From positions 1 to 64,000 of IMG/VR virus record IMGVR_UViG_3300029906_000002: a DNA stretch of 64,000 bases. One strand, given 5' to 3'. How positions within the stretch are numbered: position 1 is the stretch's first letter; every line of letters begins with the position of its first letter. This stretch comes from a virus. Both the position numbers and the translations under genes were made by a program. Below the pieces are notes generated by a model. That model was not told where the DNA came from, searched no databases, and saw only the letters and a program-made list of their open reading frames with translations. Positions 1 to 64,000 of this stretch are shown piece by piece.

Positions 1-18
1 AAGAAAAGAAAAAGTTAA

Positions 19-411
19 ATGGATACGTTGACATTGCTCGCATCTATAATATCGGCAGCATCGGTTCTGACGTCGATTTTGGTAGCGTTTGTTTTTGTGA
101 GAATAGCGGATATCGCTGGGTCGCAAAGACAGATAAAACAAAGCATCGAGGAAATGGCCAAGCAGATAGAAGAGATCTATTCGATGGCTCTCTACATATA
201 CTATAATCGAAAGCTGCTTGATCCAATCGAGTTCGCCTCAATGGTTGAGGATATGCAGAACCGCGTAGAAAGAGTGATTGAGAATGAAGATTATGAGATA
301 GCTTCAGAAATGAAGAAATCCATAGAGATGCTGATGCGGGAATTCAAAGAAAACAATCCTAACGTAGAATTCAGATCTATTAAAACAAGACCGTACGATG
401 ATGAAGAGTAG
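19..411 (+). CDS. Membrane-anchored protein with UVR (UvrB/UvrC-type) coiled-coil motif
   Basis: N-terminal hydrophobic helix (LTLLASIISAASVLTSILVAFVFV); C-terminal IENEDYEIASEMKKSI resembles the UVR motif. Confidence 0.55.
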   Translation: MDTLTLLASIISAASVLTSILVAFVFVRIADIAGSQRQIKQSIEEMAKQIEEIYSMALYIYYNRKLLDPIEFASMVEDMQNRVERVIENEDYEIASEMKKSIEMLMREFKENNPNVEFRSIKTRPYDDEE

Positions 412-1180
412 TAAAAAAGATACAAAACCCGTAAGACGTTCGTTGTATGCCATTACGAATGACATCAATGAAATCTATAATAAGATTGAAGAAGCAGACG
501 GGGAGATTACCCCGGAGATAGAAGATGAGCTTGCCATTCGCCAAGACGAGTTTGCCGAGAAAGCGGAAGGCTATGCGAACTTCATTAAATCCAAGAAGTC
601 GTACATTACCGAATGTAAGGAAGAAGAGAACCGTATCAAGAACATCAGAAAGGTTACTGAGAACATTATAGAGCGTGTCTCCTCCTCGCTTGCCAAGGCT
701 ATTGATGAGTTTGGCGATACCAATTCATCAGGCAACCATTTCATAGAAACCAAGTTCATGAAGATAACATCCACGCCTTCTCGGTCTATGGAGATTGATA
801 CGGCTATTTTGGATGCTATCGTGAGCAGCGTGATCGACTTTGCTTCTGCGAATATGCGCGAGGACAAGATGGATGACCTGTTCAATGATCCCGATGAATA
901 TCTGGTAAAGACAACAGATCATGTCAATGATGATATTGAGGACAGGTTTGGTCGCCGTGTATCATACGAGGACATCGCTTTGATTCCCGTATCGGTAACA
1001 CTGAACGTCCGCCTTGTAGACTTATTGATGGATCAACCGTTGCTTGAATCCGTTTTGGCTTCTGAGGATTCCGTTATCAAGCAGAATGCTTCGGCTTCCT
1101 ACATCAAAGGACTATCTGAGGAAGGCGTTGAGTTTCCGTTTGCAAAGCGGTCCGACAAAAAGAATCTATTGATTAAGTAA
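398..1180 (+). CDS. Siphovirus Gp157-like protein
   Basis: SLYAITNDI...EEADGEITPEIEDELAI...EKAEGY...KEEENRIK pattern typical of the Gp157 family; 260-aa ORF. Confidence 0.7.
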   Translation: MMKSSKKDTKPVRRSLYAITNDINEIYNKIEEADGEITPEIEDELAIRQDEFAEKAEGYANFIKSKKSYITECKEEENRIKNIRKVTENIIERVSSSLAKAIDEFGDTNSSGNHFIETKFMKITSTPSRSMEIDTAILDAIVSSVIDFASANMREDKMDDLFNDPDEYLVKTTDHVNDDIEDRFGRRVSYEDIALIPVSVTLNVRLVDLLMDQPLLESVLASEDSVIKQNASASYIKGLSEEGVEFPFAKRSDKKNLLIK

Positions 1181-1211
1181 TACCATACTTTGTTTCGGGT
1201 TTTAATTTCTT

Positions 1212-1241
1212 GTGGCGCGAATTGATGATGCGCCACTTTTT
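1212..1241 (+). terminator. Intrinsic terminator
   Basis: GTGGCGC / GCGCCAC stem followed by TTTTT, just after the Gp157-like gene. Confidence 0.65.
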
Positions 1242-1263
1242 ATTAATCTTAAAATAATTGACA

Positions 1264-1626
1264 ATGATGGAGAAGGAAGTGTTTGTAAAAATAACCCCTG
1301 TTATCATAGAGAAAACAGAAAACGGGTATCTGGTTACGATCAATGGAAAATCCAAGGAGGTCAGCGAGGAGGAGTACAACAACACTTACTCAAAGATGGT
1401 AAAGGGTACTTCATTACTCGGAGGAATAAGAGGTTCAATCTACACTACAGTAGGCACTTATCAAAAACTGAAGGATACCAATCCAGACAAGCTTAGCGAT
1501 GAGGATAGAATCAAATACGAATCCAAAATGAAGCGTGCTCCAGAAATACTATTGGAAGTAGAAAAGTTGAAGCGTGTAAGAAACAAACTGTATGAAATTA
1601 TCTACGATAGTAATAAGGAGAAGTAA
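1264..1626 (+). CDS. Hypothetical phage protein
   Basis: ~120-aa ORF, A-rich upstream region, tightly packed with neighbours. Confidence 0.7.
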   Translation: MMEKEVFVKITPVIIEKTENGYLVTINGKSKEVSEEEYNNTYSKMVKGTSLLGGIRGSIYTTVGTYQKLKDTNPDKLSDEDRIKYESKMKRAPEILLEVEKLKRVRNKLYEIIYDSNKEK

Positions 1627-1813
1627 GAATCTTGATATAAAGACAATTACAAACGTGATAGACAATTCTGAATTCCCGTTTGGAGTAAAAACTTGCAAGG
1701 ATGATTTAATTATTACAGTTGCAGACAATACAGGACGAACTATCCGTTTGGATACGAACGATAATTTAAAGGTAAACTTAAACAATTTCTTGAATGGTAA
1801 AAAGAATGACTAA
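1592..1813 (+). CDS. Hypothetical protein
   Basis: 73-aa ORF overlapping both neighbours. Confidence 0.6.
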   Translation: MKLSTIVIRRSKNLDIKTITNVIDNSEFPFGVKTCKDDLIITVADNTGRTIRLDTNDNLKVNLNNFLNGKKND

Positions 1814-2147
1814 AACAACTGTAGAGAATCAGAAAGAAAGCAGCAAGGAGTTTGAGGCTTCAGTAATAACAATCAAAGAGAAGTTGACTATTAAGGTAAA
1901 GAAACTCGTTCCTGAAGCTCAACTACCCAAATACATGACCTTTGATGAAGACGGAATGGTACCGACAGCTATCGGTATGGATGTGACGGCAATAAGCGCA
2001 GAATGGCGTGACGACATCAAGACATGGGTGTATGGCACAGGTCTTGCTTTCGAGGTACCGCTTGGCTACGGCATGGTGATTACTCCAAGAAGCTCGAACA
2101 GAAAGACTGATTACTATATCCCCAACAGTCCTGGTTTGTTAGACCCT
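1806..2147 (+). CDS. dut: Trimeric dUTPase, exon 1
   Basis: Motif I (AIGMDV), GTGLAFEVP, motif II (PRSS), start of motif III (NSPGLLDP); interrupted at the predicted 5' splice site U2147. Confidence 0.85.
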
Positions 2148-2171
2148 AAAAAATATTAAACCAATAATATA

Positions 2172-2204
2172 ATTGACTACTATCTAAAAAACCTGTTATA
2201 TTTG
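2172..2204 (+). promoter_or_regulatory. Bacteroidota-type promoter inside the intron for the HNH gene
   Basis: -7 element TATATTTG (2197-2204) with ATTG 21 nt upstream; lies 25 nt before the HNH ATG. Confidence 0.6.
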
Positions 2205-2229
2205 TAGCTGAATTCTAAATGCTATAAAT

Positions 2230-2973
2230 ATGAAAAAGAAATTAGAAACTGACTATAAACTTAGAGTATGTAAACAATGTGGAAAAGAATTCCGTGTTCC
2301 AGATTACTATGGTAAAGGATTATTTTGCTCACATAAATGCTCATCAGACTATAAGAAAGGAAAACTTAATGCAGTCTGCGCTGTATGTGGTAAAAAGTTT
2401 CATGTAAAACCAAGAGTAATCAAACGGAGTAAAACCGGAAAAATTACTTGCTCTTATGAATGTGCAGGAAAATTTAGGTCAATGTATTTCACTGGAAATA
2501 AAAACGGTAATTATAGAGAATATACTTTATCCTATTATACTAACGGACAAAATAAAAATAAATACTGTTTTATTAAAATACATGGACATCCATTTGCAAG
2601 AACTTGTAAACGAGAAAAAGATTTATATCCATATCATAAATACATGGTCGAACAATATTATTTTATGTTTAACGAAAAATATTTTATTGAGTTAGACGGA
2701 AAATTTTATTTAAAACCTAAAGGAGTATGTGTTCATCATATTAATATGAATACACTTGATAATAGGATAGAAAATTTAATTCCCGTTACAAACGGAGAGC
2801 ACACAAAAATACATAATCTATTAAGATCTAATAAAACAGAAGAAGTAGTTGAATATATTAAAAAATCTGGGGTCTTTAAAGAGGGTGAATTGCTGGAAAA
2901 GCATATCAATAGTGCCAATCAGCAGCCAAGCCAACCTTTAACAAAGTTGGAAGGTTCAACGACTAACGCTTGA
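2230..2973 (+). CDS. Intron-encoded HNH homing endonuclease with N-terminal zinc fingers
   Basis: Two CxxC...CSxxC zinc-finger repeats; VHHINMNTLDNRIENL...EHTKIH HNH motif; AT-rich; the ORF runs through the IGS and ribozyme core. Confidence 0.9.
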   Translation: MKKKLETDYKLRVCKQCGKEFRVPDYYGKGLFCSHKCSSDYKKGKLNAVCAVCGKKFHVKPRVIKRSKTGKITCSYECAGKFRSMYFTGNKNGNYREYTLSYYTNGQNKNKYCFIKIHGHPFARTCKREKDLYPYHKYMVEQYYFMFNEKYFIELDGKFYLKPKGVCVHHINMNTLDNRIENLIPVTNGEHTKIHNLLRSNKTEEVVEYIKKSGVFKEGELLEKHINSANQQPSQPLTKLEGSTTNA

Positions 2974-2982
2974 AACTAAAAT

Positions 2983-3061
2983 AGGGTAAGAGGAGAATAC
3001 AGGTAAACTTGCACTGCGCTCATTACGCATGAGAGAGTTGGTTCAAATCCAACTGACCCTA
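2983..3061 (+). tRNA. tRNA-Met(CAT)-like cloverleaf, probably degenerate, nested inside the group I intron
   Basis: Acceptor AGGGTAA/TGACCCT (6/7 pairs); D arm GAG-AATACAGGTAAA-CTT with GG; anticodon arm TGCG-CTCATTA-CGCA; perfect T arm GTTGG-TTCAAAT-CCAAC. Deviations: G8, U37, 4-bp anticodon stem, no CCA. Confidence 0.6.
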
Positions 3062-3195
3062 CTTTTAGAATATAATAGCGACACGAGTGCCCTCCATTCT
3101 ATTAAGAATGATGATATAGTCTGAACTGTATAAATAATATTGATTATATGAAAATACAGAATTTAAGGATAAAGAGCCTTAAAGTTAACAAATTG

Positions 3196-3513
3196 GGATA
3201 TGGTAAGGAGTTATTTGTCAATTTCAAGCATCGCGGAATGGAGGATGACCACAAGCTGATTGCTGAGCTTACCGAGAAAATGAAGGCTATTGAAACGGCT
3301 GTGGTTAACCGTTTTCAATCGGGATTCATGGCTGCACAGCTTCGCAGCATAAGTAGAAAGTATGAGGATGCTAATTGCATACCGAATCCTCCGTATGAGA
3401 TTGGTGACCGTATTGCGCAGATATTTATCATTTCTTATCCGATTGTGGAATTTATCGAGGTTGACGAAGTAAAGGACACAAGAGGTGGATTCGGGTCAAC
3501 TGGCAGCAAATGA
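3196..3513 (+). CDS. dut: Trimeric dUTPase, exon 2
   Basis: Completes motif III (GYGKELFVNF); motif IV GDRIAQ; motif V RGGFGSTG. Confidence 0.85.
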   Translation, partial: GYGKELFVNFKHRGMEDDHKLIAELTEKMKAIETAVVNRFQSGFMAAQLRSISRKYEDANCIPNPPYEIGDRIAQIFIISYPIVEFIEVDEVKDTRGGFGSTGSK

Positions 3514-3514
3514 C

Positions 3515-3718
3515 ATGGAACCGAGATATATTATCATTCTTGATTACTCTTGCGGAGAGGTGATTAAGATTAGGCTGACTGATGAGCAACTGAAAGAATC
3601 AGAAAACTATCCTGATTTTGAATCTTACTTGTCAACACTTGAAAAGGAATACGAATTCAGATTAAAGGATTGTTGCTGGATGTGTTGCGAGAGCCTGATT
3701 GAAAGGAGTTTTCTATGA
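3515..3718 (+). CDS. Hypothetical protein
   Basis: 67-aa ORF from ATG 3515; ATGA overlap with the next gene. Confidence 0.65.
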   Translation: MEPRYIIILDYSCGEVIKIRLTDEQLKESENYPDFESYLSTLEKEYEFRLKDCCWMCCESLIERSFL

Positions 3719-4536
3719 TTATCGACATAACTAATAACTGTGACATGCAATGTCCGCATTGCATGCAGCGTAGCGAGCCTGGTAATCACTTGATGATGGA
3801 TATGGCTACCTTCATACTTGCTGTTAACTTTGCGAATAACTTAAAAGCAACGGTTATCATGTTATCTGGTGGAGAGCCTACACTGCATCCTCAACTGCGC
3901 ACATTTGTAGAAATTCTACAAGGAAGCAAGGAAGAGTTTCCGACAAGGGTTGTTTTTCTGCTTAGTAATGGTTCATTTCTGCTTGATGATAACAAAAGAG
4001 AAACCATAAGAAAATTGATAATCGATAAGAAACTGAATGGTATCCAGATAACTTCCGTTCCAAGATTATACAAGAACTGGAAGGATGTTCATGAGGAATA
4101 CAAGCAACATAAAGATGAATTCAAAGGAAAGATCATGTTGTTTTCCGATGATATCACCCGAATGAAAGACCTTGGTAGGGCGCATGATAATAGGGATATG
4201 TTCAGAGATGATTTCGATAATTCGCTTTATCCGTCATGCTTCAACGGATTCTCCATCATCAAGCAATCCGGAACGATAGATGATTTCGATGACACATCCA
4301 TTTATATGCAAAGATTCTGTTCACCTGTTGTAGATTACAAAGGTTACATACATGTTTCTGAATCTGTATGCTGTCCGTCATTTGGTCATGTTTATGGTTG
4401 CGTGTACGACAATGGCAAGAGTATGTTCGACAAGATGAAGAACGGAAAGCCTTGTGGAAAATGCTACAATTATAAGAAGTTCATGCAGCGCAATGACAGA
4501 CGTGCATTGTTAATTAAGAAAATGTTGCATATATGA
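3715..4536 (+). CDS. Radical SAM protein with Cys-rich C-terminus
   Basis: CDMQCPHC (CxxxCxxC), LSGGEPTLHP, LSNG motifs; extra C-terminal cysteines. Confidence 0.9.
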   Translation: MIIDITNNCDMQCPHCMQRSEPGNHLMMDMATFILAVNFANNLKATVIMLSGGEPTLHPQLRTFVEILQGSKEEFPTRVVFLLSNGSFLLDDNKRETIRKLIIDKKLNGIQITSVPRLYKNWKDVHEEYKQHKDEFKGKIMLFSDDITRMKDLGRAHDNRDMFRDDFDNSLYPSCFNGFSIIKQSGTIDDFDDTSIYMQRFCSPVVDYKGYIHVSESVCCPSFGHVYGCVYDNGKSMFDKMKNGKPCGKCYNYKKFMQRNDRRALLIKKMLHI

Positions 4537-4811
4537 AGATAGGAGTTTTATTTCAATACGAACCCAGAGTGGTGTTTATTGAGGCACCAGACGCATTGTC
4601 CGATGATGATGCAATAAACCTTGCCTATAAACATTACTCTGTTGAGAACGTAGCTTGCATTAATGTTTATCGGGGTAATCTCTGTGCTGACATTAGTATG
4701 AAGGATGCAAAAGGCAATGATGATTTCAATGCTATTTTCAATATAAGCATCAATGATTGCCCGATTAAATCACTATTAAAGAAAAAGAAAACCAATAAAT
4801 CAAATTTATAA
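4533..4811 (+). CDS. Hypothetical protein
   Basis: 92-aa ORF, ATGA-coupled to the radical SAM gene. Confidence 0.6.
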   Translation: MKIGVLFQYEPRVVFIEAPDALSDDDAINLAYKHYSVENVACINVYRGNLCADISMKDAKGNDDFNAIFNISINDCPIKSLLKKKKTNKSNL

Positions 4812-4814
4812 GTT

Positions 4815-5249
4815 ATGAAGATTGTAAACAAACTTACCGGCAAGGAACACGTAGTAACCAAGATTACTTCCAATGGTATCTTGACCGAGGATGGTCAGAA
4901 TTTCAACATGTTTGCTATTGCTAATGGCAACGTACAGATTGTTGATGATGAGAATAACGAGAACGACCCACTTATCCATCAGTTCATGGAAATGATGGCA
5001 AACGTAGCCAAGAAGCAAGCCAAAGAAGGTATTGATAAAATCAAGGAAGACCCTGAGAAGTTTAAAGAGTTCAAGAGCATTGCCGTAAAAACTATCTGCG
5101 CCCTCATTACATCTTCATCAACAGCAGAGGTTCTGTCTGGTGGTAAGGCGCGTGTGTCTGTCAATGGTCTTGTTGAGGCCGGATTCAACTACGCTAAATT
5201 AATTATGGAGAAATTCGAGGAGCTTGAAAACGATGGAGAAAGAGAATGA
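4815..5249 (+). CDS. Hypothetical protein
   Basis: 144-aa ORF with host-like codon usage. Confidence 0.7.
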   Translation: MKIVNKLTGKEHVVTKITSNGILTEDGQNFNMFAIANGNVQIVDDENNENDPLIHQFMEMMANVAKKQAKEGIDKIKEDPEKFKEFKSIAVKTICALITSSSTAEVLSGGKARVSVNGLVEAGFNYAKLIMEKFEELENDGERE

Positions 5250-5703
5250 TATAGCTGCCAGCATAGCTTCCGATAATAGCAAACGTGGGCGATTTGTAAA
5301 GATTGTACTTGATACACTTCCTGATGATATGCCTATCGCAGAGGCTGCCAGTATAGCCAACAAGGTAGCTGATTCATTCATGTTTGACGAACCTGAAGAT
5401 GCTATCAAGAATGATCGTAAGGACCATAAATTAATGTGGGAACTACTGCCGCTTGACGTCATTGAGGAAGCTGTCAGAGTGTACACGTATGGAGCACAAA
5501 AGTATGCTCCAAATTCCTGGCAGAATCTCCCTGATGGTTACAATCGCTACAAGGCAGCACTACTTAGGCACCTTACGCTGATTGACCAAGGCAAGCACTT
5601 TGATGAGGAATCAGGTCTTCTGCACGCCTCGCAAGTGCTTTGGAACGCCATAGCCCTATGCTACTTTGAGATGCAACAATTTGGCAAAGGTTCCATTAAA
5701 TAA
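5233..5703 (+). CDS. dATP/dGTP diphosphohydrolase-like (DUF5664-type) protein
   Basis: KNDRKDHKLMWELLP...VYTYGAQKYAPNSW...YKAALLRHL...DEESGLLHASQVLWNA signature. Confidence 0.8.
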   Translation: MEKENDIAASIASDNSKRGRFVKIVLDTLPDDMPIAEAASIANKVADSFMFDEPEDAIKNDRKDHKLMWELLPLDVIEEAVRVYTYGAQKYAPNSWQNLPDGYNRYKAALLRHLTLIDQGKHFDEESGLLHASQVLWNAIALCYFEMQQFGKGSIK

Positions 5704-5717
5704 TTGTTTTTAGTTAC

Positions 5718-5747
5718 AGAGGTTGGTAATGTTGCCAACCTCTTTTT
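5718..5747 (+). terminator. Intrinsic terminator
   Basis: AGAGGTTGGTAA / TTGCCAACCTCT stem plus T run. Confidence 0.65.
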
Positions 5748-5760
5748 AATTTACAACCAA

Positions 5761-6474
5761 ATGAATCCGAGCAAAGAAAAACTTATATACGCCCAAAAAG
5801 AAGGCACCATCAATCGCATAAAGAAATTGTCTGCCGCCCTTCATTTGCTGATGTGCGAATCAAGCACCATATTCCAAGAGCTTACCGATTTATTGGAAAG
5901 AAACAACATGATGATAGGCTTATCCAAAAGATATGCCAATGGAGTGTTGTACAATAGCGATATGTTCTTTAGGGAATTCAGCAAGATGATTAAAGACGAT
6001 GTATCCAAGATGAATGTATTCAAGGATATTGACACCTTTGATAAGAAGTTCAGAGACTTCACGGGGGTACAAACAGGATTTCTGCCATTTCCGAAAGACA
6101 AGCTCATTGAGGATGGAACAGTTACCGGCGATTGGCTCGTAAACAAGATAAAGGAGATTTACGATAACGAGAAGCTCGTCTTCTTTGGATGGATGAACGA
6201 AGACGAGTTTGACCGCATACTCACCGTTGAATCTGTTAGACGTGTGAACAAGTGTATGAAAATCATATCCAGCAACTACAACATAGATATCAACAAGATA
6301 TACGACATTATTCGCCAGAAAACGCCAGACAACGAGAATGTGATATATCTTGATGTTGCAGCTTCATACGTCAGAGATAAGATAATAGACTGGTGCAACG
6401 AAATAAGAAGTCGGTCGTTTCCTGAAGTAGTTAATGAAAGCAATAATGTTGCTGATGAGAAAGTAAAAGAGTAA
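5761..6474 (+). CDS. Hypothetical protein
   Basis: ORF from ATG 5761; the upstream TTG start would overlap the terminator. Confidence 0.7.
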   Translation: MNPSKEKLIYAQKEGTINRIKKLSAALHLLMCESSTIFQELTDLLERNNMMIGLSKRYANGVLYNSDMFFREFSKMIKDDVSKMNVFKDIDTFDKKFRDFTGVQTGFLPFPKDKLIEDGTVTGDWLVNKIKEIYDNEKLVFFGWMNEDEFDRILTVESVRRVNKCMKIISSNYNIDINKIYDIIRQKTPDNENVIYLDVAASYVRDKIIDWCNEIRSRSFPEVVNESNNVADEKVKE

Positions 6475-6502
6475 GTTTGTAACCAAATCAAATCAAATCA
6501 AC

Positions 6503-7330
6503 ATGGAAACTATAAACCTCAATTTGTACGCTGACACAAGACTGTGCTATGTCGAGAAAGGTGACGCATACTTCACAAAGTTGCCTCTCGACAAGGTATG
6601 GGGTGACGACTGGGATGACGCGCCATACGAATGCAATGCAGGCTCGCCATACGATTACGACCTCATCCTGCATATAACGGAAGAATACCTGCGAGAGCCT
6701 TGCTTTTGGCATTATAACAGCCCCTATTCGGTTAAATCAATCAATGCCGGGGCAGTAGCCTGGTTGACTGATAGAGAAAATATATCAATAAATGCAGGCG
6801 TATCTCCGCAAGAATTCATAGAGCTTGTACACAAGGCTGGTGACAAGGTGTTTGTGCCTCTGTCTAATGAGCAGTATAACAATATTGAACCCTACATTAT
6901 TCCGTTTGTCATACCTTCAACACAAGGACTGATTGACGCTGACGCCAGATTGTTGAAAGAAAACGGTGTTGATTATAACGGCAATCCGTTCTTTAGAGGA
7001 GCTTACAATGGCTACTTAGCTATTCGTAAGGATATTTGGAATAAGGTATATAAGGACGTTGACTTGTATGAAAATATCCCACAACCTCATGGAGGAATAA
7101 CCTGGGATTCAGACGGAGAAACCCATTGCTTTGCTGACCAAGCCAAGCTCTTCATTGAAACCGAACCGGTATCCGTAAAGAATCGTATGATTATCGGATT
7201 TGACACGGCACATCATGGAGATACATTCATGAAGTGGTTGAAAGAAGATGTGATTAAGGAAACTCTTCGATGGAAAGAAGAAGTATTGAATAATATTAAC
7301 AAAAAACTTAAAAAGAATGGAGATAAGTAA
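6503..7330 (+). CDS. Two-domain hypothetical phage protein (WGDDWDDAPY domain + HGGIT...GFDTAH domain)
   Basis: Both motifs are recurrent small phage domains; 275-aa ORF. Confidence 0.7.
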   Translation: METINLNLYADTRLCYVEKGDAYFTKLPLDKVWGDDWDDAPYECNAGSPYDYDLILHITEEYLREPCFWHYNSPYSVKSINAGAVAWLTDRENISINAGVSPQEFIELVHKAGDKVFVPLSNEQYNNIEPYIIPFVIPSTQGLIDADARLLKENGVDYNGNPFFRGAYNGYLAIRKDIWNKVYKDVDLYENIPQPHGGITWDSDGETHCFADQAKLFIETEPVSVKNRMIIGFDTAHHGDTFMKWLKEDVIKETLRWKEEVLNNINKKLKKNGDK

Positions 7331-7961
7331 CAAACCTATCGGTTCAAAAATCTACGTTAATGGATTACCATATATCATCAGCAAGCCTACTTGCGATAGT
7401 AATAATCGTTGTGCCGAATGCGATTTACAGCATGGTAAATGTGTTTCACATGGCGTAAAGTGCGTAACCTGCGCTGGGAATTTAAGGGCAGATGGAGAAG
7501 ACGTAGTTTTTAAGATTGATGATAGTCAATATGAAGAAATCAAGAAATTCCTGCTTGAAGAGCAGTATAATAGAAATGATGTAGACGTAAAGACTAAATC
7601 CGGTTACAGCGTCCGTATCCTTTGCAACAATGCTATGGATGACCCAGATTTTCCTGTTATCGCTTTGGTGAAGTTTGAAGAGAATGAATCCCTTGAACGA
7701 TACACTATCTACGGCAAATACAAGGAATCAAATGAGAAGGACGAGAATGATGACGAGCGTCTTTATGGTTACATGGACCTCGTGTTGCGTCCAAGGGAGA
7801 AATGTAAATGGATAAACATTTACAGCAGACTTGGCATTGACATTACTGATGGTATCTTCTATGAAACTAAGGAAGAGGCTATGGCGTCTGCATTGAAAGA
7901 CAATTCAACTATCAGTTATATTGGAGCTGCAAAACTTACGTATGACAAAGGAGACTATTGA
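7317..7961 (+). CDS. Hypothetical protein, Cys-rich N-domain + T(R/K)xGxxxRI(L/I)C domain (paralog family)
   Basis: CAECDL...C...CVTC; VKTKSGYSVRILC...FPVIALV. Confidence 0.7.
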   Translation: MEISNKPIGSKIYVNGLPYIISKPTCDSNNRCAECDLQHGKCVSHGVKCVTCAGNLRADGEDVVFKIDDSQYEEIKKFLLEEQYNRNDVDVKTKSGYSVRILCNNAMDDPDFPVIALVKFEENESLERYTIYGKYKESNEKDENDDERLYGYMDLVLRPREKCKWINIYSRLGIDITDGIFYETKEEAMASALKDNSTISYIGAAKLTYDKGDY

Positions 7962-8541
7962 ATCAAAAAATGAGGAGATTAGAAAACTGAATCGAATCAT
8001 TGAGGATTTCAAAAAGTATGACAATAAACGAAAAGAATACTACAAAAATGCTATGATTCGTCTCGGCGAGCTTGAGAGTATCCTTTCCGAGTTTAAGGAC
8101 GGCGATAGTCATGTGCAATATCTGCTTAACAAAGTCCAAGAACAACGTCGTCAGCTTGGAATCCTTAATACCAAATTGGCTGCAATAGCAATAAACCCAC
8201 CTAATCTTACCGATGAGGAATTAAAGACATACGTGAACAAAAAGAAACTACTTGATGAGGTAGCCATGATGAAAAAGATTATCGAAGGCTATAAACGGGC
8301 TATATCAATAGGTAGTGTTGTTTCCTCGAAAAGATTATGGGTAACACGAGATAAAGATGGATCATTATTTATGTTCGACAAAAAACCACACAAGGACAAA
8401 AAAGGTTCATGGATATTAGACGAACAACCCTATTGTTCAATAATACTCCCAAGGGAATGGTTCAATAGTGTTAAGTGGGAAGACGAGGAGCCAAGAAGAT
8501 TGTCGCTTGCTTTATTGGTTCAAGATAGTGTAAACAAATAA
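7942..8541 (+). CDS. Coiled-coil protein fused to an RDxDG...KWEDEEP domain
   Basis: C-terminal WVTRDKDGSL...WFNSVKWEDEEPRRL, shared with 14093-14305. Confidence 0.7.
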   Translation: MTKETIESKNEEIRKLNRIIEDFKKYDNKRKEYYKNAMIRLGELESILSEFKDGDSHVQYLLNKVQEQRRQLGILNTKLAAIAINPPNLTDEELKTYVNKKKLLDEVAMMKKIIEGYKRAISIGSVVSSKRLWVTRDKDGSLFMFDKKPHKDKKGSWILDEQPYCSIILPREWFNSVKWEDEEPRRLSLALLVQDSVNK

Positions 8542-8546
8542 TTAAA

Positions 8547-9089
8547 ATGAGTAGCATGGAAACAGATAAAACAAATAGTAAAAACCCATTAGTGTTAGAT
8601 GTTACAGAAGTCATCTATGAAATAACAAAATGCACAACTATTATATCCGGCGAAGAGGTCAAAAAATATATCAGAGATAAGCTGGATACGCTCTGGAATA
8701 TCGCTTTTTCTAAAGGAGTTGAATCTGAAAAGATTAAGAACAATAGTTTTAGAATAACAGATTTCAATGTTGATGCTGCCGAACAAGGAGAAACCGTGCG
8801 AACAAGAGGAGGATTGCCGGTTAGGATTCTTTGTTATGACGCAAAAGGTGATAAACCAATAGTAGCCATTATTGAAAACGAAAACGAAGACAAAGTTGTT
8901 CGTTATACTATAACAGGCAAAGTGGATAACTTTTCTGATGGCACTCCAAGACAAGACGACCTTGTTATCGTAAGAGCAAAGCATGAAGGATGGATGTTAA
9001 TGGATCAAGGACAAGCGTTATTCTCAAGCGAAGAAGTTGCGATCAAAAATAAAAGTCGCAATTTAATTGTCGCGCATGTTGAATGGTAA
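8547..9089 (+). CDS. Hypothetical protein, T(R/K)xGxxxRI(L/I)C paralog
   Basis: FNVDAAEQGETVRTRGGLPVRILCYD...PIVAII. Confidence 0.7.
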   Translation: MSSMETDKTNSKNPLVLDVTEVIYEITKCTTIISGEEVKKYIRDKLDTLWNIAFSKGVESEKIKNNSFRITDFNVDAAEQGETVRTRGGLPVRILCYDAKGDKPIVAIIENENEDKVVRYTITGKVDNFSDGTPRQDDLVIVRAKHEGWMLMDQGQALFSSEEVAIKNKSRNLIVAHVEW

Positions 9090-9107
9090 TAATTAATTAT
9101 TATAACT

Positions 9108-10874
9108 ATGAAATTGATCAAGCAATCGTTTGAAATCTGGGAACAAGAACCAGGAATAATAGGCGTATTCAAACAGATAGAAAAAGCTGCAAGATTATCC
9201 TATAAGTCAGAAGCGAATATTACAGATGATTCGGCTACTGAATTTGTCAGCAGAATGGTAAATATGGGTCATTGGGCTACTCTTGAGCATGGAACTGTGT
9301 ATCTTGTGGTTCCCCAAGACAATCCCAACTATCATCATTTGCTATCCAAATATAAAAGCAATCCGTATTCAGTATGCAATTACTCTATAGCATTCAATGG
9401 TGCTCCAGTAGGCAATCTGTATATAACCACAAATTATCGCGCGCTACTTGAAAACAAGTGGCTTGAGGATTTGAAGTATATATGTGGTCCGCTTGATATG
9501 CATAGCAGAAGAGTGACTGTATGCTTGATATGCGATCGTGGCATATCGCACGAGGTAGTACGGCATCGTGCATTTAGTTATATGCAACAGAGTACAAGAT
9601 ATGTTAACAGCTCCTCAATAAGTCCTATTATTGAATATAATTGCGATGATATTTCCGATATATGTGCCGCATATCAGCAGGGATTTTCAATGAAAAATAT
9701 ATCAGATCATAGTAGTTTATCAGAATGGGAAATTAGAAAAATATTATTGGAAAATAATGTAGTTATAAGAGGGTTAAATAATAAGGGGAATAGAGTAGAA
9801 GATTATTTTTCAATAATAGATACTCCTGAAAAAGCATACTTATTAGGTCTCATTCAAACGGATGGAAGTTTAAGTATTTCTAATAGAAATGGTTCATTGT
9901 GTATTACGCAACATAAAGATTATGCATGGTATATTGAAGATATGTTATTAGATTTTTCTGATAATATTTGTGTTTATGATGATAAAAATTGTAAGCAATT
10001 AATGATAGGATCTAAAGCAATAGTAAATGATTTGATTAATTTGGGAATCGTACCAAACAAAACAAGAGTACAAACAGATGATAATATAATTTCTTTATGG
10101 AATTCTATACCAGATAATTTTAAAGGAGATTTCATAAGAGGATGTATAGACGGTGATGGGTATGTAAGATTTTTTATTCAAAAAAGAGGCGTAAACGAAA
10201 GTTGTAATATTGGATTTTGTTCTATAAAAGAGATACTTATAGATAAGATTGTCGATTTTATTTATAATAAATTCAATTACAAATGCGGTAAATATAAATG
10301 TAAAAACTTATATAAACTATATATAACTGATAGAAATAAAGCTATCGAAATAGGGGATTATCTCTATAATAATTTTAAATATCCATTTGGGCATCCAAAA
10401 AAGGCTTCTACTTGGATAAAAAGAATTAATAAACAGTATCCAATAGCTGATTATAAAGATCCTAAATTTCAAATCATTAAACCAACATGGATAAATGATA
10501 ATTCTCCAGAATCTATATTTGATTTTATTAAATCTTTAGATAGTTGTGAAAATTCTTATACCAAATTAAGAATGTCTGGTTGTAAGCCTCAACAAGCAAG
10601 AAACGTACTTCCTAACGCTCTTAAAACCGAGATTGCCATAACCGGATTCGCAAAGGACTATTGGGGTGAATACTGGCTCATTAATAAGAACACCAATAAA
10701 GTTGACAAGGTGATTCCTGGTAGGTCTTGGAAAGATATTAATTCAGTACCAAGAAGTATGTACAATATAGTCGAGAGAGGCTTCTTCCCATTACGTTGTT
10801 CTAAGTCTGCACATCCGCAGATGCAGGAACTTGTTATTCCGTTGCGTGATAAATTTTATGAGCTTGGATTATGA
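9108..10874 (+). CDS. thyX: Flavin-dependent thymidylate synthase with in-frame LAGLIDADG insertion
   Basis: GHWATLEH, RHRAFSYMQQSTRY (ThyX motif), QQARNVLPNALKTE, LRCSKSAHPQM; internal LAGLIDADG domain. Confidence 0.9.
   Translation: MKLIKQSFEIWEQEPGIIGVFKQIEKAARLSYKSEANITDDSATEFVSRMVNMGHWATLEHGTVYLVVPQDNPNYHHLLSKYKSNPYSVCNYSIAFNGAPVGNLYITTNYRALLENKWLEDLKYICGPLDMHSRRVTVCLICDRGISHEVVRHRAFSYMQQSTRYVNSSSISPIIEYNCDDISDICAAYQQGFSMKNISDHSSLSEWEIRKILLENNVVIRGLNNKGNRVEDYFSIIDTPEKAYLLGLIQTDGSLSISNRNGSLCITQHKDYAWYIEDMLLDFSDNICVYDDKNCKQLMIGSKAIVNDLINLGIVPNKTRVQTDDNIISLWNSIPDNFKGDFIRGCIDGDGYVRFFIQKRGVNESCNIGFCSIKEILIDKIVDFIYNKFNYKCGKYKCKNLYKLYITDRNKAIEIGDYLYNNFKYPFGHPKKASTWIKRINKQYPIADYKDPKFQIIKPTWINDNSPESIFDFIKSLDSCENSYTKLRMSGCKPQQARNVLPNALKTEIAITGFAKDYWGEYWLINKNTNKVDKVIPGRSWKDINSVPRSMYNIVERGFFPLRCSKSAHPQMQELVIPLRDKFYELGL
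9618..10454 (+). mobile_element. In-frame two-motif LAGLIDADG homing-endonuclease insertion with no Hint motifs seen; boundaries approximate
   Basis: HTH-like lead-in, YFSIIDTPEKAYLLGLIQTDGS, LGIVPNKT, DFIRGCIDGDG; markedly AT-rich relative to the 5' thyX flank. Confidence 0.8.
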
Positions 10875-10913
10875 AACCACACTTGAGGACGGTTTGAAGA
10901 AAGTGATTAAACT

Positions 10914-11055
10914 AATTAAAAAGTAAGGATTATGAATTTCTTCAGATATATATTGGGTGACTTTTGGCACTTTGCGGGATTCGTGCTTATCCTTTGGATT
11001 GTCTTAGTCGGAATAGCAGATATTGTAAGAGAAATTAAAAAGTAAAGATTATGAA
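10914..11055 (+). repeat. 23-bp direct repeat (22/23 identical) flanking the small TM gene
   Basis: AATTAAAAAGTAAGGATTATGAA (10914-10936) and AATTAAAAAGTAAAGATTATGAA (11033-11055). Confidence 0.7.
10932..11045 (+). CDS. Small single-TM protein (37 aa)
   Basis: MNFFRYILGDFWHFAGFVLILWIVLVGIADIVREIKK; below the ORF-track length cutoff. Confidence 0.65.
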   Translation: MNFFRYILGDFWHFAGFVLILWIVLVGIADIVREIKK

Positions 11056-11488
11056 ACAATGTCTTGATATAGAGCAGATGCAGCACCTGCAAGAGTTTGG
11101 ACTGGAACTGAAAAAAACTACGATGTATTGGGCAAGATGTGTGGATAACAATCCTCGTGCTGCAACACATTATGGAAAATGGGTTCTGATAAAAGGGAAT
11201 AATGCTCAAACCGTAGGTCTTATACACTGGGAGTTTATTCCTGCTTACACCTTACAGGATGTACTGGATATGCTACCAAAGGAGATAAAACCCAACAATA
11301 CACGTTACTTTCTGCGGATAGATTTTGCTGATGAGTGTGTTTATTATTACTGTGATGATCACAATTTTATTGAGCAAAGAAAGAAAGTAATCGGCTATGA
11401 TGGCATGGACGGATTGATTAATGCCGCCTATGAGTTGTTAATATGGTGTATTAAAAACGGTTATATAGAAACCAATAAAAACGAATAA
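11051..11488 (+). CDS. Hypothetical Bacteroidota phage protein
   Basis: LDIEQMQHLQEFG...IPAYTLQDVLDMLP...AAYELLIWCIKNGY. Confidence 0.75.
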   Translation: MKQCLDIEQMQHLQEFGLELKKTTMYWARCVDNNPRAATHYGKWVLIKGNNAQTVGLIHWEFIPAYTLQDVLDMLPKEIKPNNTRYFLRIDFADECVYYYCDDHNFIEQRKKVIGYDGMDGLINAAYELLIWCIKNGYIETNKNE

Positions 11489-11489
11489 T

Positions 11490-12014
11490 ATGAAGCAATA
11501 CAAGGTATTATTTGCCGATTTGGATGGTACCCTGATTGATACGGTAAGTGGTAACACGTTCCCAAAAGGCATTTGGGATATGCGTTTCAAATACGATGTA
11601 CTTGATGCAATCAAACGACTAAAACCATTATGTTTATTAATTGTGTCCAATCAAGGTGGGATAGAAAAAGGATTCGTAATTAGACGGAACTTTGAGTTTA
11701 AGATGGAATATATCGTCCGTTCAATACAAGAATATGTCGGATGTTATACGGAATATTCTTATTGTGAAAGTAATGATAAGGCAAATTATTATAGAAAACC
11801 CAATACGGGAATGCTTGAAAGTTTGCTAAGAAAATGTCAAATGCATCTATTTAGACAAGATAATCTAACACTATACGATTGCCTTATGATTGGTGATGCT
11901 TCTGGCAAGGAAGGGCAGTTCTCTGATAGTGATAAGGAAACCGCAGAGAACTTTGGGATTGATTATTTAGATGTAGAAGATTTTATCAAAGAAATAAATG
12001 AAGAGAAGGATTAG
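11490..12014 (+). CDS. HAD-family (IIIA) polynucleotide 3'-phosphatase-like protein
   Basis: FADLDGT, VSNQGG, RKPNTGM, MIGDASG...FSDSD motifs. Confidence 0.85.
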   Translation: MKQYKVLFADLDGTLIDTVSGNTFPKGIWDMRFKYDVLDAIKRLKPLCLLIVSNQGGIEKGFVIRRNFEFKMEYIVRSIQEYVGCYTEYSYCESNDKANYYRKPNTGMLESLLRKCQMHLFRQDNLTLYDCLMIGDASGKEGQFSDSDKETAENFGIDYLDVEDFIKEINEEKD

Positions 12015-12351
12015 AAAAACTGGCGAAATAGTTGATGTAATAGATTGGTATAACCCAACAGATACTGAACGCAACGAAAATGATTCAGTTTCTTACATTG
12101 ATTCAAAAGGTAATGAATGTGTGAAAGTCAAAGGGCTTAATATCGCTTGGGATTTCGAGGATGTTCTGGATACTGAGATTAATTGGGAACAGTACAGGCT
12201 TGAATTAGTAAAGACTATTACTCATGGACAACTGACTGGGCCTATCGTGGATGGAATAGACCCAAATCCAAGTATTTCCAGTTTCGCAAAACAGGTAGTT
12301 AAGATGGCTGATGCTATCATTGAGGAATTAAAGAAAGGAGATAAGAAATGA
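11998..12351 (+). CDS. Hypothetical protein
   Basis: RIRKTGEIVDV...INWEQYRLEL...ADAIIEELKK. Confidence 0.7.
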   Translation: MKRRIRKTGEIVDVIDWYNPTDTERNENDSVSYIDSKGNECVKVKGLNIAWDFEDVLDTEINWEQYRLELVKTITHGQLTGPIVDGIDPNPSISSFAKQVVKMADAIIEELKKGDKK

Positions 12352-12617
12352 GCACAAAAGGATTATTATTACTGCAAATGGCAGAAGCAATGGTTTCGAT
12401 TGATCACGTGTATAACCCATACCATCAGGAACGTGTAAGGCGTGAAAACGAGGAACACTGTAAACGAAAGAAAGCCAATATCCAAAGAATAGCTGAGATG
12501 AATAGAAAAAGATTTGGCGAAAAACCTATGTCGAAGTTTGTCATCAAAGGTCATGAAGTTGAGGCTTACTCTCGCAAAGATGCTATCATCAAACTTAAAC
12601 ATCAAGGTTTGCTATGA
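12348..12617 (+). CDS. Hypothetical protein
   Basis: 89-aa ORF ending FVIKGHEVEAYSRKDAI. Confidence 0.7.
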   Translation: MSTKGLLLLQMAEAMVSIDHVYNPYHQERVRRENEEHCKRKKANIQRIAEMNRKRFGEKPMSKFVIKGHEVEAYSRKDAIIKLKHQGLL

Positions 12618-12674
12618 TATGTGAATTTACGATGTAGAAAACCATAAACAAAAAAAACAAAGGAGAACTAAACT

Positions 12675-13052
12675 ATGGATTTGAAAACGATTTTACATCA
12701 ACTTGTAGAAGCAAATGATAAAGGAGAAATTTCGGACGGATACCATACATTCAATGAATTATATCGTTATAGAATGCTGTATAATGCTGCATTTTTCAAT
12801 GAATTGGCAAGTAATGGTAAAGTCAATGTAGTGAAATCAAAAAGACATCATAATGGAGAAGAATGCTTTGGCGGAGGATGGTTTATTGTGATGGCCGAAT
12901 TACCTACCGGACAGATTTCAAACCATTACGAACTAAAGAATTGGGAATACTTCAAGTGCGAAGAAGTAGAAGTTGCGCCCGAATGGGATGGTCACACTCC
13001 TGAAGATGTAGCACACAGATTGGAAAGTTTTATAATAGGCTATCAAATTTGA
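12675..13052 (+). CDS. WDGH-motif phage protein
   Basis: SDGYHTFNELY...GWFIVMAELPTGQISNHY...WDGHT. Confidence 0.75.
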   Translation: MDLKTILHQLVEANDKGEISDGYHTFNELYRYRMLYNAAFFNELASNGKVNVVKSKRHHNGEECFGGGWFIVMAELPTGQISNHYELKNWEYFKCEEVEVAPEWDGHTPEDVAHRLESFIIGYQI

Positions 13053-13062
13053 GAACTAAACA

Positions 13063-13197
13063 ATGGGAATGACAGTACAAGACTTGATTGACAAACTCAT
13101 GAAAATAGAGGATAAGTCAAAAGAAGTTCTAAAAGAACAAGGAAATCAAGATATTTCAGAAGTTGTAGATGGCTATGAATATGTTATATTGAAATAA
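13063..13197 (+). CDS. Small hypothetical protein
   Basis: MGMTVQDLIDKLMKIEDKSKEV... fills the gap between neighbours. Confidence 0.55.
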   Translation: MGMTVQDLIDKLMKIEDKSKEVLKEQGNQDISEVVDGYEYVILK

Positions 13198-13200
13198 GTT

Positions 13201-13875
13201 ATGGAATGCAAAATAGGAGAAATAAGAAAAATTGGTAGTGAGTGGTATCAGTGTGTGGAAAGTAAGCAGGACGCTTGTACTGACTGTGCTTTCAACCCTA
13301 TAAATGGCATAGGGTATAATTGTAGCGGTTCATGTACCTATAAACAAGTTATCTTCAAAAAACTTGAAAAAGTCGGAGAGCCTTATGATGATTGTGGAGC
13401 TATTCTACAAAGATTTAAGATTTATACCAATGTCACAAATGCTGATACTAAAGGATTAGAGCTTCATATTTATTCCAATGATACTATTGGAATAGAAATT
13501 AAAGAAAACAAGGAAGGTATGAAAGAAAAGAATTTGAAACCATTTGACCTCGAAGCGACTAAAGCCGGTAAGTTCGTATGTACAAGAGATGGACGCAAGG
13601 CGAGGATTATTTGCTTCGATAAAAATAATCTTCTTCCCATTGTAGCGTTAGTCACAGGAGAAGATGGATTAGAAACTGTATTTCAATACTATTCTAATGG
13701 GCAAACGCATGAATATGTTGAACGCCCAGAAGATCTTATGATGCTCCCCGAAAAGAAAGAAGGGTGGGTGAATGTGTATAAAGATTCTGTATATGACACC
13801 AAAGACGAGGCAATAGATGGAATGTATGAAGGTAGAGGTTATATTGATACGGTTAAAGTGAGTTGGGAGGAATAG
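13201..13875 (+). CDS. Hypothetical protein, Cys-rich N-domain + TRDGRKARIIC domain (paralog family)
   Basis: CTDCAF...CSGSC; PFDLEATKAGKFVCTRDGRKARIICFD...PIVALV. Confidence 0.75.
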   Translation: MECKIGEIRKIGSEWYQCVESKQDACTDCAFNPINGIGYNCSGSCTYKQVIFKKLEKVGEPYDDCGAILQRFKIYTNVTNADTKGLELHIYSNDTIGIEIKENKEGMKEKNLKPFDLEATKAGKFVCTRDGRKARIICFDKNNLLPIVALVTGEDGLETVFQYYSNGQTHEYVERPEDLMMLPEKKEGWVNVYKDSVYDTKDEAIDGMYEGRGYIDTVKVSWEE

Positions 13876-13878
13876 ACC

Positions 13879-14070
13879 ATGCCAAACCATGGATATTGTC
13901 GGAATTGTTGGTGGCATAAAGGCGGAATTTGTTACATGCAAGGCGTAAGGACACAAGATTATTCTTATTGTCCGGATTATGTAAATCGAGATAAACTGAA
14001 TAAGAAAGGTACGCTTGATAATCTTCTTAAAGAGTGGAAAGAAAAAGGTGTAATGCCTGCTATTATCTAA
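13879..14070 (+). CDS. Small Cys-rich protein
   Basis: CRNCWW...C...YCPDY. Confidence 0.6.
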   Translation: MPNHGYCRNCWWHKGGICYMQGVRTQDYSYCPDYVNRDKLNKKGTLDNLLKEWKEKGVMPAII

Positions 14071-14092
14071 AGAAATTAAAGGAGAAATAATT

Positions 14093-14305
14093 ATGTATGT
14101 AGCAAGAGATGAAAGCGGGTTATTATGTGCGTACAGTCATAAGCCCTCTAAAAATAAGAAAGTATGGATTGAGAATCCTGAAGATAAGGGCATTGACGTT
14201 GATAGTATTTGCGTTATGCCGGAACATTGGTTCCCCGAAGTAAAATGGGAGGACGAAGAGCCGCGCGAACTTGTTTTGAAACCAGTAGATAATGATAAAA
14301 AATAA
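14093..14305 (+). CDS. Stand-alone RDxDG...KWEDEEP protein
   Basis: MYVARDESG...WFPEVKWEDEEPREL. Confidence 0.7.
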   Translation: MYVARDESGLLCAYSHKPSKNKKVWIENPEDKGIDVDSICVMPEHWFPEVKWEDEEPRELVLKPVDNDKK

Positions 14306-14555
14306 AAAACATTCTTTTCTTGCTAAAAAGTTGCACGGCTTGAAGGAACAGGTAAATTATTACCTGGTTTCTCTCAAAGTCGCAAAATCAAATTTGACCT
14401 CTTCATGGTTTAATCCTTACGATGATTATAAATTAAAATACAAGTCTGATATTGAAGAGTATAAGTATATGCTTAATTCTCTTTCAGAAAAGATTCGTAA
14501 AGTGAAAAATGAAATTTACATAGCGCAAAGTAATTATCTTTTAAAACGATTATGA
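14292..14555 (+). CDS. Hypothetical protein
   Basis: 87-aa ORF overlapping the previous gene. Confidence 0.55.
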   Translation: MIKNKKHSFLAKKLHGLKEQVNYYLVSLKVAKSNLTSSWFNPYDDYKLKYKSDIEEYKYMLNSLSEKIRKVKNEIYIAQSNYLLKRL

Positions 14556-14562
14556 AAAGAAT

Positions 14563-15180
14563 ATGAGGAAGATAGTTTTTTCAGATAAGTTTAAACTTAC
14601 TGATTCTGTTCTGGAAGGATTCAAAACACAATTCAGATGTGTCGTCCCTAATAATATGATTGGTAAAATCATTAATGAGTTCAAGGATGATTATTACGAA
14701 AAGACATTCGACACCATGAGCGATGTTGAACTCATTAATCATTACTACTTTACTGAAAAGCTCGCAAAGCCTCCTTATATTGTCGGAGAGAAACTTGCAG
14801 TAGCGCAGACATACGAAAGCATCATAAATAATAAAGCGTTTTCTGAGAGATTCCAGTTTTTACTTGATGAGATTCCGGGATGGAAGGATAACAGAAAAGT
14901 AAAAGCTGAGAAAATGATTCATAACATAACTATCACAAGTGTTAGAATCGAAAAGTTACAGGATATCTCTGACAATAATTGTCTAAAGGAAGGCGTTGAG
15001 CAAACAATCGTTGGCGATAAAGAGAAAAAATTCACTACCGTTTACGGTTACAGAACAACCAAGGAAGTGTGGTTTACTCCAAGAGAAGCATTTATTCAGC
15101 TAATCAACAAAGTTCATAGAAATAATATCTGGAAAGAAAATCCATACGTCTTTGTGTTTAACTTTATCTTGGATGTATAA
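14563..15180 (+). CDS. ASCH/PUA-like phage protein
   Basis: IVFSD...VLEGFKTQFR...ITSVRIEKLQDISD..CLKEG...WKENPYVFVFNF. Confidence 0.7.
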   Translation: MRKIVFSDKFKLTDSVLEGFKTQFRCVVPNNMIGKIINEFKDDYYEKTFDTMSDVELINHYYFTEKLAKPPYIVGEKLAVAQTYESIINNKAFSERFQFLLDEIPGWKDNRKVKAEKMIHNITITSVRIEKLQDISDNNCLKEGVEQTIVGDKEKKFTTVYGYRTTKEVWFTPREAFIQLINKVHRNNIWKENPYVFVFNFILDV

Positions 15181-15229
15181 GGCTAAATGTCCAGCCTATA
15201 ATTGGGTGCTAATTAAAAAACAATTATTA

Positions 15230-15439
15230 ATGGGATTTAAAAGAGGAAGAAAACAAGGTGTATCGTCTGAGTTTGAGCATCGTTGGATTCAATGGCCCAA
15301 CTACGGTACAATGAAATGCACAAAGTGCGGAATAATCAAAAGAAAGATTGGAGAGAAGCTGTATTACTTCAATAGTGACGGTTCATCTACCACAGAAGCA
15401 CCAAAATGTTTAACCAATAAACTTAATAATAATGGCTAA
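15230..15439 (+). CDS. Small zinc-ribbon-like protein
   Basis: HRW...CTKCG...PKC. Confidence 0.55.
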   Translation: MGFKRGRKQGVSSEFEHRWIQWPNYGTMKCTKCGIIKRKIGEKLYYFNSDGSSTTEAPKCLTNKLNNNG

Positions 15440-16034
15440 TATTTGCTGTAATGACCTGCATTTTGTAGGAAACAAAGAAGATATTGAGAAGTTACATAGT
15501 GAGTTTATAAAACTAAATAGCTCAAATAATAATACTTGGGTTGGAAACATGATTGAAGCTGCTGGCAAGAATGTTGATGACTATGAAGATATTCGAGCTT
15601 TTGTAGCATACGTTTCCGATGTAGGCAGCGATGAGAAAGGCAACTTTACATTGGACGTTGACATAGAATCAAAATGGATTCCTGCGTATGACTTCTTCAA
15701 ATTCTTAGATGAAGAATACGAAGATGTGTTATTGCTTTGGTATGCCGAAGAACCTGGTTGCGAAATCTATGAAACCAATGATTACAATAAGGAGTATTTC
15801 AAAAGTGAATACGTTGTTGATTCAGACAGTTGGTGCGAATACATGGATGACCTGCAAGCTGCAAAAGAAGCCATTAAATCATCCTTTGAGAATGAAAACA
15901 TGATGGATAGATTTAATGAGAATGCTAATACGTTCAGAGAGCTTGAGGATCTGTGTAACGAGTATACTGATTTCGCTGGAGAAGTAGCTGGAGACAAGTA
16001 TCTAATGATTCATAAGATTGAGGTTAAATATTGA
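15432..16034 (+). CDS. DUF1281/YubB ferredoxin-like-fold phage protein
   Basis: MANICCNDLHFVG...ESKWIP...YAEEPGCEIY. Confidence 0.6.
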   Translation: MANICCNDLHFVGNKEDIEKLHSEFIKLNSSNNNTWVGNMIEAAGKNVDDYEDIRAFVAYVSDVGSDEKGNFTLDVDIESKWIPAYDFFKFLDEEYEDVLLLWYAEEPGCEIYETNDYNKEYFKSEYVVDSDSWCEYMDDLQAAKEAIKSSFENENMMDRFNENANTFRELEDLCNEYTDFAGEVAGDKYLMIHKIEVKY

Positions 16035-16047
16035 TTAATGATTAAGT

Positions 16048-16091
16048 TAAGGCTGGGCTGCTCTACGGAGTAACCCAGCCTTATTTTTTTT
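16048..16091 (+). terminator. Intrinsic terminator ending the early/middle gene run
   Basis: TAAGGCTGGG...CCCAGCCTTA stem plus T tract. Confidence 0.85.
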
Positions 16092-16129
16092 ATCACACCA
16101 TATTTGGCATAATAACAGATAGAAAATTA

Positions 16130-16330
16130 TTACATAGTAAATTAAATCTTGCTAAAACTGGGCGCGAGCCAAAACATATTGCGGGCAAGGTGCTATCAAA
16201 TTCAATTAAATTTAAATTGAAAAGTTTTAATGGGTTAAATGGTTTAATACCATTAGCTTACGGATATAAAACTGATATTTTAATTGATATTTACAATACT
16301 GTAATTTTGGCGTGGAATTATTGGATAAAT
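16130..16330 (+). pseudogene. Possible relic of a P63C-family gene
   Basis: LSNSIKFK...AYGYKTDILIDIYNTV aligns by eye with VENPIKFK...TYGYNAEFLIDLAIAI of the intact downstream gene; no full ORF. Confidence 0.45.
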
Positions 16331-16390
16331 ATTTCAGACAAAATATATCTTGGAACTAAGCTATTATTGCTAAGTATTGAATGTGATTTT

Positions 16391-16437
16391 ATAATTTAAG
16401 GGAAGAATCCAAATCAGTTTCTTCCCTTATTTTTTTT
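16391..16437 (+). terminator. Intrinsic terminator, copy 1 of a duplicated pair
   Basis: TAAGGGAAGA...TCTTCCCTTA plus T8. Confidence 0.8.
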
Positions 16438-16445
16438 GTCAACTC

Positions 16446-16477
16446 CTTGACACGGCAAAATAAATTAATTATCTTTG
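16446..16477 (+). promoter_or_regulatory. Bacteroidota-type promoter for the P63C gene
   Basis: -7 TATCTTTG (16470-16477), CTTG 20 nt upstream. Confidence 0.7.
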
Positions 16478-16496
16478 CCTAATAAAATCAAAGTAC

Positions 16497-17420
16497 ATGA
16501 CAAAGATACAAAACAAGATTGAATTGGCGAATAATAGTAGCCAACAATCGCATGAAATTGAGAAAAACAATCTTCCGGTAGCTAAATATGGAAGTAGTAA
16601 AACGCCTCTTAAACTTGGAGAATTAGAAATCCCCTGCTATATTCTTGACAATAAAGAAAAGACAAGAGTTCTTTCTGAAAGTGGAATAAAGTCAATATTC
16701 GGTATAAAAGGTGGCGGTGGAAGTTTGTTAAAATTCGTAAGAAAAAATTTAATTTGTACAAAAAACGGTGCCAGTCTATTAAACACTGTTGAGAATCCAA
16801 TAAAATTTAAATCTACTTATAGTTCAACGACTTATGGATATAATGCTGAGTTTTTAATAGACTTAGCTATCGCAATAACCGAATCTGAAGAACTAAAATC
16901 GTGCCAGTCACATCTAATATTTTTAGCAAATATTATAATTAAGGCATCTGCAAAAACGGGTATCATTGCTCTTATTGATGAGGCCCTTGGATATAAAGAA
17001 AAAGATGACGCTAAAGAATCTCTTAGTAGATTTTTTAATACATTCTTGTTGAAAGAAGCGGCTAAATGGGTGAAAACATTTCCGGATTCATTCTTCTTCA
17101 ATATCTATAAGATGAGAGGATGGACATGGGCATTAACAAATAAACATCCTGCAATAGTTGGTCAATGGATAAATGATTTAGTTTACAAACGTCTTGCTCC
17201 AGGTCTTGTGGATGAATTTTCAAAAATCAATCCAAAGAATATAAATGGTAATAGATCTATGAAAAATCATCAATTCATAAAAGATGAATACAAGACTATG
17301 CTAAACGATTTATTTGCGAAAATTGATGCGATTGCAAAACTTGCTAATTACGATTGGAATACATTCATAGATATGCTTGATAAGGTTGCGCCAAAATATC
17401 CAGATAAGATAAATGATTAA
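16497..17420 (+). CDS. P63C-domain protein (antirepressor-associated family)
   Basis: LGELEIPCYIL..RVLS, AKTGIIALIDEALGY, WVKTFPDSFF, LVYKRLAPG, HQF motifs. Confidence 0.85.
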   Translation: MTKIQNKIELANNSSQQSHEIEKNNLPVAKYGSSKTPLKLGELEIPCYILDNKEKTRVLSESGIKSIFGIKGGGGSLLKFVRKNLICTKNGASLLNTVENPIKFKSTYSSTTYGYNAEFLIDLAIAITESEELKSCQSHLIFLANIIIKASAKTGIIALIDEALGYKEKDDAKESLSRFFNTFLLKEAAKWVKTFPDSFFFNIYKMRGWTWALTNKHPAIVGQWINDLVYKRLAPGLVDEFSKINPKNINGNRSMKNHQFIKDEYKTMLNDLFAKIDAIAKLANYDWNTFIDMLDKVAPKYPDKIND

Positions 17421-17632
17421 CGACAAGAATTATTAACTATCGTAAAAATACAATCAATTTTTGCCCGCAGTAATTAAGGAAATAAAGAGTATAACAAGAT
17501 TTGGTATTACACATTAAAATGATTTTGATTCAATAACTTATGTGATAAAAACACAATATCAATAAAGATTTATATTACTAATACAAGTGTTAAATCCGCC
17601 CACGAGAAACGAGGAGGATTGATTGTGGCTAA

Positions 17633-17682
17633 ATAATTTAAGGGGAAGAGACTACTTCAGTTTCTTCCCCTTATTTTTTTTA
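17633..17682. terminator. Terminator at the strand-convergence point, copy 2 of the duplicated pair
   Basis: TAAGGGGAAGA...TCTTCCCCTTA plus T tract that overlaps the TAA stop of the minus-strand gene. Confidence 0.8.
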
Positions 17683-20600
17683 TGCAATCACATCTTCAAC
17701 GGTTTCCTTAACTTGGCTCAAACCAGATATCTGATAGCAAGCCGCATCCCAGACATTCCTGTTCCCTCCCATAACAGCCATAACATTCTTATAAGTGTTG
17801 GTCATCCAATTAAATGTAAACGGCGTCCAGTTACCGAATACCGACCAGAATACACCAAACGTATTGGCGTCAGCTGTAGAGTTCTTTAACGACTTAAGTG
17901 CAATACCTGCCATAGATTTAGCCGGTCCAGGTATGTCGTCGTCTTTCAGCATTTCTTTGTACCATCCATTCATCAAGAATGCAGCCAGACCACCTATGAG
18001 CAACATAATGATAATGTCGCTGAGCATTTGCCTAAAATTGGTTCTGTAGACATCGCGAGTAAACTCATCGGTGCTATATTTTTTGACTGCATCAATGAAG
18101 GCGAGAATGCCGTTTTTATCCGAATCCTTAGCCAACCTTACTATATTGGCAAGCGTCATGAATACACCTTCTTGGTAAATACCTTTCCATTGATAGAACG
18201 GAATATAATCTTCTTCCTTGACATTCGGTATCTCTTCATCCGTATCCAGATAGAAGAATCCATAACTACCATCTGACTTCTGTTTGCGAACAATAAGCGA
18301 TTCATCACTGAAGCTGCCTTGGTAGATAAGATTGCCATCCTGGTCTTTCATCTGCTCAAATGTACCACGCATACGAACCTTACCTGGGGCGAGGTATTGG
18401 TTAGCCTTACCGGAGAAGAAGGTCTTGAATTGCATGTACATCTTACCGAGGATAGACAAGTGAATCATAGCCTTGTTTTCATGAGTATAGTAACCATAAA
18501 TATCATCGGCTATATTCTTATAACCATCCGTCTGTCTGCTTGGATAAGCCTTGGGGAGCGGAACAATATCGGTACCGTTGTACTCAAAGAAAGAGTTAGC
18601 CTTCTTAATCACTGTGCGTCCTCCTACGGTCATTTTGGTGTCGTTGGTATATCTTGTACCCTCCTGTAACATCTGTCTTGCTACAGCATCGTATAAGCCT
18701 TTCTGGCGGTGCCATTCCGCATCATGTGGTGCACTGGGATCAATCAGCTTACTGAATCGCTTATCCTTTTTGAAGTCGTATTTGAGTACCCCATTCTCGA
18801 CATAATAAGCATCCCACACGCCGTCTTTTATCATCTGGGCGACGATAAGAATCATTCGGTTGTAGTAGTCGGGACGTGAAGAAGTCATCATACCGAGCTT
18901 GTAAAGGCCCTCTGTAGTACGGATATTCTTGCGGTCTTGGGTATGCTTCACATAGTCGTTCATATCCATATCGTTCACACCAAGAGCTTGATTGAGTAAG
19001 GAGACCTTACTGTTGGAATCATTAGCAATATCGCCGTAAACAATAGCAGCAGCCTGTTCGACTTCTTTAATGCCGAACGAAGCATCTCCAAGATATTTCT
19101 TGGCAGCAGCTGAAAGATTCTGCATAATACCCTGCATATTCTGATAAGTAACTTGCACAGGAGAGATACCAAGCACAGCAAAACTGGCGGCTCTTGATAC
19201 ATTGGCAAAGAAATCAGCAACTCCTTTCATGCTTTCCTCGGTAAGGTCTTCGCTCTTGATAACGCCTTTGATATACTTCAACAAGTAGTCAATATCGTTC
19301 TTATACGACATGCCACCCATCTCTGTTTCTTCACTTCTTAGGTGCATAACAGAAGCCTTGGCAAGAAGAAGCACCTTGTCTATTTCTTCGGTAGATACCT
19401 GATTGAACGCCATGGTTGCACCGGCAAGAACAGCATTGTTGGTGAAGTTGGCTCTATCCTCATTCTTCATCTGCTGGATCTTTCTGATACGCTCGTCCAT
19501 ATCCATAGCATCCGCAATAAGCACCTCATTCATCTTGAATAAGGAAGTGTCTTGTCTTAACTCCTTGGATTGCTTGACAGATTCCTCATTATTGTCGAAG
19601 ATACCAAGCAAAGTGTTCTTGACATTCTTCAGATTGAACAGGTTTTCCTTGATGCTATTGAAGCGTTCGGTCCACGTCATGCCGTTATTGGTTACGGAGC
19701 CACGCTCATCCACCCAACCTTTTCTTGCAAGCGGAATGTAGTAGAACCTGTCAAGTGCTGCATAATCCCAAACCTGCTCATCCGTGAGCATATCCGTTCT
19801 CGCCTGTCCTCGATTTTCTGCATCCATACCGGATACTTCTCTGCCAAAACGATAGCGATTGATTTCAGTAAGTAAGTCGTGAAGTATCTCTCGCTTTATT
19901 GGGTCGGAGATTTCTTCCGGGTGCTTAAACATCATGGCGTCCGATATGTTTCCATCTTTATCAGTAACAAAGAACTCATCCCAGATATGTTCCTTAGCTG
20001 CAAGCAATGAACCACCAAACACGTTATTTGCTTTTATCATGCGGTCCTCAAGCTGTTTGAACACAGCAAGCGGAGACTGCATACGGTCTCGGATATCCTG
20101 ATAAGAACGACGAAGCAAGTTGGTCACATCATTAATAACATCGGAAGCAAACATACCAGGGTTGCTCATTTGTAAACCTGTCCAGCCTTTTGTGAGTACT
20201 CCCTTGATGCCGTATTGCGAATACTTGTCGCTTTGGAAAGTCTGTTGATTGAGTTGGATGCCATTAAGCTCGGCAAGGGCGCGGGACACAGCTATGTACA
20301 AGGCACGTATCTCACTGTTCCTGCCGGTTACGGAAAATTCATCTTCACCAACCTTCCTGAACTGATCGCCATAATTCTGTTCAAGCGTTTCAAGAATGCG
20401 CATGTAACCTCTTTCAAGCTCAAGTTTGGTAATGTTGGCTTGGAAAAGGAAGGATGACAGGTTCTCCGGTGTATGGTCACGCCCGAAATAAACAATTCTC
20501 TGTCTGGTCTTATTTCTGAACAGGTCGTTGTGCTCGTAACGGATACCTTTTGCCTCGGCTCGTCTACCCATTTCAAGGTCGTCGTCAAGACGTTTCTGTA

Positions 20601-22878
20601 CCTGTCTGAGTAAACTTTCAATCATCATCTTATCCGTACCTATCTTCATATCCTGATTGACCTTGATGGCACGATTGCCGCTCTCATCTTTGATATAGCG
20701 GGTAAGCGTATTGAAGCTGTACTTAATCTTGCTATTCAGCGCGTGCAACTGCCTACGCGTGGAAGTGTCGAATACACGGATATTGCCAATGAAGTTGTTG
20801 CCGTTTTCAAACAGTTTGGTATTATTAAGGATAAGCATCGCTTTCATAATTTCTACATTGCCAACAAGAGCTTCGAGCATAGGTGAGTTCTTGGTTTTCT
20901 CAATCATGTCATCGTAGAAATTAGCAGAAAGCAACTGTCCTTTCTTCATTGGAACACGTTTGAACGGATCCTCATTGGTCAGGCATATCACGTCTACTTG
21001 CCCAGATAATGTGTTGTAGAAAGCAATCAGACCCATCTCATTGAGCTGTTGCTGATTTTCCACCATAGCCCATCCGGCATCTGTATATTGCCCAATCATA
21101 CTATACAGACGTTCACCATAACTTCTATTGGAATAGAACTCACTTTCATCAATATGCCCGGCAAGAAGATTGCGTATGGCATTTGCGCATTCAATGGATT
21201 CTTGCCTACGACGCATGGGCTTATTGGTTTTATACTCCTTAATAAGCTCGTACATCTTTTCGGGTGTATCAGCTATGATAGGCTTACCTGCCACAAGCAC
21301 GCGCCACTTATGGTTTTTATCGTTGTAGTATATCCATTGCCCCGTCTTCTCGTTCTGCTCGCAATACTTGTCGAACTCTTCCTTGATTTGCTCGTCAGTA
21401 ATGGTTTCTGTGGAGTAATCCTCATTACCGAACATAAGAGCGATATCCTTTGCTGACTTCTCAACCAAATGTTCGTTACCTACGCTTGCCGTATGCGGTT
21501 CGCCAGGTTCCATGATACGATTCAGATGGACCTGTACTACTTCAGAATTGACTTGCGGGGTGATGTCGTCGAAAGTATATTTTAGATTAGTATCAAGATC
21601 TATCTTCTCGTTGGAGAACACAGGATTACCATCAGCATCCCTTGTCATGGTTATCTTACCCGTAATAACAGGAGAGATAAACGCACTTGATCTTGTGGTG
21701 TTGAATCCGTTACGACCAAGTATCTGACGATAGAAACCAGTCTGATAGTTATAAGTCAGCATCTTTGCTTGCGACCACGCTTTCTTACCATTTACCATGT
21801 AATCGTCTGGAGATGTTTTCCAGTCTATCACATCAGGAGTTCCATCATCATGTAATACCATCAAGTCAATAGAACCAGACAGTCTTACATCTTCTTCTTT
21901 GCCAGTCACATAGTCGGTCGTTGTAACTACTTTTTCTTCGTCTGCAATGGCGTACTCAGCAAAGATGGTGAAGTTCTCGTCCTGTCCCTGAGAAAGGCCG
22001 TTACGGGCACGCAAAGCATTGTATCGTTGCTCGGCAATCTCGAAGACGGTACGCATATCCTCATCGCTGATAAGGGATTCAGAAATACCCTGCACAACTT
22101 GTCCACCCATCAGCTTCTTCTTGCCTGAATCATCAAAGTAAGCGGAGGTATAAAACTCGCTCTTACGAACCATTTCTTTGAAAGCCTCCCAGCGTTTCTG
22201 TTTGGCAACGGTCTGATCCTTATCCTTGATGCCGATAAGACGTATAGGAGAAGAGGTTAGTTTACCCTTCGCATCCTTATACGAACCAATACCCACGAAA
22301 TAACCTTGCAACATATCATGCACAGCATTACCATACTTTGCCTGATGTTCCCACTTGGCTTGTATGACGCTTGCATAATCTCGCATAAAATCTTCCTTAG
22401 ACAAGGAGCGTCCTATCTTGGCAGCATTGGCGGAATCACCAAATAATAATTCAATGTCTTTGGGGTTCCAATGTGAACCTTCATCCACATTGCCATTCTT
22501 GAGTTGCAAATACAGGTTATCGAAGTAATTGTCGCGAACAAACTGCGGAGCAATGAAGCTGTTCTCAATGGGATCCTTCATACGTCCTACGGCAGTGGTG
22601 ACACCCATGTAACGAACATGGTATTTGTAATCTGGGTTATCCGGGTCATCCTTGTCAAGCATTCGTTTTCTTACGCCATTCTTATGTTTCTCCACGATAT
22701 CAATCCACCTGGAACCTTTTCTCATTGCATTGAGATAAGCCTCGGTGTTCCTGTCGGAAAACACAGCATCGCCAAGCTCATTGATATGGTTATACTTGAC
22801 AAGCAGGAAGTCATTCAGGGCATCTACATTGTCGAACACCCGCTTCCCTTCCAATCTATATGTACATTTTAAAGGCAT
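17680..22878 (-). CDS. Giant virion/ejected protein with PD-(D/E)xK nuclease domain and C-terminal TM helix
   Basis: GNAVHDMLQ, SGSIDLMV...VIDWKT, YQTGFYRQIL (RecB/Cas4-like); IIIMLLIGGLAAFLM near the C-terminus; position next to the RNAP gene. Confidence 0.75.
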   Translation of the reverse strand: MPLKCTYRLEGKRVFDNVDALNDFLLVKYNHINELGDAVFSDRNTEAYLNAMRKGSRWIDIVEKHKNGVRKRMLDKDDPDNPDYKYHVRYMGVTTAVGRMKDPIENSFIAPQFVRDNYFDNLYLQLKNGNVDEGSHWNPKDIELLFGDSANAAKIGRSLSKEDFMRDYASVIQAKWEHQAKYGNAVHDMLQGYFVGIGSYKDAKGKLTSSPIRLIGIKDKDQTVAKQKRWEAFKEMVRKSEFYTSAYFDDSGKKKLMGGQVVQGISESLISDEDMRTVFEIAEQRYNALRARNGLSQGQDENFTIFAEYAIADEEKVVTTTDYVTGKEEDVRLSGSIDLMVLHDDGTPDVIDWKTSPDDYMVNGKKAWSQAKMLTYNYQTGFYRQILGRNGFNTTRSSAFISPVITGKITMTRDADGNPVFSNEKIDLDTNLKYTFDDITPQVNSEVVQVHLNRIMEPGEPHTASVGNEHLVEKSAKDIALMFGNEDYSTETITDEQIKEEFDKYCEQNEKTGQWIYYNDKNHKWRVLVAGKPIIADTPEKMYELIKEYKTNKPMRRRQESIECANAIRNLLAGHIDESEFYSNRSYGERLYSMIGQYTDAGWAMVENQQQLNEMGLIAFYNTLSGQVDVICLTNEDPFKRVPMKKGQLLSANFYDDMIEKTKNSPMLEALVGNVEIMKAMLILNNTKLFENGNNFIGNIRVFDTSTRRQLHALNSKIKYSFNTLTRYIKDESGNRAIKVNQDMKIGTDKMMIESLLRQVQKRLDDDLEMGRRAEAKGIRYEHNDLFRNKTRQRIVYFGRDHTPENLSSFLFQANITKLELERGYMRILETLEQNYGDQFRKVGEDEFSVTGRNSEIRALYIAVSRALAELNGIQLNQQTFQSDKYSQYGIKGVLTKGWTGLQMSNPGMFASDVINDVTNLLRRSYQDIRDRMQSPLAVFKQLEDRMIKANNVFGGSLLAAKEHIWDEFFVTDKDGNISDAMMFKHPEEISDPIKREILHDLLTEINRYRFGREVSGMDAENRGQARTDMLTDEQVWDYAALDRFYYIPLARKGWVDERGSVTNNGMTWTERFNSIKENLFNLKNVKNTLLGIFDNNEESVKQSKELRQDTSLFKMNEVLIADAMDMDERIRKIQQMKNEDRANFTNNAVLAGATMAFNQVSTEEIDKVLLLAKASVMHLRSEETEMGGMSYKNDIDYLLKYIKGVIKSEDLTEESMKGVADFFANVSRAASFAVLGISPVQVTYQNMQGIMQNLSAAAKKYLGDASFGIKEVEQAAAIVYGDIANDSNSKVSLLNQALGVNDMDMNDYVKHTQDRKNIRTTEGLYKLGMMTSSRPDYYNRMILIVAQMIKDGVWDAYYVENGVLKYDFKKDKRFSKLIDPSAPHDAEWHRQKGLYDAVARQMLQEGTRYTNDTKMTVGGRTVIKKANSFFEYNGTDIVPLPKAYPSRQTDGYKNIADDIYGYYTHENKAMIHLSILGKMYMQFKTFFSGKANQYLAPGKVRMRGTFEQMKDQDGNLIYQGSFSDESLIVRKQKSDGSYGFFYLDTDEEIPNVKEEDYIPFYQWKGIYQEGVFMTLANIVRLAKDSDKNGILAFIDAVKKYSTDEFTRDVYRTNFRQMLSDIIIMLLIGGLAAFLMNGWYKEMLKDDDIPGPAKSMAGIALKSLKNSTADANTFGVFWSVFGNWTPFTFNWMTNTYKNVMAVMGGNRNVWDAACYQISGLSQVKETVEDVIA

Positions 22879-23927
22879 ATCTCTTCCAGTTTGTTTTCTT
22901 GTATCAGTTTACGTTTGATATTGGCTGCAATACGGTGGGAATAGCCAAGGTCTCCGCCAAATACAGCTTTATGATTCATTATAACGCTACCAAGACGCTT
23001 ACAAATCTCCTGCACGCTCATGTTGCCTATGGTATCAAAATCCAGTATCTTTGCCGAATTGGCTCCCATAAACGCAGTATCCATCATGCGAACAATGTTA
23101 TATCGTATCTTATCCTTGATTGGTTCAGAGAGATTGTCAATATCAGACTGCATGCCAGACAGGAATAGTGCTGCATTGCTTACGAAATATTCTTCGCGAG
23201 CATCGTTCTCCGCATAACTCCACAGTGGACCACGTCTTGCTGCACGATATCCTACTGTGTCTGCTATACTTGAAACGACTTCATTATACAACTCTGAATC
23301 ATTGTATTTGAGTTCGCCAAGCAACATGTGCATAAGCTCATGTACGGGAGCATCAAGATGGGCGTAGTCAGCATTTATCCATATTTCCCCATTAAAGATG
23401 AAGGCGTTTTTGGTCTGCCAGTTCAATCCTGTTAAACCTTTTAGTTCGGCTTCTTCGGAGGTAAAGATGTGCATGGGAATGCCATACAACCTTTCCGACT
23501 TATCTGCTATGGATATCAGCATGGATATAGTCTTCGCATTCGTCAGATTCCCATCCACATCAAAATCATCCTCGTATACGTCATATCCGGGTCTACGGAC
23601 TATATTGGTAATAACTGTATCTCCAAGCTGGGTGAACTTGGTTTCCAAATCACGGAACTCATTGTTCGTGGTTATATTAGCTTTTACAAGGTCGCCATCC
23701 GGAGCAATATCTTCCATCTTGCCGTAGTAGGTTGTCTTACCTTCCTTGAGGTTTAACATGCTAATGAGAGCGGGTGCGGAATCCACACCTGCAAGTTCAT
23801 CGAGTTCCGGGTCGCGTCCGTGTCCGTCACGATACATTCCCACTTGGACATCAAGGCTTTCCTCGTCCAAACCAGACAGGCGTTTCAACCTGTTGTAATT
23901 GTTGTCTTTGATAACGCAACTTGCCAT
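22869..23927 (-). CDS. Zincin-like metalloprotease
   Basis: NAFIFNGEIWIN...APVHELMH...AREE (HExxH plus downstream E); ATG start MASC. Confidence 0.75.
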   Translation of the reverse strand: MASCVIKDNNYNRLKRLSGLDEESLDVQVGMYRDGHGRDPELDELAGVDSAPALISMLNLKEGKTTYYGKMEDIAPDGDLVKANITTNNEFRDLETKFTQLGDTVITNIVRRPGYDVYEDDFDVDGNLTNAKTISMLISIADKSERLYGIPMHIFTSEEAELKGLTGLNWQTKNAFIFNGEIWINADYAHLDAPVHELMHMLLGELKYNDSELYNEVVSSIADTVGYRAARRGPLWSYAENDAREEYFVSNAALFLSGMQSDIDNLSEPIKDKIRYNIVRMMDTAFMGANSAKILDFDTIGNMSVQEICKRLGSVIMNHKAVFGGDLGYSHRIAANIKRKLIQENKLEEICL

Positions 23928-23929
23928 AG

Positions 23930-26900
23930 TTAGCACTCTTTAGATTGTTGATCGACGAAGTTAACCATTTCATCCGGTTTTCTTCTAAACAAGGATGTTA
24001 AAACGCTTCTCATTTTATTTCCACCAGTCGGTTTAATGGTTTTTGTTATCGGATTACCATCATTTCCAAGATAGGAAACAACAGCTATCGGGTTTCTGTT
24101 ACTCATCACCACTGCGCCATAAGCGTTACTATTCTTTCCTTTAATGATACGACCATAGGTCATCTTGTCTTCCTGGATTTTACGCACATTAGAATCACCC
24201 GTTTCAGTGGAATAAATCTCTTCTCCAAGTTGGATGTTACCATCAAATAAGCCTTTGAGTGTAGCGTACGAAGTTGCTCCTTCTGTGAATGCAGCAGAAA
24301 CAAACTCCCCATAGCCCATATTCTGAGCAGCAACCGGAGTAGCTTGCTGTGCATTCTTTATGTTATTGATAGGATTAACTTCCATTGTTTTCTCTTCCTT
24401 GTTCATCTTTTCTATTTGTTTCTTTGACAAGTTCGCATTATCCGTTTTTATTGTGCCATCAATAAAGATATCGTAGGCTTGATGAGAAGCAGCCTTATCG
24501 TATCTGCTATCATTGAATCCTTTTCCGCCATAGCTTCTGCGTTCATCATAATCATATTCGCCTTCCCAATCGGCAACATCCTCCTCAATGGCGCTTTGTA
24601 TTATATCGTTGAAGAAGTCGTCTGCAAAACCATTCTCTTCATCAAAGCTTCCCTTCTCCGTCTTTCCAGTGCTTACGCTAATGTCTTTCTCCGGTTTCTT
24701 TTCGTATGTTTCTACGAGACCAGTCTTCTTGTTGAAAGCACGGATATACTTTGCATCAGAAGAATAAGTGCTGCCAGTAGGAGCAAGGCTCTTTGCTACA
24801 GAGCTCAATTCAACATCATTATTCGGCAATAATGCAGTAACCTTTTCAGGAATGAAATTACCATTGTCATCACAGAAATACCTGTCAATGAATTCGTAGT
24901 ATTGCCGCTTCATCGGGTTATTATTGGAGTTGAAATAGTAGTTCAATGACGCTTCAGCATTGGTACCATTGAATACTAATTGGTCAGCAATGAACAGCAA
25001 GGTAGCCATATCAAATTCCCTCGAAGGTTTTGAACCATCCGTCTTATTGATGTACTTACTGTTATGTAGCGTATTGGCCCATATCTGGAATTTCTGCACG
25101 TTTCGGATATCGAAATCGTCATTGGACATACGGTTGTCTGTGACACGGCTTGTCGGTACAATACCACCCGTTAAAGTTTTATCCACCCTCGTGCCTACTA
25201 TGCCCTTAATGAAATCATTCATGAACAGTACACGGTTCTTAGGCTGTGTCTCATCGTATCTACCTTGCCTGTAGGAAGGAACTACAATCTCGTTCATCCA
25301 CTTTAAGAAGGTCATCTTACCTTCCGTGGTACCAAGACTAATTTCCAAAGGTTTGGTAGTTCTTTCACGAAGGAAAGTGCCGTTGATTGTTCCAGCCTTG
25401 AATATCTCAAAGTTCTCAGGAACCCAGAAAGTGAATGGTTGATTTTTACCGTAATAAGTACGCAGGAACAAGTCGAATACCATCAAATCAATGTAGCGCA
25501 TGACATTATTGGTAAGTTGCTTAACCTCCTTCTGAGATAACTTACCAGACACGTCAGATATAGCTTTCGTAATCATGGAAGCCGCCTTGTTGGTAGACGA
25601 CATATTCTCAACCATGTTCACCATCAAATCCTGCACCCACGTATAAGAGTTGATGTGTGGCAGACTGTTGGCTACGTCAAGCACATTGAATGCGTACATC
25701 TTTGTTTCCGCATAAACCTGTATGGCTTTTTCGGCATACTCTGGATCAGTAAGGAATCTGTGTAGATTGAACTTGCGTCCGTTCTTGCGAATCAGTGTTG
25801 AACCATACTTTATCTCATCATCATACGGATTACCAGTGCTGTAGTCCGCAAAAAAGCTCTTCACAAAATCCGATGTATTATCGTTGTAGATAACAGATGG
25901 AGAGATGATATTGCTGATAGCATGTAACCAGCTTTCCTGCTTGTCAAGCGTACCTGCCACACCTTTGTTCTTAGACATGTATTTTGACGAGGACATCATC
26001 TCGCTTGCCCCAGATTCCATATCAATCAACATGTCAAGGTATGTCATCCGCTTTTCATTGTTGTCCTTGTCGAAATAGGTTTCGTATTCGGAATTGATAT
26101 CCTTGCGTATATTGATTATTTCCTCAACACGATCAATCCAGGCATTCATGCTCTGATAATCTTTATAGTAATCAGATTTCTCATCAACGGGTTTTCTGTG
26201 ACCGTTTTCATCAGCTGGAAGCAATCCAAATAAATCGTATGAGAAATACCTGAGTTTGTCTATGATCATCTCGTCGGTAATTCCAGCATTCTGCCAAAAT
26301 TCCGGTATACGAAGGCCGTTGCTTATATAATAGGTCCATACATCGCGCATTGAAGCTGGATTGTGACCAGGTATCTTCATAAATTCCCTGTTTCCGGGAA
26401 TCAAATTTCTGTATCCTTTCGCTGCGGCAGCATCGTTGTATCCGAATATATCTTTGGCATAGTCTGTCATTTTATGGAAATCGCCATCATTAATAATCTT
26501 CCTGCCATCACCAACATAATGCCACGGATCAACTATGGTAGACTTCAGTTTGGCAAATGAGAAGTTATTGTTTACTGAACCATAGAAGACATTACCCTGC
26601 TTGAGTTCATTGAAGATGTGAGCCGTATTGGAACGGGCATACGAAGCTATCTTAGCGAAATCCATGCCTGTTGATATACCGAACACATAAATGGATATAA
26701 GCTCCGGGATGGCGTTGATTTTAGCAAGCGTCAAGTTCTTGGCATTATCTGTAGCCTCAGTAAGCAAGGCAGACAGGATAAGGGCTGCGTCCATCTGCGC
26801 ATCAGAACGATTGATATACGAATAGATATCAATGACTTTGAATTCAGCATCACTAAGCTGAATACCATTGTTCTTAGCAGTCAACCGAGCCTCGTTCATT

Positions 26901-29900
26901 CCGAACATAATCTGTGAGAAAATTTTTTCTCTTTCTTCCGGCGTATGCGGTACGGCATTAAGGCTCTCCTGTATCTTGTTTACAATACGATTCACGTGTG
27001 CGTTTAGAATAGCACGGTACTTCTTGTTCGGATTGAAGTTAACGAACGTGTAATACGTCTTATTGCCAACCACAACACCGTTATGATCCTTACCAAGAAT
27101 AGGCTTAGCAAGCGTCTTTATGGCTTCGTTGATATTGGCTTCTTCAGACAGTTCGGCAACCTTGCTATCAGAAAGATTATAGCCTATCGTGTTGAAGTAT
27201 TGCGTAAGACCATAGAAGTTCTTAATACTTGCGGCGGTAGCGGATACCACCTGCTTACCAATGGCGTTGTCTCTGAAAGCCATCAGCTTGGTAAACACAT
27301 TGGCTACATTCTGCTTGTTACGCATATTGCCAGCCTTATCATTCGCTCCCTCATTCTTCACCATATCGAAGTCGTCAATAGAAGACTGGGCCTCATACAT
27401 GTTCACAGGATTGGAGATAATCTCATATTCCTTGTAGGTGATGAAATTCTTCAATCCCTCATTCTTCTTTTCGCTTGTATCATCGAAATACATGTTGTGT
27501 GCATTGATAAACTCAAGCACCTTACTGTAAGCGTTGGCTCCTCTTACCGCGCTTCCGGGTTCTTTATAATACAGAATTCCTCCATTGTTATCAATCTGGC
27601 TATTAAAACTCTCAATGAGCGCACGTATGGCATTCGTATCATTACTCTTCATGACATACTGCGTCTTCTCCTCATTGAGTTCAAATACGGCACTGAACAA
27701 CAATCCTTGTTCGGCATTCATTACCTGTGTAACATTGTTGACAGGTTCAGCCATATTAGCCTGTACGTTTGTCGGGAATGGCAGCTTGAGCGACGCATCA
27801 AGCTGGATATCATTGAAATAAGGAGACCAGCCAATGATGTGTCCGTTATAGTCAACAGCATATTCCTGGAATGTCACCTTGTCGCCGTCAAAGTCCGAAC
27901 CTTGCAACCAGAGCTGCATATCGTTTACAAAGCAGGAATTGAATCCTGTGTTGTCAAACAACACCGTGTTCATTCCCATGAAGGATTGCATGGTTTGTGA
28001 TGGGATACGTGCAGATACTGTTTTTAGCGTCTGTAGGAACGAATTGTACTTGCCAAGCGATTGCCAGTAAACCTTCTGTAAGAATGCGGAATTCTTCGCA
28101 TTCTTCAATCCTTCGGCGCCAACTGTAGTCAGTATATGTATTGCTTCACGCTTCTTCTCATTAAGCGCATTATTCACTTTTTCTCTCGTAACACCCTCAG
28201 CAATCTGTGCGATATCCCAAGCGTTGATAATAGCGTCATTAAGCATATCGAAGTAACCGCGTTTCAGGAACTGCATAGATTTGTTACCACCAATGAGTTT
28301 ATTGTCGTTATCGTACACAAACGCATTCGCATTGACAATCATCTGCAAGTAATTAGTAACTTCTTCCTGTCCATTATCCTTGTCAAACACGGCAGGAGAA
28401 ACTACAAATTCCATCTGTCTGGCTGTGCTCAGAATATCGCTATAGCCATCCGATTTCTCAAGATGTTTTTTATTGATGTTTCCAGGACCATTTTTAACCA
28501 CAATATCAATAATCATGTTTCCGCGCTTATCTACATACACCTTATCTTGATTGGAGATGCGGAACACATCGTTTCCATTGCGCTTGTAGATATAGTGATT
28601 CTTACTTGCTTTCTCGAAGTCTTTAGCCAGCTTGGAACCCATCGTCATCAACTCGAAGCCTTCTCTTTGATAGTCCTCTTCAGTCATCACGCCGGATATG
28701 TTGGCATCATGCAAATAGACATGTTGACCGTTGTCGAACATCAGAGCGTATGAGTAGAGATTTGCATCAACCCGCAAGTCCCATTTGTCAAGCATCTTAA
28801 GTGCAAACGATTCCTGCGTGACATCATCCAACTTGGTGTATTGGTCAAGACCAAACTTGCTTGCGTTGATATTAGGAGTAACAGCTTCGTAGTTATAAAT
28901 CCTCATGCCGCTACTGGATACCTTCTTGCGCACGCCATTGATGTAGATATAGCCTTCTCCGCCTTTGTAGACCTTATCCAGTTCATTCATCTCATGCTGG
29001 TAGAACATACGGAGAAGAAGTTCCCTATCGGTATATTCATTGATGTAATATTTACCAGAACTACGAAGAGTTGGAATCATGATGTTGTTTATGATTTCAA
29101 TATCATTGCTATCAAATTCATCGATTTTGTCTTTCAACTTGAATAACAACCGCACAGCATCGGTATCGTACATATTGTAGTGCATAACTACTCCATCTTC
29201 CATGATATTGAAATGAATATCCATGGGAGCAAGCTCGCGTCCTTCAATGATATACCTTACCCCATCAAAATCGATGCCACCACCAATACGTGTTTCAAGC
29301 GCATCAGCAGGTCTTACGATATACTCCGACAAGCCATAATCCACGTCAGGCTCATCCTTGTATCGTGTAGCCAGTGCATTCATTACATGCTTCAGCTTAG
29401 AGTAAGTAGAATAATCTTTCAGTTCAATGTAGTATGTTTCGTCCACTCCGTCATTGAAATGCTCGAATCTGCCTAACTTCTTTGCTGTTTCGTTATCAAT
29501 GGAACCGACGGGCATAGTCAGCTTGTACCGGAATCCCATACGGCATTCAGAGACATCCTTGAACCGGTATCTGTCATATCTTTCTTGAATAGACATAGCC
29601 TTACTTATCTTCTCTTCTGGAGTAAAGCCAAGGTCTTCCCAAGACAAACCATCATATAGGTTAACAATGCGATAACCAGCCTTCAACAAAGAGAGAGAAC
29701 CAGGGAATTGCTTTCTGATGGAAATTTTGTTCACATACGATGCTATGTTAGGAAGCACTTTGGAAACAAAGTTTGCGTCATTAAGCGTCAGTTTCTCAGC
29801 GAGATCTTCATATTCGATGTATTCTCCATCTTCAACACGCTTGATAAGGCCCGCGCATTTGGCTCGTTCAATGTCGCTAAGAGCCTTTGCTTCGCTCATT

Positions 29901-32900
29901 GCCTTAACAATAATGTTGGCTATCAGCTTGCGATAGTCCTTAAATTCCATATTGGCAGTGCTGGTATAACCAATGCCCTTTACCATGCTTTGCAAGGATG
30001 ACTTGGCAACCACGCCGAGAGCTTTGTAAATAGCATCCGCATCATCAGAGGAGAAGCCCATGGATGAAAGCGAAGAGAGTACCTGGGAAAGTTCACTGAC
30101 ACGTGAGTTATCAGCGGTATGGGTAGGGTCAAGCTGAATGCCGAAATAGTCCGTATTAATGGCGAACGTACTGGGTAAACCGTCTTTGTTGCTGATTACA
30201 TCATACACCCTGTTTACATTCGCGTAACCCTGCTTGATAGCACCATTGGATACAATCAAATCAGCATTGCCATGCTTCATAAACTGGTAGCATTCATTCT
30301 GTGAATAAGGCGTATTGCTGTTGGTAAATTTGTTTCCGTTTCTATCAAGACCGACATTATTACCAAGATCTACAATCATGCGGATGGAGTTCTCAGACGG
30401 AACAATCTTGTTCAGTTTCTTATCGTATTCTCTGGAGTTTTCCTTACCAAACAATACCCACAAGTCGTAGTTGCTATTTACGTCAAAAGCAACACCTTCC
30501 TCAACAACTTCATCGGGATTGTAATTACCAGCACCATCAATCCTTGCTATACGGCGGAAGTACTGGTATCTACCAGTATCGGGGTTCATCACGGCATCAA
30601 TGCCTACAATCTCGAACATTCCCTCGCTGGTTTCAAACATTGGATTGTACTTTCTGGACAGGTAATCAAACAAATTCAGCATCTGTCTACCATCCGAAGA
30701 GAAGCGGTTGATATTGTAATCCTGGAAGATATTGCCAGTAATGGGTCTGCCTTGCTCATCTTTCCACTCAGCAGCCATGGTCTTGTATACCATGTTCTCG
30801 ACGTTCTGACCCTTCCTGACGCCATCATTGGTGAGTGAGTTGAACGAACTCTTGATGATGATGCCGGATGCTGTACGGGCGTCATACGAGTGCAGGAACG
30901 GCTTCATATCCATACCTACCTTGCTGTCGCCTGTCGAGTTAAGCATCCAGTAAGCCATGACGGGTGATATATGGCAGATACCATCGTGCGGTTTAATAGT
31001 ATTGCTATTACCTGACATGGACGACACGTCATCCGTGATATCCTCCACACAGCAGACGTTCATAGTGCTTCCCATACCGGTAAGCGTATTGGTTAGAACC
31101 TGGTCCACAGAGGCTGTATAAGACACGTTACGCTTGTTCTGGGCTATGATACCAAGAGCTTCCTCTTCAAGCCCTGTGAGCGTTCCATTTGACTTGATAG
31201 GATGGTTGAACATGCCGCCTACCGTATTAATCTTATAGTTCTCTCCAAGGAAGAAATCCATATAGTTGAAGTCAAGTAGAGCGGGATTGACATGAACCAT
31301 CTGCATATTGTTCATGAACGCTTTGAATACCTCGTAGTCGTTCAATCCGTTGCGGGTAAGACCAAGCCGTCTGATGTCAGCCGCATTGGTGATATCATAG
31401 ACATTTCCTTTCTGGTCAACAACCTTGAACAATACCATTGAGTTGCCTTTCACCCAAATCTTATTTTTGGGATCAGCTATGAATTTGCCAAGACCTTGTG
31501 TAAGCGGTTTCTTCCAGCTATCGTTCATAAAGATTTGAGTATTGTTTTGCATGGCGTAGAACATCAGTTCTTCGTTCTTCTGCATGAAGAAATCACGGAA
31601 GGAAGTGCAATACTCATCAATTGTCAACCCAGGAATAGGATTGCTATTTTCATCTACACCATGCGTGTCGAATGCCTTTGGGTCAAACCCATGCTGCTTG
31701 GCGACCTCGCTTGCAGTAAGCCTTACCGGCTGCTTCGTGCTTCTACTAATAACAAATTCACCACTGCTGTTTTTTTTGTAAGCATTTGGATTGTATCGGT
31801 AGAGCTGGTCAATAAACATCCGTTTGAAGGAGATATTTCCTTTCTTGTCACTTACAAGGTGTGTTTGGTCAACGAGTTTCATCTCTTTCTCGCCGGTAGC
31901 ACGAGTAGTATTGTAAGCCTTGACAAGAATCATCATGGCTTCGTAAGGCGTGATGTCGCCATAACCCATTGCGGACAAGCGTGTACTTAAATTGCTTATG
32001 AGGCTATTGAATCCCTTGTAGTTGTCTCTGATTTGTACGATGGTACTCTTTGGGTTAGCATCAAGAGCCTCTTTCAGTAAAGACAATACAGCTTTGTCCT
32101 TATGACTAAAAGTCCTATTATTAAGGAAGTTGTCATCTACCCTTCCGATAAGATTGTTAAGCCTTCCTATATCTGTCCTTACATTCTCAACGAGCTTGTT
32201 ATAAGTGTTGTATAGACTCTTGCTAAGTAACTTGGCTACACGATAGTTTCCTCGCAGAGAGTAAGGAATGCTTTCCATTTCTTGCGTAGAGATACCCATA
32301 CGTTTATCGAAGTCGGCAAGAGAAGCAATACCCGCCTCATCTGTAGGCGCATATTCGGATAATTTCTTAAGCATAGCAATGAATTCAGTATTCACGCCAG
32401 GCTTGTGAATGGTAGACTTATCAGAATCCACAGTGAATGTGAAGTTAGTATACGGATTCGACGATTTGTCCATGTAGTATCCGTCAAGGAATCCAATGGC
32501 GAAATCAGAGAATAGACATTCGTTCACATTAAATTCGATACGCGGCTTTCCTTCGCCAATGTCAGCTAATCTTTCAACGACAGTAGGACCGAATACTTCC
32601 TTGTTATCAAAATACTTCCAATAATTATCATCTTTGTTTATGATAGACCGCAACGAACCAAGTTCATTGCTTATCTCCCTAAATCCGTAGTGGACAAGCG
32701 AACCTGATGCAGCTGCATCCTCCTCTTTGCGAATACGTCTGTATTGTCTGCCCGTATCAGTAAGCAATCGTTGGAATTGGCTTACCGAAAATTGTTTGCC
32801 TCCATACTTAACCGTATCGCGAAGGGTAGAGTTCTCGTAGATTCCGATAGAATTAGTAAGCGCATCTTCCCAACCGTTAAGACCTGACGAGATAGGATTG

Positions 32901-35248
32901 ATACTTATGCCGGTAATCGTAGGAAGAGCATTGGCTATTCCACCTTCGTTTGCAATACCACTTGTGAAATATCTGTTCATAAATGATTGCAATTCTTCCT
33001 TGGATGCAATCTTGCCAGTCACCATTGTGCGGTTCACATACGAGAATCCTGTGATGGTAAGTATGGCTGCTATATTATCACCAAGGCCGACATTTGATTT
33101 AAACTGCTTACGAAGGTCTACATTATTAACGAGGTCAGTTTGAGATATGATATGAAGCAATTCATCCAGTGTGCTTTTCTTTGTATCGTCTGCACTATCC
33201 ATAGTCAGCAATTCAAGTGCAGCACCAGGATTACTGTCTGCAATATCTTCATATCTTGCGTCTTGTCTTTTACCTTTAACAAATGAAGCAAGAGTGCTTT
33301 TATTGCCAGTAGACTGGACTATATTGAAATCATCAAGATTACTTGTTATTCTATGCACCTTGTATTCTCCATCAAATAGGTAATCAAGGGGATTATCCGG
33401 TTTCTCTACTGGGGGAAAGAAGAAATTGCGATACTTGATCGTCATCTCCCCTTTATCCTTATTGCTGTCAACCATCCTTGTTGACACCTCTATGCTTGGC
33501 GGATATTTATTAATATCTATGCCTGCATTCTGCATCATTGCTTTCATCTTCTCAATGACTTGAATATCGAGGCTGTCAATCATATCGTAGATTCTGGCAG
33601 AGATTCTTTTCTTGGTTTGTTCAAGAGCACGGGAATTAAGTAGTCTTACTTTCATTCCACTCTCCTTGTAATCCTCAGCTATATAGGTAAAGTCAATTCT
33701 ATTCACCGAACCCATATAGTGGCTTATCATCTCAAAATAATTAGGAACGTCATAGTTCTTTATATGGTCCGAATAAGCCTTATAGAGCATCATGCCGCCG
33801 GTATCGGTATTATTGTCAAATACCTCCCTGTAAATAGAGTAAATAGAGTTTCTAAATGATTCTTTCATACCATCATTCCCATACTGTCTTTCGCCTGCAA
33901 TCTCAGACGGAAACATGATATTGGAAATGGCTTCAAGAACGGTAGTTCCTCCTTTATCGGACACATATTCAGTATCCATTAAAAAATCGAAGAGTTTCTT
34001 ATAAGCTCTTGCTCCGCCTCCATTAAGGTTTGCGATTAAATCACCAAGAGATTCGCCATAATAATTATCCCTATCGAATTTTCTTCTGAAATTTGCAAGA
34101 TCAGTATTAACAAGGCCCTTGAGCAATCCTATAGCTCCATTGAATCTACTCCAACCAAGTTTGGCACTATAAGGTTGCTTGGTCTTGAAGTCGTAGTAAG
34201 TAAACGTATTGATAATTGACCTGGTTATGTTTCCTGCTTGATGGATAGCACTGATTTCTTTGTCCTCGTCATGCCATGACTTAGAAAGATTGTTTAGCTT
34301 CTTCATGTCGTATTCATGATAAGCTATCTCCATCGAGCTTGTGTTTTTGGATTCGTCGAAGATGTTTTCGTAAACACGATTAATCAAACCATCCATATTG
34401 TTCAATACAAACAGTTTGTTATACATCTTGAAGATTTCCTTATCTCTGTCGTTTGTAGATTGGGCAAGTTCGCTTATACGATTGCCGGGGTTATCAAAAG
34501 CAGCATTGAAAAGATCTTCGATAATCTGTGTTTTCAGAGTATTCCCAGTAAGTAGGGCCATTTTGAAATTGTCATCCTTGGATCTTCTCAGTCTATCATA
34601 AGCATTTCTAAATGGACGATGTATATCAGCAATCGTTTCATCTCCAACTTTTGTGTTAAAAGAATATCCATTCTTATCACTTACTATGAAACGAATAATC
34701 TCATTAGCAAGTTGAAGTTTTAATTGATAAATATTTGCTGGTATATCGCTAATTAGAATGGTGTTTCCTTTATTTACAAACAATGTAGGAACCATGATTG
34801 AATCAAACAAGTCAAGCATTGCTGAATAGGCATACGGTTGATCTCCGTATATCTCCATTATCTTATTGTTTAATTTATCATCAGGATCTCCATTATCAAA
34901 TATTCTATCGTCGTCAAATTCTAATTTTAATTCTGTATTTGACGATTCAACATCTTCTCTATTGTTTGGAAATAACGCAATATAAAGTCCATTTGTGTTT
35001 ATTCCAGTAAGTCCAAGTTTGTTGAATGTATCTAATGCAGCTTCTACAAATTGCTTTCTCATTTCCGCATTATCCAATCCATCTGGATATTGTGTGCTTA
35101 AAACATTTCTTAATGTCACACCTATCAAATGGGATAATGGATCTGGGTTTTTAAGACCATCTTTTATTGCTGATTTCATATACTTTTTATATGAAACAGA
35201 TATCGCTGCATTAATGCGATTTTTGTCAATACATGCTATTGGTTCCAT
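23930..35248 (-). CDS. Giant single-chain virion RNA polymerase (crAss-type)
   Basis: RIPSQTMQS followed by LQGSDFDGDK catalytic DxDGD motif (~27878-27900); GIQLD and DG motifs upstream; 3772 aa. Confidence 0.9.
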   Translation of the reverse strand: MEPIACIDKNRINAAISVSYKKYMKSAIKDGLKNPDPLSHLIGVTLRNVLSTQYPDGLDNAEMRKQFVEAALDTFNKLGLTGINTNGLYIALFPNNREDVESSNTELKLEFDDDRIFDNGDPDDKLNNKIMEIYGDQPYAYSAMLDLFDSIMVPTLFVNKGNTILISDIPANIYQLKLQLANEIIRFIVSDKNGYSFNTKVGDETIADIHRPFRNAYDRLRRSKDDNFKMALLTGNTLKTQIIEDLFNAAFDNPGNRISELAQSTNDRDKEIFKMYNKLFVLNNMDGLINRVYENIFDESKNTSSMEIAYHEYDMKKLNNLSKSWHDEDKEISAIHQAGNITRSIINTFTYYDFKTKQPYSAKLGWSRFNGAIGLLKGLVNTDLANFRRKFDRDNYYGESLGDLIANLNGGGARAYKKLFDFLMDTEYVSDKGGTTVLEAISNIMFPSEIAGERQYGNDGMKESFRNSIYSIYREVFDNNTDTGGMMLYKAYSDHIKNYDVPNYFEMISHYMGSVNRIDFTYIAEDYKESGMKVRLLNSRALEQTKKRISARIYDMIDSLDIQVIEKMKAMMQNAGIDINKYPPSIEVSTRMVDSNKDKGEMTIKYRNFFFPPVEKPDNPLDYLFDGEYKVHRITSNLDDFNIVQSTGNKSTLASFVKGKRQDARYEDIADSNPGAALELLTMDSADDTKKSTLDELLHIISQTDLVNNVDLRKQFKSNVGLGDNIAAILTITGFSYVNRTMVTGKIASKEELQSFMNRYFTSGIANEGGIANALPTITGISINPISSGLNGWEDALTNSIGIYENSTLRDTVKYGGKQFSVSQFQRLLTDTGRQYRRIRKEEDAAASGSLVHYGFREISNELGSLRSIINKDDNYWKYFDNKEVFGPTVVERLADIGEGKPRIEFNVNECLFSDFAIGFLDGYYMDKSSNPYTNFTFTVDSDKSTIHKPGVNTEFIAMLKKLSEYAPTDEAGIASLADFDKRMGISTQEMESIPYSLRGNYRVAKLLSKSLYNTYNKLVENVRTDIGRLNNLIGRVDDNFLNNRTFSHKDKAVLSLLKEALDANPKSTIVQIRDNYKGFNSLISNLSTRLSAMGYGDITPYEAMMILVKAYNTTRATGEKEMKLVDQTHLVSDKKGNISFKRMFIDQLYRYNPNAYKKNSSGEFVISRSTKQPVRLTASEVAKQHGFDPKAFDTHGVDENSNPIPGLTIDEYCTSFRDFFMQKNEELMFYAMQNNTQIFMNDSWKKPLTQGLGKFIADPKNKIWVKGNSMVLFKVVDQKGNVYDITNAADIRRLGLTRNGLNDYEVFKAFMNNMQMVHVNPALLDFNYMDFFLGENYKINTVGGMFNHPIKSNGTLTGLEEEALGIIAQNKRNVSYTASVDQVLTNTLTGMGSTMNVCCVEDITDDVSSMSGNSNTIKPHDGICHISPVMAYWMLNSTGDSKVGMDMKPFLHSYDARTASGIIIKSSFNSLTNDGVRKGQNVENMVYKTMAAEWKDEQGRPITGNIFQDYNINRFSSDGRQMLNLFDYLSRKYNPMFETSEGMFEIVGIDAVMNPDTGRYQYFRRIARIDGAGNYNPDEVVEEGVAFDVNSNYDLWVLFGKENSREYDKKLNKIVPSENSIRMIVDLGNNVGLDRNGNKFTNSNTPYSQNECYQFMKHGNADLIVSNGAIKQGYANVNRVYDVISNKDGLPSTFAINTDYFGIQLDPTHTADNSRVSELSQVLSSLSSMGFSSDDADAIYKALGVVAKSSLQSMVKGIGYTSTANMEFKDYRKLIANIIVKAMSEAKALSDIERAKCAGLIKRVEDGEYIEYEDLAEKLTLNDANFVSKVLPNIASYVNKISIRKQFPGSLSLLKAGYRIVNLYDGLSWEDLGFTPEEKISKAMSIQERYDRYRFKDVSECRMGFRYKLTMPVGSIDNETAKKLGRFEHFNDGVDETYYIELKDYSTYSKLKHVMNALATRYKDEPDVDYGLSEYIVRPADALETRIGGGIDFDGVRYIIEGRELAPMDIHFNIMEDGVVMHYNMYDTDAVRLLFKLKDKIDEFDSNDIEIINNIMIPTLRSSGKYYINEYTDRELLLRMFYQHEMNELDKVYKGGEGYIYINGVRKKVSSSGMRIYNYEAVTPNINASKFGLDQYTKLDDVTQESFALKMLDKWDLRVDANLYSYALMFDNGQHVYLHDANISGVMTEEDYQREGFELMTMGSKLAKDFEKASKNHYIYKRNGNDVFRISNQDKVYVDKRGNMIIDIVVKNGPGNINKKHLEKSDGYSDILSTARQMEFVVSPAVFDKDNGQEEVTNYLQMIVNANAFVYDNDNKLIGGNKSMQFLKRGYFDMLNDAIINAWDIAQIAEGVTREKVNNALNEKKREAIHILTTVGAEGLKNAKNSAFLQKVYWQSLGKYNSFLQTLKTVSARIPSQTMQSFMGMNTVLFDNTGFNSCFVNDMQLWLQGSDFDGDKVTFQEYAVDYNGHIIGWSPYFNDIQLDASLKLPFPTNVQANMAEPVNNVTQVMNAEQGLLFSAVFELNEEKTQYVMKSNDTNAIRALIESFNSQIDNNGGILYYKEPGSAVRGANAYSKVLEFINAHNMYFDDTSEKKNEGLKNFITYKEYEIISNPVNMYEAQSSIDDFDMVKNEGANDKAGNMRNKQNVANVFTKLMAFRDNAIGKQVVSATAASIKNFYGLTQYFNTIGYNLSDSKVAELSEEANINEAIKTLAKPILGKDHNGVVVGNKTYYTFVNFNPNKKYRAILNAHVNRIVNKIQESLNAVPHTPEEREKIFSQIMFGMNEARLTAKNNGIQLSDAEFKVIDIYSYINRSDAQMDAALILSALLTEATDNAKNLTLAKINAIPELISIYVFGISTGMDFAKIASYARSNTAHIFNELKQGNVFYGSVNNNFSFAKLKSTIVDPWHYVGDGRKIINDGDFHKMTDYAKDIFGYNDAAAAKGYRNLIPGNREFMKIPGHNPASMRDVWTYYISNGLRIPEFWQNAGITDEMIIDKLRYFSYDLFGLLPADENGHRKPVDEKSDYYKDYQSMNAWIDRVEEIINIRKDINSEYETYFDKDNNEKRMTYLDMLIDMESGASEMMSSSKYMSKNKGVAGTLDKQESWLHAISNIISPSVIYNDNTSDFVKSFFADYSTGNPYDDEIKYGSTLIRKNGRKFNLHRFLTDPEYAEKAIQVYAETKMYAFNVLDVANSLPHINSYTWVQDLMVNMVENMSSTNKAASMITKAISDVSGKLSQKEVKQLTNNVMRYIDLMVFDLFLRTYYGKNQPFTFWVPENFEIFKAGTINGTFLRERTTKPLEISLGTTEGKMTFLKWMNEIVVPSYRQGRYDETQPKNRVLFMNDFIKGIVGTRVDKTLTGGIVPTSRVTDNRMSNDDFDIRNVQKFQIWANTLHNSKYINKTDGSKPSREFDMATLLFIADQLVFNGTNAEASLNYYFNSNNNPMKRQYYEFIDRYFCDDNGNFIPEKVTALLPNNDVELSSVAKSLAPTGSTYSSDAKYIRAFNKKTGLVETYEKKPEKDISVSTGKTEKGSFDEENGFADDFFNDIIQSAIEEDVADWEGEYDYDERRSYGGKGFNDSRYDKAASHQAYDIFIDGTIKTDNANLSKKQIEKMNKEEKTMEVNPINNIKNAQQATPVAAQNMGYGEFVSAAFTEGATSYATLKGLFDGNIQLGEEIYSTETGDSNVRKIQEDKMTYGRIIKGKNSNAYGAVVMSNRNPIAVVSYLGNDGNPITKTIKPTGGNKMRSVLTSLFRRKPDEMVNFVDQQSKEC

Positions 35249-35262
35249 AGTTTACTATTTTT

Positions 35263-38200
35263 TTAACGAGAACATTGATTAGATTTGTTTCCTAACACAA
35301 TATCTATAAGCTCGCTTATTGATTTAGCCTCATCTGACGCAAGCTCATTATTAGTTGAATCGCCATATACGGTATATACTATATTATAATCATCAGCTAC
35401 ACTATCAGAGCCATCATCATTTACGGAATCTTTTATATGTTCGATTAATGTTGTTAAATTTTCCTTAGATGGATTTTTAATAGCATTGCCTAATATTTTT
35501 GCGAAATTTCCAACATCGGTAGTAACTCCAAACATTCTATCTAATTCATTTGCATCATCTGCATTATCAACAAAGCGTTTAAAATTTTCTTTGTTTTTAT
35601 CAGACATTAGTACATCTGTTACAGATTTAAGGTCTTCTGATAGTAATTCAGATGATTTTTCTATATCTTGATAATGCGTATTTATACTTCCATCGTCCAT
35701 AAAAGTAATAGTGTATTTCTTGTCTTTAGAATACAATTCTACAACACCTTTTTTATCATAAGCATCATTTAATTTAGATTTGATGTCATCAGATGATTCA
35801 TCTGTATTTTCATTTGTAGATGCAATTTTATCCGGTATATAATACAGGTTTACTTTATTATCACCACCTTTTTGCGCAATAATTACATAATCACCTTTAT
35901 CCGGATCATTGACAATGTCAATATGAAGATTTTCATCTCCATCAAATTTAAAATTGTCAATAATATCTTGCGGAACAGCAACCGCATTGTCAGCAGCATT
36001 GAATGCTGTTATCTCAAGTTTTGATCCACCGGTATCAGTTCCTCCTGTTCCAGAATCAGTATCAACACCCCCATCTGAATCATCTTCGACTATGCCATCT
36101 GTATTCCTATATAATCCCCATTCAAATGGAGACCTGTTTCTCTTTATATAGTATTCCCTTTTACTATATTCTTTTGTAAGTCTACCAAAATCCATTTTAT
36201 ATATCTGGTCTAATATGTCATAATACTGAATAGCAAGTATTGGGGATTCTATTTTACCGAATACAGTAAATGAATAAGATTCACCCTCTATTTCTATAGA
36301 GAAACGGTTTCTGCTTGATGTAGTAACAGTGCTATAATTAACACCGTTTACATTGCTCCATGATTTGCCGCTTTTTGCCGCATTCAAAAATATATAACCG
36401 ATTCCTTTGTTTTTCAGAGTATTAATTAATTTGCTATCAATAGGGCTATCGAATTCAATTCTACCATATATGTCCATATTGTATGCGAGTTTCAGTAACG
36501 CCATATTGATATAGGAACTATTATTGAATACAAATTCATAAAAGTCTTTTCCACTTAGTTTGCTGCCTTCTTCAATAAGCCATTTTGCAAATTCATGTAT
36601 CTTAGAAATATTATCGCTACTCCCCATTTCTTCAGGAGTAATCATTTGTTGATTGTCTCTAAGATTACTTGGATTTGAAAATGCTCCTTTATCATCTGTA
36701 TACAATCTCTCTAATAACCTATATGCGGTATATATATTACCAATCAATTTATCTCTTTCAGAAAGTTTTCCACTATCGCTTGTAATGATGTTTTTTAGTT
36801 TTCCAAAAAATTGGTCAATCGGTATTCTCGGATTATTGACATAATACAATCTCAATCCTTTATCAACGCCGGTTGTAAACTGGTTCAAATATTCCATCAA
36901 AGCATTTCCGGAGTTACTTAAATTTGTTCCATATCCCGTTATTATAAACGGAATACCAGCTTTTATAGTGGTTCCTCCAACATTTTTATCTTTTTGCAAT
37001 ATCATGATATCGCTCATGTCCAGAATACCTTCACTATCCATTTCGTCAAGATTGACAGGTTTTCTGATATACTGATATTCCCTATTGGCTTCATAAAAAC
37101 CTCCGGCATCCCTATATCGCATGGCAGGACCGGAAACCTTGGCTGTTTCTAAAGCGTGCTCTACAGCAATCTTGTTGAGCTTCAAAGAATTGCCACCATA
37201 CAAATCATAAACCCTGTAAAGACGAAGCAGTAATTCTATCTTTTTAGGAACATCTTTATATTCTTTCCCATCTATGAATTTGTTGTAAGGATCATACAAC
37301 AGCATAAGCCCTCTTCCTGTATCATCATGCAGCTTCACGCTTTTTGATACGGAAGCATCTTCTCCGTCATTAAGATATAGGATAAACTCTGCTATGGTTT
37401 TAGTATCCGCATCTGACGGTATGCCCCCATCAACAATTTTACTTGCCCAATCTATAACATTCTCAAATCCGTTCTGTTTAATCTTTGAGAACGGGTTTTC
37501 AAAGTTAAATAGCGGTATGCTAAGAACAATGTATCCGTCATACGAGAATACGGCGGAAAGTCTTGCTCTTGGCATTTTTGCAGTAAGTTCATTTCCGGCA
37601 TCATCTTGAACCGTATTCATTTTGGAATCGAATACTTTTTCAAGATTAGCGTTATATTGGAACAAGACATCCGGTTTGCTTTCTACGGTATCAGTCTTTA
37701 CGAAGTAGTAATCAAGTATGCCGCCAAATAAGTTATCGACCGTTTTATTTATGGCATCCTCGTCAACTGATTTATGTATGCTCTTCAAGAACATTTTCGT
37801 TCTTTCTTTGATAGCATCAATCTTATTGACGATACTCCTATGTTCCGAATCTTTTCCGGCAACCATAAGAACATGGGTATCCATGAGATACGCATGAGCG
37901 AGCTTGATAAAGTTGTTAATATCGCTCTCGTTGTCAAACTTGATTACAAATGAATTTTGTTCAAAACCGGAATCTTCAAGCATACTGTCTTTCTCGCCAA
38001 TCCCAGCTATTTTCTCATACAAACCGATTATTTTTCCTATGCCGTTTAATCCGGAGCTATCAAATCCATTCAGTATAATCCGTTTGTTTGGTCTGTCTAT
38101 TTCAACACCTATGCCCATAGTATCAACGGTGTGCGTATAAACAATTCCTACGCCATAACCAGGGTCGGAGCCAAACAGCTTGGTAAGGTCTTGTTCATTG

Positions 38201-41200
38201 GCATCCTTAATATCTTCATCAGACTTATCCACTGCACCTTCTGTTTTGTCAACTTCAGTACCGGCAGGAGGAGCAGGTAATCCGCCATCTGTTCTCATAG
38301 GCATGGAACCGGCATCCGTCTTTGCTCCGTCGCTATCAAGCCGTACATCCAATTCTTTTGCGACACCGCTTCCTTCACTGGAATTATCCGGAATATCCTT
38401 ATCTGTATCATCCACGTCAACTTTCGGGTCGGTAGGAACGGATGAAGCAAGTGGGTTTCCACCAGGAACAGGTAAACTCTTCTTTGGTGTTGTCTTGGTT
38501 TGCAGCTTCAGTTGAGTAGCCTTCCAACCATTCTTGACCTTATCCTTGAAGATTTCGTCAAGCATGGTTGTGTACTTCTTATTGTAGGATTGTATGGCCG
38601 TACGGTCGTATTGGGTGATAGCAGTTTTTTCGTCCTCAACAAACTTGATATGGTCGTTATATTTCCCGCTATTCACAATGAGCGTGTATTGCTTTGAACG
38701 GGAAGTAACGGTATACAGGCCATCCATGAAGACATTCTTACCAGTATTACTCAGTGTATCATCAAGAACGGTTTCGTCTATATAGATGTAATACTTATGT
38801 TCAAGACCCTGTGTTTGTATGGGGGAATCAAAGAAATCAAAGTAACTGTCTGCATCAGGCAAACTCTTCAAATAAGCAAGACTTCTGTCTGTTGCCTTTG
38901 AAGCTACTACACCAATCTTCTCATAATTACCTGGATTGATTTCACGTTGCTTTCTAACATCATCCATCATGCGTTTGAGAGCAAGCGTGGAATCATCCAA
39001 TTTCTCTGCAAGCTCCTCACCGTACACGCCATTGTTGTCATGCGAATAATGCAGTGTAAACTCTGGCGTCTTTCCAGTACTGGCTACATCCTCCTTGGCT
39101 ACCTTGATAGTAACCATGTTGGCATCCTTCTGCACGTTATTGGTTCGCATGGATGAACCAATCTTAGGAGCGTGCGGGAACTGGCTTTCGGAGATAGCAT
39201 AGATGTAGTCGGGAGAAGAGTATTCAATACCATTCTGGTCCTTGACGTTAGGTACATTATCTGCCTGTTTCATCTGATCCTCGTCGCCAAACACAATGAC
39301 AAGCGTTCCTGTCTCGGCGGCAAGCTGGTTTATGGCATCCATCTCTACCTGGTTGAGTAGCGTACCCTCGTCAATAAGCAGAATCTTTGGCATATCCTCG
39401 GTCTTGGTGCCAACCTTGCTATACAGGGTGAAGTCGCCACCGGATGCCGTATCTACGCCTACATTCTCTTCTTTCAGGAAATCGGCACGGGAAGAGATAG
39501 CAAAGTGCCGCTCAAGGAACTTCTCGAAGTCCATGATAGGCACATCATTCACATCGTCACCGATATGTGATTTGATGTTGTCAGAAAGGTTGCGTGCCAC
39601 ACCCTCCTTGCTGACTACCATGATACCATCTTTAACGGCAGTGCGTCCACCCTGTATAACATCAACATCTCCGTCATCCTTGGCAGTAAGGGCGCGTATG
39701 GCAGTAACAGCTACGCCCATGGTCTTGCCTGAGCCTGGTATGCCACCAATCCAATACATGTTATCAAAGATGTTAAATGATTTGGAGTTGGCAGCAAAGA
39801 ACAATACCTTTTTCTTTAATGCGTTATATTCATCAGGTCTATTTGTCTTAAGATCGTCGTACTCATCGTATATCTTCCTTAATTCGGGAGAAGCAAGCCT
39901 CATCTCACCAAGTTTGATAAATAATTCCTTGGCCCCTTCCTTACCCTTGTCAATAAGTGATTCAGCCTTTCGTAGGATGGATTCCTTGAACAAGGTAGAC
40001 ATGCGAGAATAAGTATCTCGGCCCGTCATATAGCTCACAAGACCTTTCAATGACATCACCTGCTGTGCGGTAGGCGCGATACCTGTAAGGCTCTTGTAGG
40101 CATTCATAATAGCGTATGATACTGAGCTTGGGTCGGACGCAATCAATGAAGCGAGATACCAAAGTTTCGTGTTGGCATCAAAGGATTTCGTCTGGTCGTT
40201 AAGCGTGTCAATGGATGCCACAAACGGGTCGTACATGTCGATAACCTTGATAAGTAAGGCATCATCAACCGGTTTGCCGTCATTGCCTACCATGGCATCA
40301 TGGAAAGCCTGCTCAATATCCATAATCTTACGTATAGTCTTCTTAAGGTCTTCATCCGTAGGCTTCATGCTGCGGTTGTTGTTGCGCAAGGAACGATACT
40401 TATCCATCAACTCCTTGGTCTCCACTTCATCCAAAAGAGTTTGTATTTTGGATACCTTATCCTTGTCAATAGTGGACATCTTGTTTACGAAATCCGCAAT
40501 GGCATCGTAAGAAAGCACAGCCTTGTTCATCTCGATCTTCGGATTCTCATTCAGCTTATTCTCGCTGTTGACAGAAGAAATCTTACGGTACACCTGAATC
40601 TTACGAATAATTTCGTACAACTCCTTGGTCATAGGTTCGGCATCTTTACGCTTGAGCAGATTCATAGGTTTGAAACCTTCTGTATCCTTCATCAAGGCGT
40701 TGTAAGAGTTGACAAAGCCAAATGGATTGGTAGACGAAGATGTGTCTTCGGATGAGGCGTAGATGGCAGCAATGATATGATGTATCTCATTCTCAAGATT
40801 GTCAAGCTGTTCCATCTCGCTATCGGTAATCACAAACGATTGCGGAGACGTGGAAGCTGCTGCCAACTTATTCTCCATATTCTTGATAACATCCGTAGCT
40901 TTTGTCCTCTTATCGTCAATTTGGAAATTGTCAAGCAGTTCGTAGATGGGCGTGGTTTTCTTTGAGGATATCTTGCTTTCAATATCAACAAGCTCATTAA
41001 GTGTATCGCTGTTATTGAACAACGGTATTGATTTTATCTTGTTTGCCGTGTCCTTAATGTTGGCAAGTCCTGTCTTAATTCCGTCAAGCGTATCATTGAT
41101 TTTCTTTTTATCCTCATTACTTATTGAGGTAAGAACGGACACCAATTCTTTGATACGAGCAATAGAACTGTTCAGCCCTGTTATGGATGCATTAATGTTT

Positions 41201-44200
41201 GCTTTACGATAGGTGGATTTGGAAGATTTTGTGCCGTCAATACCAGTCACAATCTCATCCATGTAACCAGATACGAATCCGTCAACACCTCCAACAGTAT
41301 TCTGATTAAAATCGTATGCCCTACCGTCCTCATCTGTTTCAAAACTGCTGTAATCTGGAACAAGTTGTTCCAAGTCTTCTATGATTTTGATGATAGGATC
41401 TGCTTCGGGTATGCCAGTAAGTTTAGATTTAATATCACTATAATCATCCAACACATACCTTACATTTGAAGCCATATTGTTGAATGCGTCATCATCTATA
41501 ACACTATCCTTGTTCTTTACTTCCATCAAACTGCGAATGGAAGCAATCATCTGCAAGGCGTGCTTCTTCACATCCTCATTGAGCGGACCATCGTAATTAG
41601 CTACATTGCGCAACGTATTCACGCTGTTGTTAATGTAGTTGAGGATATAGTTGTTGAGCAACTGTCTCTCGTATTGCTTCCGATTGATAGCAGTAAGCTC
41701 TTCATCCAGATTACCGGATGCGTCGTTTGTATTGAAGGATTCAGCATATCGCTTGTTTAGTTCCTTGGTATCCAGCTTTTCAAACTCTTCCTCGGTAAGT
41801 CCGAGACGGCGCATGGCGTTGCGGTTGAAGTACATCTGATAAGGCATATTGAACTCACGTTGCAGACGTATCCTCTTCTTCTCATCTTCGGGGAGGTCTT
41901 TGATTTCAGCCTCGGTAACATTGCCATAGTAGTAACCACCCGAATCAAGGCCGTCAACACCTGTACCTTCCTCGTTTATTAAAAGGTTGTTGCCCAAAGC
42001 GAGATTGCGTATATATTGGTCTACAAGCGAAGTGTTACCTTCCTTGCTTGCCTTATCTACCTCCCGTTGGAAATCAACAAGAGACTTACGTTGTTGGTCG
42101 ATAACTTGAAGCACCGAAGCATTCTTCTGCATCCTTGCGTAGTTATCCATGATAACCTCGCTGAGCTTTGGATTAACCACTTTCAACATAGCCATAAACT
42201 GCTCGTAATCCGTATTCAGGCGGTCCTTACCGCTTGTTTCCAAGTAAGCAGCATACTCTTCTACGGTAGCTTTTGATTCGTCCTCAGAAAGTTCGGAAAG
42301 TGTCTTTCCGTTACGGTACAGCGAATAGTTGCCAAGGTTAGCGAATTTGTTGCCTATGTTGAGGTTTGGTTCGGCTTCAAATACGCCCTTTAGAATGAAG
42401 TTCATGGCTTTCTCACCATTGATATAAGACTGCACCTCCGCACGTGCCTTATCAACCGCAAGCTGTGCATTCTCTACAGCCTTGTCGATATCAGGAATAG
42501 GACTGTCTTCCTTCTTGGCAGAATCCGTAGCACCGAGCTGTGATTTCTTTACCGCGTCATAGTTCTTATAGGCGTTAGTAAGGTTGCTCAATGCGTTCTG
42601 GAAATCGTTCATGTGAATGGCAGCAGCAAAGGACTTGTCTATGAATGCATACCGATAGTCGGGTAGTATCTCATTGAAGAGCTTGCTATCCGAGATATTA
42701 AAGCCTTCACGTTTAAGCATGATTTCATAGTTATCCATGATATGCCTGAACTCGTCCTTAATGAGCTTGTCTTGATTCTCGAAGGCGTTTCCAGGAACAT
42801 ACTGCAACGTACCGTTGTTATCATCCGTCTTGACTTCCTTCATGTTGCGCGGACCAAACGTCATCTTATCAAGAGCCTTCTCAATCTCACCACGCTTACC
42901 TTCGCGTATCTTGTAGAGCAAGTATTGCTGAGCTTGCTCGTTGTTCATGCTCTCAATCTCCTGTATGGACTTGAAGTTGGCAGCAGCGTTAAATACCGAA
43001 CCACCAAGAGCACCACCAATGAAAGACATGGCATAGCGGTCGCGCATATCATCCCAAGCAGTAAGAGGCTTGAATGCTCCATCAGTAAGCATGGCAAGTC
43101 CGTTGTTGATGCTCTTCACGAAGTCATAAAGCAGCTCTTCGCTCATCTCCTCGACACCTTCACCAAGACCGTTAGCAAGGATGGCTTTGGCAGTCTGTTG
43201 TCCATGATACTTGCCGCTTGCCACATCACTACCAATCTTCATGATGCGCTGGAAGAGTTTGTTTTTGCCTTCCTTGGTGAACATGGTGCCGTTCTTTTTG
43301 GCTTCATCGGTAATGCCCATAACCTTCTCAACGGCCTTCTTGACCATACGTCTATTGGCACGAAGTTCAGGCATTACCATTTCTCCGATACCTGTGCTGA
43401 GAAGTCTGTATTCGCCTACGGAATAGCCAAGGGCAAGCAAAGCTGCCTGCCAGTCCTCAGCACCTTCATTCTTGGCAGCATCATAGCTGTCAATAGTGGT
43501 GATACCTGTCATATAACCCTTAGACAAGATTTCGCCTATGCGTTGCGCTCCTTTCTGGTAAGCCGTGATATCATGAAGCGTCTTGGTGTACACATATTGG
43601 TCTACAAAGCTCTTCATACCCATACCCGTAGGACCTATCTCCCTAAGAACAAAATTGGGGTCTTTGGTTTTCTTCATGATTTCCGAGAGATGTTTATCTC
43701 TCATCTGCTTGGAAAGTTCAGCAATTTTATCGGGATTCATGCCTTGTTTGTAACCGAACAGCTTGGGTACGTTCTCGAACAAGTAGCGTTGCTGGGCAAG
43801 CTGCAAATACACCTGGCTGCCCAATCCAAGGAAATTCTCCATAGTCCACACGCTCTCTTGGGAGTGGTCGGATACGCTCATATCGAACTGTTTCAAGAAA
43901 CCATCCATGTTATTCAACCAACCCACATCCGAACCGGCAAGAATCTTGCCTAATCCGGTCATCAGCTTCATGGCTTGTAATCCTGTGGACACGCCGAGGT
44001 ATGCAGCAGCAACAGGACCTCCTACAAGAGCGGGTACTACCATGGCAAGATTCTTGAATAATGACCCTGCTACTGATTTCTCTTTGTCATCACTATCAAA
44101 GAAATCATATCGGTTCAACCAACTATCCTCCTTGGTCAATGTATCAAAGAAGCCGACTACTTGTTTATCATATACCGGGTTGCCGTTCAGGCGTTCCGTG

Positions 44201-44853
44201 TAGTAAGTACCATTCGGTCCAATCTTCCATTCCCCAGCCTGCTTCTCTCCGCGTTGTACTTCAGGGTCGTATTCGGAGTAGGTAGCATATACTCTTGGAT
44301 TGAAGATATTCTCAAACCAATGCTGTCCGAACCATTCTTCAGGACTTTCTTCCCATTCGCCTGTTTCACTGTTGTAGGTCTGGCTCATCTGTGCAAGCTC
44401 CCTCATGGAATACTTGCCTTCAGTAACCTTTCCTATTCCAGCTATACCCATCTTCTTTCTATCGGGATTAGGCGGCAAACCATTCTCTCCATACTCGGTT
44501 TCAATGGTGGTATCGCTTATGCTTGTATCGTATTTAGGATTCTCGAAACTGAGAGCAAACAATGAACCAGGTTGGAACTCAAATTCCTTTGCTATCTGTT
44601 TGTTCATGTCCGTCTCCGCCATTTCGTATAGCATCGAATTGGCTATGTTGTAGGCATCCTTCAGTTTCTGCTCATTAAACTTTCCATCAACCGTGAATGC
44701 TTTCTGAATCTCTTCGTTGTTCCGATAGGTTTCGTATGGGAGTATGCTCGTGTTTGTCTCATCCAATCCTACATCCATGAAGTCAAGCGTGGTGTAGGTT
44801 GGATTTGAAATCACATTAAGAAGCATATCGTTTTTCTTTTGTTCGGTAGGCAT
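35263..44853 (-). CDS. Giant virion/ejected protein with SF1 helicase domain and N-terminal membrane-active segments
   Basis: Walker A GIPGSGKT, Walker B ILLIDE, FGDEDQ, TQGLE, YTVTSR; Gly/Ala-rich hydrophobic helices and GEGVEE near the N-terminus. Confidence 0.8.
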   Translation of the reverse strand: MPTEQKKNDMLLNVISNPTYTTLDFMDVGLDETNTSILPYETYRNNEEIQKAFTVDGKFNEQKLKDAYNIANSMLYEMAETDMNKQIAKEFEFQPGSLFALSFENPKYDTSISDTTIETEYGENGLPPNPDRKKMGIAGIGKVTEGKYSMRELAQMSQTYNSETGEWEESPEEWFGQHWFENIFNPRVYATYSEYDPEVQRGEKQAGEWKIGPNGTYYTERLNGNPVYDKQVVGFFDTLTKEDSWLNRYDFFDSDDKEKSVAGSLFKNLAMVVPALVGGPVAAAYLGVSTGLQAMKLMTGLGKILAGSDVGWLNNMDGFLKQFDMSVSDHSQESVWTMENFLGLGSQVYLQLAQQRYLFENVPKLFGYKQGMNPDKIAELSKQMRDKHLSEIMKKTKDPNFVLREIGPTGMGMKSFVDQYVYTKTLHDITAYQKGAQRIGEILSKGYMTGITTIDSYDAAKNEGAEDWQAALLALGYSVGEYRLLSTGIGEMVMPELRANRRMVKKAVEKVMGITDEAKKNGTMFTKEGKNKLFQRIMKIGSDVASGKYHGQQTAKAILANGLGEGVEEMSEELLYDFVKSINNGLAMLTDGAFKPLTAWDDMRDRYAMSFIGGALGGSVFNAAANFKSIQEIESMNNEQAQQYLLYKIREGKRGEIEKALDKMTFGPRNMKEVKTDDNNGTLQYVPGNAFENQDKLIKDEFRHIMDNYEIMLKREGFNISDSKLFNEILPDYRYAFIDKSFAAAIHMNDFQNALSNLTNAYKNYDAVKKSQLGATDSAKKEDSPIPDIDKAVENAQLAVDKARAEVQSYINGEKAMNFILKGVFEAEPNLNIGNKFANLGNYSLYRNGKTLSELSEDESKATVEEYAAYLETSGKDRLNTDYEQFMAMLKVVNPKLSEVIMDNYARMQKNASVLQVIDQQRKSLVDFQREVDKASKEGNTSLVDQYIRNLALGNNLLINEEGTGVDGLDSGGYYYGNVTEAEIKDLPEDEKKRIRLQREFNMPYQMYFNRNAMRRLGLTEEEFEKLDTKELNKRYAESFNTNDASGNLDEELTAINRKQYERQLLNNYILNYINNSVNTLRNVANYDGPLNEDVKKHALQMIASIRSLMEVKNKDSVIDDDAFNNMASNVRYVLDDYSDIKSKLTGIPEADPIIKIIEDLEQLVPDYSSFETDEDGRAYDFNQNTVGGVDGFVSGYMDEIVTGIDGTKSSKSTYRKANINASITGLNSSIARIKELVSVLTSISNEDKKKINDTLDGIKTGLANIKDTANKIKSIPLFNNSDTLNELVDIESKISSKKTTPIYELLDNFQIDDKRTKATDVIKNMENKLAAASTSPQSFVITDSEMEQLDNLENEIHHIIAAIYASSEDTSSSTNPFGFVNSYNALMKDTEGFKPMNLLKRKDAEPMTKELYEIIRKIQVYRKISSVNSENKLNENPKIEMNKAVLSYDAIADFVNKMSTIDKDKVSKIQTLLDEVETKELMDKYRSLRNNNRSMKPTDEDLKKTIRKIMDIEQAFHDAMVGNDGKPVDDALLIKVIDMYDPFVASIDTLNDQTKSFDANTKLWYLASLIASDPSSVSYAIMNAYKSLTGIAPTAQQVMSLKGLVSYMTGRDTYSRMSTLFKESILRKAESLIDKGKEGAKELFIKLGEMRLASPELRKIYDEYDDLKTNRPDEYNALKKKVLFFAANSKSFNIFDNMYWIGGIPGSGKTMGVAVTAIRALTAKDDGDVDVIQGGRTAVKDGIMVVSKEGVARNLSDNIKSHIGDDVNDVPIMDFEKFLERHFAISSRADFLKEENVGVDTASGGDFTLYSKVGTKTEDMPKILLIDEGTLLNQVEMDAINQLAAETGTLVIVFGDEDQMKQADNVPNVKDQNGIEYSSPDYIYAISESQFPHAPKIGSSMRTNNVQKDANMVTIKVAKEDVASTGKTPEFTLHYSHDNNGVYGEELAEKLDDSTLALKRMMDDVRKQREINPGNYEKIGVVASKATDRSLAYLKSLPDADSYFDFFDSPIQTQGLEHKYYIYIDETVLDDTLSNTGKNVFMDGLYTVTSRSKQYTLIVNSGKYNDHIKFVEDEKTAITQYDRTAIQSYNKKYTTMLDEIFKDKVKNGWKATQLKLQTKTTPKKSLPVPGGNPLASSVPTDPKVDVDDTDKDIPDNSSEGSGVAKELDVRLDSDGAKTDAGSMPMRTDGGLPAPPAGTEVDKTEGAVDKSDEDIKDANEQDLTKLFGSDPGYGVGIVYTHTVDTMGIGVEIDRPNKRIILNGFDSSGLNGIGKIIGLYEKIAGIGEKDSMLEDSGFEQNSFVIKFDNESDINNFIKLAHAYLMDTHVLMVAGKDSEHRSIVNKIDAIKERTKMFLKSIHKSVDEDAINKTVDNLFGGILDYYFVKTDTVESKPDVLFQYNANLEKVFDSKMNTVQDDAGNELTAKMPRARLSAVFSYDGYIVLSIPLFNFENPFSKIKQNGFENVIDWASKIVDGGIPSDADTKTIAEFILYLNDGEDASVSKSVKLHDDTGRGLMLLYDPYNKFIDGKEYKDVPKKIELLLRLYRVYDLYGGNSLKLNKIAVEHALETAKVSGPAMRYRDAGGFYEANREYQYIRKPVNLDEMDSEGILDMSDIMILQKDKNVGGTTIKAGIPFIITGYGTNLSNSGNALMEYLNQFTTGVDKGLRLYYVNNPRIPIDQFFGKLKNIITSDSGKLSERDKLIGNIYTAYRLLERLYTDDKGAFSNPSNLRDNQQMITPEEMGSSDNISKIHEFAKWLIEEGSKLSGKDFYEFVFNNSSYINMALLKLAYNMDIYGRIEFDSPIDSKLINTLKNKGIGYIFLNAAKSGKSWSNVNGVNYSTVTTSSRNRFSIEIEGESYSFTVFGKIESPILAIQYYDILDQIYKMDFGRLTKEYSKREYYIKRNRSPFEWGLYRNTDGIVEDDSDGGVDTDSGTGGTDTGGSKLEITAFNAADNAVAVPQDIIDNFKFDGDENLHIDIVNDPDKGDYVIIAQKGGDNKVNLYYIPDKIASTNENTDESSDDIKSKLNDAYDKKGVVELYSKDKKYTITFMDDGSINTHYQDIEKSSELLSEDLKSVTDVLMSDKNKENFKRFVDNADDANELDRMFGVTTDVGNFAKILGNAIKNPSKENLTTLIEHIKDSVNDDGSDSVADDYNIVYTVYGDSTNNELASDEAKSISELIDIVLGNKSNQCSR

Positions 44854-45067
44854 TGCTGTATTCTTATATGTACGACGACAAAATTAGCTGGTTTAGACGA
44901 GCTATACAAATAGATAGCAATGTATTAAGTTTATTGCTATATAAAGGCAAAATAGATTTACTCCATACATTTTTTGCACTTTATGTATTTATAGCCATAC
45001 ATATTAATTATGATTGTTGCAATATTCTTTTATTACTGCAACATGTATGAATCCAATAAAAACAATA

Positions 45068-45097
45068 AAGCCTCACCAATATTTATTGATGAGGCTT
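45068..45097 (-). terminator. Probable terminator after the Bro-N gene
   Basis: AAGCCTCA / TGAGGCTT stem followed on the minus strand by TATTGTTTTT. Confidence 0.55.
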
Positions 45098-45116
45098 AAA
45101 TTTGATATCAGCAAGT

Positions 45117-45914
45117 TTATAATCTTACATCTTCGGGATCTATAATATGTTCATTACATAACATCTTATATATTTCGGCTTTTCCTTTTGGCGTAATCAT
45201 TATCTTGTTTCCTGGTTTATTCATATCATTATGGTCTTTTAGTTGAAACCATGTCGGCGTCTTTGATTTGTAAGGTCTGAGTGTTCCAGACTTATTCGTA
45301 CTTCTATAAAGAAGTCTACTGCCTATTAAGAAAGATGTAAGCGTCTCTTCTTTAATCTGGAGTTGGATTGCGAAATCACGAATTGATGTCATATATCCGC
45401 AATTCATAAATAGATCATAGAATTGCTCCTTTGGTTGCATACGTTTGTTGTCAGCTTCCAATCTCTTGTTGTCTTCGATAGCAAGTCTTAAAGCCTTTCT
45501 TTCTTTCGCCCAAGCTATAGCTCTTAATTCTTCATCATCATATTGATAAGAATTAGCAAGCATTCCTACAACATAAACACCATGCCTTCTCAATGAAGGG
45601 AGCACTTCATCACATACCCAATCTTGGAATTTCTCCGCAGATGGAAGTTTTGAACGCATAATCAATCTGTAAACATCTTTCTCTGGAATAAATTTAAGTC
45701 CAGAGACGTCTGGGTTACCGCCCTGAAATAGGGCGGTGGTGTTCTTGCAATGTGTAGATACTGCATTTCTTGGTTTCTTGTATCCAAGTATAGCTGCTAC
45801 ATCATAACCACAAAATAATGGTTGTCCATCTTTTGTAATAATAGTTCTTACTTTTCCGAATTCGGAATTTTCAAAAATCTCAATAGATTCATTGTTAATC
45901 AAATTATTTTCCAT
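45117..45914 (-). CDS. Bro-N / ANT-type phage antirepressor
   Basis: IFENSEFGKVRT...PLFCGYDVAAILGY...IPEKDVYRLIMRSKLPSAEKFQDWVCDEVLPSLRRHG; C-terminal KilAC/ANT-like region with ITPKG. Confidence 0.9.
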   Translation of the reverse strand: MENNLINNESIEIFENSEFGKVRTIITKDGQPLFCGYDVAAILGYKKPRNAVSTHCKNTTALFQGGNPDVSGLKFIPEKDVYRLIMRSKLPSAEKFQDWVCDEVLPSLRRHGVYVVGMLANSYQYDDEELRAIAWAKERKALRLAIEDNKRLEADNKRMQPKEQFYDLFMNCGYMTSIRDFAIQLQIKEETLTSFLIGSRLLYRSTNKSGTLRPYKSKTPTWFQLKDHNDMNKPGNKIMITPKGKAEIYKMLCNEHIIDPEDVRL

Positions 45915-45937
45915 ATATTTGTATAGTTAAATGGTTC

Positions 45938-46057
45938 AAAAAAGCAATCCCATCATTAAGAATCTCGCACATTCTTAAATGATGGGATTTATAATGAAGA
46001 GGTATGAACCTCGCATTATTCTTATATGTCTTGTCTATCTGTGCGAGAGATTGACAA
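45938..46057 (-). ncRNA. Structured leader RNA: three hairpins with complementary loops, ending in a terminator-like stem
   Basis: Hairpin 1 loop CUCGCAC (46041-46047) is the exact complement of hairpin 3 loop GUGCGAG (45964-45970); hairpin 3 has a ~18-bp stem followed by GCUUUUUU. Confidence 0.7.
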
Positions 46058-46059
46058 TG

Positions 46060-46090
46060 CAAAGATATGGATTATTTTTCTATTTACAAA
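46060..46090 (-). promoter_or_regulatory. Bacteroidota-type promoter for the leader/Bro-N unit
   Basis: TTTG (-33), 19-nt spacer, TATCTTTG (-7) on the minus strand. Confidence 0.8.
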
Positions 46091-46107
46091 ATATTCTACG
46101 AATTATT

Positions 46108-48018
46108 TTATTGATTCTGGTATAGCATATCCTGCAATTCATCGTTTGTAGCCACGTACGCAGCTCTATTCTGCCTTCTATCTATCATCATCAGCTGTAC
46201 CGGATCACCCGTATTCAGTTCCGTCTGAATGGGTGATTCAGTATTGGTCAACATCAGTTGGGCATTCGGCGTATAAGGAACATACAATACACCAGTAGCT
46301 ACTGAATCATCACCGAACCATGCCGCGTTGTCGGCTTCAACACCTGTAGCCTCAGCAACCCTTGCTGCTATGTTATCGTCATCAACCCTATCAAATAAGT
46401 CAAGATTGACATCCTTCAGATTCTCTATCGTGTTGTATCCAGTAGCCACAGAAAAGGCAACAAACTGAGCATATCCAGGCGTAATCACATTGCCCTTGTT
46501 ATCGTATCTGATATTGATACCGCGCTTGCTCATCTCATCGTTGACTTGGTTGTAGTTGTCGGCATTAACATCATTGATATGTAAAGCGCGCAACAAGTCT
46601 GATGCTTCTTGCAACTCGGATAATCTTGCGAAATCAGGAACTTTGGAACCATTTACTTCCTTGTATGGTAGCGATATAACATCGAACTGAGTATCGTTCA
46701 TCACAAACGATTTGAGGTCGTAGAACGGTACGTTTGCTCCTGCAAAGGATGCCTGGCTCCAGTTTAATCCAGCCATACCATACTTCTTATCGGTAAGCTC
46801 ACTAACATTGACGAATCCGGTCTTCTTGTCGGGTTCAAGACCAAGGGCAAGCGTATTAGCAAGACCATAGTAAGCATAGTTGCTATTCGCGCCATTGTTG
46901 ATGACACGCATGTTCTTTGCTCCCATGCCTTCAAGCATCCAGTGCTGATTGGTCATATCTGTCTTGATGCCATTTGCACCACCATCACCACTCTTACCGG
47001 ATTTCTTAGCAGCAGCCTTGATAGCCTCTTCCTCATAGTCTCTAAGTTGACTGATACGTCTTGATGTGTCGCGCTTGTCACGCAACATAATCATGTCGTA
47101 CAACGCTACTTCTGGTGATACCCCGCTGAGTTTGGCGCGGAGATTAATGAAGTTCTGCTGGTTTCTCGGCATCATGCGGATAACCGTTTTTAGTGCGGCT
47201 TTCTTCTTGGCGTCACTGATACCAGTAGATTTATCCGTTACCGAATATAATCCATCCGTAGCATCGCTCATTACCGCGCCCAAGCCTTCTACAGTATCCA
47301 TGACTTGACTTCTACCGCCTTGCTTGTTCACATAGTACTGCATCTCCTCGCTATCGGATTGCAGTTTGCTGAACACGGATTCTACAGTAGCAAGCACATC
47401 CTTGGAAGATGTGGCTTGTTCAGATGCCTCAATAAGCTCGTCGTTAAACGCTCCGTTTATAGCCAGTCTGCGATAGGACAATAAGTCGCCGTAAGTAAGC
47501 AATCGCTTGTCTTTAAGCTCATCATCCATGCTGACACGGCCAATAGAGCCATCTTCCTTTTGGTAGTACAGATTACCGTTTCTATCCTGTGCATATTCGC
47601 CAAGCGAGGATTTCTCCATGATTGCAGACTTCGCTTTGTTGAACATCTCGTAGTTCTGATTGGCAGTATCGGCAAGCTGTCTTACTTGCAAATACTTATT
47701 AGCAATAGAACCACCGATTTGTTGGGCCACAAACGGATCAAGTTCTGCTGCACGAATATCCCGCATCAGACTTGACATCTGTCCCATCACAATCTTACTA
47801 TCAGACGGAAGCATCTTCTTTAACAAGTCAGCTATGTCTTTCTGAGTGAATCCCACATTGTTGTCATCATCAGACGAGGATGTTGATACTTCCTGCGATG
47901 CAGCATACGATGCACCGCTTACATTGGGAATACCCATCGGAGTATAGGTAGCCAGATTAAGCATCGGGCCACCTGACTGAAACCTCCGAACTTTATTTGT
48001 ATCTCTTTGTAGGCGCAT
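46108..48018 (-). CDS. Putative virion cargo protein
   Basis: 636 aa, begins KVRRFQSGG, no Cys seen, located in the cargo cluster. Confidence 0.65.
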   Translation of the reverse strand: MRLQRDTNKVRRFQSGGPMLNLATYTPMGIPNVSGASYAASQEVSTSSSDDDNNVGFTQKDIADLLKKMLPSDSKIVMGQMSSLMRDIRAAELDPFVAQQIGGSIANKYLQVRQLADTANQNYEMFNKAKSAIMEKSSLGEYAQDRNGNLYYQKEDGSIGRVSMDDELKDKRLLTYGDLLSYRRLAINGAFNDELIEASEQATSSKDVLATVESVFSKLQSDSEEMQYYVNKQGGRSQVMDTVEGLGAVMSDATDGLYSVTDKSTGISDAKKKAALKTVIRMMPRNQQNFINLRAKLSGVSPEVALYDMIMLRDKRDTSRRISQLRDYEEEAIKAAAKKSGKSGDGGANGIKTDMTNQHWMLEGMGAKNMRVINNGANSNYAYYGLANTLALGLEPDKKTGFVNVSELTDKKYGMAGLNWSQASFAGANVPFYDLKSFVMNDTQFDVISLPYKEVNGSKVPDFARLSELQEASDLLRALHINDVNADNYNQVNDEMSKRGINIRYDNKGNVITPGYAQFVAFSVATGYNTIENLKDVNLDLFDRVDDDNIAARVAEATGVEADNAAWFGDDSVATGVLYVPYTPNAQLMLTNTESPIQTELNTGDPVQLMMIDRRQNRAAYVATNDELQDMLYQNQ

Positions 48019-51000
48019 ATTTGATTACTCTATTAAATTGGTTTACATTGTCTGAAAGCATCTTCATGTAGTTCATCCAACCCGATGAGGAAGCGATAAG
48101 ACGTTTGGTGTCGTCGCTCTTAGCCTTCAATTCATTTCTGAAGAAATTCTTCGACCATTCATCCATGCCTTTACGATTAACCTCGTAACTGGTCTTAATC
48201 TTCATTCCTTTCTTGGCGGTGAAGATGGGATTCACATAGTCGAACAGGCTTCTTCCTGCATTGGCGGATTGATATCTGGCTCGTATCTCGGCAGCTTTCT
48301 GCGCATATTCGGGAGAAGTCAGGTAAGCATTCCACTCCTCATCTGTCATATTACCGCGAAGAGCAGCCAACTCCTTAGCCATATCAGCACCGCTTCTTGC
48401 TATGTCGGCCTGCATACGATCGTTTGCCATCTGGTAACCTATGGCTTTCTGTTCTCTCATCCAAGGCCCCCAGATACCCGATATGTTATTAATACGGTTC
48501 TGTGCATTAAGTTGAGCCTTGGTGATATTGGCATTGTTCTCAGCAGCAACATTGGCATTTGCAGCGGCTGTCCATCGTGCCGTGTTGGCGTTCTCGTGCT
48601 CCATAGCTTCCTGTCTCGTCTTATAGAACCGTTCGCGGGATGCAGCATCACCCTTAGCTACCTCCTGGTTGGCAAGCGACTGTCCTTGCAATACGGCAGC
48701 AGCACCAAGGGAAGCATCGGCTGTCCCACGTGCTATCTTATCGGCAGTAGACATAATTTGTGCGCCACGATTACTTGCTGCACGTTTGGCGAAATAATCG
48801 TTCTCAACGGGTGTTTGTGTGCGATAAGCCGTCATCCTGTTAGGTCTGATTGCTCGTACCATATCGCGTGTAGCCCTGTTGTTGGCTCGTGTCTTAAGGA
48901 TAGGTTCAAGCATGTTACCCAAGAACACGCCCGCAGCACCAGCACCTTTCGCACTTCCTTCGCCACCCAAACCATCAGTAGGATCAAGCGTAGCACCGAT
49001 AGATTCTGTTTCTATGCTTGCGGGATCCGCGCCCGGTGTACCTACGTTATTCGGATTGATTGTCTGAGGGAGCGGTGTTTGCTTACCAATCGATCCTGGC
49101 TTAGGTTTATCGAAAGCAGGCATCTCTTCAAAGCCGTAGTAGTATTTACCGTTGCCAGATAAGGATTCAATAGGCTTATAGACCATTCCTCGGCGTGCTG
49201 CCATGTCGCGTATCTGCTTATAGATGTCGCTTGATTCAAAAGCCTTTCTATCTACATCACTGGCAGCATAACCCCATGTACGCAAAGAATTCATTAAGCC
49301 GTGCAGGTTGTCTGTATATCCACCTTTCGTATTGTCGCCCGTTGAACCTCTACGAGTAATGATACCTTTCGTGATAGCGTCCTCAATAGCCTTGTTTCCT
49401 CGTGCCCAGTTGGTGTTGTATGATTTCTGATGGGTGCCAGTTTCCGCATGTTGGTTGATATCGGTCTGGTCATAACCATTGCCAGATACATCTACAGCAC
49501 CTTTGTAAGTGCCTTGCAGATTCTTTGCCATGTTTATGAACTTACTGTTATCCCAATCCAACCCACCAGCATCAACACTCTTCAGAGCATTCAGCAAGTC
49601 TAATCCTGTAGTTTGTCCCCAAAGTGAATTGTATCCTTTGTAGTCAAGCGGAGAATCGGCAGTAAACGTGTTTCTTGTCTTGTCTCCAGATTGGTATTTG
49701 TAAATAACACCGCCATTAGCAAAACGACCAACAGGAATTACGCCACCTTTCTTAAATAACTCTCCATTTTTATCCTTTTCTCGTAATGATGCCAATAAGT
49801 TTTTATCTGTTATTTCTTCTAATTCATCGTTTCCGTTCTTAGTTTTATTAACCGCATAATACTTATTGGTCTTTTGATCTTTATAGATATTCCAGCCTTT
49901 TTTATCTGGAACAAATCTTGTTGTACCAGATTGCTGAGTACCTGCTTGTGGTGCAGGTGTATTATTTTGAGTAGAAGTATTCTGACTTTCGGTCGTGTTA
50001 CTCTTATTCCTACCTAATTTGCTATATATGTTTTTACCTCTATCTATTGCTTTTTTCCATGATTTTTCTCTATCAACTATGGAATTTGCAGTAATTTCGA
50101 CACCTCTTTCTTTAAGAGGATCGACAACTTCTCTTCTGTTTCCGAATCTACTCAACCACTCTCCGTATTTACCACCTGTTCCACGAACAGGACGGCCGCT
50201 TACATAATCAACAGGATTATATGTTCTCGGACCGGTAAACCAATCTCTCGGTCTCAAGCTATCATATCCCTCATTGCTATGGTCTATAATTCTTGTCGGA
50301 TTACCGTCAAGTTTAAAGTCATCTCCATATATCTCTTTGAATGCAGCCTGTTTGGCAGCCAACCCTTTTGCTCCAGCTATCTTATTCCATTCATCCGGAG
50401 AAGCAAGAACATCTACTTTCTTACCATTCTTGTCTTCAGCTTTAATACGATAAGTTCTTTCTCCGGCATTTATGCGGCTTCTGTAAGATTCACGTGCCAA
50501 ACGATTTCCTCTCATCACATTCTTACCTGCTGTGATTCCGCCAACTAACATATTGACACCATCAAGCAAGTCTATCCAGTCTTGAGATGTCATTCGATTG
50601 GTATCCGAAACAGCCTTTTGGGCAAGATGAATCAAATCGGGTACTTGATATGCGGCAGCGACATAACTGATAACAGGCAGTAATGCTCTTACTGATTTTA
50701 CAGCTTTTGCAACACCTGTAGCTGTTCCTGCAAACGGAACAAGACTTATCAAATCAAGACCTGCATTGATTCCGAAATTTCTCACTGTATCCCAAGCTGA
50801 CACGTCTTTATCAGCCCAGTCTGCAATAAGATTGGCTACGGTGCCACCGAATCCTGTTGCAGTTGATACCGGAGAGAATCCAGTAAATGCGGTTACAGCC
50901 GAAGTAAGATTAGCAACAGTGGCAGCTATTCTTGTCGCATCGGAAAAATCAAAACTATCCGGGACTTGGCCTGCGCTTGCAGGGCTTGATGGATTTGCAA

Positions 51001-52834
51001 ATCCACCTTGCAATCTTCTATCCAAGTTGGCATCTTGATTGGCCCATCTTCTCTTGTTTGCTTCAATCTCTCTTATATCGTCGGGATCAAGTTGTCCGAC
51101 AAGACCTCCGCCGCCTGTTCCTCCAGAATAACCATAATTATACGTGTCGTAGATAAGACCTCCACGTTGATACTTTTTAGTCTTACCTCCGTTCTTTTGA
51201 GAAACTACCTGGTATTCTCCGGTAAGATTGTATTTCTTGTTTATGTAATCAAGCAGGTAATTCTGAAGAGTAGCTCTATCTATCTTTCCAGCATTGTACA
51301 CATCGCTAATAGGAGAGTAATGGATACCTTTATCGTCAGCATAGAACACGCCAGTATTGGTTATGCTGCCATCATACGGGTCTATATTAGGATTACCAAA
51401 TAAGCTTGTTTGCTTCAGATCCTCTGGTTTCAATCGTGACAATATAAGATTAAGGAATTGGTCGTTTGTAGTATTGGCATACAAATTCTCGAAGTCGATA
51501 TCAGCTGACCTTAAATGGTCGCCTACTGAACCCCTGTCTTTGCTAAACCAGCTTTCTATGCCTTTATTACCAAATTTGGTGCTTCCCAATCTTGCGTTTC
51601 TCCAATCTTCTACAGATTGGTTCCCACGATTCATGAAGCTATTTACAATACTGGAAAGAATGCCGGAATAATAACCTGCTGGATTTCCATCTTCCGGAAT
51701 AATATATCCGAGAGCAGTACTCCATTTCTTGTCAGCATCAGCATCCATGCCAGATGTACCAATAGTGTAGCCTTGTATGGTAGACGGTTTGTTACCTTGA
51801 TTACCCATCCAACCAAGAACATCATTAAGAAGTGTCTGATATTCTTTTGTGGCATCCATTTGTGCCTGAATCTTACTATTTTGTGTTCTAAGATTTTGAT
51901 TTTCTTGCTGTTGCTTAAGCTTCTGATTTTCCTCTTCCAGCTTCTTTGCTTCTATTTCTTCTTCCGTTAATCCTTCATACTTGTCTTTTTCCTGTTGTGC
52001 AGGAGCATAGCCAAGCAAAGTGCGAATGAGATCAGCATCACGACTATTTAAATCAATATAGTCGCGATTAGCTTCGTAGGATGCCTTATCCTTTAATCCA
52101 GGAATAACCCTGCCAAGCGTATCAATGACGCTCCAGTCTGTCTCAGGGTTATACTTGCCAGATTCTTTGGCTTTGTTGAGGCTATCCAGATAGTTCTGAA
52201 AGAGTTGGCTGGTATATCCGTAACGCTGGTTCTCGTCACGAGAAAGGGCTGCTGATGCCACGCTATCGGCTGTCATGCCACGGCTTTTTAAGTAGCCTGC
52301 AAAGGAAGTGTCATACTTCTCCTTGTCCTTGTCGTCTACCTTACCATCACCATTCGTGTCACCCTCGACAGGTTTAATTTCCTCCTCTTTTGGCTTATAT
52401 CCAGAGTTTTTAAGCACTTCGAGAGCAGCTGCCGCGCCAAGGGCATTGAGCGTATTCTCATCACGTGTGTTGTACGTTCTGGACAGGAAGCGACGTTTGG
52501 TCTTGCCCGTAGTTTGTAACTCTGGCATATTGGATACGAACGTGTTGATACCATCAAGCGAGATTTTGCCTTCAAGCACACCATTAATGAATTGGTTGCG
52601 CTTGGCGATAATCTTCTCGCGTTGCTTCGGTCCACCGAATCCTTTGTACGAGTTGAAGAATTTTGAAGTGAATCCCGTGTCGCGTGACGTGTCAAGGATG
52701 CCTTGTCGGCTCAATTCCATGTCACCGATCTTCAGATAATCAGGGTCTTTCTCCTTGTCGACCACCTTGGTCTTGGTGCCTCCTTCGGCATATTGTACGG
52801 ACTTTCCGCCCTCTCTTAACAGTCTTACTGGCAT
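47993..52834 (-). CDS. Putative virion cargo / membrane-inserting protein with multiple GG motifs
   Basis: 1613 aa; repeated xxGG motifs; Gly/Ala/Thr-rich hydrophobic segment incl. GLDLISLVPFAG. Confidence 0.7.
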   Translation of the reverse strand: MPVRLLREGGKSVQYAEGGTKTKVVDKEKDPDYLKIGDMELSRQGILDTSRDTGFTSKFFNSYKGFGGPKQREKIIAKRNQFINGVLEGKISLDGINTFVSNMPELQTTGKTKRRFLSRTYNTRDENTLNALGAAAALEVLKNSGYKPKEEEIKPVEGDTNGDGKVDDKDKEKYDTSFAGYLKSRGMTADSVASAALSRDENQRYGYTSQLFQNYLDSLNKAKESGKYNPETDWSVIDTLGRVIPGLKDKASYEANRDYIDLNSRDADLIRTLLGYAPAQQEKDKYEGLTEEEIEAKKLEEENQKLKQQQENQNLRTQNSKIQAQMDATKEYQTLLNDVLGWMGNQGNKPSTIQGYTIGTSGMDADADKKWSTALGYIIPEDGNPAGYYSGILSSIVNSFMNRGNQSVEDWRNARLGSTKFGNKGIESWFSKDRGSVGDHLRSADIDFENLYANTTNDQFLNLILSRLKPEDLKQTSLFGNPNIDPYDGSITNTGVFYADDKGIHYSPISDVYNAGKIDRATLQNYLLDYINKKYNLTGEYQVVSQKNGGKTKKYQRGGLIYDTYNYGYSGGTGGGGLVGQLDPDDIREIEANKRRWANQDANLDRRLQGGFANPSSPASAGQVPDSFDFSDATRIAATVANLTSAVTAFTGFSPVSTATGFGGTVANLIADWADKDVSAWDTVRNFGINAGLDLISLVPFAGTATGVAKAVKSVRALLPVISYVAAAYQVPDLIHLAQKAVSDTNRMTSQDWIDLLDGVNMLVGGITAGKNVMRGNRLARESYRSRINAGERTYRIKAEDKNGKKVDVLASPDEWNKIAGAKGLAAKQAAFKEIYGDDFKLDGNPTRIIDHSNEGYDSLRPRDWFTGPRTYNPVDYVSGRPVRGTGGKYGEWLSRFGNRREVVDPLKERGVEITANSIVDREKSWKKAIDRGKNIYSKLGRNKSNTTESQNTSTQNNTPAPQAGTQQSGTTRFVPDKKGWNIYKDQKTNKYYAVNKTKNGNDELEEITDKNLLASLREKDKNGELFKKGGVIPVGRFANGGVIYKYQSGDKTRNTFTADSPLDYKGYNSLWGQTTGLDLLNALKSVDAGGLDWDNSKFINMAKNLQGTYKGAVDVSGNGYDQTDINQHAETGTHQKSYNTNWARGNKAIEDAITKGIITRRGSTGDNTKGGYTDNLHGLMNSLRTWGYAASDVDRKAFESSDIYKQIRDMAARRGMVYKPIESLSGNGKYYYGFEEMPAFDKPKPGSIGKQTPLPQTINPNNVGTPGADPASIETESIGATLDPTDGLGGEGSAKGAGAAGVFLGNMLEPILKTRANNRATRDMVRAIRPNRMTAYRTQTPVENDYFAKRAASNRGAQIMSTADKIARGTADASLGAAAVLQGQSLANQEVAKGDAASRERFYKTRQEAMEHENANTARWTAAANANVAAENNANITKAQLNAQNRINNISGIWGPWMREQKAIGYQMANDRMQADIARSGADMAKELAALRGNMTDEEWNAYLTSPEYAQKAAEIRARYQSANAGRSLFDYVNPIFTAKKGMKIKTSYEVNRKGMDEWSKNFFRNELKAKSDDTKRLIASSSGWMNYMKMLSDNVNQFNRVIKYAPTKRYK

Positions 52835-52848
52835 AGTTCAATCCTTTT

Positions 52849-52893
52849 CAAACAAAAATAGCGGGACATAGGATAAGCTCCGGATGTCCCGCT
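52849..52893 (-). terminator. Terminator-like hairpin after the 91-aa gene
   Basis: AGCGGGACAT / ATGTCCCGCT stem followed by ATTTTTGTTT on the minus strand. Confidence 0.7.
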
Positions 52894-52916
52894 GAAGTAG
52901 TATACAACATGGCAAG

Positions 52917-53192
52917 TTAGCCGATTCTGACCAGTCTTCCGCCTCGTCTTGCAAAAGAAGGTTGAGGGCCTGCCTGCTGCTGTGCGCTTGCTGCGTCGCC
53001 AACGATTTGCAGGAAAGCCGAGCAAACTTGCATCAACGTGTTGCAATCCTGTGCTTGTACGGCTTGCTGCATGGCAGGGATAATCTGGTCGAGCGGATTG
53101 CCGCCACCTTGCGGTTCACCGCCTTGGGGTGCTGCTGCGGGAGCACCACCTTGAGGCATTGCGCCTCCTTCTTGGAATTTTCCGATTTTCAT
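52917..53192 (-). CDS. Small Gln/Ala/Gly-rich virion-associated protein
   Basis: KFQEGG at the N-terminus, FARRGG at the C-terminus. Confidence 0.7.
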   Translation of the reverse strand: MKIGKFQEGGAMPQGGAPAAAPQGGEPQGGGNPLDQIIPAMQQAVQAQDCNTLMQVCSAFLQIVGDAASAQQQAGPQPSFARRGGRLVRIG

Positions 53193-53229
53193 TGTAATCC
53201 AGTTTAATATTAAACATGAGTAAAATAAT

Positions 53230-53844
53230 TCATTCAGGAATGTCTACAGTGTCTATGGGACGTTCGTCCTGCCTATCAAACACATTAAAGATGTACTTGC
53301 CGAGTTGCCTGCAATAAGCATCGTATTTCTTCTTCGAGCGTTTGCGCCAACGATTGCAGAGCTTAGCTTTACGGATGAGCACCCTCGTCTGCTTGCGGGA
53401 TACGATACGCTCTCCACCTTCAATAGTCATCTGCGTATTACCTTGCTCGTCAAGCACGTGCATCTTTTCCGAGAAAGCGTATTTTGTATCATCAAGGTCG
53501 AAGGATACGTCATCATCTTCCTCAATATCCTCATCGGCATTTACTTCAAGCACATACATAGCTGTTTCTTGCATAGGTGTCTCATCGCCAGGCCAGGCAT
53601 CATACACGGCAATGACGGACATGTCCTTGTTGATAAAAGCGACAGTAAGCGGTATCAACGTGTCTTTCATCCAGAAAGAAAGCGGTTGTTCCTTGTTGTA
53701 AACAAACAGCATACCTTCATCAATAGGAAGATCTTCAACACCTTGCAAACCTTTCTTTTGCTCCTCGTCAGTTTCGGCAACCTGTACTTTATAATGCAGT
53801 TCGTCGCCTTCATCGTTCGTTACATATAAGTCTATCGCTTTCAT
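53230..53844 (-). CDS. DUF192-domain protein with C-terminal EGGE module
   Basis: VAETDEEQKKGL...DEGMLF...FWMKDTLIPLTVAFI...YVLEVNA is the DUF192 signature. Confidence 0.8.
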   Translation of the reverse strand: MKAIDLYVTNDEGDELHYKVQVAETDEEQKKGLQGVEDLPIDEGMLFVYNKEQPLSFWMKDTLIPLTVAFINKDMSVIAVYDAWPGDETPMQETAMYVLEVNADEDIEEDDDVSFDLDDTKYAFSEKMHVLDEQGNTQMTIEGGERIVSRKQTRVLIRKAKLCNRWRKRSKKKYDAYCRQLGKYIFNVFDRQDERPIDTVDIPE

Positions 53845-55736
53845 GCTTTTACCTTTTTCATTATTCCAGAATAATCCTTTGTCTTAAACAGTATCTGGTC
53901 GGCAAGAAGCTCACCAGCCTTACGAGCAATCTCGTTGGCTCTGTCATCATCTTCGCATTCGTCATATTCCTTGCGCATCTTTTCGAGCTTATTGGTAAGT
54001 TGCTTAGTAAAGATGATTTCCTCACGCTCAACTTCAGCTTGCTGTTTCATCTCGCCAGCCTTGTTTTTTAGTACAACAGGAATACCCTTGGTAGTCACAT
54101 GCTCCATACCAGACTTGACATCTTCAATATGGTGACGCTCCTTGTGTAAAGCTCCAGAAGGTATAACATTGAATTTACCACCGCCTTTGTGTTTGACAAC
54201 GCCGCTTGATGGACCGGTGAATGATTGTTTAACTACGCCTTTCTTGCGTAATCGTTGACGGCTACCTTTGCCATATTCCCTCTCAAAGGCTTCAATGTAT
54301 TTATCCCAGCCTCCAAACTGTTCCACCTGCCAATCCTCCGGTTCAAAGATTTCCTCGTTGCTCTCATAATACCAATGCCCGCCTTTCTTGTCGTGTGGAA
54401 TAATTGATTCATCCGAGAAGGTAACATGACCAGGTTTCTTGTACTTGTCCGTGAAATGACCGGCACCATATCCATTCTTCTCTTCTTCCTTCAACCAATC
54501 CTCAAATGCCTTATCATCAAGATAGAATCGTTCATAATCGTAGGTGTCAGTCATCTTGCCTTGTTTAGTGAGGATGTCGAAAAAATCCTTCATGCTCATA
54601 CGAGCCTTTGGAACCTTCAAACCGTCTTGAGCGCGAAGGACATTGTTGCCGTACAGATTAGTCAAGTTGTCCAAACCAAGGCTCAAGCTGTTGCTTGTTT
54701 TGCTGGATTCTTTCTGTGACTTATCAATTTGGTTTTTAGTGGCTTTCTTCGTCTGAGAATCCTGTGTCTCGGAATCCTTGCCAATGGTACCTTTTGTACC
54801 ATTCTGTACTTCCATGCGTTCAACGAAGTCAAGCGGCATATCGGTAGCTTTAACCTTGCCCCCATCCTGCATGGCTCGAATCTTACTATGGCATTTACGC
54901 AAGAAATCCCAGTCAATCATCACTCCGCCATTCTTAACATGCAGAGCTTGCACGCCACCTTCGGAATCAATTTGATTGCGAAGAGTAATGGAATTAAGCG
55001 AACCTTGTGCTTTCAATCTGTCTGTTCTTGCATCCTGTCCGATATCAGCTATTGTGTTCAGCTTACGTTGCTTCTCGGCACGTTCTTTTTTAAAACGTCT
55101 TCCGGACCCGAACATTCTTCCGAATCCTGATATATTCTGTCCTTCCAATTCGTAGTTGCCTACATTATAAGATGATCCTACTTCGGCAGTATTTACCTTG
55201 TCTGTAGTCGTGCCTTCGTAATACTTCGAGCCTATCATATTAGCAAGGTCTATAGCTGTTCCTGCGGCAAGACCCCAAGGACCGAGCTTCTTCAATCCAC
55301 CAGAAATCTGGCTGGTTATCTGTCCTGCTTTATCGCTATAATCCGTGCTCTTTCCGAGTATCTTTCCCAAACCAGCCGTAGCGAAATTGGAAGCGGCACC
55401 ATATACGCCTGTAGAAAGGTCTTGAAGCCCAAAAGCCTTTCCTAAGCCAGCACCAACGCCATTGCTTACAACGGAGCCTATGCCTATGTTATTGGCTTGC
55501 GCGGAGCCTCCAAGCAGGTTTGTACCGAAGTTCAATAACGAACCATCCGCTCCGCCCAGTAATCCACCGAGCAAACCGCCCCCTCCACCACCTCCACTAC
55601 CACCAGATAACAGACCGGCAGCACCATTAAGCAAGCCGCCTTGCAATGTAGGATTGTCGTATTGCTGCCCACCTACGTCGAAAGCGGGCAGTAATGGTGC
55701 AGCTGCTGATGAAAATGTCCTTGCTATATCGCCCAT
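53841..55736 (-). CDS. Putative cargo protein with Gly-rich hydrophobic N-terminus
   Basis: Gly/Leu/Ala-rich N-third, GG motifs, C-terminal TKGIPVV...AEVEREEII module. Confidence 0.65.
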   Translation of the reverse strand: MGDIARTFSSAAAPLLPAFDVGGQQYDNPTLQGGLLNGAAGLLSGGSGGGGGGGLLGGLLGGADGSLLNFGTNLLGGSAQANNIGIGSVVSNGVGAGLGKAFGLQDLSTGVYGAASNFATAGLGKILGKSTDYSDKAGQITSQISGGLKKLGPWGLAAGTAIDLANMIGSKYYEGTTTDKVNTAEVGSSYNVGNYELEGQNISGFGRMFGSGRRFKKERAEKQRKLNTIADIGQDARTDRLKAQGSLNSITLRNQIDSEGGVQALHVKNGGVMIDWDFLRKCHSKIRAMQDGGKVKATDMPLDFVERMEVQNGTKGTIGKDSETQDSQTKKATKNQIDKSQKESSKTSNSLSLGLDNLTNLYGNNVLRAQDGLKVPKARMSMKDFFDILTKQGKMTDTYDYERFYLDDKAFEDWLKEEEKNGYGAGHFTDKYKKPGHVTFSDESIIPHDKKGGHWYYESNEEIFEPEDWQVEQFGGWDKYIEAFEREYGKGSRQRLRKKGVVKQSFTGPSSGVVKHKGGGKFNVIPSGALHKERHHIEDVKSGMEHVTTKGIPVVLKNKAGEMKQQAEVEREEIIFTKQLTNKLEKMRKEYDECEDDDRANEIARKAGELLADQILFKTKDYSGIMKKVKA

Positions 55737-55765
55737 AGTTATTTCCTTTTCTTACAAAAATCGGC

Positions 55766-58700
55766 TTATAACCAAGATTCAAAATAGATGGTTTTTATGG
55801 CTTGTATGATTACCATCTTCTCTCCCGTGTATCTGATGCGTATCTTGCAATACTTGTCCCTGATACGAGATTCCTTTCGCCCTGTAGCATCGTTCACATA
55901 GTCGCTTGCCCAGTTGGATAGGTCAAGGTCTGTAGTGCCATAACCAAGATTCCGAAGATCTTTGGGGAAGTCGTTGTTCGTGATATTGGTATTCAGGATA
56001 TCGTTGGGAACAGGTGTGTTGAAGATGGACAATGGCGGCTTCTGAGCGAATCGTTGCACGCCATTCTTGTCTATGTAAGTCTGCAAACCATTGGGCCAGG
56101 TATCTTCATTCTTCTGCGTGAAGTTGATGGATGGAATCTGTACGAACCATTTATCTTCCTGATACCACATGTTGCCTCTCAACCTGCCTGCTGTGAACAT
56201 GTTCGTTCCCTTGATATGCGTCCACATACGATATTCCTGCAACGTGTCGTACTTGGTTATCTCCGTACCAGACAAGTAGACATAATCCTTTTCGGGTGCC
56301 GTAGCCTGCTTGTAATAATCTTCGATATAGTTGAACATATCGTTTCTGGAGTAGTACAGCGGGAACAATGTAGACTTGTCGTTATAGTCCGCCATGATAC
56401 GTTGCTGTGGTATGATGGACGGGAAGTTGTGGTCATACAGGATATCGGAACCGTTATACTGGTAGAGCGACTTGATGGCTTCCTGTCGGAAGTAGATGTT
56501 CTCCTTATCATCATGCCATTCGTAGAAATCACCAGTAACCTCAAAATGGAAGGAATCAGGTTCCGCTGCATTACCAATGATTTGTAGGTTCTCGAATACC
56601 TTGTGCCGCGACGAATCGTCAACAACCACAATCTCTACCTCGAACGGATGCTGCCGTGCGTACCACACACAAGGAACAATCTTGTCCTTGATATCTATGA
56701 TACCTGCCTGTCCGTGCTTCCAGAAATCGGTAGTCAGGAACATCATGTTGTCTTCGGGTATAACAGCTATCGAGTACTCATAGTATCCCGCATCAAGCTC
56801 CTTGTATCCGTTCCAGTTGTTGACATACTGTTGCTTGATATTGTCATCCTCGGCATTGTATTGCAGATCTATGTCGCAACGAACATTAAGCTGATAGACG
56901 ATAGTATCCTTGAAGTTTGGATTGTTTCTATCCAGGAACACACGCCTGCCTGTTGTCTGGTCCATCGTGAAAATGTTGGCAAGCAGAGAATCGTAGGTGA
57001 TTCCATCTTTTAGCTTTAGGATGTACTTATCACCATTCTTCACAATCTCGAACATCTTATAGTACCCGAAGTTGTCCCGTTCAAGCGTATAGGTGTAAGT
57101 GGCGGATATACCCGTCTTAATATCTGGCAGCTGTACGCCTACAATACCAAACTCCCCGATGTTGTTCATGTTCGCCCGCGTGATGGTATTGTTGGTAAGC
57201 GTGATGCCATGGCTAAACGAGTTATCAGCAAGGCACATGCCAAGCTTGGATATCCATTTCGAGGTGTTTCGGTCGAAGCTGAAATAGATATTGTCTATGG
57301 ATGCGGAATAAGACGGTAACCAAGAGTAGAACGAGATGAACGTATCAAGCAGTTCATTGAAGCAGATATTCCATACCTTTTCTTCAAATCCGACTGTATT
57401 GTCGTAGAATGTAAACATGATGTCCTGCTTGTTCTCATTGTAGTGTGTCTTGACATTTCGGATACCTATGATAGGCTCAAGCTCGCGTTCTGTAAGCGAT
57501 ATGCTTTGATTCAAGAACTCCTGTATCTTGAAATCAGAGATAAGCTGCACATTTGTTCCATCTGTACGCCAGATCTTCTTGGCTACCGTATCCACACCAT
57601 AGATATACCTCGGTGTCTTAATAACCGATTCCGCCCACTGCGTGCCATACATGTCGCTAAGCACTTTTGGGTTCATGGGCAACACATTCTGTGTATTGAT
57701 GAACACGCTTCCTCCAGGACCCTGACCTGATTCGGTACGTTCGTTAACAGCAATGAACAAGATGCCATGTTCACATATACAGATGATAGATTCATGGAAC
57801 TCAACGAGCTTGATGATCATGCCGTATGTGCGGGTGTAGTCACGGAAGTTGGTAGCCTGGAACACTCTGAATCCGTTCTTGAATGCATCATTGACATGCA
57901 CATCAGAGTAGGCTATGCGTGTCTGGAACTGGTTCTTGATATAGGGAACATCGGGTACTGCCTGGTTCCACCGCTCACCCAGATTAGCGGACAAACCAGC
58001 GTTATGTACGCCCGATTCGGGTATCTTGAAGCTGCCATCCACGGATATACCGTAGTAAGGATAATAGCCTCTCTTATGACCCGTGAGAGCCTCCTCTTCG
58101 GGATAAGACGGGTCGAGTGAACGGATGTTCAGATTACGGTTAGACACGATCGGGAAGGTTAACCAAATGCCAAGTGGTATGGCATTCACGTCGCCTCGAT
58201 TAATATCCGAGAAGTCGTCGCTATCCAGTTTATAACCGTTTTTCCACGTTTCCTCATCGACTATCTTGCTATTGTTGGGAGCTTCCGGATCCTGGAAGTT
58301 TCGGTTGAATCGGTGGGTAAACAAGCAGATAAAGCTGTCTCCACGATAGATACCGGACAAGTCCTGCATGGACACCTTGTAAGTATTTAGTACACCTCCT
58401 GTCTGCGAGTAGAAGTTCTTCAGTGCATAGCGTTTACTGATGGCATAGTACACTGATTTATCCGCATATCGCGTCTTAATGGAATCGTATGGAGATGCGT
58501 TATAGGCTTCCGATGTTTTGATGTCCACATACGAGCAGGGTCTGTTGTAGCCATCCAAACCCAAGTAGTTGCCGAATATGCCTCGAACGATATTGGTAGC
58601 ATCATCCGTGCGATTGTCACGCTCAAGATATTCAAAGCGATAGGCTTCCTCAGCTTCACCTGCACGTCCCCTCCAGAGCGAGTTACGGATAGATATGACA

Positions 58701-60799
58701 GTAGTATTGTCCGGCACGGTAACCACCTGCGATGTGGTCTTGGAATCCTTGTTATAGTCCGTATTGGTAATGGGTTCCACATACATCTGCCTATTGTTCT
58801 GCGGATCCATAATGAAATGGTTGCCCGTAGGCATGAAAGATGATTCTACCAAATAGAATGAGCTGCCACTGAATATCTGGTTGTAGTATCCCGGCCAACA
58901 ATCATAGTCCGGGCAAATAGCAGCATTGCCCGTAGTTGACATCTCATCGCAGACATATAATCTGCTTACGAAATCCACGTTCAGCTTTCTGTCTTCATCA
59001 AGGAAGCGTTCAGTAATGTGTGATGTTGAAGATTCCCCGAAATCAATGTCACCACGATACTCCTTCAACAACGTGTTATCAACGGGAATAAGGGGAGTGT
59101 AGGATGACTTGTCTGTTGATATGGTTATGGCTTGGCATAGACGAATTGGGATGCGCTTCTTGCGAACGAAGAAGAATCCTTTAATACCAAGTGAAGCGAG
59201 GATGGAAAAGAAAGCTTCATAGTTGGATTCGTACATCCTAAAGTTGATGTAGTAAATCTGATTACTATCATTGTTAGCTCCTTCTGGTTGCACGTCGAAT
59301 GACGATACTCCCCATACGTTCTGCACGTTGCCATAATCGTCTATACTGTATGAATTGTCTGAAGGTTGACTGATAATCTGACCGGTTTCTTCATCATAAG
59401 AGATATATACTCTAACACGCCCGTCAGGATTAGCCTCGTCTTCTTTATAGATGGCTATTGGCGAGAATTGCGAACTTTTTTTCGCGCCTTCAAATACACT
59501 GTCATCCTCGTGATAGATATTTACCGCTCCTAACACAGGAAACACAGGAGACAATGAGTTGTCAGCAAGAATGTAGACAATACCAAAGCTGTAATACTCA
59601 CCACCATTCGCATAGCCCGTGTAGTTGTAGATGAAGTTTGGATCGAAGTATGTGTTGCGATAGTCATCGTAGTAATCCCTATTTGGTATGGTATAGGGTT
59701 TTGTATCCACTATAGGGAAGATGCGAAGAGATAGGTCGGTAAGCTCTTTATATGGTATATCTGGCTTATGCACATTAGCCATGAACAACCTGTTCTGCGC
59801 TACCGTTTGAGCACAAGCGGATGAGGCTATGAAGTACTGCGTGTTAATTTCCTCAACAGGTATCTCTTCTTCGTTACCGAAGCCAGTGATATTGATTTGG
59901 CAAGACAATGACTGGGTGACCTCAAATCGGTCCAGTATGCGATGAGCAGACATGATAGGCTCACTGGATACATCTGAGGTTGTACGTGTGTAATACACGG
60001 TAACAAATGAATATCCTGGGTCAATGTTGCTTATCAGGAAGCGAATAGACTTATACGAATTCTGATCTTGCGTACCGCCCGTGATACTCGACATGGTATC
60101 ACCGATAAACACGCTCACCACACCGGATTCAGCAACGAAATCCGTTTCATTGCCATCATCATCCATGTACTTGAAATAGAACACATAGTTACCCACACGC
60201 ATGTTGCCGCCAGGATAAACACCAATGAAATCAAGGTCTGGTATCTCAACAACACGCTTATATAAAGAGGTATCTATGTCGAATTGCTTACCTTGGTCGT
60301 AGATGTTCACATCATTGTCGCCCTTACGGTCAACAACCTCGTAGGTGTTCTTGCCCAGCGAAGTAAATCTGGAGTTAATAAGGCGAGGTATATTCTTACC
60401 GTCATTCAATATCAGATTCACAGAACCGTCATACGAGTACTGAGGAATGATGTCTACAGGATGATTGATGTCGAATTGAAGCTGAGAGGTATCAAAGTTT
60501 ACCAACGAACCAGCCTCGTATAACAATGGTTGATCATCATCAGGAAGACCAGTCCATTGTGTGCCATCGGTACATTCTATGCCAAATCTTTCCTTAAGCT
60601 CTTCTTGAGTGTATACGTGTCCCTTGTATTCAAATCCAGCCGTTTCAAGACGATAATTCAAAAATGGATTATATTCATAGACAAGATTGCCTTTGGTAGG
60701 AAATACCTTTAGCATCGTCTTGAAATCCATATCGTTAGCAAGTGGCGGTATAAATGTCGGCACTCCTTCATTAAATGGTCTCAATTCTTCGTCTTCCAT
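55766..60799 (-). CDS. Tail stabilisation / muzzle-like protein
   Basis: 1677 aa, beta-rich; YGTQWAESVI..YGVDTVAKKIW, FISFYSWLP and terminal SRIRDKYCKIRIRYTG resemble crAss tail stabilisation proteins. Confidence 0.65.
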   Translation of the reverse strand: MEDEELRPFNEGVPTFIPPLANDMDFKTMLKVFPTKGNLVYEYNPFLNYRLETAGFEYKGHVYTQEELKERFGIECTDGTQWTGLPDDDQPLLYEAGSLVNFDTSQLQFDINHPVDIIPQYSYDGSVNLILNDGKNIPRLINSRFTSLGKNTYEVVDRKGDNDVNIYDQGKQFDIDTSLYKRVVEIPDLDFIGVYPGGNMRVGNYVFYFKYMDDDGNETDFVAESGVVSVFIGDTMSSITGGTQDQNSYKSIRFLISNIDPGYSFVTVYYTRTTSDVSSEPIMSAHRILDRFEVTQSLSCQINITGFGNEEEIPVEEINTQYFIASSACAQTVAQNRLFMANVHKPDIPYKELTDLSLRIFPIVDTKPYTIPNRDYYDDYRNTYFDPNFIYNYTGYANGGEYYSFGIVYILADNSLSPVFPVLGAVNIYHEDDSVFEGAKKSSQFSPIAIYKEDEANPDGRVRVYISYDEETGQIISQPSDNSYSIDDYGNVQNVWGVSSFDVQPEGANNDSNQIYYINFRMYESNYEAFFSILASLGIKGFFFVRKKRIPIRLCQAITISTDKSSYTPLIPVDNTLLKEYRGDIDFGESSTSHITERFLDEDRKLNVDFVSRLYVCDEMSTTGNAAICPDYDCWPGYYNQIFSGSSFYLVESSFMPTGNHFIMDPQNNRQMYVEPITNTDYNKDSKTTSQVVTVPDNTTVISIRNSLWRGRAGEAEEAYRFEYLERDNRTDDATNIVRGIFGNYLGLDGYNRPCSYVDIKTSEAYNASPYDSIKTRYADKSVYYAISKRYALKNFYSQTGGVLNTYKVSMQDLSGIYRGDSFICLFTHRFNRNFQDPEAPNNSKIVDEETWKNGYKLDSDDFSDINRGDVNAIPLGIWLTFPIVSNRNLNIRSLDPSYPEEEALTGHKRGYYPYYGISVDGSFKIPESGVHNAGLSANLGERWNQAVPDVPYIKNQFQTRIAYSDVHVNDAFKNGFRVFQATNFRDYTRTYGMIIKLVEFHESIICICEHGILFIAVNERTESGQGPGGSVFINTQNVLPMNPKVLSDMYGTQWAESVIKTPRYIYGVDTVAKKIWRTDGTNVQLISDFKIQEFLNQSISLTERELEPIIGIRNVKTHYNENKQDIMFTFYDNTVGFEEKVWNICFNELLDTFISFYSWLPSYSASIDNIYFSFDRNTSKWISKLGMCLADNSFSHGITLTNNTITRANMNNIGEFGIVGVQLPDIKTGISATYTYTLERDNFGYYKMFEIVKNGDKYILKLKDGITYDSLLANIFTMDQTTGRRVFLDRNNPNFKDTIVYQLNVRCDIDLQYNAEDDNIKQQYVNNWNGYKELDAGYYEYSIAVIPEDNMMFLTTDFWKHGQAGIIDIKDKIVPCVWYARQHPFEVEIVVVDDSSRHKVFENLQIIGNAAEPDSFHFEVTGDFYEWHDDKENIYFRQEAIKSLYQYNGSDILYDHNFPSIIPQQRIMADYNDKSTLFPLYYSRNDMFNYIEDYYKQATAPEKDYVYLSGTEITKYDTLQEYRMWTHIKGTNMFTAGRLRGNMWYQEDKWFVQIPSINFTQKNEDTWPNGLQTYIDKNGVQRFAQKPPLSIFNTPVPNDILNTNITNNDFPKDLRNLGYGTTDLDLSNWASDYVNDATGRKESRIRDKYCKIRIRYTGEKMVIIQAIKTIYFESWL

Positions 60800-60802
60800 A
60801 GC

Positions 60803-63800
60803 TTAATCCTCCTCTGCAATAAATCGTTTATCAAGAGCTTTTAATAGTTTAATTGGGGCAAATAGACTATATCCATTCCATACTGTATCTTCATCCTTTC
60901 CTCCGCCACCTCCATTTATAGATTGGTTTTTTATTCTATTTCCTTGTAATGAAGATGTACTATTTTCATTAATATCATTTAAGTATATGTTCTTACCTTC
61001 CGAAACAAGCATATTATTAAAAGCTCCAACTGTTGAAATCGGGTCTGGATTATCTGGATTAATTGTAGGAACATAATATTTTTGTCCTATTGCATTTTCT
61101 TTCTCTTCAAATACAACATCATACAAATAAAATCCGTTATTCAATACGGTAGGAATATATTCATCAGTTTCTTCATTATGTGTTATATAATACACCTTAC
61201 CTGTTTCTCCTCTTATTGATGAAAAATTAGTGGTTTGGTCAGGATTCATGATAAGTGTTTGCATAGTCCCTTCAAGATATTGTACTACACTATTAACAAC
61301 ATCTTGTATATTCCTTGTATTCTGAATAAGGCAAGTAGCTATTACTTCAGTAGCCTCATCGGGAATATCGAACTGTATATTGTTTTCTTCATCCGGAATT
61401 AAATCGAGAGTAGGCATAACATCTTTTTCTTGATTCAATACTTCCTCATGATTTCTTATCCACATATTCTTTCTATATGTAGAATCTATGATTGCTGGAA
61501 TTTCGGATGTAACGCCATCATCAAGAAGTATTTCTGTAGTAAATCCTGTTGGATCAACAGTAAACTTGATAGATACGGTAAAGTCTGTTATTATACGATC
61601 AGTATATGCAATAACAACAGGCTTGGTTACTCCTGTCAATACTCCGCCTTCATTATCGCATACATAAAGTTGTGATAACATTTGAGCCATATAATTGAAA
61701 TGAACAAATTCGTATGGCTTCGTTCTTGTTTGTCCTATTGATTTCTCTGTAAGTGGAGTGAACATATTAATAGGTACGGAAAGATCATGATCTGAAGCAA
61801 GTCTTAACATGGTAACGTATGTAACACCTACATCTATCAATGATCCCCATTTTTTAGGAAGCTTTGTATAAGATATTGATGCATAATCTGCTGCGCTGTC
61901 TTGATCTGGAACCGAATAGATAGGATTTCCTTCGTTTGCAGTATTAGCAAGAGGCTGCTTTCCGGTTTTGTCTATCCACCAATTCAAATCTCTATATACT
62001 GTAGAAAAACTAAATGTGACACTTGTATTAGGACACAAGTTCATTCCGACATCACCTTGGTTTTGATTCTGAGGATCTCCTGCCGCACATATAGCCAAAG
62101 CAAACATTGGATATTTAAGTAATACACTAAATAATTGTCCTCTGTCTTTTGAGTATATTGTTTCATTATAAAATGATAATCTATCTTTTGTAACAAAAGA
62201 CATATCTTCAGTATGCTTTCCAGACCATCCTTTTTGTACATCTCCATTATTCCCTTCTTCCGGTATTAATGCCCATGATAAAGCTGGTCTGTTTCCTTTT
62301 CTCTCGAAGTCAACATCGTTTAATCCGGGAAGAATTGTACCATTGAATACACCTGTTTCCGAATTGAATTTAAGCGTATAATTCATATAGTCGTCTTCCG
62401 TAACGCAACAAGGTTCAATCAAGCACTGATATTGTACAGACTGATTATCTGCCATATAGGCAACCAACTTAGCGTATTCAAGTGTTTCTACAACAAGTTC
62501 TCCAGCCGTTATCTCAAGCGTTGTAGTACCTTCCTTGGTGAATTCATTTTCTGGAGTAACCAGTCGCATGTCATTCTGATACATATCACTTGAGAAATCC
62601 CATTCTTCGGGTAATTCGCCTTCTGTAGGCTTCTCTCCTTCTGGTGGTAATACGGGTATAAACGGGTCACGTTCGCTATTCTCACGTATCCTGATAGTAG
62701 CCTTTTCCTCTAATCCAAACGCTACTCCATCGCCAATAGTGCTTACATCCTGTGTAGAGATAGTTTTGGTCATATCTTCATTGGTGACGGATGCAGTCAT
62801 CTTGCAGGAATCTTCGGATAACTTGAGTAAGCCTTCCATATTGGTAATGACAAGTTCGGCGTTACCTGTAATGTTGTATTTGTTTGCATACTGCTTTAAT
62901 GCGTATTGGTATTGTGACAATCCTCCACTGGTAGATAGCATAGTTTCAGAGTAGGATGTAACCGTTTCTGCTTCTGCTGCATTGGCTTCAAGCGACGAGT
63001 TGATACCAAACTCAACCGTTGGTTTAAGTGGTCTAAAATCGACTATTTTGCCTTCACGGTATTCAGCATTGAATGTGTTAGTCGTATATAACCACCTGTA
63101 GAAGTATTGGAACTTGCTGGTATCTGTAACATCTCCTCCTTTACAGTATTGAACCTCAATGGTCACATAGTACAATCTATCCGGCAGCAGGACGGGTTGT
63201 GAATCAGTATCTCCATCACCTACTTCAATTTTGTAATACTCCGAGTTGAGTGGAATAGTCTCGCTGAATGAACCCGAATAAGAATTCTTCTTGGATACAT
63301 TATAGATGATGGTCTGTACCTTTCCGTTACGTGCCAAACAAGACATGATGAATCTTACTCCTGCTATGCTATATCCTTCTTCTGGATAAGCCTGCAAAGC
63401 CCAACCAAGTATGATGCTGTCCTCGTTACGGAAGTAACGCCATTCGTAAAGCTCAATGAAGCCGGAACCAACCTTATCCAACTGAATAACACCTGAACGG
63501 GCAAGATAGGTTATGGGTCCCCAAGTCATACAAGGCGTGATGGTATAGGCTATGGAACGCTCTTCACGTTTCTCAACGTCATATCCTTTGATAGTAGTAA
63601 GCAAGGCTTCGTCATGACGGTTGTCGAGTACTTGTTCGCCGTCGTTTTCTACAACAGTGGCAGCTTCCCACATTAAATGGCTATGATTTTTTGTGGATGT
63701 TCCTTCGGCATTTGTATCCGTGATATCGGCAGTAACAGCATATAGGTACACATCGTTATCCGATTCAAACTGCATCTCTACAGTAATGGCCACGTCTCTT

Positions 63801-64000
63801 AATGTGCTTGATGCTTCAGCTCCTTCCTGGTCGTTGAATTCACAAATGACAGATACCGAGAAGCTATCCACAGTAACCAGTTCGGCAATCAGTAACAGTT
63901 CACCAGATACCTTGGAATTGAACACATTGAACGGTGATTCAATAAGACTACGGTAGCTATCCACATCTGGTGTACCATCAGGGTTATCCTCCATCTCAGG
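60803..64000 (-). CDS. Large acidic structural (tail-associated) protein, probably 5'-truncated by the window edge
   Basis: At least 1063 aa, frame open to the window end, adjacent to the muzzle-like gene. Confidence 0.6.
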   Translation of the reverse strand, partial: PEMEDNPDGTPDVDSYRSLIESPFNVFNSKVSGELLLIAELVTVDSFSVSVICEFNDQEGAEASSTLRDVAITVEMQFESDNDVYLYAVTADITDTNAEGTSTKNHSHLMWEAATVVENDGEQVLDNRHDEALLTTIKGYDVEKREERSIAYTITPCMTWGPITYLARSGVIQLDKVGSGFIELYEWRYFRNEDSIILGWALQAYPEEGYSIAGVRFIMSCLARNGKVQTIIYNVSKKNSYSGSFSETIPLNSEYYKIEVGDGDTDSQPVLLPDRLYYVTIEVQYCKGGDVTDTSKFQYFYRWLYTTNTFNAEYREGKIVDFRPLKPTVEFGINSSLEANAAEAETVTSYSETMLSTSGGLSQYQYALKQYANKYNITGNAELVITNMEGLLKLSEDSCKMTASVTNEDMTKTISTQDVSTIGDGVAFGLEEKATIRIRENSERDPFIPVLPPEGEKPTEGELPEEWDFSSDMYQNDMRLVTPENEFTKEGTTTLEITAGELVVETLEYAKLVAYMADNQSVQYQCLIEPCCVTEDDYMNYTLKFNSETGVFNGTILPGLNDVDFERKGNRPALSWALIPEEGNNGDVQKGWSGKHTEDMSFVTKDRLSFYNETIYSKDRGQLFSVLLKYPMFALAICAAGDPQNQNQGDVGMNLCPNTSVTFSFSTVYRDLNWWIDKTGKQPLANTANEGNPIYSVPDQDSAADYASISYTKLPKKWGSLIDVGVTYVTMLRLASDHDLSVPINMFTPLTEKSIGQTRTKPYEFVHFNYMAQMLSQLYVCDNEGGVLTGVTKPVVIAYTDRIITDFTVSIKFTVDPTGFTTEILLDDGVTSEIPAIIDSTYRKNMWIRNHEEVLNQEKDVMPTLDLIPDEENNIQFDIPDEATEVIATCLIQNTRNIQDVVNSVVQYLEGTMQTLIMNPDQTTNFSSIRGETGKVYYITHNEETDEYIPTVLNNGFYLYDVVFEEKENAIGQKYYVPTINPDNPDPISTVGAFNNMLVSEGKNIYLNDINENSTSSLQGNRIKNQSINGGGGGKDEDTVWNGYSLFAPIKLLKALDKRFIAEED

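Follow-up and report, generated by a model that had tools for sequence, protein, structure and literature searches.

Group I introns inside tRNA genes are a textbook arrangement. The locus described here shows the reverse nesting, a tRNA-like fold inside a group I intron, as the initial annotation had proposed, and several described systems resemble it in part. GOLLD RNAs (PMC12990946) likewise hold a tRNA within a larger phage-associated structured RNA, but in the portion of that report consulted the tRNA occupies a single-stranded junction of a non-catalytic RNA within tRNA arrays, whereas here a degenerate, exchangeable tRNA prolongs a ribozyme helix in a protein gene. The coral mitochondrial ND5-717 group I intron (PMC6545197) also contains a tRNA gene; according to the sections consulted, however, it sits there among ordinary genes, 16 in all, that fill a giant insertion in P8, with removal by back-splicing, and is not a compact module at a helix tip. 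ORF-bearing group I loops and IStrons (PMC3984707) resemble our intron in that peripheral loops take extra sequence with the core undisturbed, but their cargo is endonuclease or transposon DNA, and the consulted part of that paper names no tRNA-like cargo. The available portions of the literature also describe crAss-like phages as dense in introns (among PMC3984707, PMC7886860, PMC12990946, PMC6545197, PMC11878797 and PMC3428280). The host gene itself has a close parallel in crAssphage (Carjivirus communis, BK010471), where a GenBank-annotated dUTPase intron with the HNH gene gp35 shares the gene, the HNH ORF and a related core with ours, and the insertion point is identical, after D-x of motif III. 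The P7 extension of the crAssphage intron is unlike ours, with a short tip only, a different internal loop and no tRNA-like module. Our searches of the open-access literature found no description of a compact tRNA-derived module at P7.1a or of an exchangeable slot there. As far as these searches reach, tRNA shapes set repeatedly inside a ribozyme at one exchangeable site are not an established arrangement.

The window, by which we mean the whole 64,000-nucleotide stretch analysed, makes up the opening 64 kb of a virus record 168,622 bases long (IMGVR_UViG_3300029906_000002), and its DNA is present in chicken and bird gut metagenomes. In it the dUTPase gene of a gut phage is split by a group I intron of the self-splicing type, splicing itself being predicted from the sequence. 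Exon 1 (1794–2147, plus strand, as are all features of the window given here) and exon 2 (3196–3513) match PHROG 135 dUTPase at profile 135–226 and 228–291, that is, in adjoining parts of the profile, and their joining gives an open frame of 223 aa. The intron borders (2148–3195) follow from a P1 pairing that ends in a U·G pair at the 5' splice site, with the last base of exon 1 as its U, from the omega-G (3195) as the last intron base and from the restored dUTPase frame, a combination that marks a group I intron. The RF00028 match (2820–3142, 65.1 bits against a cut-off of 50) covers the core from P3 to P8 with its P, Q, R and S elements and handles the tRNA-like module as inserted sequence that separates P7 from P3'. 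Within the internal guide sequence (2865–2875), as read from the letters, 2869–2875 pairs with exon positions 2141–2147 to form P1 and 2865–2868 can pair with 3196–3199 to form P10. By the RF00028 alignment the 5' half of the core (2881–2965) comprises P3, P4–P6 and the 5' strand of P7 (GACTA, 2961–2965), and the 3' half (3086–3195) comprises P3' (GCCCTC, 3089–3094), P8, J8/7–P7' (GATATAGTC, 3113–3121) and the P9 helices.

Between the two halves lies a single extension (2967–3080) that consists of P7.1 (CGCT at 2967–2970 with AGCG at 3077–3080), a conserved internal loop (TGAAA / AATATAAT) and P7.1a (CTAAAA at 2976–2981 with TTTTAG at 3063–3068), which bears the cargo. The intron is of IA type, and a single P7.1 with a P7.1a extension fits what we take to be subgroup IA1, so that we presume an IA1-like label. 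It is not IA2, a subgroup that has P7.1 and P7.2 joined by G-U-A in the consulted part of its description (PMC3428280), because our intron has one P7 extension, with P3' following after a short linker 3' of P7.1. A search for related loci with exon 1 yielded no confirmed relative. An ATG in the P9 region (3148–3195) is in frame with exon 2, and unspliced RNA could thus make a C-terminal dUTPase fragment. A radical SAM gene (3715–4536) and a gene with a dATP/dGTP diphosphohydrolase domain (5224–5703) lie near the dUTPase gene.

The intron also carries an HNH endonuclease ORF of 247 aa (2230–2973) in the ORF list, which matches Pfam HNH_3 (PF13392) above the cut-off with E = 1e-7 as well as PHROG HNH families. 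It starts in the P1 loop, passes through P3–P7 and stops at the TGA at 2971–2973 in the P7.1 internal loop, 9 nt upstream of the tRNA-like module. Among the related runs compared we found no close allele lacking the intron. A sigma70-like promoter match (2173–2202; 10/12, extended −10) lies within the intron just upstream of the ORF; promoter-like matches numbered 11 against 5.4 expected. The idea that the slot flanks themselves act as a sigma70 promoter was dropped on account of unsuitable spacing.

The module at the tip of P7.1a (2983–3062) reads as a tRNA-derived cloverleaf with a CAU anticodon and an N73–C74 end like that of free phage tRNA genes. All motifs on which the initial annotation had built its case are in place, namely the strands of P7, P7.1 and P7.1a given above, the T arm (3037–3053), CAT (3021–3023), G8 (2990), U37 (3024) and the acceptor mismatch A2988·G3055. 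RF00005 matches exactly 2983–3061; at 24.3 bits the hit falls under the cut-off of 29, but with E = 7.4e-4 it is the only one that the 168.6-kb genome yields at E ≤ 1. ARAGORN calls no gene at its default setting and a tRNA-Met at 2983–3062 at the 90% threshold, where its 32 calls genome-wide are mostly spurious. A check by covariance model and ARAGORN thus returns a tRNA signal, though one beneath the standard thresholds of both. The module shares with tRNAs a GG in the D loop (3002–3003), a canonical T arm with a TTCRANY loop, and U33. It departs from them in G8, U37, the mismatch in the acceptor stem, a D stem of only three pairs and an anticodon stem with a bulged C3014, and it encodes no CCA. 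These departures, together with the sub-threshold scores, bear out the earlier suspicion that this is not a normal translating tRNA. The dinucleotide G8–A9 (2990–2991) recurs in five related modules (L071, L100, L104, L124 and L142; related loci are numbered L and related runs X), while G8 occurs in one of 55 free tRNAs. A purine run at 2988–2995, considered as a competitor for P3', was dropped, as it is not conserved in L071 and L129.

The cloverleaf had been described as complete, and this holds well for the acceptor stem and the T arm and less well for the remainder. Pair probabilities computed with ViennaRNA are 1.0 for the acceptor stem and 0.89 for the T stem but 0.18 for the anticodon stem and 0.0 for the D stem, and for these last two arms the program favours a different structure by 8–12 kcal/mol; the folding z-score of 2983–3065 alone is −1.0. 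Comparison among relatives nevertheless supports a tRNA-like anticodon arm over the computed alternative. Run X4 differs from the window over 272 nt only by C3017T and G3027A, which form one anticodon-stem pair, and the same two changes are the sole differences between the modules of L129 and the window. Among the changes listed, A3013G and T3030C occur together in X3 and X7, and likewise in L071; in all three, T3030C breaks the competing hairpin while the anticodon stem is kept. When the window, L129 and L071 are aligned, 97% of cells pair, three pairs are changed on both sides and the T stem covaries, a count that is weak by itself because 19 of 500 shuffles reach it and only three sequences contribute. 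Further double changes occur between L104 and L124 and between L142 and L151.

Related introns were found by scanning for the sequence patterns that flank the module. Across 53 distinct stems the four P7.1 pairs are formed in 212 of 212 cells, compared with a mean of 96.5 and a maximum of 120 after shuffling. The commonest state of the tip is a loop of 2–32 nt, present at no fewer than 122 loci (an estimated 240 or so viral stretches), and introns with longer cargo account for 6 loci at 40–70 nt, 27 at 70–100 nt and 40 at 101–131 nt. The comparison that the initial annotation had called for, of introns with and without an insert, shows inserts that keep their stems by compensatory changes. The 27 loci at 70–100 nt were among 90 returned by that scan, the others being six short-loop introns reached through a second copy of the motif and chance matches; in a first loose scan 5 of 31 matches were introns (L002, L010, L019, L022 and L030) and the others were chance hits or free tRNA arrays. 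Long cargos tend to close on themselves: at least three extra pairs form between the ends of 80% of 50 cargos, compared with 20% when ends are mixed.

Grouped by hand, the long cargos from scans blind to cargo make 35 families, of which 7 contain a T-arm hairpin (shuffled mean 0.0135; none of 2000 shuffles reaches 7), or 6 of 35 without L094, whose call used a pattern widened after that locus was seen. Others among the long cargos are mini-ORFs or other folded RNAs. Scans directed at the T loop returned eight metagenome loci and five viral loci, all of them introns; a scan of GTDB genomes with the T-loop pattern gave a single match, a chance hit in a protein gene, which we discarded. From these comparisons, the P7.1a tip is likely to be a recurrent, exchangeable cargo slot.

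Several other features of the slot may be mentioned. Mini-ORF cargos (L033/L034, L043, L056, L058, L061, L120, L140, L141, L143 and L148) have their ATG 0–3 nt past the 5' flank, immediately after the TGA at which the endonuclease ORF often stops; many stay in frame through the core and several are Cys-rich. A search for free-standing homologues of two of these mini-ORF cargos found none. T-loop-like hairpins that depart from the consensus occur in L161 (1518–1620), L119 and L181 and are possibly more decayed tRNA relics; L161 was left out of the 35 families and of the core tree because its long P8 failed the filter. In L063 (1762–3982) a stretch of some 2 kb contains several matches to the group I core, which suggests introns that are nested or lie close together.

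At least nine sequence-distinct tRNA-derived forms occupy the slot, in at least six host genes: window/L129/L071, L130/L138, L104/L124, L100/L126/L131, L142/L146/L151, L127, L128, L094 and L040. L104 passes the Rfam cut-off (33.5 bits), and L104, L124 and L130 pass ARAGORN at default; RF00005 missed L124 and L094 in their own records, and L127, L128 and L130 are not among the matches listed for it. The host genes include those for dUTPase (window, L127), Thy1 (L100, L131, L142), ribonucleotide reductase (L130), a DnaB-like helicase (L138), exonuclease VIII (L071, L094) and an amidoligase-like protein (L129), and HNH, LAGLIDADG or GIY-YIG ORFs lie upstream. At L138 (2519–2608, minus strand) a DnaB-like helicase gene has an intron whose P7 differs (GCATA) and which holds the L130 module between the same flanks, an indication that the slot crosses intron types. 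Alignment of the window module with the L130 module scores 50, under the 63.5 of the best free tRNA. A donor tRNA did not emerge: blastn searches of cultured phages with four cargos and the window module returned either no match or just weak ones in the T arm, and no free tRNA in 35 phage records scored above 34 bits with a model of the window module, compared with 90–120 bits for the sequences on which the model was trained. An exact-motif scan found the window module only inside an intron. Suppressor-type tRNAs with CTA and TTA anticodons occur in phages with this intron family (L308:440–512, minus strand; L308:3697–3767; L321).

The baseline was a set of 55 free tRNA genes, drawn from regions of phages in which such introns occur. 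U8, U33 and a purine at 37 occur together in 50 of these, a D-loop GG in all 55 and an N73–C74 end in 52, while CCA is encoded in only 3. The N73–C74 end of the window module thus points to a captured whole phage tRNA gene, by this comparison, and its missing CCA is uninformative. By our reading, not one of the nine embedded forms has U8, U33 and a purine at 37 along with a normal loop of 7 nt. The sister modules L104 and L124, with 78% identity, hold their stems by double changes, yet their anticodons are UAA and UGU; the closest free sequence to L104 is a tRNA-Gly(GCC), yet L104 reads UAA. In L040 the T arm beside the closing helix persists and the other arms are unrecognisable. T arms thus appear to persist while U8, U33, purine 37 and the anticodons drift, a pattern that is partly detection bias: the L127, L128 and L130/L138 forms came only from T-loop-directed scans, which makes T-loop retention partly circular, and decayed tRNAs without a T loop would fall into the class of other cargos.

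The sequence comparisons further indicate that cargo moves independently of the ribozyme core. Cargo identity exceeds core identity in window/L129 (98% vs 64%), L130/L138 (99% vs 67%) and L100/L131 (100% vs 81%), and the discordance is reversed in L071/L094 (50% vs 85%) and L151/L120 (44% vs 94%). In contigs of close relatives the same dUTPase intron has its slot replaced by 788 (X10) or 120 (X9) other letters. Mapped on a tree of the core (146 rows), the T-arm label has to change 17 times, although this tree is short and poorly resolved and its starred branches force only 4. The 788-letter cargo of X10 could be a second ORF.

These results lead us to favour, with a probability of about 60%, the interpretation that the module is a captured phage tRNA gene in a swappable slot at the P7.1a tip, kept for its self-closing, elbow-forming fold and not for decoding. 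Cargo would be traded by recombination at the conserved flanks, between introns of co-infecting or related phages. A tRNA may be favoured as a passenger since its acceptor stem prolongs P7.1a and brings its ends together, and with the acceptor stem continuing P7.1a the core would still fold and splice. Selection would then act against misfolding, through the stem pairs and the elbow of T loop and D loop, and not on tRNA identity. The initial annotation had listed a captured relic used as a folding domain as one of three options, and it is the one that fits best. Some observations tell against a passenger kept for its fold only: CAU is common to five loci (window, L129, L071, L130 and L138), a retention not called for if the fold alone matters, G8–A9 recurs, and the computed fold is not a cloverleaf.

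RNase P and RNase Z read a T arm together with an acceptor helix, and it is possible, though we consider it doubtful, that the module serves as a signal for RNA processing. On this view its T arm, stacked on the acceptor stem, would be recognised by RNase P and/or RNase Z of the host, and cleavage of the excised intron or of the HNH transcript directly past the HNH stop would release a tRNA-like RNA, with faster intron turnover or a set mRNA 3' end as the effect. This would agree with the T arm and acceptor helix being the best-formed parts of the module, with the N73–C74 ends retained as in free phage tRNA genes, with the position of the module 9 nt behind the HNH stop (a frame of at least 100 codons ends at that TGA in 9 of 20 T-arm records) and with the promoter-like match inside the intron. 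However, ORFs end at the same TGA with other cargo too (6 of 16 mini-ORF records), promoter-like matches number 11 against an expected 5.4, and a short loop or mini-ORF serves in the slot of most relatives. Moreover, every module has its leader paired with its trailer in an extended helix, and such pairing should hinder both enzymes. A broader proposal, to which we give similarly tentative standing, is that a lineage of phage group I introns has a cargo slot with conserved, recombination-prone flanks, through which tRNA mimics and mini-genes are captured and pass between introns of different genes. The mimic of T arm and acceptor would bring host tRNA machinery to the ribozyme (RNase P, RNase Z, enzymes of tRNA modification or nucleases of defence), and in the course of infection the intron would thereby either supply a processed tRNA-like RNA or undergo turnover.

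Phage tRNAs and their mimics are known to counter tRNA-targeting defences. The initial annotation suggested a decoy, for instance against anticodon nucleases; the excised intron, as an abundant RNA, would then present a tRNA mimic that titrates these enzymes or further defence proteins that bind tRNA. This reading draws some weight from the repeated capture of tRNA shapes, from the retention of CAU over five loci and from a genome without any other tRNA by RF00005 at E ≤ 1. We nevertheless regard it as improbable. The anticodon loops are the most decayed part of the modules, with A33 in L130 and L127 and collapsed loops in L100, L128 and L094; related modules lose U33 or purine 37, and the sister modules L104 and L124 have switched anticodon altogether. 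One copy per intron in a nucleotide-metabolism gene would also make a poor source of decoys.

The second option of the initial annotation, that the module is cut or refolded in the precursor and thereby gates splicing or HNH expression, is contradicted by the free exchange of slot contents, and we rate it as very improbable. The module does break the path from P7 to P3', and its middle part has a computed alternative fold, but nearly identical introns in the same position of the dUTPase gene hold unrelated cargo, most relatives have a short loop, the HNH stop lies upstream of the module, and the alternative hairpin is lost through T3030C in X3, X7 and L071 with the anticodon stem kept. Group I cores, besides, usually tolerate a nick at the tip of a peripheral helix. 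Still harder to credit is a functional tRNA (Met or Ile2) made from the module once it is trimmed and given a CCA end: the CAU anticodon, canonical T arm and D-loop GG would suit it, its nearest free sequences are phage tRNA-Met(CAT) genes and an absent encoded CCA is normal here, but it lies under both the Rfam and the ARAGORN cut-offs and combines G8, U37, the acceptor mismatch, a three-pair D stem and a bulged anticodon stem. Chance likeness of an AT-rich insert to a tRNA, for which the sub-threshold scores and the folding z-score might be quoted, is refuted by the related loci, given the genome-wide E value, the compensatory changes and sister modules at the same slot that pass Rfam (L104) or the ARAGORN default (L104, L124, L130).

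The slot amounts to a natural experiment, in which one core is found with a short loop, a mini-ORF or nine tRNA folds, and one tRNA fold is found in different cores. It would allow tests of whether tRNA machinery acts on a ribozyme and of how peripheral RNA domains are gained and swapped. Calls of tRNA genes in phage genomes should be treated with caution, since they can fall inside introns. The slot also points to a place where a splicing ribozyme tolerates a passenger of 80–130 nt, which bears on RNA engineering.
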